DNA of 30,652 nucleotides from NCBI RefSeq assembly GCF_006345805.1, contig NW_021832497.1, positions 1-30,652 on the forward strand. Reading direction: 5' to 3'. The notes beneath the pieces are model-generated. The model did no database searches. It had not been told where the DNA came from and worked only from the letters and a program-made list of their open reading frames with translations. Below are positions 1 to 30,652 of the stretch, one piece after another. The DNA comes from Octopus sinensis. Lineage: Eukaryota. The position numbers were made by a program, and so were the translations under genes. Position 1 is the stretch's first letter, and every line of letters begins with the position of its first letter.

Positions 1-139
1 AAAGAATTATTTTTTTCCTACAAGACAATAACTCAGTATGTCTCTATCTCATTCATCGCTTCTGAGGATCTTTGTACTTTAGGAAGTAAATATCCCTTAA
101 CGTTCAGTCAAGCGTCTTCAATTTACTTCTTAAATTGTA

Positions 140-790
140 ACTCACAAGATCCTGACATAACTGTAAAATACGAGAAGATATATCGATAGGTTTTTTTCCT
201 CAGAAGAGATGAAGGAAGTAGATGCTTGAGATACTGGAGTCAGGTTTCGAATGCCGTTTAGTATTTCACAAACAGCACCTAATGAACAACAGTATCAAAG
301 ACACATACATAAAACTAGTCATGAAAATCGATAGGAAAACCGACTTTTCTACGTGTTGATACTGAACGATCCAACACTACTGGCTTCCTGACGAACTGGC
401 TCCTATACTTAAAACAATACTTTGTATTGGTATGATTCTTAACTGCAACAGTTCATCACGAGTCAAAAGTTAGGCGTCTGCAAATCATGAGCATATAATA
501 GCAAAAAATACCATCTAATCTAAGCAGACATTGAATTTCTTGGAACCCCAGGATGCAATTGAAAATGTCAATTGTGAAATTCCTCAAGAGAACATAACGA
601 ATTTGATCAGCGTCTGCTCCAGAATGTCAATGCATTACCTCTCAATGTCACATGGTGTTGTCGGTAAATGAGTAAATTATTCCATTCGAAAATTAGACTG
701 TTTTGGCATATCTATTGTGATCCCCACTATTATTGAAGAAATGCATAAACATCAACAATGAGAATATTGGAGGTACATCTCCATCAAATC
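140..790 (+). mobile_element. Highly decayed Penelope-like reverse transcriptase relic (tentative)
   Basis: Frame-broken peptides occur in the expected PLE RT order: QDPDITVK (~146, like the DKG-region lead-in), RHIHK (~300, like PKIHK), LAPILK (~395), LISVC (~603), LAYL (~702) and YWRYI (~765). Many stops and frameshifts; no intact catalytic motif. Confidence 0.4.
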
Positions 791-936
791 GTCTCCTATT
801 CACACATAGCACAAATGTATATATCATAGTTGTACAGGAAACACTAGAAAAGGATGGAGAACTACAGAGGTGAGAGCTAGGTGTGAATATTTTTTTCTAA
901 AGTGAAACTAAAACAGAACAAAGGACATATATGGTG

Positions 937-937
937 T

Positions 938-994
<57 letters not shown>

Positions 995-1004
995 TAGTAT
1001 ATAT

Positions 1005-1042
<38 letters not shown>

Positions 1043-1099
1043 TATATATATATAATTATAGTAGATTGATAATAGATAGATAGATAGATAGATAGATAG
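937..1099. repeat. (TA)n followed by (GATA)n microsatellites
   Basis: Seen directly. Confidence 0.9.
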
Positions 1100-1555
1100 T
1101 AAATAGATGTACCATTATACATACATACAGAATATAATTGTTAAACTTGATTTTGCTACTAAATGCTTAAGTGAATCTTTAGAAGCTATGGTATTCAGCA
1201 AAATAATCAACCGGCTAACATGCATGTAAGGAATACGATCTATAAACGAGATACAAAATTCATACAAGACATCCTTCAAATTCAAAATGTGGCATGTTTC
1301 CGTTGTCTAAATTTCACTGATAGAGCTTTTATATTTTAATTAACCAACTCCTTCCTTTAAGGAAGACTTATAATTTGAAAGTTAAAGAAACATCCAAACA
1401 TTAATCCATACACACACACATACACACACACTCTCTCTCTCTCTCTCTTTCATATACATACATACACACAGCATGTTGATGAACGGCACAATGTGACATT
1501 GGGAATCGAAATCATAACCTTATGATCATCAGCCGAAAAACCTCTCACACACACA

Positions 1556-1591
<36 letters not shown>

Positions 1592-2048
1592 TGTATATAT
1601 ATGTAAATATATATATATATATATATATAGATATATATACATATATAGACACACATATATACAAACATATATATATAGATACATACATGCATACGTACAC
1701 ACACATACAAACATGAATTTCTCCATATATGCGTGTATGTAGGCGTGGAAGAAGCACTTGTCTAATTTATAAAAGATAATTAGTTATTATCATCATAATT
1801 ATAATTATTGCCATGGACGTAAATATAGTCTGAACCAGTATGAACATCGTTATAAGTATGCTAATTCATCATTAGGTTTATCATTGTCACCATTGTAACA
1901 ATCTCATTAGTGGTATTATCAGTAACACGCTACAATTAATCATGCTAGACCGATGTTGTTGTCATTAGAAGTAATGATACGAATATCACAGATGAACAAT
2001 TATAATGTTTTACATCTAAGATGTATGTTCAATTTTTCGCCAAGCGGC

Positions 2049-2115
2049 CAGTTTATTCATTTCACTTCTAATTCATTTCACAGTTTATTCATTTAACAGT
2101 ATATTCATTTCACAG
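2049..2115. repeat. Imperfect 16-bp tandem repeat (CAGTTTATTCATTTCA), about 4 copies
   Basis: ATTCATTT recurs every 16 bp. Confidence 0.75.
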
Positions 2116-2519
2116 CTAATCTACACCTCTGCACAGCAATAATATAGATCTTTTGTGTTTTTTAATGTGTCACAATGAATCATTTTGTTTTTCTCTTAAC
2201 TTCGAGAGTAGCTCCCTTTCATATTAAATAACGAATGAAAAGCTTATGCATTATTAAGGTTGTATTATAAGCAGCTCTGGATATATTTACGAAATATTAT
2301 AGAAAATTCCACTGCATTTCCCCAGGGGAATTTGTAATTAATTCATAATGCGTGTGGTCTCGTTAGATTGCTTACAATAAATGATATCGTATCCAAACAT
2401 ATCATTTTCCTTTTACTTACAAGTGCAAAATTACTTGACCACAATATCAAGACAAAGTCATACTTACATGTATGCGTGTGTGTGTGTCGGGAATCTCTGT
2501 GTGTGTATGTGTAATGGGA

Positions 2520-2592
2520 TGCGAAGTCTCGTTGTTTAGTGGTTAGCGTATTGCCTTCACAGTTATAGGATCGTTGCTTCCAGTCTGAGAAT
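2520..2592 (+). mobile_element. Degenerate tRNA-derived SINE head
   Basis: A-box-like TTGTTTAGTGGTTAGCGT followed by a decayed B-box. It resembles the head of the SINE at 21877-22120. Confidence 0.4.
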
Positions 2593-2737
2593 AGTGATAC
2601 GGATAAAAAAGTATTGCACCGCTGCAACCAGTTGTAAGTAACACCTTAACGGACAAAGTTTCTGCAGAGGATCTACTGTCTTAACTAACGGGTTGCGCAT
2701 TATGACCAGCGGGTTATAAAAACATTTGGTAATCTGG

Positions 2738-2775
<38 letters not shown>

Positions 2776-3930
2776 CATATATGTTTGTAAGAAGATGTGT
2801 GTATAGATACACACCACACACACACACACACACAGATATATATATATATTATATATATATATATATTATATATATATATATATATGTTGTTATATTTCGG
2901 AATGGTCATATTGCCAGTTTAGCCAATATATATATATATATAACAGATTTTTATTCCCATGCTGGCCACCTGACAAGATCGGTATTTAAATAACGATTTT
3001 ATCCTTATTTATATAAATTTATATATGCACCTATATGTATATATGTAAGAATATAGATATGTGTGATTATGTGTTTGTATATGTTCATATATCTCTCTCT
3101 ATATATATACATACAATATATATATATATAGATAGGGAGAGAGAGGGTAGGGGAGAGGGAGAGGAAAACAGAAACAGAAATTGAAAGAGGCAAAAGTTAG
3201 GCTCAATGCTATTCGTTGTTAAAGAATATTTTGTAGAAATCTGACATAATCCTTTGAATCACTGACCAAAATAGGAAAAGTGGCCGTGGAATAACAGCAG
3301 TTGGATGTCTCATAAGACGTTTCATGCCAAAGTTTCAATTTCAATGTCACGCAACACCAGATATTTCCGTAACTGGACTACTTGACCGGTCACAGTGTCG
3401 CGTGTGGAGTGGTAGTTGGAGGGCAGCTCTTATAATACATATAGTGAAACTTGAAAAGCTGGAATTTCATGATTGGCAATCCGACTATGTCACGATAAAA
3501 TTATGGGCGCTGTAGGCAAAGGTGAAGGTCATCATACGAGAAATAATGGGGACGGAGAGCAATTCTCAATACGAAACTATGTGTGCATATGAAAACATAG
3601 GTTTAAAGGCATGTGTTTGTGTTCAAGGATATGCATGCTTAAACAAAAACGTGTGTAGAGAGATGTGCGCACTTTCAGATGTAAACACACACAGATGGAA
3701 ATGTACGGAGAATATATGAAGAGCTTTTTGCATATTGGGACGGTCATCACACCGCTAACCCACTAATAATAATGATATGCACTGGTACAGTGTCACTACT
3801 TAATCGTTAGTCAATGAGTTAAACATGTAGGTAACGAAGTAATGGATTGTTTGCGAATTGTTATTTGTATGCATACCGCCATATATATATGTATGTGTGT
3901 ATGTACTTATGTATTTATGTATGAATATAT

Positions 3931-4118
3931 CACCGTGATCACCGTGACCGACTAAGCTATGTGATGTTGCTACATATCGCTGGTCACAATGCGCTTCGCA
4001 TTGTTTTAGCCTTCAAATGACGCCATCCCGCTGGCTAAGCGAGCAAGCCTACAGAAGAAAGACTGAGAGTAAGGTGTGGCGAAAGATACAGCAGGGATCG
4101 CCACCCACCCCTGCCGGA
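3931..4118. repeat. GC-richer interspersed repeat fragment, unclassified
   Basis: Discrete block between microsatellites (CACCGTGACCGAC...GGGATCGCCACCCACCCCTGCCGGA). I recall it as a common octopus repeat; this is unverified. Confidence 0.45.
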
Positions 4119-4616
4119 ATGTATGAATATATACATGCGTATATATAAATAGAGAGACAGAGAGGGTGAGATAGATTGATAGATAGATAGATGTACAGTT
4201 AACCGTTACACACACACACATACGCACGCAAGCAAGTGCACACACATACACAGTAGGTATGTCGCTTAACAGAATAATTTGTATGACAGGTATAATTCAC
4301 GCTCAAACTTACGGCTTTAGACTTTTCATTGTGTTCTGTATCTGTGTGAAAACCTATTATTTTATTTCACATAGGGGCGGTGACATGTTTGCGTTATATA
4401 CAGTCTTTGAGAATGATTCAGTCCTTATTATAATGTCGTCCAAACGGTTAAGCAGTAAATTTAACTTTTTAAATATTTGGCGTGCATAGTCATTAGGAAT
4501 AACTACAGGTGAAACGATTTGTAGAAAAACGGCCAAAAATGTAGATTTTGCGACACAGCAGCACATAGCACAAGCTTTTGAAAATTAAAGAAAGTAAAAT
4601 AAAAAAAAATATATAT

Positions 4617-4876
4617 ATTGTATTGGGTGATGGGAGTAGTTAGTTAGTGTGTGTGTGTGTGTGTGTGATTTGGCGGTTACAGCTGAAACAATCACATATA
4701 TAATTATATTATAATATATATATATATATATATATATTGCGGTTATCAAGCTGAAACATCAATCATATATAAATTATATAAAGATATATTTTATATATGA
4801 TGATTTTTCAGCTTGATAACCGTCCCATCAACACACACACACACTTAACTAACTACTCCCCATCGCCCAATACAAT
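4617..4876. repeat. Inverted duplication (fold-back) of the LINE 3' tail
   Basis: 4617-~4700 is a reverse complement of ~4795-4876 with small indels. A second partial inverted copy lies at ~4739-4773. Confidence 0.85.
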
Positions 4877-5105
4877 CACTGCGTTGATGAGCCCTCAGAT
4901 GACATTTAAGACCAGTTGCAGACTGACAGCGTTTCAACCACAAGTGACAGATATTATTCAAGTTTCTTCTATATGTTTGCCCTTTGGAATCCGATACTGA
5001 AGAAATGTTTTTTATGACCTGGCTTTATGCCTTTCAAATTGACTCTACCCGTTAATGGATGTTGACTCTGTCCGTTATTGGAGCTGCATTCTTTTTGGTT
5101 TCTGC
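4795..5105 (-). mobile_element. 3' end of an RTE-like LINE (C-terminal C2H2-like motif, 3' UTR and tail)
   Basis: The minus strand reads ICHLWLKRCQSATGLKCHLRAHQRS, a decayed CxxC..GL..HxRxH motif. A QFERHK-like segment precedes it, and a short UTR ending in ATCATCATATATA follows it. Confidence 0.6.
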
Positions 5106-5608
5106 TCATGTGTGACCGTCAATATGCATGTGCGCTTGTGCATGCACATATTTATGTATGTATGTATGTATGTATGTATGTATGTATGTATGTATGTATG
5201 TGTGTATGTATTTTTGTATGTATGTGAGTATGAATATATGTATGCATGTATGCATGCGTGTGTGTACGAATTTATGTATATATATATATATATATGTATT
5301 CTGTATATTCATGTTTGTGCGTTTTTGTGCATGTGTGTGTATCTCTGTGTGTACCTCTGTCTCCCAGCTGAAGCGCATTTGAGTGACGCTACGCGTATGG
5401 TTTTGTGTGACTATGTACTTTCGTATGTTATGTATAGATATGTGTCTCCATATGTTTTTGCTAGTATGCGTGTGTGGAGTGTGCGTATGTATATGGTTCG
5501 GTCTCCTTTTGTCTGTGCTTTTGTTTGTATTACCTATGTAACAGTCTATCGACTCTCCTATGTATGTATTTGTTCACATATACATTCATTTACCTACCTA
5601 CATATATA

Positions 5609-5644
<36 letters not shown>

Positions 5645-5645
<1 letters not shown>

Positions 5646-6151
5646 GAAAATTGTAATGGAGATAAGTCTCCAGTATATAATACAGCTGTTTTTTTCGCTT
5701 GTATATGAATTAAAGATTAATAAAATTTGGTATACGCTAAAAATTTCAGATATTTGTCTTAAACATTCAGACAAGCAAATTCATAATTCAGATGTATGAT
5801 ATATTATTCTATTCAAACAACTACATATTTACATTAAGACATAGATGATAAAACTATAGTAATATAAGAATATACACATAAACAATAAAAAACAAAACAT
5901 AAAATTATATAAGGAGTACCATGAATGTAGAAAATATATATAGAATAGATTAAAGGAGGTGATGGAAAAGATCAATCAAACCTATGACCGTTTCAGAAAA
6001 GTGTTATGGGGCCATGGGAAATAATCCAAATTCAAGTCCCTGTATAAAAACATCTTCTTCCTCAGGGTTCCATTCTCGTGGTGAAATTTCAGATGGTTAT
6101 TGGGTATCGAATGGATGAATATAAATGACAGACCAAAAATAAAAGCAAATG
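5645..6151 (-). mobile_element. Non-coding HHR-bearing insert (PLE pLTR/retrozyme-like) between (TA)n runs
   Basis: Bounded by TA runs on both sides. It contains the HHR at 5974-6074 and a decayed HHR-like fold at ~5678-5795. Confidence 0.55.
5974..6074 (-). ncRNA. Type I hammerhead ribozyme with extended helix II; helix III pair lost
   Basis: Minus strand: GAACC, CTGAGGA (6065-6059), AGAAGATGTT...AACACTTTTCT (64 nt), GAAA (5994-5991), C-GGTC-ATA, GGTTT. Helix I is GAACC/GGTTT. The ATA triplet probably came from GTA by CpG decay. Confidence 0.7.
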
Positions 6152-6202
6152 TATATATATATAAAGTCAAGGTAGAAAATGGTAAAGTAATTTTATAAAA
6201 TA

Positions 6203-6724
6203 CTAGCAGTATCGCCCGGCGTTGCTCGGGTTTGTAAGGGAAATAACTATATAAGCATTTTTAGTGACTTATAGCAAAAAAAATAGCAAAAAAATGCATT
6301 AAAAATGGAATAAAAAATGATGGTAATTTTGGTGTCTTCAAGCCATGAAGTCGTTGTTCTAAAAGAACGCTGGTCTCCTTGAAAATGCTTTACGACGTTG
6401 ATTTCCTTAGACTCCCTTCCCCACAGCTTCACGAGGGAGGGAAGAGGGGGAGAAGCAGACACAGGTACAGGTGTTTGAGCGTGGACGCCAACTCCGCCGC
6501 CATCGACACACGAAAAAATATGCGTTAAAATGGAAAATGATGTTAAATTATTTTAAAATCGTAGACTCATCGTAGACGCGCGCTAATACCCAGACGGGCT
6601 CGATATTAATCACGACTATAAGATACCCGAAGTTGGTTAAACTGCACCGCAAAATGTGGGAGTAGTTAGGAATCTAAATCGTAGGAGACAGACACTCACA
6701 CAACTACAGTTTTATATATATAGA
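6203..6724 (-). mobile_element. Non-autonomous Helitron
   Basis: The minus strand starts TC (6724-6723) after an A and ends CTAG (6206-6203) before a T. A subterminal hairpin CCCG-AGCAACGC-CGGG lies just upstream of the CTAG. No TSD and no ORF. Confidence 0.8.
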
Positions 6725-8255
6725 TATTTCAGTACCGGTTTCAGTCATTGAGACTTTTTCAATTATAAGTATCGAAAACAATTAAATTTTAGAAAAATTG
6801 AAAGAATATTTGCATAGTGTTCAAATGCAAGGGGCATTTTCCTTGTTTCTGCCTGTCTCTGTCTCTCTTTTTTACACCTGTATGTTCGAGGTCGTTGTGA
6901 ATTCTTGGCAGGGAAGAAAAAAAAGGGAAGAAGAAGAAGGAGGAGGAGCAGTAGGAAGAGGAGAAGAAGAATGCGGGAGTGCCATGGTAGTAGTAAGATG
7001 TTAAATGTTCAAGTGCTTCCCCGGACAAACCAGAATGAATATCCCCTACAATCTAGCAAAATGGATATGTACTATAGTTTCTAATGCAAACACTAGATAC
7101 ACGAATACATGAACTAAATGATACACTCATAACCAGGAACTACCCACCTTCACTAATTGACATATGCTTTCAACGTGCTCTTCAACTCAACATCCACGAA
7201 CTCAGACATCCCAAATTAAAGAAGGATTTACAAACAAAAGCCCTACCATACATCTCCACACACAACCCTTTTAACAATGAAGCCTTCGACACCATCCTTC
7301 AAAAGTTTCCCCTACTAAAAGTAGGACCACAGAATGAACTTAATCCTCCAAACAAACACCATCATAAAAAGCAAGAGACAACCCAAATCTATGAAAAGTC
7401 TCGTAACAGAAGCCCGGATACGTTCAACAACAACACAGATGCCGTCAGTAAAGAAATGTGAAAGACCCAACTAGGTGATATGCGTCAATATAATGGGAGA
7501 GATCAGAGTTCTTCTTCAAACAGGGACAACGTTTCACACGTAAATGTATGACTTTGCACAGATTCCACATCAATATTCCCCAAAATAGAAATATAACATC
7601 GACATTTGAGCCAATAAAACAAATCCAAGCTTCAGAATTTTTCCCTTCTACCAATTCGGGGACAATACAACCTGTAGCCAATGAATTAGTAAAGAGACTC
7701 TCTTAATTACAAAATACAGACCCCTTTTGAACGCGTCTACAACAAACGACATATCCACCACGGCCTTAGAATAACACAACCACACACGCAAATATTAAAA
7801 ATGATACACTCAAGAGATTCCCAATAATTCATTAAAAATCAGTCCCAATCACTGCTCTAATCCATAACAATTACTTTCAGGTCACTTAACCAATTAACAT
7901 CATACTACTATGATACCACCTACATCGCTCCCTTATTCTCCCTTCTCTTTCCCATTCTTCTTCTTCGTCTTCTCCCTCTCTGCCACCTCCTTCCTAATTT
8001 TACCAGTATTGCTGTTTAGAATAGCACCTACGCAATTTTTTTTAAACAATACATTCAAAAGCGATGTCTCAAGAATTTCATTACTACCACCATCCACAAC
8101 AAGTCACTTTCAGGGCACTTGACCATTTAACATCCTACTACTACCATGGCACTCCCTCATTCTTCTTCTCCTCCTCCTCCTTCTTCCCTGCCAAGAATTC
8201 ACAGCGACTTCGAACCCACATTCATATTTCGGCGTTTTCTGTATTTTTCAAAATT
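6725..8255 (+). mobile_element. 5'-truncated Penelope-like element (Neptune-type) with an inverted pLTR copy
   Basis: The plus strand at ~7038-7740 encodes NIPYNLAKWICTIVS, RIHELNDTLITRNYPPSLID, LPYISTHNP, a Cys linker (VKKCERPN..IC), FRIFPFYQF and ETLLITKYRPLLN, with frameshifts. It is flanked by the inverted repeat 6879-7016 / 8115-8220. Confidence 0.8.
6727..6770 (-). ncRNA. Minimal hammerhead-like motif, U3-A8 core variant
   Basis: Minus strand: TTGAAAA (6762-6756), AGTC-tcaat-GACT, GAAA (6742-6739), C-CG-GTA. Helix III is the palindrome ACCGGT. Helix I pairs poorly. Confidence 0.5.
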
Positions 8256-10130
8256 TAAATTTTCTCTATTCTAACGTTCTTGTAGAGAAATTGTTTCTTT
8301 GCATTGATAGATGGGGAAACCTGCAAATTTTGGTCGGCTATACTCTGCACACCACTTTATGTTCACTCAATGAAATTTGTACTTTGGGAATCGGATCCGT
8401 TTCTTATATATAGTGTGGGTTTCTTTAATGTCTTACTTGTCTGCCCTACATAGTTATGTCCACAACCTGAACAAGTTATAACATAAATTAGATTCTCGGA
8501 AGTTCAAGTGAAGTTGGTTTCCCTTGTGAATATCCTCTCTCGTTTTAATAGCAATTCCAAGCTTTCCCGTAGGTCGGGACATGTTCCACAGTTTGGAAGT
8601 CCACATTTTTTAGCTATTGATTTCGTGGTTGTTGTGTAAAGCTCCTCATTTGTCAAACGTCTTTACAGCGATTTCTGTTGTTTTTTGCATTTGATGAATT
8701 AATATGTTTTCAGAATGTTCATTTTTTGGATCACTAGCTGGTATAGATAGAATTTGTACAATAGTATTGTGTGTCTTATCGATTCTAGGGTTGTGAGTTG
8801 ATATATACGGTGGTACATTGAAATGAGATGTAGTGCTACGTTGTTTTGTTTTTTTTTAGTGTTTAATGCCTAATTTCTTGGCATGCTTAATCCCATCATC
8901 TATATATGAGTGTGAATATTGTCTCTTAATGTTTTTCTTAGGTGCTGTAGACGGAAGTCCCGAGTAGTTCAATCAGACACTATTATGCAAATCCTTATCA
9001 CCAAATTAAAGGGGGTATTTCCTTTGATGTATTTCCCCTGGCATGAGCTAAACAGAAGATATTGCGTCTAGTCCGTTGATATATGATAAACGTCATTTAC
9101 AATTTTGTTGTTGGTTGTTTTATCATAATATCTAAGAAAGAGAGCTGTTCTTTGCTATACTCCATTGTAAATTGAATGTTAGGGTATATATTATTTAGTA
9201 TTGATTTGTATCCCAAAAGTTTATCAATGGTCTCATTCCAAATCATAAAGCGGTCATCCAGATATCTTTTCCAGTTCTCTCGTATATAATGGTGAAATTG
9301 ATACCCATTTATTTCTAGTGATACTTCGTATATGGTGAATTCTAAATATCCCATTATTAGGTTTGCAAGAGCAGGGATTGCTTTCGATCCCATCGCAATT
9401 CGACATTTTTGACAATAGTAGGTGTCATCAAATTCGAAGTCATTTTTCTGAAGTATATATTTTAAAGTTTCATTAATAAAAACCTGGTTTATGCGTTCCG
9501 GAAGTTCTTCGGGCTATTTTCCAGTCGGAAGTTTATTGCATAGTCATGTGGGATATTGGTGTAAAGATTGATAACATCGAAGGAAACCGATAATGTCTGT
9601 TCGTTAGTTGTTTTGGTAGGTGCTCAAGCATATCTAGATCGTCTCTAATGAAACTTTTTATATATTTCAGCACTTCCTTTGTCTGCTTCTTTAATTGCCA
9701 GTTCTTTCTCGTTTTGCAGTTCAATTAGTATTTTCCATTCTAAATTGTTGAGTTTTGAATTATCTCATCGCTTATGGAAAGTATCTGGGAAATGTTGGCT
9801 ATGGTCGCAGATGTCATCTGGCGTTTTACTCCTACCCTTAAGTGGGAGATAATTGCTTCCATTTCTAACCAGTGATCCGTCCTCGTTGTTGTAGTCAGTT
9901 AGTGCTTCTAATAGTCGTTGCGTTGTTTTCTTCAAAATTCCGAAATATTGTCTTTAATTTCATTCTGTTTAGATCTTCGTGGTGTTTGTGTAAATTTTAA
10001 TCCTTTAGATAATATACAGATTTTTGTTGCAGAGAGAGATCACTTTGATACAATTAATACTTTGTGTTCCTCGTGTATGCTTTGTTCCAACGTGTGTCCG
10101 TCTCCCTCTACTCGGTCTAAAATTGTTTAG
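8255..10130 (-). mobile_element. Near-full-span but deleted and frameshifted Penelope-like element (Neptune-type RT plus GIY-YIG)
   Basis: Minus-strand motifs in order: LSKGLKFTQTP (~10000), IKEADKG (~9685), IRDDLDMLEHLP, AMGSKAIPALANLIMGYLE, WKRYLDD, LSFLD, Cys linker CGLPNCGTCP (~8590) and GIY-YIG NLIYVITCSGCGHNYVGQTS (~8435-8495). Confidence 0.92.
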
Positions 10131-10981
10131 CAAATGAACTCAGTTTCACTCAGGTTTAATACATCATGTTGTTAGTGACCGTAGATTAAAAGCCGTTAAC
10201 GAGGTACATATTATGTTTGGAAGTTATAGATTCAGACAGTGAGTAGTTAAGAAAAGTAAGAAAAATAAGAAAACTGAAGAGAATAAGACATGCAATTAAG
10301 TAAAACATCAGGTGTGTCAGTACCCAGGTATAGTTACTCCCATTCCCATCCCACTCCCACACTTTCCTTTTTTATATAAATACACACATTCGCACATAAT
10401 GCGGACTTACGCAGATACCATTAAACTGTTCAACCATTCTTGTAGCGGGACATAGAATGCAGTTTTCATTTTTGTCAAAATGTATGTAAATTTGAGGCCG
10501 GACAAAAATTATAAGTATGCACAAAAGCACAACGAATTGACGAATTCAGCAATGTGACACGTTTGCAATAATTGTGGAATGTTCTTTAAGAGAGTCTCCA
10601 GGTTTGAAAGCCAAATCCGTTCTCACTTGACGAATTAACACTGTATTTGTGCTTAAGATGGCCAAGCTTTCAGAAACATAAATTTATATTCATAAACATA
10701 CACAAATACTCAAGCACCATACACACACACTCAATTAACATGCAAATTATATATCGAAGATTATATCAATAAATTTCAGCTAATTAATGAGACCAATATA
10801 AGACCTGTCGTAGTAGAGGTATTTTGGATGTAGCAATAATTCGTTACGGGAATCACTCTTTGTATTGAAATAATGTTTATAGCATTCCCTTTGCAAAAGA
10901 TCGTATGTATGTGCACGTTGGAATTAATTGTGTGTGGGTAGGCAGTCTCACACACACACAAACACGCACAAACACACAATG

Positions 10982-11031
<50 letters not shown>

Positions 11032-11094
11032 TATGTGTGTATGTGTGTATATGTGTGTGCATTTGTATTTATGTAAATTTATCTATCAATTTGC

Positions 11095-11663
11095 TTATAT
11101 ATATATATATACATATATACATTCTCTCCTCATTCACTATGCATATATACATAAATATACAAATATATATATACATACAAGCATATATATAAATGCACAG
11201 GCATATACATAACTTATTGTATATATAAAATGTAGATGTAATTATGATATAGGACCCTGGGGAGATTCGTGAAGTGTCACAGTTCTCATGTTCCATTCTC
11301 TCAACGTAATAAGTTTAATCATCCATTAACAGATACCATCAAAGAAAAAAGTCACGAAACTCACTTCATTTAAATAGATGATATTCTATTCTCCCCCCCT
11401 CACTCTCTTTCTTCCTTTATATATATATGAGTACATATACTTACTGGTTTATATCTCTTTACATATGTATATATGTCTGTGTATATACGTATGTGTAGAT
11501 ATACGTCTATATGCATGCATACGCAAATCCTGACATATGGATAGTATGTGATTATTTCCCTGCCACTATATATATTCATATATATATATATATATATATA
11601 CGCTTGTGTGTGTGTATGCATGTATGTATATACATATATATAATGTATATTATATGTATATAT

Positions 11664-11730
<67 letters not shown>

Positions 11731-12053
11731 GATATATATATATATATATATATGTATGTACATACATACGTATATATATATCAGTGTTTACGTGTGTTCA
11801 GAATTTTACAGTTATGTGGAGTTATGCGCTCATAACAAAGCAATGTATAACACAAAACTGTTACTTATGCGCGTGATAATTAACGTTAATTTCGTATATC
11901 TTCTGGTAGAATTTGAAATAATACTTCCCCGTGTTGTATTTTAATGTCAGAATCATATCGAATTCTGTCCTTCTCTTTCACTAAACTATGTATATATATA
12001 TATATATATATATGTATATGCGTGTGCGTGTGTGAGTGTGTGTGTATGCATAT

Positions 12054-12085
<32 letters not shown>

Positions 12086-12631
12086 TACATTCTCTCCTCA
12101 TTCACTATGCATATATACATAAATATACAAATATATATATACATACAAGCATATATATAAATGCACAGGCATATACATAACTTATTGTATATATAAAATG
12201 TAGATGTAATTATGATATAGGACCCTGGGGAGATTCGTGAAGTGTCACAGTTCTCATGTTCCATTCTCTCAACGTAATAAGTTTAATCATCCATTAACAG
12301 ATACCATCAAAGAAAAAAGTCACGAAACTCACTTCATTTAAATAGATGATATTCTATTCTCCCCCCCTCACTCTCTTTCTTCCTTTATATATATATGAGT
12401 ACATATACTTACTGGTTTATATCTCTTTACATATGTATATATGTCTGTGTATATACGTATGTGTAATATAGTCTATATGCACATATACGCAAATCCTGAC
12501 ATATGGATAGTATGTGATTATTTCCCTGCCACTATATATATTCATATATATATATATATATATATATATACTTATATATGATGTTTGTGTGTGTGTATGC
12601 ATGTATGTATATACATATATATTATATGTAT

Positions 12632-12683
<52 letters not shown>

Positions 12684-12938
12684 ATATATATCTATATATA
12701 TATATGTATGTACATACATACGTATATATATATCAGTGTTTACGTGTGTTCAGAATTTTACAGTTATGTGGAGTTATGCGCTCATAACAAAGCAATGTAT
12801 ACACAAAACTGTTACTATGCGCGTGATAATTAACGTTAATTTCGTATATCTTCTGGTAGAATTTGAAATAATACTCTCCCCGTGTTGTATTTTAAATGTC
12901 AGAATCATATCGAATTCTGTCCTTCTCTTTCACTAAAC

Positions 12939-12973
<35 letters not shown>

Positions 12974-13011
12974 TATATGTATATGCGTGTGCGTGTGTGA
13001 GTGTGTGTGTA

Positions 13012-13045
<34 letters not shown>
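11095..13045. repeat. Tandem duplication, ~970-bp unit, 2 copies
   Basis: ATTCTCTCCTCATTCAC occurs at 11121 and 12089 (offset 968). The unique parts are near-identical; differences are mostly microsatellite length and small indels. Confidence 0.92.
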
Positions 13046-13050
<5 letters not shown>

Positions 13051-13117
13051 ATACATAGGTATGTATGTATATATATTATAATATATATATATATATAATT
13101 GTGGGTGTATGTATGTA

Positions 13118-13870
13118 CAAGGGTTGGACAAAATATGGAAACACCTAGTATCATATCATCATAATTTTGAAATATCTACAAAACAAGTTTATTTTTATAT
13201 TTTTATGTTTTGAATTATTATTAGTGTTACTTAATAAGTTTTGCTAAAATTGCTGCTTCTTTTCACAAAAAAAGGCAATTAAAATTATTCAGTTGACAGA
13301 CCTATCGGACTGTGAAACGGCGTTAGGAAAACAGCCGAAATGTTTGATCTATCTAGAAGTACTGCCTTGAAATTATTGACATCCTTTGAGAAAGAGGCAA
13401 AAACTTCCTCGTCGAAAATCTCCGGATGAAAATCAAAACTTTCAGATAGGGACCGTCGGACTCTTACGCAAATTGTTAGAAAGGATCACAAAAGTACAGC
13501 TCCCCAAATTACTGCAGAACTTAATGACCACCTCCAGAACCCAGTTTCCACGAAAATATTCGCCGGGAGCTGCACCAGGCTGAATTTCACGGGAGGGCTG
13601 CAATAAGAATAACATTACTTTCAAAAAACAAACTTTGCAAAGCGTTTAGAGTAGAGTAAAAACTTATAGAATTGGTCCCTAAAGCAGTGGAGGAATGTTG
13701 TTTTCTCTGACGAATCATCCTTTATTAACGGCGTATGCGTCTGGAGGCAGCCAAAGAAAGCATTTGGACAAGACTAACTTCTTCCAGCTGTTAAATATGG
13801 AGGCGGATCCGTGATGAGCTGCGGTGCTGCATATGGAAAATCCGCGTGCAGAATTAATAGTCAAGATTAT
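13118..13870 (+). mobile_element. Tc1-like transposon, 5' part (decayed)
   Basis: TA then TIR CAAGGGTTGGACAAAATATGGAAACACCT. Peptides: DRRTLTQIVRKDHKSTAPQITAELNDHLQNPVS, WRNVVFSDES and VKYGGGSVM. Confidence 0.88.
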
Positions 13871-14163
13871 ATATATATATATATTTCTAAAGAGACAGAT
13901 TGTTAGATTGATGCATGGATATATAAGTAAAGAGGTAAGGATAAGCTTAGATATATACATAACACTACGACAGATATGCTTATATAGATACATATGTATG
14001 TGTGTGTGGTGGGTGGGGGTGAGAAGTTTTAAGAACGTTATTTTCATGTAAAGATATATTTTGTTATTTATCATTGCATAAGATATATACAAGATTACCG
14101 CAATGAATAATGGCAATCGCACAAAATAAAACTTGTCTATTGAACAACTTCAGCAGATACAAG

Positions 14164-14199
<36 letters not shown>

Positions 14200-14246
14200 G
14201 ATATGTATATATATATATATATATATGTACATACATATATATATAT

Positions 14247-14500
14247 AAATAAATGAAAGAATGGAGTTGAACGACGATTTAACAAAATTCCTTTATTCTC
14301 GACATATGTTTCAAAGGCTGCATATTCCTAATTTCGAAGGAATCAGGGGTGCACTATGCCGCCTTCTCATCAGGAAAAACAAGGAACTTATGTCTCTGCC
14401 CTTGGCATGTAGCTTCAATCGTGTTTTTCTGACGTGAATTTGCTACCCAGGTATCGGTTAACCGAATTATCCATACTAAGATAATTTATTCAACTACTTA
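14247..14500 (-). mobile_element. Short HHR-bearing insert (PLE pLTR/retrozyme fragment) within (TA)n
   Basis: A ~254-bp unique block with TA runs on both sides, containing the HHR at 14286-14389. Confidence 0.6.
14286..14389 (-). ncRNA. Type I hammerhead ribozyme with extended helix II
   Basis: Minus strand: CTGATGA (14373-14367); helix II GAAGGCGGCATA/TATGCAGCCTTT enclosing the hairpin ATTCCT..AGGAAT; GAAA (14312-14309); palindromic helix III ACATATGT; GTC triplet (14303-14301). Helix I is TTTTC/GAGAA plus distal AAGTTCCTT/AAGGAATTT. Confidence 0.85.
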
Positions 14501-14619
14501 ATATATATATATATATATATATGTATGTATCTTTTATATATACATGTATATATATATATATACATATATATATTATACACATATGCACACACACACACAC
14601 ACACACATTATATATATAT

Positions 14620-14661
<42 letters not shown>

Positions 14662-14671
14662 TATATATATA

Positions 14672-14820
14672 GCTATAGGAGTGGCGTGGGTATGAAGCTT
14701 GCTTCCTAACCTCATGCTTTCGGGTTTAGTCACACTGCGTGGCACCTTGGCAAAGTGCTTTCTACTCTAGCCTCTGACCTAACAAAGCCTTGTGAGCGCA
14801 TTTGATAGACAGAACTGTCC
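14672..14820 (+). mobile_element. tRNA-derived SINE, decayed 5' part
   Basis: Aligns by eye with the start of the SINE at 29950 (GGAGTGGC...CACTGCGTGGCACCTTGG...CAAAGCCTTGTGAG). Confidence 0.8.
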
Positions 14821-14843
14821 CCACCCCACATAATATATATATC

Positions 14844-14909
<66 letters not shown>

Positions 14910-15114
14910 TGACACTATTGAGCCTATTCCAGAACCCTACACAGACAACGTATTCAAGAAGAGACTTTAAGACAAATTTCCCAGGATATTCTTAACTGCA
15001 CACAAAATATGAGAACAAATTTTTTCACTTATTTTTTAATCTCATTATTTCAGAAAAAAAACAGAAATAAAAGCAGGAGTGAAAGCGATACAGAAAAAGA
15101 AGGCAGAACGGAAT

Positions 15115-15181
<67 letters not shown>

Positions 15182-15195
15182 AGAAAGAAAGAAAA

Positions 15196-15231
<36 letters not shown>

Positions 15232-15232
15232 A
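15115..15232. repeat. (GAAA)n microsatellite
   Basis: Seen directly. Confidence 0.95.
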
Positions 15233-15687
15233 GCAGATAGGGAGTAAGGAAGGTCTTTGTCCTTTTTATTTTTTGAGATGGCTATTATTATATTTTTTAT
15301 GTTCGGTAGGTTCGCAGGTGTTTGAAGTTAATGATGTTTCAAGATGTCAATCTTGCATTTTCTGAAGATATCTGTTGTTCTTTCTATATGGGTAAGGGTT
15401 TTTTTATGTGTGAAAGGAGCTTCTTTTAAATTGTATTGTATTCATTTGTTCAGATTGGAAGTGACAATACAAGATGTCAGTTTTGTTTTGCTTTTATAAA
15501 AAATCATCTTCCACACCCACCAACTGTCAGTCTGTTTATCTATGAAACTATGATTATTAAACTGTGTGTAAAATACACATAAATATAGTCAGACATACGC
15601 ACACAATACACACGATAATACATACAATATGAATATGCATACAGAAGCTCGCATTCATCCATCCAGACATCCAGACATATACATATA

Positions 15688-16518
15688 CGAGGTCTGATCA
15701 ACAAGGTTCGGGACTGTTGCCATAGGAACAATGCTAAAGTCCGCAGAGTAAATCCGCCAGGCAAAGATTGAACTTGAAGTCTGCTTTGCATACGCACTAA
15801 GTTTTAACCTTCTTATTTCTTTACTGCCCACAAGGGGCTACACACAGAGAGAACAAACAAGGACAGACAAACGGATTAAGTCGATTATATCGACCCCAGT
15901 GCGTAACTGGTACTTATTTAATCGACCCCGGATGAAAGGCAAAAACTACTTCGGTGGAGTTTGAACTCAGAACGTAACGGCAGGCGATAAACCGCTAAGC
16001 ATTTCGCCCGGCGTGCTAACGATTCCACCAGCTCGCCGCCTAAGTTTTAACCTTCTAGCTCACTTCTATTTACAGCAGTGCGTGGAATGAAGGTATGTAA
16101 TGTGTGATCGTCTCATTGACCCTGGTAGGCCTACGCAGAGTTGCAGAAAGTGTATGGAGAGGAGTGTTTGAACAGCACACACGTGTCTAAGTGGTTCAGA
16201 CATATCCAAGATGGCCGATAAAATGTCAATATTGACGAACGTTCTGAGAGACACCCAACCAGTGAAACTGAGAAATACACCGCAGATGTGCGTACAGCTG
16301 TGCCGAGAAATCGTCGAATGACCAGCCGTGAATTATCAGAGGATGTGCAGTTTAGTTACACGTCAGTTTAGTTTATTATCCCTGAAGATTTGGGTATGAG
16401 AGCGTGTCTGCCAAGTTAGTGTCAAAACTATTTCCAGCTGACCGGAAACAAACTCGGGTTTCATTTGCACAAGATCTCCTTGATTGTGTCAAGAACGATG
16501 AAATTTGAAGCAGATAAT
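15688..16518 (+). mobile_element. Mariner-like transposon 5' fragment, interrupted by a SINE
   Basis: TA then TIR-like CGAGGTCTGATCAA. Decayed N-terminal peptides: VSKWFRHIQDGR*NVNIDERS, VSAKLVSKL and DCVKNDE. It ends before the catalytic domain. Confidence 0.75.
15814..16040 (-). mobile_element. tRNA-derived SINE with a 16-bp TSD
   Basis: Head GGCGGCGAGCTGGTGGAATCGTTAGC with B-box GAGTTCAAAC. The TSD TAAGTTTTAACCTTCT occurs at 15798-15813 and 16041-16056. Confidence 0.92.
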
Positions 16519-16627
16519 GCATACACACGCACACATACAAACATACATGGACATATATGTATAAATAAATATATATATGCATGTATACATATATACATAT
16601 ATATATATACATGTGTGTGCGTGTGTG

Positions 16628-17221
16628 TGTTGAATATATTATATAGTCTGTGACTATTTCTATTTTCTCACTTGACCGCTGGTTGCAGAAAATTTTTCTT
16701 GAATTTTTCTTGAATTTTTTGCTACCCTATATTGATAAATTAATAATTTTTGACTAATTCTGAAATTGTATCAGCAGTTTATATTTGCTGCTGAGTAGTT
16801 GGCGGGGTTACGTTGGATTTCGAAAAATTAGGATATATACACTCGGGGCTTCAGTGGTGTCGCCTCGTGGGTATGTGTTCTCCTTTTCTTTTGGTGATCT
16901 TGCTGATGAAACAAGCCAATCGCAAACGGATTTAATTTAATTTAATTATGTTCGATTGCGTAAAAATTGTTGAAACCTTGCAGGGTACAAAGTTGAAAGG
17001 GATAAATGTTTTTATTTCTCCTTTAGCTTTCAGAATTACTACTATTTTTGCGGTTTGAGTTTGGCTGCTCTTTCAAGTGAGTTGAAGACCTGTTAGGGTC
17101 ATTCCTAATACTTTGTTGAATATATTATATAGTCTGTGACTATTTCTATTTTCTCACTTGACCGCTGGTTGCAGAAAATTTTTCTTGAATTTTTCTTGTA
17201 TTTTTTTGCTACCCTATATTG

Positions 17222-17227
<6 letters not shown>
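16628..17227 (+). mobile_element. Retrozyme-like / pLTR partial-tandem element (486-bp unit plus 113-bp terminal direct repeat) with an HHR
   Basis: 16628-16740 is near-identical to 17114-17227 (about one difference). No ORF. Flanked by (TG)n and a long (TA)n. Confidence 0.75.
16881..17002 (+). ncRNA. Type I hammerhead ribozyme with extended helix II
   Basis: CTGATGA (16903-16909); helix II AACAA/TTGTT with inner CAATCG/CGATTG; GAAA (16972-16975); helix III ACCT-TGCA-GGGT; GTA triplet (16985-16987). Helix I is TTG/CAA plus distal TCCTTTTC/GAAAGGGA. Confidence 0.85.
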
Positions 17228-17308
<81 letters not shown>

Positions 17309-17354
17309 TGTATATACGTATGTGTATTCACTGATAGTTAATATATTTTTATTA

Positions 17355-17410
17355 TATTTAAAGATTTAACCGGTTTCACAGTTTACTCACATTTTCAAAA
17401 TTTTTAAATA
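17355..17410 (-). ncRNA. Minimal hammerhead-like motif, U3-A8 variant
   Basis: Minus strand: TATTTAAAAATT, TTGAAAA (17398-17392), weak helix II TGTGAGTAAACTGT, GAAA (17377-17374), C-CG-GTT, AAATCTTTAAATA. Helix I pairs well. Confidence 0.5.
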
Positions 17411-17960
17411 GAAAGACGTGGCTTATGTCACAGCTGTTTTGCTTCTGACTAGTATTTGTAGCCCATTTTTATAGGGAGATCATAGCGCAAATTAGTATCT
17501 TTTGGATAGGGTTTGATTGGTAGAGGTTAGTCACATCGCTGACCTTAGAAATCTTAGTTTGATTGTAACTAAACATATTTGCCTTGATTGTAACTAAAGA
17601 TTTTCACTGAACCGTGTCGATCTTCATTTTAGGTGTTAAATATACTGCCACTTAACACTAACGCACAGAGGTAGCGGGAAAACATACAGAAGTTCTAAAC
17701 TTAAATACGTGCACCACCACTCGGCTTGTTCAGTCAACCGTGTCAGCTTTAACTCACGACACTAAACATTGTCAATAGATACAAACACAGGGACGTAGCG
17801 GGGAAACCTACACGTATTTCTAAGTCCAATCATACGACCATCCTCGACCATTCAAACTCTATCCAAAATATAAACTAATTTCAGCCATGAAATGCCTCTG
17901 AAATTAGGGCAAGCTTCTAACACTTGTCAGAAACAAAGCAAAACCGATTATATCTTTAAC
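17358..17960. repeat. Diverged inverted-repeat element (pLTR-like)
   Basis: AATTAGTATCTTTTGGATAGGGTTTGATTGGTAGAGG (~17489-17526) matches the reverse complement of ~17842-17880. Further patches match at both ends. Confidence 0.6.
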
Positions 17961-18034
17961 TATTCTCAATGCATTCTCAACTTCTATTTTTCCTATATTT
18001 CCAGCCGCGTTAAATAAAACAACTTTGTATTCTT

Positions 18035-18452
18035 CTTCTTATTTCTTTATTGTCCACAGGAGCTAAACATAGAGGGGACACACAAAGACAGACAGAGGGA
18101 TTAAGTGGATTACATCGACCCCAGTACGGAACTAGTACTTAATTTATCGACCCCGAAAGGATGAAAGGCAAAGTCAACCTCGGCGGAATTTGAACTCAGA
18201 AAGTAACGGCAGACGAAATACCTATTTCTTTACTACTCACAAGGGGCTAAACACAGAGGGGACGACAAGGACAGACAAACGGATTAAGTCGATTACATCG
18301 AACCCAGTGCGTAACTGGTACTTAATTTATCGACCCCGAAAGGATGAAATGCAAAGTCGACCTCGGCGGAATTTGAACTCAGAACGCAGCGGCGGACGAA
18401 ATACCACAAAGCATTTCGGCCGGCGTGCTAACCTTTCTGCCAGCTTACCGCC
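18035..18452 (-). mobile_element. Tandem SINE dimer (full copy plus 5'-truncated copy), same family as 15814-16040
   Basis: GATTACATCG..CCCAGT..ATTTATCGACCCCGAAAGGATGAAA..CCTCGGCGGAATTTGAACTCAGAA occurs twice, ~183 bp apart. Only the right copy has the head. Confidence 0.88.
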
Positions 18453-18678
18453 TTATATTGTATTCGTATTCTACACACACACACATACACACACACACAC
18501 ACATACACACACACACGCACACACGCACACACATACATATATAACCAAAAATCTATCTGAAAAGAGTCAGAAAGACCGGGGTGAGAACGCTAGTAAATAA
18601 GTATCCCAAATACTAGCTAACAAATTTTATTATTTAATACAAGCACACACACACACAGGCATTCATTCATACACATGC

Positions 18679-18876
18679 ACATATACTTATATACACACAT
18701 ATGTATACACTTCTCTATATAAAGAGATACAAATATACATGTTTACACACCCATACTTATGTTGATATGCCTATATTCATATAGGCATATAAACATAAGT
18801 ATGGGTGTGTACACATGTATATTTGTATCTCTTTATATGGAGAAGTGATTACATATGTGTGTACACAAGTATATAT
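18679..18876. repeat. Near-perfect palindrome (98-bp arms, 2-nt spacer)
   Basis: Centre CTATAT-TC-ATATAG at 18771-18784. About 7 mismatches counted by eye. Confidence 0.95.
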
Positions 18877-19171
18877 GTATATATACACACGCAGATACAT
18901 ATACGTTTGTACAATGTGGGAAATTGTTAATCTGTGTCCATGTCATTGTATGGATTTGAATGCGTGCGCGTATATAAAAGCATAATTGCTTCTGAAGTAT
19001 CTGTAATTCTGTGTTTCGCAAATGATAGAGAGTAGATTCCGATGCTTCTAGCTAAATCACCATTGTGAATTATCATTTAATTGTTACAATTGAATAATTA
19101 ATTCAATAAACAGTTGATTTATTAAATAGTGTTAAAAACATAACATCATTACGTGCAACAACGGAAATATT

Positions 19172-19218
19172 AATGATGATGATGATGGTGATGATGGCGG
19201 TGACGATGACGATGATGG

Positions 19219-19266
<48 letters not shown>

Positions 19267-19475
19267 CGACGACGACGATGACTATGACGATGACGATGAT
19301 GATGATGATGTTGATGATGATGATGATGATGATGATGATGACGACGACGACGATGACTATGACGATGACGATGATGATGATGATGTTGATGATGATGGTG
19401 GTGGTGGTGGTGGTGATGATGATGATGATGATGATTATGATGATGATGATGATAGCGACGATGACGACGAGGATG
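19172..19475. repeat. (GAT)n/(GAC)n/(GGT)n trinucleotide tract
   Basis: Seen directly. It explains the poly-M and poly-I ORFs. Confidence 0.95.
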
Positions 19476-19743
19476 AAAAAGTTTGCATTATTATACCGCA
19501 TTAATCTAATGAATTATGAGAATACAAAGATGCATTCATGAAAATTTCCATAAGCATGAATTGAATGGACACCTGAGTATTTATATTTTCAAGTGAAGGA
19601 GATGTACTGCGAGTTCGAATCACAACAGTATCTCGAAGTCCCTTTACAGCAGTGAATTACCTGTGTTCTCAACGCACATCGCTTCTAAGCGATGAGATTC
19701 TCTCCAATAGCGAATGATATCACCGTTTAGATATTTACGTTCA

Positions 19744-20146
19744 TAAGTAGCTTGCTTACCAACCACATGGTTTCGGGTTCAATCCCACTGCGTGGAACAT
19801 TGGGTAAGTGTCTTTTACTATAGCCTCGGGCCGACCAAAGCCTTGTGAGCGGGTTTGGTAGATGGAAAGAATCCCGTCGTATATATATATATGTGTGTGT
19901 GAGTGCGCATGTGTGTTTGTGTATGTGTGTGTGTATGTGTATGTGTGTGTTTGTGTGTCTGTGTTTGTCCCCCTAACATCGCTTGACAACCGATGCTGGT
20001 GTGTTTACGTCCTCGTCACTTAGCGGTTCGGCAAGAGAGACCGTTAGAATAAATACTAGGCTTACAAAGAATACGTCCTAGGGTCGATTTGCTCGACTAA
20101 AGGCGGTGCTCTAGCATGGCCGCAGTCAAATGACAGAAACAAACAA
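19744..20146 (+). mobile_element. tRNA-derived SINE, slightly 5'-truncated
   Basis: Collinear with 29950-30360: B-box GGGTTCAATCCC, internal (TG)n and tail GGCGGTGCTCTAGCATGGCCGCAGTCAAATGAC. Confidence 0.92.
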
Positions 20147-21080
20147 ATATCCTACATGCAGTCTCTGAAATATTACCCGTGAGGCAGATTCCTTTAAACA
20201 ACAGCACGTATACTTGTGACATTCATGCGTCCAGGGTCACCTTATCTAAACCGATGAACTATCAGATCGAAACACTGAGTCGTATTGAAGTTCCCTCCCA
20301 CCAATGTATCCTGTGTGTTATAGCAGACACCGCTTTTAAAGGAAGTGTAGACAATAACAAGGGTGGTCAGATATTTAACTTTGAATTTCCCAGAAAGTAT
20401 TATAGAAGGAATAGACATTACGGTTGTAACATAATTTCATACGTAAATTATTCAACGGGATCCATTAGGGTTTATAACTGCTATTCATTTAATGAACTCT
20501 AAATTAATAAAAAAATATTCTACCTCAAAAAATATTGATGAAAGAAATATGAGAGATGAAAAATGGTGATTCAGAAATTGCATTTGACTCACCGTTTTAC
20601 AAACAACTTTACGACCACTAATATTAGTAAAATCAACATAAGACCTTGACATAAAACCGTAATTTTTTGAAGTATGAGGAAACAGGCATTAACTTGATGT
20701 AAAGGGATGAAATCTGACAGCCTAAGTAATTCGTCAACGAAGAAATAGAAAACAAAATGAAGCATTTGTAAAATTATATATTACAAAATAATACAGAAAA
20801 CTGTAAAATATAGTAAATTTGAGAAGCACGAGAGTTGTGAACTTTTCTTTCCCTTCCTTAACATAATTTTCGGGATATCACTTGTCCAGTTATTTTCTCT
20901 TTCACTTTTTTTTTTGCTGTAGTTAACGTTACGCGTTCGTTAAATATGAGTTAAATGTTCTATCTTCTCCTGAATGAAGTGAGACTAATTATAATATTGC
21001 GATTTTTACTCATAGTCGAGAGCTGGGAAACTTTTAAATCAGAAAATACGAGTTGTAAATTATTATAACATGCCGCTCTA

Positions 21081-21297
21081 AGGCGATAAGGCGGCAGAAT
21101 CGTTAACACGGCGGACAAAAGGTTTGGCGGCATTTGTCCGACTCTTTATTCTGAGTTCAATCCCCACCGAGGTTGTCTCTGCTGTTCTTCATTTCGAGAT
21201 CAATAAAATAGGTATCAGGCATGCACTGGAGTCGATGTAATCGACTTACCCTTTCCTTGAAATTGCTGGCGTTGTACTAACCTTTGAAGCAAATATT
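21081..21297 (+). mobile_element. Diverged tRNA-derived SINE
   Basis: GGCAGAATCGTTAACAC...CTGAGTTCAATCCC...GGAGTCGATGTAATCGACTTA, related to 15814-16040. Confidence 0.8.
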
Positions 21298-21876
21298 ACG
21301 AGCCGATTTATCATTCGTGAAATCAAAACCAACAAAATTCTAATTCTATTATATGTCCAGTGCTATAAAACTTGTAGCTTATGACATTGAACAATTCAGA
21401 GACTGTTAAGCATAATGCAGAGGAAATATAAGAATAAATGAAAGAAGAAACTTATGATGATTAAGTAGAGGGTGAAGACGAAGAAAATGCGAAACAAATT
21501 TTTACTACAACTCATACGATAAATATTTGGATCCTATGTCTTCGCTATCAATTCAAAATTCCAATTGGGACTAATCTTCTTGAGACCAAGGTCGATAAAT
21601 AAGTTAAATCGAAGTACAACTGCTGATTTCTCCCTTGTCTTTCACTATCATACATGTAAACACGAATCTTTCAACAAAATAACCTTTGACGTCAACTCTA
21701 TTCAAATTATAAACCAACGTTTTAAGATCACCGCTAGTAAGCAAAATTTTACACTAATAATCCAGTAATCTTTAAACTTTGATCAAATGACCAGGATTTG
21801 ATGAAATTTTATGAATTACTGTAAGAAATGATAAATGGAATGTATGAGCAATAAAACTTATCCAGTTATATACATG

Positions 21877-22120
21877 TTCCTTCTCGAACCATGCCAGGGT
21901 CATAAGGGCCGGTTTCCCGTTTCAGTGGCGCAGAAATACCCAATCTGGACGGGACGCCGCTCCGTCGCAGCATTACTTATTTTTGCTAGCTGAGTGGACT
22001 GGGGTAACGTGAAAATGAGGTATTTTGCTCAAGAACACAGCGCATGTCTCGGTCCAGGAATCGAAACCACAACCTTATGATCATAAGTTCAACACCCTAA
22101 GCACTAAGCCACACGCCTCC
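21877..22120 (-). mobile_element. tRNA-derived SINE (third family)
   Basis: Minus-strand head GGAGGCGTGTGGCTTAGTGCTTAGGGTG with B-box GGTTTCGATTCC and a CORE-like TGTTCTTGAGCAA segment. Confidence 0.8.
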
Positions 22121-23115
22121 ACTTGTATTCAGTTATGTATAGTATTTTATTTTTGCTTCAGAAGCGATTGCCCAAAAAACAAAGAGAGATTCGGCAATCG
22201 AATGGGAATGCCCGAAGAAAATCGCCCGTAACGTTGTACACCTTTCACGCATTAGAACTTATCAAGATAAATGTAGAATGAGGAAGATGATTATGATTAT
22301 AAAAATAATGTTGGTATCATATTGTTATCAATTGATAACGATTCCTAAAGACTATACGGACAATGATAAAAATGAAGAAATTCATTATATTAACAGCGGT
22401 GGCTTGACGTAATTCTTAGTTTCACCTAAATTGTTTTGAGTCTTTTATTTGTTGTTAATCTTAACATTCTGAGTAAAATTCACGCTGAAGATAACAGTGC
22501 TTGTAATTCCTCTGAAGTGCAAATCAAGTGTTTTCATTGGTGGTATTGCCTAATCTTTTACTCCTCAACAGTCCTGCATTGTGCCGTAATTTGAAACAAT
22601 TTCAAACTGTTATTATGATTCTGTCCTTCGTTCTCTTGCTCATGAAGACGATAATGATGTTGATAAGCTTGGGAATAATGTTGAAGAGACGCATGTTTAT
22701 TATATTCCTTGTTTTTAACGATAATGACATCGGTTCATTACGATATAATGATAGAGTTCATGTTAATTATAAATAGGACTATGTGAAGATGGTGATGATG
22801 AGAAGGAGGAGGATGTGGGAGACGAAGAGGGGGAATAATCGCATAGGGATGAGGTGCGGATGAAATATCATCATTGTAGCCACGATCATCACCGTCGTCT
22901 TCATCATAAACATGCAGCTTGTGGTATTGACGTGGAACTATTATGGGGAAAATATTCGTGATGTATGCAAATAGAAAACGAAAATTTAGAGAATATTGAA
23001 TGAAAAAAAAGATTAAATAAGAAAAAACAGAATGAGAGTATGTTGACGTATAAGGAATAAGGGAATAACAAATGTGAATTTTTTGAACATCATAAAACAC
23101 AAACAAAAGGACGCA

Positions 23116-23174
<59 letters not shown>

Positions 23175-23192
23175 ATGAGCGTATTTAATGAA

Positions 23193-23244
<52 letters not shown>

Positions 23245-23318
23245 TTGTGTGTGTGTGTGTGTGTGTGTTTGGTGTGTGTGTTTGCCCGAGCGTATTTACT
23301 GAATACATTATATATATA

Positions 23319-23363
<45 letters not shown>

Positions 23364-24009
23364 TGTGTGTGTGTGTGTGTGTAAGTACATACATATCATT
23401 TAATATATGCATGTATATGTTTATATATACATAATTCAGGCATGTATATATGTAGGTATATTAGTATGTATGCGTATATATTCTAATGTATGTGTGAATG
23501 CGTACTTATCAATGTGTGTGTTTAAGTGAGAGATGTTATATCGGTGTGTGGCAAGAAAACAATTCTGTGCATATTTGCATTGTCTGGTTTCCATCAAAAC
23601 TTGTCTGCAAATTTTTGAAACACACACACACACAGACACACACACACATACACACACACACGCATACATATAAACACACGCACTAACATCTGATGGAAAG
23701 CAGACAATGCCAAAATTCCAGACACTTTACCACGAATTTCTAAGTGCTTTTGTTTATGCAAGTAGTCATTACATAGCGTGAATGAATTACATGTTACTCT
23801 GCGTTAAATTCGTTTGATGATATTGGGGGATATTGAATATTCGACAGAAACCTGTTGGTATTTAATGTAATTTGCCTTTAAAATACCGATAAAAACATAT
23901 AATAATCGATCTCTTTTACATTACAGGATAGGAGTCATAATTTCAGTATTATAATTTATGTCTGTCTGGTTTCAAGATCCTCCAGATTCGAACCAAAATT
24001 TCTTCCTTC

Positions 24010-24150
24010 CAAGACCATGAAAATACGGGAGTCAAGTAATATATCTTTTTATCGACTTCGGAATATCCTGCAACTCTTCTGGGCGGGCTCCTTGTTTATG
24101 TTGCTGAATGCTGCCATAATCCTTGCCTTCAGTTCAAAGCAGCACATGTC
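24010..24150 (-). mobile_element. Tc1/mariner-superfamily transposase C-terminal relic (tentative)
   Basis: Minus strand ELKARIMAAFSNINKEPAQKSCRIFRSR resembles the C-terminal helices of DDD/E transposases. Confidence 0.45.
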
Positions 24151-24340
24151 TTTTCCAAATTTGATGCAGAGTGAATTGCATCATGGAACTGTTTTCTCAC
24201 AACTGGTACCCAATTGATCCTACTATACTGTGTAGTCGAAAAATTCCAAAACGAGCAATGTACATGCGAGAAATTAGAAACGCAAAATGGCGACAATTTA
24301 CCCATCGAATACTGAATATATATATATATGTATGTATATA

Positions 24341-25480
24341 TTGGGTGGTCTGGAAAATTCGTGCCGATTTTTAAAGGAAATACTTGCCATTATATTTTTA
24401 ATCAACCAAATATGAACCATTTTGTTGCACAATGCGTCTCCATCTTTCCTTTAACTTGAAAATACCCTCTTCCCAGAACTGAGGTGGTTTCATAGCAACG
24501 AATTCATCAATGTATCTTTTTACGTCATCCAAAGAATTGAAATTTTTAGCATTAAGACTATTCTGCAGAGACCTGAATAAGAAGAAATCCAAAGGAGCAA
24601 TGCCTGGTGAATATGGCGGGTAGGGTAACACATCCCAGCCGACCTGCAGCAATTTTCTACTGGTTCCCGAAGAAACGTGCGGTCTTGCATTATCATGTTG
24701 AAAAACAACACCCTTCCCGTTGGACAATTCTGGACGTTCCTCTTGAATTGCTGCTTTTAACTCGTCCAGTTATGTGCAGTATTTCTCATAATTAATTGGT
24801 TGGTTATTTGGGAGAAGCGTATAGTAATGAATTCCTTTCCAGTCTCACCAGACACAAAGCAAGATTTTTTAGGGTGAAGACCCGATTTTGGGGTGGCTAA
24901 GAGTGGCTCATGTCACTTACTCCAAGATCGCTTTCTCTGAACATTTCGGTACATAATCCATTTCTCGTTACCTGTCACAATTTGCTTTAAAAAAAGCACG
25001 TTTTCATTCCGTTTATAAAGGGAAACACAGATGGAAATGCGATCCAAAAGGTTTCTCTCAACTCATGTGATACCCAAACATCGTAGCCATTTGAATACCC
25101 AAGCTTTACCAGGTGCTCATGAATGACGGAATCCGATAGGATGAGGCTCTCTGCCAATTCTCAGGTTGTTCAATGTGGGTTATTCTCAATTAATGACTTG
25201 ATTTGGTCCTCATCTGTAGTGAATGGTCTGCCTGATTACTCTTTATCAATAAGGCTGCAATCTCCAGCTTGGAACCTTGCGAACCACTTCCTTACAGTTC
25301 TTTCGGATAAAGAAACATCACCGTTGACTGCGGGTATTTCTTTGGTTGTTTGTGATGCATTTTTCCACTGTGCACTAAATGGAGATATAGTCCAATCCTA
25401 TTTTATGGACTTCACCATGTTCTAAAATAAGTCGAAAGGTAAGCTATTATAAATCGGCACGAACTTTCTGAACAACCCAA
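24341..25480 (-). mobile_element. Mariner (DD34D) element with both TIRs and a pseudogenised transposase
   Basis: TIRs at 24341-24370 and 25451-25480, with TA on the left and CA on the right. Motifs: WVSHEL, IVTGNEKW, HDNARPH and YSPGIAPLD, with 34 residues between the last two D. Stops and frameshifts throughout. Confidence 0.95.
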
Positions 25481-25482
25481 CA

Positions 25483-25613
25483 TATGTATGCATGTATGTA
25501 TGTATGTATGTATATATGTATGTATGCATGCATGTATGTATGCATGTATGTATGTATGTATGTATGTATGTATGTATGTATGTATGTATGTATGTATGTA
25601 TGTATGTATGTAT
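25483..25613. repeat. (TATG)n microsatellite
   Basis: Seen directly. Confidence 0.95.
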
Positions 25614-25860
25614 GAGAGACCTGCATGGGGTGGACGCAGATATATTTAAAATAAAACTGGATCTCTTACTGTCAGGTGTCCCAGATGGACCAACTTCACG
25701 GCAGGAGGTGCAGATGCAGGCAGCTGCGTCGCTCTCTCTCATGCACCAAATGGCAATTGCTAAAAAGCATTCGTGAAGTAAAATCATGTAGCAACACCAA
25801 ATGGCGGTGCCCCGGCATGGCCACAGCTCATGAGTTGAAACTAGATGATATAAAAATTTA
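25614..25860 (+). mobile_element. LINE 3' end (ORF2 C-terminus and 3' UTR)
   Basis: [27 protein letters not shown] fits the FKxxLD.....PD.P pattern of LINE C-termini. The tail GGCGGTGCCCCGGCATGGCCACAG is shared with SINEs in this window. Confidence 0.75.
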
Positions 25861-26426
25861 AAAGATGTATGTATGTGTGTTCGTATGTATGCATGCATGT
25901 ATGTATGCATGAATGTTTGCCTACATGTATGTATGTATGTTTGTATGTATGTGTCACTTCGTGTATTTTAGATTTGAATCCGTAGTAGCTTAGATTACGA
26001 ACCAGTTCATGTCATCCAGATAATAAGGGATTACATTGATAAAGTGTGTCCCAAAATATTCAACATTCTGCAAAGCATGCACATATAAATCTTGTATTAG
26101 ATAACCTCCAGAGAAATCAAAGGAAGAAAGACATTCGCATTTATTTCTAAGTATCAGAAATAATTTCATGATTTCCGCACATAGCGATATCGAACAGAAC
26201 TACATATGTGAGTGTCTGTGTATGAGAAAGAGAGAGAGAGAGAGAGGGAGAGGGAGAGAGAGAGAGAGAGAAAGTCAGAGACAGAGATAGACAGAGAAAG
26301 AAAGAAAGAGAATGTCTGTGTGTGCGCTCGTGTGTATATATGTGAGTATATATTATACATGTATATATATCTATGCATGCATGAATGTATATATGTATAC
26401 ATGCATACATATATACACACACACAA

Positions 26427-26476
<50 letters not shown>

Positions 26477-26539
26477 GGCATACATATATATATGTATATA
26501 TATACACACTTACATACATATATATGTGTCTATATATAT

Positions 26540-26571
<32 letters not shown>

Positions 26572-26870
26572 CTTGTATATACATACCTCTGTAATCAAGG
26601 GGTGCATAAATAGAACTTGATTAATTCGATGAAAATGTTATGATTTTCTTTATTCAGTAGGATTTTTTATGGTTTCGATGTAGGTTTCTGAATGCGAGGG
26701 AAAAACTATAGGATTGTTCTAAGACATTTTCCACAATAGTTTACATCGAACGAAAACCCAGTGAATTAATAAAAATAGCAAGCAATAGATTAATCAATTT
26801 TCTAACAAACCAACTATCTACGATAGTCTCTATATACCCATACATATGAACATACGCAGAAATACATTCA

Positions 26871-26938
<68 letters not shown>

Positions 26939-27800
26939 GCTTCTATACATTGGAGTTGACTATGCTCAAAACTGAGACGCAGGATTGGTGCCAGTTCGTG
27001 CGTTGCTGCGTTCTAAGTCTTTGCTTTCCGCGAGAGAAAATTGAATGTTGCATCTAATTTTTCATTTTTGAAGCGCAAACGTGGCCCTTTAAGTGATCTT
27101 AATTTTGGTAATCCACCAAACAGTTGTCATAACACTGCTCTCCTAAATGGAACCCTTACCTGTTATTCTGGTTTCAAGGCGAGAAGCAAAGGAGAACACT
27201 CAGGTAAACAAATGCTACACAAGCGCACGGAGACAGAGCTGATAGTTAGGAGCGCCGAGTGAATATCGTGGCTCTCTGTAGATAAGTCTACTTGATGCTG
27301 AGTATCTTGCATCGGGGGTCACTGAAACTGCAGAGAAAACAAGGCAGGGAAGTAGTATTCTCCCTGTCCCTAGATCTGAACGAGTGTATATGCTAGGTGT
27401 GTCTTCTCTTGAAGGCATTAGCTGTAATACCCTTGTAGAGCCTAGTAATGACATCGGATGGTGTAAGGGTAGCTCTGTATACTACGTCTCATAAGAGGCA
27501 GGATCCTTCTAGCAGTCACATGGAGGTGTTTCGCCAGTTGCTTGTCGATGGTGGGGCTGGTGAGGGTGCCTTTCTGTCTCTTTATTCGAGTGATGTTAAA
27601 TGCGATGTTGTCTGGTCAGGTGTATCACTCCATGACATTACTAGGTTTGAAGAGCTTATAATACTGGTGGCCTCTACGGAAAAACTTCTTAATTAACACG
27701 AGGAAGCCCCTAGATACGTTGGGGAAACCTAGGTTGAAAGGAGAGTTACACCATATATTTATCCTTTTTTTTCCATTTTGGGCTAAGGAGAGGGCATCAA
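26939..27800 (-). mobile_element. Penelope-like element 3' fragment (Naiad-like GIY-YIG region plus 3' non-coding part)
   Basis: Minus strand: KKRINIWCNSPFN...FLVLIKKFF..HQYYKLFKPSNV, then LEGSCLL*DVVYRATL...LYKGITANAFKRRHT*HIHSF...NTTSL, then YQLCL. It ends at a (TA)n run. Confidence 0.78.
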
Positions 27801-28203
27801 TTATCAATCCCCAACGCTTACAATTCCCCAACAGTTACGAAACCCGACGCTTCCCAACGCTTACCAATCACGAACGCTTGTTATGACCAGGTATACTCAT
27901 GCATGTTCCCGCATGTGAGTACGCATTTACAGCCGCGTACATGCATGAGCGCACACTAATATTCATGCGTACATGCATGGATGGATGTGTATTTAGATAT
28001 GTATATATAAATGAATACGCGTTTGTGTGTGAGCAGCGCGTACATGTGTATACATGTGTGCATTTGCGTGTACATGCGTATGCATAAATGTGTATACGCG
28101 TCTATGTGTGAGTGCGGTAATAACAGTCAGCTTCCTTCATTCAAACTCAAAATAAATGAGTACTAGCATCACATTTGAAATTCGGAGTACGAACGAATGT
28201 GAA

Positions 28204-28241
<38 letters not shown>

Positions 28242-28257
28242 GCACACACACAGAGTT

Positions 28258-28296
28258 TTGTCCGACGAACGGGTTACGTGAAACTCTGAGTAACAG
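28258..28296 (+). ncRNA. Minimal type I hammerhead motif (U4C)
   Basis: TTGT, CCGACGA (28262-28268), ACG-GGTTA-CGT, GAAA (28280-28283), CTCTGA-GTA, ACAG. All three helices pair; one core substitution. Confidence 0.65.
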
Positions 28297-28406
28297 TTTT
28301 TGTGATATTTTAGATGCTTTTCAAAGAAGCATATTACTCAACCTCTGGTTTTCGAGTGCTAATTTTTCCACTTTGTTTCGCATTTAGGTGCTTACTCTGA
28401 TATGTA

Positions 28407-29050
28407 CAGGGTTGGACAAAATAAAGGAAACACCTTAAAATTCAAAGTAAATTAATTTTAATATTGGGTAGGACCGCCTTGGCAGTAATTACAGCTTGAA
28501 ATCTCCGTGCATGGACTCGTACTAAATTTGAATTGTTTCCAAAGGAATTGTTGTCCATTCTTGAGCTAAAACGGTCTCCGGTTCTTGTAGTGATGATTGT
28601 GGAAGATATCGACTCCTTACCTGTTTATCTAAAATGCGCAATAAATGTTGAATAATACTGGGATCCGAGGACCGTTGTAGCCAGATAACATGTTCAACTT
28701 CAATAGAATGTTCCTCGTGCATTCAGAAAGAAATTTAGGTGTGTGAATTGGTGCATTATCATCCTGAAAGATTGCGATTCCCTCCGGAAATAGTTCGTAA
28801 CCATAGGATGAATTTGATGAGATAAAATGCTTAAATAGTCTTGATTATTAATTCTGTTGTGAAGTGCCGGCGGATTTCCAAGATATAGCCCAACAGATCA
28901 TCAGCAATTCTCCTCTATGTTAATCAGTTGGAAGAAGGCAGCTGTCTCCACACCCATACTCGGCCGGTGGTTGGATATATGGTAAAGGGTGACTTGGTTA
29001 AACTCTAAGTCGTTTGTTTTCCCAAAGCTCTAGATATTTCAATATATTTG
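28407..29050 (-). mobile_element. Tc1-like transposon, 3' part (same family as 13118-13870)
   Basis: TA then TIR CAGGGTTGGACAAAATAAAGGAAACACCT. Minus-strand AIFQDDNAPIHT and WLQRSSDPSIIQHL (a decayed WPxQSPDLNxIE). Confidence 0.88.
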
Positions 29051-29159
29051 CATAGAGAAAGCAAACGGACACACGCACACATACTCTTATATATCTTGCA
29101 TACACACAAACTCACATGCATACAAACAGACGCGTACACAAGTAGATGTACACACAGTA

Positions 29160-29764
29160 TAATAAAAGCCATAGCCACTCATTATAAATACGAGTGTTGG
29201 TGCAATGTCCTAGCGAAACCCTCAAAATATGTAAGCAAAACAGGTTGATATAACGATTTGGGATATAGAAGAGATACTGTGTAGAGTTGTGCCCAGCGCA
29301 TGTTAACATCAAGCTTGAAGATCAGTGAAAAACAAAACACCGGGTAGAAGAGCAGTCCAGTACTAAGGAGTAGCAGCAACAGCCTGAAACCAGGACTCGT
29401 CTACTGGTCCCGTCGCTAGGAGATGGTAGAGGTTCCTTCCCCTGTTTGCAATCTTATCAGATCCAGTTGTGCGTGGTTAACCAGCTACAGAAGATGTCCG
29501 CTTGGGATTAAAAAATCGCAGAGGAATCCATACGATTAACTATTGAGAAATATGCTGTTAATATATCCATATTACAAGTCCAGGTATATACCTGTAATTA
29601 TTGGGGCCCTGGGATCTGTAACACACTGTCTAAATACTAATTTTGATGAATTGAGTTTCTCAAAACCAGAAAGGGGAAATCTAATTCAAAGATTACAAAC
29701 CAAATCCATCACTTTAATTGTACAAATCTCTGCAAGTTTCCAAAAGTTTATCATTTCAATATAG
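29160..29764 (+). mobile_element. 3' fragment of a restriction-like-endonuclease non-LTR retrotransposon (R4/NeSL-like)
   Basis: ECWCNV...DITIWDIEE...PAHVNIKLKISEK...LLRNMLLIYP...IPVIIGALG resembles the RLE C-terminus (PDI..D...E..K, PVIIGALG). Decayed. Confidence 0.7.
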
Positions 29765-29855
29765 CATGTCTTGATATGCAAGTATATGCATGAGAATACT
29801 TATATAAAGCAAAACATAGAAATCTGCACATATGCATACACTAAAAACAAAAATA

Positions 29856-29932
29856 CCTTGAGCAAATGTCTTCTACTGTAGCCTCACGCCGACCAAAGCC
29901 TTCTGAGTGGATTTGGTAGACGGAAACTGAAA
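29856..29932 (+). mobile_element. Internal SINE fragment
   Basis: Matches ~30024-30100 of the adjacent SINE. Confidence 0.8.
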
Positions 29933-29949
29933 TACTATATATATATATA

Positions 29950-30360
29950 GGCGCAGGAGTGGCTGTGTGGTAAGTAGCTTGCTAACCAACCACATGGTTC
30001 AGGGTTCAGTCCCACTGCGTGGCACCTTGGGCAAGTGTCTTCTACTATAGCCTTGGGCCGACCAAAGCCTTGTGAGTGGATTTGGTAGACGGAAACTGAA
30101 AGAAGCCTGTCGTATATATGTATATATATCTATGTATGTGTGTGTTGTTTGTATGTCTGTGTTTGTCCCCTAGCATTGCTTGACAACCGATGCTGGTGTG
30201 TTACGTCCCCGTCACTTAGCGGTTCAGCAAAAGAGACTGATAGAATAAGTACTGGCTTACAAAGAATAGTCCCGGGGTCGATTTGTTCGACTAAAGGCGG
30301 TGCTCCAGCATGGCCGCAGTCAAATGACTGAAACAAGTAAAAGAGTAAAGAGTAAAGAGT
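29950..30360 (+). mobile_element. Full-length tRNA-derived SINE (octopus-type, CORE-like central domain)
   Basis: A-box TGGCTGTGTGGT, B-box GGGTTCAGTCCC, central ACCTTGGGCAAGT, internal microsatellite, LINE-like tail and (AAAGAGT)n end. Confidence 0.95.
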
Positions 30361-30652
30361 ATATATATAATTATATGTAAATATATCTATGTATGTGCGA
30401 CTTTGGGTCTGTGTTTGTTCCACCCATGATCGTTGAACAACCGACCTTGAAGTAGAAACTGGCTCTTTCTCTATTGGGAAGAAATTTTGAAATAAAACTG
30501 AACAATGACATACATATACATACACTCATACCTACATACATACACACATAAATACATACAAAACATGCATACATATATTTACATACGCAAGCAAACGCGT
30601 AAGCTATCACGTACACTCAAGCACACAACAAGGTCTCACACAGGCAACGCCG

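Follow-up and report, generated by a model that had tools for sequence, protein, structure and literature searches.

Hammerhead motifs in the Octopus sinensis window

The window analysed here, a 30,652-nt stretch of the Octopus sinensis genome (NCBI RefSeq assembly GCF_006345805.1, contig NW_021832497.1, positions 1 to 30,652, forward strand), contains three hammerhead motifs, H1, H2 and H3, each located within a repeat (Table 1). An earlier, sequence-only reading of this region had placed three hammerheads, with gaps of 64, 54 and 62 nt between CUGANGA and GAAA, exactly where we find them. The CUGANGA, GAAA and NUH core elements appear in type I order in all three motifs, with AUA in the window copy of H1, and helices I, II and III are found around the core in H2, in H3 and in family copies of H1. 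Both H2 and H3 pass a strict type I descriptor, for which 200 locally shuffled windows average 0.01-0.05 matches, with a maximum of 1; the window copy of H1 fails. In this copy, the helix III palindrome and the GUA triplet are both mutated: GAAAC is followed by GGTC-ATA, versus GGCC-GTA in the majority of H1 family copies, a change that breaks the helix III pair 15.2-16.2 by creating a C-A mismatch. The window copy of H1 is decayed, and the H1 family itself is intact. All three motifs belong to repeat families: the 40 candidates with the best scores for H1, H2 and H3, out of 1910, 50 and 205, gave 55, 43 and 41 matches, respectively.

Table 1. Features of the window associated with the three hammerhead motifs
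Feature	Positions	Strand	Details
Old, probably Hydra-type PLE, family H1: 5'-truncated 3' end (pLTR region)	5645..6144	-	ends in (TA)n; homology to family loci ~5600-6144
H1 hammerhead, decayed copy	5974..6074	-	core 6065-6059; helix II 6058-5995 (64 nt); GAAA 5994-5991
Young Hydra-type PLE, family H2: sense arm of 5'-truncated insertion	14243..14394	-	short 3' end in (TA)n
H2 hammerhead	14286..14389	-	core 14373-14367; helix II 14366-14313 (54 nt); GAAA 14312-14309; helix III an 8-nt palindrome; GUC; predicted cut after 14301
Same H2 insertion: inverted arm (distal tail of the element)	14393..14499	+	ends in (TA)n
H3 family: ~1.2 units of a 486-nt non-coding tandem repeat	16628..17227	+	long 3' end in (TA)n
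H3 hammerhead	16881..17002	+	core 16903-16909; helix II 16910-16971 (62 nt); GAAA 16972-16975; helix III a 12-nt near-palindrome; GUA; predicted cut after 16987
Predicted pseudoknot strand, 5' side of helix I	16891..16895	+	GGY motif
Predicted pseudoknot strand, internal loop of helix II	16915..16919	+	RCC motif
Distal hairpin closing the helix II internal loop	16921..16960	+	length differs by subfamily

As that reading had described, each insert between CUGANGA and GAAA folds into a closing helix with an inner hairpin, which is single and unbranched in every case, and there is no detectable primary similarity among the three (the local alignment scores are matched by 20%, 38% and 96% of shuffles). 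Compared with shuffled sequences, the folding z scores are -2.03 for H2, -3.41 for H3 and -0.68 for H1, which folds no better than shuffles; more generally, the folding z score of 8 of the 23 long inserts is no better than -2. An inner GAAA-UUA of H2, with a 31-nt gap, was considered as an alternative core and rejected, as it is not conserved in the older subfamilies. The proposal that the three motifs share one architecture is not supported: H1, H2 and H3 are alike in helix II length only, and the predicted base-paired contact described below for the H3 type is absent from H1 and H2.

The hosts of H1 and H2

H1 and H2 are located in the 3' ends of two different Penelope-like elements (PLEs), of Hydra type for H2 and probably of Hydra type for H1. 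In L035/L254, L043 and L057/L251, a Hydra-like endonuclease is followed 300-340 nt on its 3' side by the H1-type hammerhead; by count, the hammerhead lies 3' of a PLE RT-EN ORF in 3 of 29 H1 loci. The RT/EN of the H1 host is represented by broken fragments alone, ~30-47% identical to the H2 ORF. The H2 insertion in the window is 97-98% identical to family copies, and in 22 of 50 loci, with further cases beyond these, the H2 hammerhead lies 3' of the RT-EN ORF at a distance of 520-650 nt; short ends of the H2 family are followed by (TA)n in 32 of 37 cases. The helix III palindrome is 8 nt long in both families. The H2 host encodes RW-type and DKT motifs as well as, at the C terminus, a GIY-YIG domain with CxxC and CxH, without CCHH (compared by eye with PMC8557442; the RW and DKT region was read from the frameshifted 5' part of L171). 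The CxCX5C linker before the endonuclease is absent from this host, with an Asn-rich stretch in its place in L171 and L174, and Pfam named no domain on the Hydra-type ORFs. Neptune-type ORFs were also considered as hosts of H1-H3, and no linkage was found.

[quoted passage not shown] 2021, PMC8557442) the type I core, the palindromic helix III, the location 3' of the RT-EN ORF, the (TA)n targets and the inverted, 5'-truncated copies. Unlike the 26 tabulated Hydra families, in which helix II spans ~9-24 nt (23 nt in Hydra-1_oBim), helix II here spans 53-67 nt. The nearest precedent for such length comes from two Selaginella PLE-X1 hammerheads, with a loop 2 of 29 and 35 nt. In both H1 and H2, helix II is a long irregular stem, and a search for a base-paired contact between helices I and II in these two and in 11 other long hammerheads yielded a longest match of 1-3 bp. 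The long helix II of H1 and H2 is probably a tolerated, stem-preserving extension that would make no special contact. One H2 copy, L185, lacks the inner hairpin.

H3 and its superfamily of non-coding tandem units

The H3 repeat has a different organization. Positions 16631-16740 are repeated at 17117-17227, and elsewhere the family forms tandem arrays of up to 4 units as well as inverted arrays. The unit carries no ORF of 100 aa on its strand, has a GC content of 34% and, when taken from cut to cut and folded as a circle, reaches z -5.5. A pattern that ignores helix II detects 9,195 matches for the superfamily that includes H3, versus 19 for a reversed-pattern control, and of the 226 matches that were fetched, 199 have the core within 130 nt, with a helix II of 42-73 nt bar two mis-assigned matches. 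This superfamily comprises at least 21 subfamilies, H3 being one of them, with non-coding units of 400-490 nt of the retrozyme type; the tandem spacing is 396-489 nt, with one type I hammerhead per unit and up to 6 units. The subfamilies are only 45-69% identical and still retain the core, helices I-III and the palindromes: helix III is 8-12 nt long across the superfamily, and in 16 of the 21 subfamilies it is perfectly palindromic, with 11 different sequences.

We found the H3 hammerhead 3' of a PLE RT-EN ORF (within 1.5 kb) in none of 29 loci, and no autonomous partner of H3 was identified; among other loci of the superfamily, 7 of 79 contain PLE coding sequence, none of it continuous with a unit. 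A loose version of the pattern in viral contigs gave 0 of 120 loci passing the descriptor, and the superfamily pattern in metagenomes gave 0 of 118 loci with both core and palindrome among the matches listed. Contigs from two sequencing runs guessed to be RNA, and from two unlabelled runs, cover the H3 unit; the joint between unit end and unit start is also genomic, so this coverage says nothing on H3 expression or circles.

The manner of insertion is that of PLEs: H3-type units have (TA)n targets, two fixed 3' ends and outward-facing inversions. The two fixed 3' ends map to about +140 and +225 to +240 from the cut. Of 33 H3 ends, 22 fall at the two fixed 3' ends, 20 of these with TA, and 9 further ends continue into the following unit; for the L331 family, the count at two fixed positions is 37 of 49, all with TA. 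Two fixed 3' ends followed by (TA)n are also seen in H2. Among 53 superfamily clusters, counted by hand, the 11 with mixed orientation all face outward. A plausible life cycle would begin with tandem H3-type transcripts being cut once per unit, as monomers or as double hammerheads formed through the palindrome, to yield monomers of 400-490 nt that may circularise and might then be re-inserted in trans by a PLE RT-endonuclease, most likely a (TA)n-targeting one.

A predicted pseudoknot between helices I and II

In the H3 type, helix II combines a stem of 4-6 bp with an internal loop and a hairpin that varies, and the RCC of the internal loop is predicted to pair with the GGY beside helix I. Covariation is observed for helices I-III of the superfamily, in which 93.2% of cells are paired, 8 of 10 pairs show double changes and the covariation score is 0.785, versus 0.251 in shuffled and at most 0.134 in slid alignments. 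For the putative pseudoknot, the flank pairs are Watson-Crick in 43 of 63 cases versus 27.8 +/- 3.4 under permutation (p ~5e-5), and the outer control pairs score 8 versus 11.1. On the tree, loop II changes 5 times at pair +2, each time together with a change beside helix I; in this tree-aware test, none of 75 control columns and none of 569 column pairs does as well. One core pair has changed from G-C to A-U. Pairs -1 and -2 do not exceed their tree-aware controls, with equally high values in 65 of 105 and 22 of 52 columns, an independent-pairs sign test is not significant because there are too few pairs, and the two core pairs served as anchors, which makes their pairing circular. For the short subfamilies, whose alignment is out of register at helix II, RNAalifold gives no consensus of this helix. 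In the distal hairpin, 18 pairs remain unbroken in 12 sequences, with one-sided changes in 9 and two-sided changes in 1. This hairpin is probably a structural cap tolerant of change, by which loop II becomes an internal loop that presents RCC. The earlier suggestion that the insert might carry a tertiary contact is supported for the H3 superfamily, where the predicted contact covaries; no such base-paired contact was found in H1, H2 and the 11 other long hammerheads.

Relationships to known ribozymes

The non-coding tandem units of H3, with one type I hammerhead each, are similar to metazoan non-LTR retrozymes as described in PMC7229834, PMC7761336 and the preprint 10.64898/2026.07.22.740005, as are the low GC content (34%, under the 45% limit used for such retrozymes) and the highly self-paired monomer. 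In contrast to those retrozymes, H3 has an internal loop in its long helix II and a predicted base-paired contact replacing the canonical loop 1-loop 2 contacts; its units of 396-489 nt, known here from genomic sequence, have visible PLE-type ends and inversions. A 2020 review (PMC7761336) describes animal retrozymes as lacking a motif that points to their mobiliser, and the 2026 preprint argues for a PLE origin of retrozymes from distribution and trees.

A structural parallel comes from HDV-like hammerheads with a GCC/GGC pseudoknot, which share with the H3 type a short stem, an internal loop with 5' GCC, a capping hairpin and pairing to GGC on the other arm. HDV-like hammerheads are of type III: helix I bears their internal loop and cap, and YGGC is found in loop II. 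H3 is of type I, and here helix II bears the internal loop and cap, with GGY beside an open helix I. The predicted H3-type pseudoknot mirrors the one known from type III hammerheads of HDV-like RNAs. A Watson-Crick contact between helices I and II is also featured in the pseudoknotted type I-III hammerheads of Perreault et al. (2011, PMC3088659), although repetitive eukaryotic type I motifs were reportedly excluded from part of that analysis. The satCYDV-RPV (+) hammerhead, as cited in PMC7936874, likewise has long helices; unlike H3, it is a type III, viral ribozyme, and its contact is reported to attenuate cleavage.

Possible roles of the long helix II

In our view, with a probability of roughly 0.7, each of the type I hammerhead motifs H1-H3 occupies the 3' end of a different Penelope-type repeat (a probable Hydra-type PLE for H1, a Hydra-type PLE for H2 and a non-coding tandem repeat of 486 nt for H3) and likely cuts the RNA of that repeat, with helix II of H3 predicted to dock onto helix I via a 3-5 bp pseudoknot that would speed cleavage. 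The pseudoknot could also be real and have the opposite effect, slowing cleavage of the monomer, such that tandem double-hammerhead transcripts alone would be cut and the circular monomer would be protected. The retention of the palindrome through the helix III loop speaks for such a role, being needed by dimer pairing alone, but helix I-II pseudoknots raised rates 20- to 100-fold where tested (PMC3088659), a termite HDV-like hammerhead with the mirror-image contact is reported in PMC7936874 to cleave at 0.96 per min, and helix III of H3 can form 4 bp as a monomer; we regard slowing as unlikely. A still less probable role for the distal part of helix II is that of a binding site for a PLE or host protein aiding folding, cleavage or template choice. 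An Anolis PLE hammerhead is reported to have cleaved only with PLE protein present (PMC11167929), and helix II is of the extended size in all four Hydra-type families examined here versus 26 published Hydra families with short ones, but the inserts share no sequence, the distal hairpin ranges from ~6 to 19 bp and varies in sequence within one superfamily, and its register in H2 shifts among subfamilies; no evidence was obtained for the protein-binding module envisaged in the sequence-only reading.

The least probable scenario of all, in our estimate, is that the long helices are neutral expansions, by slippage or local duplication, with ribozyme activity irrelevant and the apparent covariation due to shared descent. 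It could draw on the AU-rich repeats that drive length change in the distal hairpin, on the hammerhead mutants that reportedly had no effect on PLE insertion in vitro (PMC11167929), and on the H2 copy without the inner hairpin, but it is at odds with the conservation of core, helices and palindromes across such divergent subfamilies and with the tree-aware result at pair +2. Neutral expansion is disfavoured for H3; it keeps some likelihood chiefly where the distal regions of H1 and H2 are concerned.

Taking docking of helix II as the preferred reading, one can tentatively, at somewhat less than even odds, go further and envisage a hidden retrozyme superfamily of ~9,000 copies and >20 subfamilies that would carry a mirror-image pseudoknot, so far undescribed, on its extended helix II, be expressed as circles of 400-490 nt and be mobilised by Hydra-type Penelope proteins, with the mechanism shown directly by the PLE insertion signatures; many invertebrate genomes may contain comparable long-arm families that are being missed. 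In this superfamily, a predicted helix I-II pseudoknot of a type I ribozyme comes with its own natural series of covarying sequences, amenable to mutational tests, and loop II provides a natural case of tolerance to large inserts. Insertion-level evidence on the retrozyme mobiliser, testable with purified PLE protein, comes from the two fixed 3' ends, the (TA)n targets and the outward inversions.

Detection and frequency of long helix II

The expectation that searches with short helix II limits miss such motifs is supported: the helix II of 54-64 nt in H1-H3 compares with at most 26 nt in the published PLE descriptor (stem 3-7, loop 3-10), and in Rfam neither H2 nor H3 matches a hammerhead family at E<=10. 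Across the whole window, the 150 Rfam matches listed of 218 are simple-repeat matches alone. A gathering-level Rfam scan of 20 loci gave no match and was also blank at short-hammerhead loci, so that it does not single out long helix II. Hammerhead censuses would heavily undercount this genome because descriptors and Rfam models cap helix II. Long helix II is common in this genome: in an unbiased sample of 600 kb taken at fixed round coordinates, it accounts for about half of the motifs (8 of 14 canonical-core matches, versus 0.25 in shuffles). Short helices II are present in the same sample, in 3 matches below 25 nt and 4 short ones with a variant core.

Three hammerheads with a long helix II

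The hammerheads of the window, here designated H1, H2 and H3 together with their repeat families, have 64, 54 and 62 nt, respectively, between CUGANGA and GAAA, exactly where the sequence-only reading had placed them (Table). In the predicted folds, each insert consists of a closing helix followed by an unbranched inner hairpin, as had been proposed, and comparison of all three inserts detects no sequence relatedness among them, again in agreement with that reading. The folding z values of the inserts are -0.68 (H1), -2.03 (H2) and -3.41 (H3). A strict type I descriptor, for which locally shuffled windows give a background of 0.01-0.05 matches each (200 shuffles), accepts H2 and H3; it rejects the window copy of H1, in which two substitutions have broken helix III and converted the triplet to AUA, and copies elsewhere in the family are intact. 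The original observation on three long-helix-II hammerheads is correct. The single architecture that it took them to share is not borne out: a predicted contact between an RCC strand in the helix II internal loop and a GGY strand beside helix I is found in the H3 type and in neither H1 nor H2.

Table. Features of the window and of loci outside it in the same genome (L-numbers)
Position	Strand	Feature
5974-6074	-	H1 hammerhead
14286-14389	-	H2 hammerhead
16881-17002	+	H3 hammerhead
6733-6762	-	hammerhead-like motif, short helix II, U3-A8 for C3-G8
7014-8250	+	broken PLE fragment, Neptune-type
8220-10100	-	broken PLE fragment, Neptune-type
13120-13850		presumed Tc1/mariner-like transposase remnant
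24398-24769	-	presumed Tc1/mariner-like transposase remnant
18040-18405		183-nt repeat, two copies, SINE-like look
18670-18885		near-perfect long inverted repeat, arms 107 nt, spacer 2-3 nt
26332-26572		near-perfect long inverted repeat, arms 119 nt, spacer 2-3 nt
L171:2174-4108	-	H2 host, Asn-rich insertion in place of CxCX5C linker
L174:959-2806	+	H2 host, Asn-rich insertion in place of CxCX5C linker
L028:702	-	long-helix-II hammerhead, repeats at about 605 nt
L234:45	+	long-helix-II hammerhead, repeats at about 558 nt

Abundance and detectability

When 60 stretches of 10 kb at round coordinates were scanned as an unbiased sample, 14 motifs matched the descriptor, namely 3 with helix II under 25 nt, 3 of 25-39 nt and 8 of 40 nt or more (6 loci), against 0.05, 0 and 0.25, respectively, over 20 shuffles. 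Four more short motifs with a variant core lie beyond the descriptor, so that the long ones make up about 8/18; among 120 viral loci matching a loose core pattern, none passes. The suspicion that searches with short limits would miss such ribozymes proved justified: a published minimal descriptor permits a helix II of at most 26 nt (PMC4209133, supplement), and Rfam, with E up to 10, lists no hammerhead over H2 or H3. In the openly available literature covered, type I hammerheads with a long helix II are nowhere described for cephalopod repeats.

Further long-helix-II hammerheads (43-96 nt) that lack the GGY/RCC contact occur at L028, L234, L049, L316, L324, L339, L238, L267 and L268; L028 and L234 may represent other retrozyme families.

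Hosts of H1 and H2

The H2 family is young (copies 97-98% identical), and in 22 of 50 loci, which were chosen via the endonuclease and beyond which there are further examples, the hammerhead lies 520-650 nt downstream of an ORF for reverse transcriptase and endonuclease. In an alignment, the host protein shows the motifs published for the Hydra clade of Penelope-like elements (PLEs), the CxCX5C linker excepted (PMC8557442), and its assignment to the Hydra type is by motifs; Pfam names no domain in the Hydra-type ORFs. Among named proteins, one from an octopus is nearest to a PLE protein of this 2.7 Gb genome, which makes an octopus the likely host organism. The H2 host inserts into (TA)n even without this linker, which is thought to be tied to (TA)n targeting. 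The H1 family is older; in 3/29 loci a Hydra-like endonuclease precedes the hammerhead by 300-340 nt in the same orientation. Two additional Hydra-like families of this genome also have a long helix II (59 and 62-64 nt). In the 26 Hydra families tabulated in PMC8557442, helix II measures about 9-24 nt; flagged there as deviating are two elements from Selaginella, whose loop 2 has 29 and 35 nt.

Among 16 H2 variants, the 11-bp proximal stem is kept, with some G-C/G-U/A-U exchange, and the inner hairpin shifts register (double changes in 6/30 predicted pairs). One H2 copy downstream of the endonuclease (L185) lacks the inner hairpin, which brings helix II down to 25 nt.

The H3 superfamily and a predicted helix I-II contact

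The non-coding unit in which H3 resides is 486 nt long, occurs in both tandem and inverted arrays and has relatives at 45-69% identity. A pattern without helix II, made up of GAAAC, the predicted cut site and a motif farther downstream, yields 9,195 matches compared to 19 for the reversed pattern; the core lies within 130 nt in 199 of 226 matches from fetched loci. These 199 form 40 variant groups, 36 after removal of 4 (2 truncated inside helix I, 2 with a wrong core), or 21 if they must share less than 90% identity. Their units measure 396-489 nt. In all retained groups helix II spans 42-73 nt: a stem of 4-6 bp leads into an internal loop, which carries RCC on its 5' side, has an A-rich 3' side and is capped by a distal hairpin (about 6-19 bp).

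Helices I-III covary, as the proposal required of helix II: in a 22-row alignment, 93.2% of the cells are paired, 8/10 pairs show double changes, and the score is 0.785, compared with 0.251 after shuffling and no more than 0.134 after sliding; the core-adjacent pair of helix II is open in 11/22 rows. In the long clade (12 rows), none of the 18 distal hairpin pairs is broken, 9 varying one-sidedly and 1 two-sidedly; across 13 short-type rows, whose alignment is out of register, no helix II consensus forms. A perfectly palindromic helix III occurs in 16/21 subfamilies, in the form of 11 different sequences, and the near-palindrome of the window H3 becomes perfect by two changes of equal depth in sequencing-run contigs.

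The loop II RCC is complementary to a GGY that precedes the core by 8-12 nt. When GG and CC are fixed as anchors, 43/63 cells of the flanking pairs hold a Watson-Crick combination, compared with 27.8 for permuted data (p about 5e-5); outer control pairs show no excess. When changes are placed on a tree from which the ribozyme columns were excluded, each of the 5 loop II changes at pair +2 is matched by one beside helix I, a level reached by 0/75 control columns and 0/569 column pairs, and in one core pair A-U has replaced G-C. Pairs -1 and -2 do not exceed the tree-aware controls, and a sign test had too few independent pairs. Support for the contact therefore comes from one well-supported pair, a single event and conservation. 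Sequence comparison thus supports a predicted helix I-II tertiary contact in H3 and its large superfamily. The tertiary contact once suggested for all three inserts would accordingly apply to this type; a base-paired contact to helix I was looked for in H1 and H2, and none was found.

Mobilisation

PLE coding sequence is present at 0/29 H3 loci and at 7/79 other superfamily loci, in none of them continuous with a unit. H3-type insertions have two fixed end points 3' of the predicted cut site, beyond which (TA)n follows: for H3, 22/33 ends fall there (20 with TA) and another 9 read through into the adjoining unit; for the L331 family the figure is 37/49, all with TA. H2 insertions likewise have two fixed 3' ends running into (TA)n. 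Among 53 clusters in the first 100 matches listed, counted by hand, all 11 of mixed orientation have their 3' ends facing outward. PMC8557442 and PMC11167929 describe optional tails, and inverted copies truncated at the 5' end, as features of PLEs. We infer that H3-type units are mobilised by a PLE protein in trans. That this protein is of the Hydra type is a guess; Neptune-type elements of this genome, too, end in (TA)n. A PLE origin of animal retrozymes has already been proposed (preprint 10.64898/2026.07.22.740005), in a work that, in its accessible part, samples no molluscs and does not discuss the helices.

H2 has its two 3' ends about 150 nt apart, and H3 types have theirs 90-100 nt apart; both spacings exceed the tail of 30-40 nt described for other PLEs (PMC8557442).

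Other elements

The PLE fragments of the window carry a CxxxxxCxxC linker, which we take to be Neptune-type. Pfam gives no match at 24401-24769. Neptune-type families (3' UTRs of L121, L124, L127 and L207; L307 and L331) contain short-helix-II hammerheads with U3-A8 or A3-U8 for C3-G8, a replacement that makes them invisible to CUGANGA searches.

Follow-up and report, generated by a model that had tools for sequence, protein, structure and literature searches.

The hammerhead ribozyme (HHR) motif on the minus strand of the insert at ~14243–14501 is probably the 3′ UTR/pLTR ribozyme of a Hydra-like Penelope retrotransposon, predicted to act as a double hammerhead in cis where copies stand in tandem and likely idle at the locus described here, the insert itself being a truncated, two-armed copy of that element. 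By the window we mean the whole 30.6-kb stretch of DNA that was analyzed (30,652 nt), and G000 is our label for its own genome.

Structure of the Hammerhead at the Locus

On the minus strand, the core reads CUGAUGA at 14373–14367 and GAAA at 14312–14309, and all positions of the type I hammerhead core (C3–A9, G12–A15.1, U16.1, and H17) are present. Helix I is bipartite (5 bp, a 2 × 2 loop, and 9 bp); helix II joins 14366–14355 to 14324–14313 with 11 of 12 positions paired (the mismatch is G·A at 14360/14319) and is closed by G10.1·U11.1; and helix III is built from the palindrome ACAUAUGU at 14309–14302. C17 is 14301, and hammerhead consensus places the predicted cut between 14301 and 14300 on the same strand, the position that a previous sequence-only reading had also arrived at. 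That reading had described the canonical CUGAUGA/GAAA/GUC core, the two-part helix I, and the 11 of 12 pairs in helix II, all of which we recover, but had omitted a 30-nt apical segment, itself bearing a hairpin, that sits on helix II within a domain II of 54 nt in this copy. The parts of the motif, with the evidence by which each was placed, are:

14374–14389, minus strand: helix I, 5′ strand (outer 14389–14381, inner 14378–14374); motif reading, folding, covariation
14367–14373, minus strand: core CUGAUGA (C3–A9); CUGA.GA unchanged in all 34 rows of alignment A3
14313–14366, minus strand: domain II, 54 nt, with a 12-position helix, internal loop, and apical hairpin; folding, alignment
14354, 14344, and 14313 (U11.1), minus strand: private changes in domain II; comparison with family copies
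14309–14312, minus strand: core GAAA (G12–A15.1); motif reading, alignment
14302–14309, minus strand: helix III palindrome ACAUAUGU, 2 bp plus tetraloop in the monomer, 8-bp duplex in the double hammerhead; motif reading, computed folds
14300–14301, minus strand: predicted cleavage site after C17 (GUC); from hammerhead consensus
14285–14300, minus strand: helix I, 3′ strand, overlapping a hexamer that reads AAUAAA here and AGUAAA in subfamilies b and c

Three helices with helix I open make up the type I layout, and covariation backs helices I and II. The folding z score is −2.98, with none of 200 shuffles equally stable; among 300 locally shuffled windows, none held an equally good motif and a single one held any match in which helices I and II each reached 4 bp. 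Judged by its sequence, the window motif is a genuine hammerhead motif. The comparison with minimal hammerheads of Penelope-like elements (PLEs) made in the sequence-only reading is right as to the PLE-type, type I architecture but not as to minimality: the min-HHR features (no helix III/loop 3, an extra base between A9 and G10.1, a short helix I) are missing from the window hammerhead, in which a helix III is present, no base is added ahead of helix II, the bipartite helix I is long, and the branched domain II far exceeds that of min-HHRs in length (PMC4209133).

A search of the insert against Rfam gave no hammerhead match even at E ≤ 10, five family loci gave none at the gathering threshold, and the 150 of 218 rows listed for the window held microsatellite-driven miRNA matches only. 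We treat an Rfam match as a test of detection rather than as a structural criterion, and the miss is likely due to the long domain II. A pseudoknot between loop II (UUAUU) and helix I (AAUAA) was considered, but the apical hairpin and the poly(A)-like hexamer account for these bases.

The Insert Is a Two-Armed Retrotransposon Fragment

The insert is flanked on both sides by TA runs, as the sequence-only reading had it, and consists of two pieces of one element placed back to back with a 2-nt overlap:

14201–14251, no strand: (TA)n-type target repeat, left flank; repeat analysis
14243–14394, minus strand: sense arm, the terminal part of the element's 3′ UTR/pLTR, hammerhead included, which extends to fixed end site 1 (~58 nt past the cut); 98% identical to reference positions 52–203 of the family copy L012
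14393–14501, plus strand: inverted arm or "tail," the element's 5′ UTR, running to fixed end site 2; 96% identical to L012 reference positions 241–349
14501–14671, no strand: (TA)n-type target repeat, right flank; repeat analysis

The insert had been called an orphan, a description that did not survive a search of its own genome: 89 matches were obtained from the best 40 of 2,799 candidates, and its halves are 96%–98% identical to L012. (Our homology searches scored the best 40 or 150 candidates only, which favors young copies.) The segment that forms the inverted arm precedes the ATG in L081, a near-full copy, and follows the HHR in tandem copies. Ten other copies (L002–L011) have the same two-arm shape and size, each with a different junction; because the junctions differ, these are separate events, the two-arm shape recurring rather than being inherited. 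As its matches indicate, the insert is a 5′-truncated, two-armed copy of a Penelope-like retrotransposon present in many copies in the genome. One further locus, L031 (G000:C4:17372227-17373862), holds three repeats of the whole two-armed inverted unit, spaced ~550–570 bp apart.

The Parent Element and Its Protein

Walking upstream from family copies, we found the parent, a Penelope-like element, in near-full form in L081 (~3.5 kb, 5′ UTR-ORF-3′ UTR-HHR). Its ORF, broken near the start, encodes a reverse transcriptase (RT) together with a GIY-YIG endonuclease (EN) at the C terminus, the single ORF with PLE-type RT and GIY-YIG of EN+ Penelope-like elements; the RT motifs are present, the GIY-YIG match is weak (E 0.0035–0.029, below the Pfam cut-off), and Pfam profiles did not name the RT. 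There are 71 database protein homologs, including Octopus P0047, which, along with TA-rich repeats and SINE-like pieces, gives the genome an octopus-like appearance. An RT search of the own genome gave 150 matches at 77%–100% identity (the best 150 of 12,642 candidates), and 60 of these were examined with their flanks. In sister copies (L168–L170), open frames of 895–906 aa lie between two same-strand HHRs 3.62–3.67 kb apart, and the element unit measures 3.4–3.7 kb. These three loci (G000:C4:144779700-, C10818:20200-, and C7:70355700-, respectively) carry intact ORFs of ~900 aa and twin pLTR hammerheads. Partial tandems of the pLTR, inverted truncated arms, a one-sided tail, and an HHR in the pLTR are all present in the family.

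A CxxC..E..N..CxH pattern in a C-terminal EN lacking CCHH was seen in 46 of 58 EN-bearing frames, and the family has the motifs SDKTR (DKT) and RIRWL, the latter a one-residue variant of RWK. The CxCX5C linker ahead of the EN was found in none of the 58 own-genome EN-bearing frames (80 loci examined), an Asn/Ser-rich stretch taking its place, and CxCX5-7C is present in 47 of 48 EN-bearing database homologs, including the nearest one. On a midpoint-rooted RT tree built with 41 database homologs only, the nearest relative is P0002, which keeps the linker. Since the linker is missing in the family, we file the element as a Hydra-like variant and not as a plain member of the Hydra clade. An assignment to the Naiads, suggested by the motifs, was rejected, as Naiads have an N-terminal EN, and Hydra-1_Obim was rejected by eye, its HHR and protein being different (Obim keeps CSCR..C). 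Fragments of another PLE family, with the CxC motif kept in the EN linker, lie at L089 7053–5569 (minus strand), beside two family copies.

Conservation of the Ribozyme across Subfamilies

DNA searches delineated three subfamilies with 64, 31, and 26 long copies that lie 2.8%, 1.5%, and 5.3%, respectively, from their majority sequences. In 49 chosen rows from the three, the core is kept, 95.4% of cells are paired, and 6 of 23 pairs are changed on both sides. In 34 chosen rows from the wider lineage, 86.5% of cells are paired (38%–47% in slid controls), and 11 of 27 pairs are changed on both sides, counts that overstate independent events because the rows are related. The paired cells and score of the 34-row set were matched by none of 500 shuffles; its number of pairs changed on both sides was no better than in shuffles (118 of 500 reached it). 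Covariation is seen in helices I and II, and in helix III the two pairs formed by the monomer are invariant. Domain II measures 53–59 nt throughout the family, with a 12-position helix, an internal loop, and a branching apical hairpin, and the unpaired U39 and G40 of its loop are conserved. Over 25% RT divergence, variation in the catalytic bases is confined to positions at which hammerheads tolerate it (N7 = U/A/C; N17 = C/A), which points to selection on catalysis. Homologous copies that fail to conserve the core, the outcome the sequence-only reading had named as contrary to its view, are not what we found, the core being conserved across subfamilies, and we conclude from the alignments that selection acts on the ribozyme within the family. 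In L081 (1011–1112, minus strand) and L211, helix III is 2 nt shorter and still a palindrome (ACAUGU).

The G·U pair that closes helix II had been taken as possibly a decayed G-C. Position 11.1 in subfamily a is C in 81 of 86 copies and U in three, including the window copy (the other two are unparsed), and U11.1 in the window copy is, by this comparison, private decay of a G-C pair. The change is, however, not necessarily damaging: of 62 RT-linked loci, 51 have a parsable HHR, and 14 of these 51 show G·U at 10.1–11.1; the 14 form a continuous run of lineages on the tree and include L170, with an intact ORF and U in both pLTRs, so that G·U is tolerated and, in sister lineages, fixed.

Helix III and Predicted Dimer Folding

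Among the 51 parsed RT-linked loci, helix III is ACAUAUGU in 16, ACAUGUGU in 10, and ACACGUGU in 20, the remaining five being deleted or mis-parsed. The palindrome centers are ordered UA, UG, CG along the midpoint-rooted RT tree (the direction is not fixed), and the UG center is also found in 5 of 33 subfamily b copies. The CG-type clade is the youngest, with near-identical RT sequences, and looks recently active. Helix III is fully self-complementary (8/8) in 34 of 34 rows; among random tetraloops, 36 of 256 would qualify. Being neighbors, the two middle bases are unable to pair within one molecule, and the fact that their complementarity is nevertheless kept points to a double hammerhead. 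We regard the UA/UG/CG series as moderate evidence for an intermolecular helix III, given that it comprises only two substitutions on one lineage and that UG and CG are linked by CpG mutation.

In computed folds, none of the 34 rows gives the active monomer a share above 1.6%; a double hammerhead is more favorable than two monomers in 28 rows but ranks first among the dimers in only six. For the window copy, a rival dimer, pairing via the loop with a private change, is more stable than the double hammerhead by 4.5 kcal/mol, and the active monomer makes up ~0.2% of the ensemble, the core pairing with the palindrome. A second same-strand copy in cis is present in the tandem family copies L072 and L168–L170. 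PLE hammerheads are reported to work as dimers (Lunse et al., 2016, as cited in PMC6765202). The suggestion in the sequence-only reading that the palindrome implies dimer-dependent cleavage is thus upheld in that the palindrome is a sign of dimer folding, but not as a strict dependence, since in other animals motifs with a helix III of 2 bp plus tetraloop cleave as monomers (in the available text of PMC7229834).

These monomeric motifs lend some weight to a different explanation, in which the ribozyme of the same element would cleave efficiently in monomeric form, its fold stabilized by docking of the long domain II onto the internal loop of helix I, and the window copy would cut any minus-strand read-through RNA. 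Its helix III can be likened to that of invertebrate retrozyme HHRs, which cleave efficiently, and the axolotl Amex2 motif, with the same helix III type, reached 22% as a monomer (both PMC7229834); the conserved U39 and G40 are also in its favor, as are the tolerance of G·U at 10.1–11.1 in sister lineages, the reported occurrence of U·U in natural HHRs, and the fact that nearest-neighbor folding disregards tertiary contacts. The loop of a monomer need not stay self-complementary, yet it does so in every one of the 34 rows; this, together with the computed scarcity of the active monomer, in which the core is engaged by the palindrome, and the absence of a known transcript across the locus, makes the explanation unlikely in our judgment.

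Fixed Ends and How Copies May Form

Family copies end at two sites in 114 of 116 cases, 59 of them ~58 nt and 55 of them ~206 nt past the cut site; the two sites are thus ~148 nt apart, and TA repeats follow 107 of the 114 fixed-site ends. Of 44 inverted pairs, 42 combine the two end types and none has two alike, and the combination is also seen in 10 of 10 inverted pairs in loci picked only by the upstream 3′ UTR. Downstream of sister-copy HHRs, a TA run lies 57–68 or 201–224 nt past the cut in 37 of 40, the other three being upstream pLTRs. The cut site itself was rejected as a copy boundary: a single end of 116 lies there, and no aligned start falls on the first base after the cut.

That copies pass over the cut site would also be expected if the fold were kept as an RNA for RT protein binding or packaging, or for placing the poly(A) signal and the RT starts, with cutting incidental or lost; all examined copies cross it (with the one end in 116 at the cut), HHR mutants of an anole PLE still insert in vitro (PMC11167929), and the AAUAAA/AGUAAA hexamer overlaps helix I. 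We nevertheless consider this a very improbable account, given that over 25% RT divergence the catalytic bases vary only as hammerheads allow.

From the parent element, the conserved structure, the end geometry, and the (TA)n flanks, we infer the following course for a cutting ribozyme. An intact tandem (pLTR-ORF-pLTR) would give one transcript with two same-sense HHRs, the palindromes of which would pair into an 8-bp helix III; the double hammerhead would cut both sites, yielding a unit RNA that starts in the 5′ UTR; the element's RT/GIY-YIG protein would introduce nicks in the two strands of a (TA)n target; each strand would have its cDNA started at one of the two fixed RNA sites (~58 and ~206 nt past the cut); and both cDNAs would stop early and join by microhomology, producing the two-armed shape seen in the window. 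Because copies cross the cut site intact and the cut is upstream of either start site, the template would be either an uncut multimeric RNA or a re-ligated circle, which the sequences analyzed here do not separate. RNA circles have been proposed for PLE hammerheads (PMC4209133), and an uncut RNA template is the in vitro result for the anole PLE, where the HHR cleaved only with the help of protein and insertion in vitro could do without that cleavage (PMC11167929).

A more far-reaching version, which we put forward only tentatively and think rather doubtful as a whole, is that this is a Hydra-derived branch with (TA)n targeting in spite of having lost the zinc linker to which such targeting is attributed, in which the long, branched HHR is an obligate cis-dimer switch: pLTR ribozymes 3.6 kb apart would pair, cut, and circularize the unit RNA, and the circle would be copied from two fixed starts, one per strand. 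If true, it would explain both the tandems and the strictly asymmetric two-armed insertions, and the near-identical intact sister copies would represent a live system.

Activity at the Window Locus

A covariance-type model run on the 30.6-kb window found a single family copy and no same-strand partner, and the window copy has no ORF. It differs from family copies by about 2%–4% and has three private changes; taken together, these observations make it most likely neutral debris, and it is probably inert. The proposal that it could cleave any minus-strand transcript finds little support, given the ~0.2% active monomer and the missing same-strand partner; for a passing transcript to be cut, family RNA in trans or help from a protein would be needed, and efficient cutting at this locus is improbable. 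Contigs from runs that we guessed to be RNA cover the L081 element in pieces and were not used as evidence of expression, ends, or copy number; three guessed-RNA runs cover the window repeats but not the unique flank at 13584–14222, which a fourth covers, and these too were set aside as evidence of expression.

The idea that the 250-bp insert is a non-autonomous family in its own right (retrozyme or MITE-like) or a host-adopted ribozyme can be dismissed almost entirely and is already largely refuted, for although L002–L011 share the two-arm shape and size and about four-fifths of the 89 insert matches are short end pieces, the junctions all differ, the sequence is continuous with an RT/EN ORF, a short tandem unit is absent, and the window copy, about 2%–4% from family copies, is decayed.

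Comparison with Known Systems

As described in the available parts of PMC8557442, Hydra-clade elements share with our family a single ORF with RT followed by GIY-YIG, the DKT and RW motifs, the lack of CCHH, and CxxC/CxH around a conserved E and N; a type I HHR with a palindromic helix III in the 3′ UTR; (TA)n targets; and partial tandems, inverted 5′-truncated arms, and a tail at one end. The family differs from them in lacking the CxCX5C linker, in having RWL for RWK, in its unit (3.5–3.7 kb versus "generally <3 kb"), in its domain II (53–59 nt versus stems of 3–7 bp and loops of 3–10 nt in the 26 Hydra rows of File S2), and in its tail (~148 nt versus 30–40 bp) (PMC8557442). With the dimer-working PLE hammerheads of PMC4209133 it has in common the type I layout, the short palindromic helix III, and a conserved G10.1-C11.1, and there, too, most copies are single, from truncated PLEs, and inverted pairs lie 100–700 bp apart. 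The Poseidon element of Anolis, PAc, likewise has AT-rich targets, extension of both strands, two internal RT starts that define the tail, and an intact HHR in the template; PAc, however, belongs to another clade and starts at the beginning of the ORF, whereas our family starts in the 5′ UTR at sites ~148 nt apart, strictly one per arm (PMC11167929). Metazoan non-LTR retrozymes (PMC7229834; bioRxiv 10.64898/2026.07.22.740005) resemble the family in carrying a type I HHR in a dispersed repeat, and a link to PLE pLTRs has been proposed for them; unlike in these retrozymes, a short ORF-less tandem unit with one HHR each is absent here, the insert being the end of an autonomous-type element that codes for RT/EN. 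In Octopus vulgaris, recently active Penelope-like families have been reported, in an account whose available text does not mention ribozymes (PMC13282606).

Earlier publications already cover HHRs in Hydra PLEs, the palindromes of these ribozymes, TA targeting, and truncated arms in inverted orientation. A full-text literature search returned no description of the family, the long domain II, or the loss of the linker, although Lunse et al. (2016) may cover long helix II or palindrome covariation and Repbase/Dfam may list the family under an automatic name. The window locus itself, one decayed copy among many, is of little import. Of wider interest are the persistence of (TA)n targeting without CxCX5C, against the association suggested in PMC8557442, and the rule of one end of each type, which constrains how PLEs prime on both strands. 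The 53–59-nt domain II lies outside the 7–17-nt core spacer of the core search in PMC8557442 and is missed by Rfam, and PLE ribozymes are therefore probably undercounted. With intact ORFs flanked by twin ribozymes, the young copies bring the role of PLE hammerheads within reach of testing.

Other Features in the Window and Nearby Loci

The only other hammerhead-like motif in the window, at 16903–16987 (plus strand), lies on the opposite strand and belongs to another family with another palindrome; it is type I-like, with CUGAUGA, a long two-tier helix II, a 12-nt near-palindromic helix III, a GUA site, and a z score of −3.05. It is part of a ~486-nt unit at ~16628–17225, for which we obtained 89 matches from the best 40 of 1,880 candidates, in tandem and inverted arrays; by its layout, the unit appears retrozyme-like, again with a long domain II. 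In L185, an unrelated hammerhead-like motif ~400 bp past the family HHR has the palindrome ACAGCUGU and a 57-nt domain II. Frames at 9097–9513 (minus strand) and 7078–7461 (plus strand) presumably derive from the RT of another PLE clade, which they resemble as fragments, and have no Pfam match at E ≤ 0.01; the frame at 24398–24769 (minus strand), likewise with no Pfam match, and DNA at ~13500–13860 look like what we take to be remnants of mariner/Tc1 transposases. The window further contains a near-perfect inverted repeat of ~110 bp (18722–18833) that draws sub-threshold miRNA matches, a two-copy tandem of 183 bp (18040–18405), and a local duplication of ~968 bp (10949–13097) with repeated frames at 11069 and 11986.
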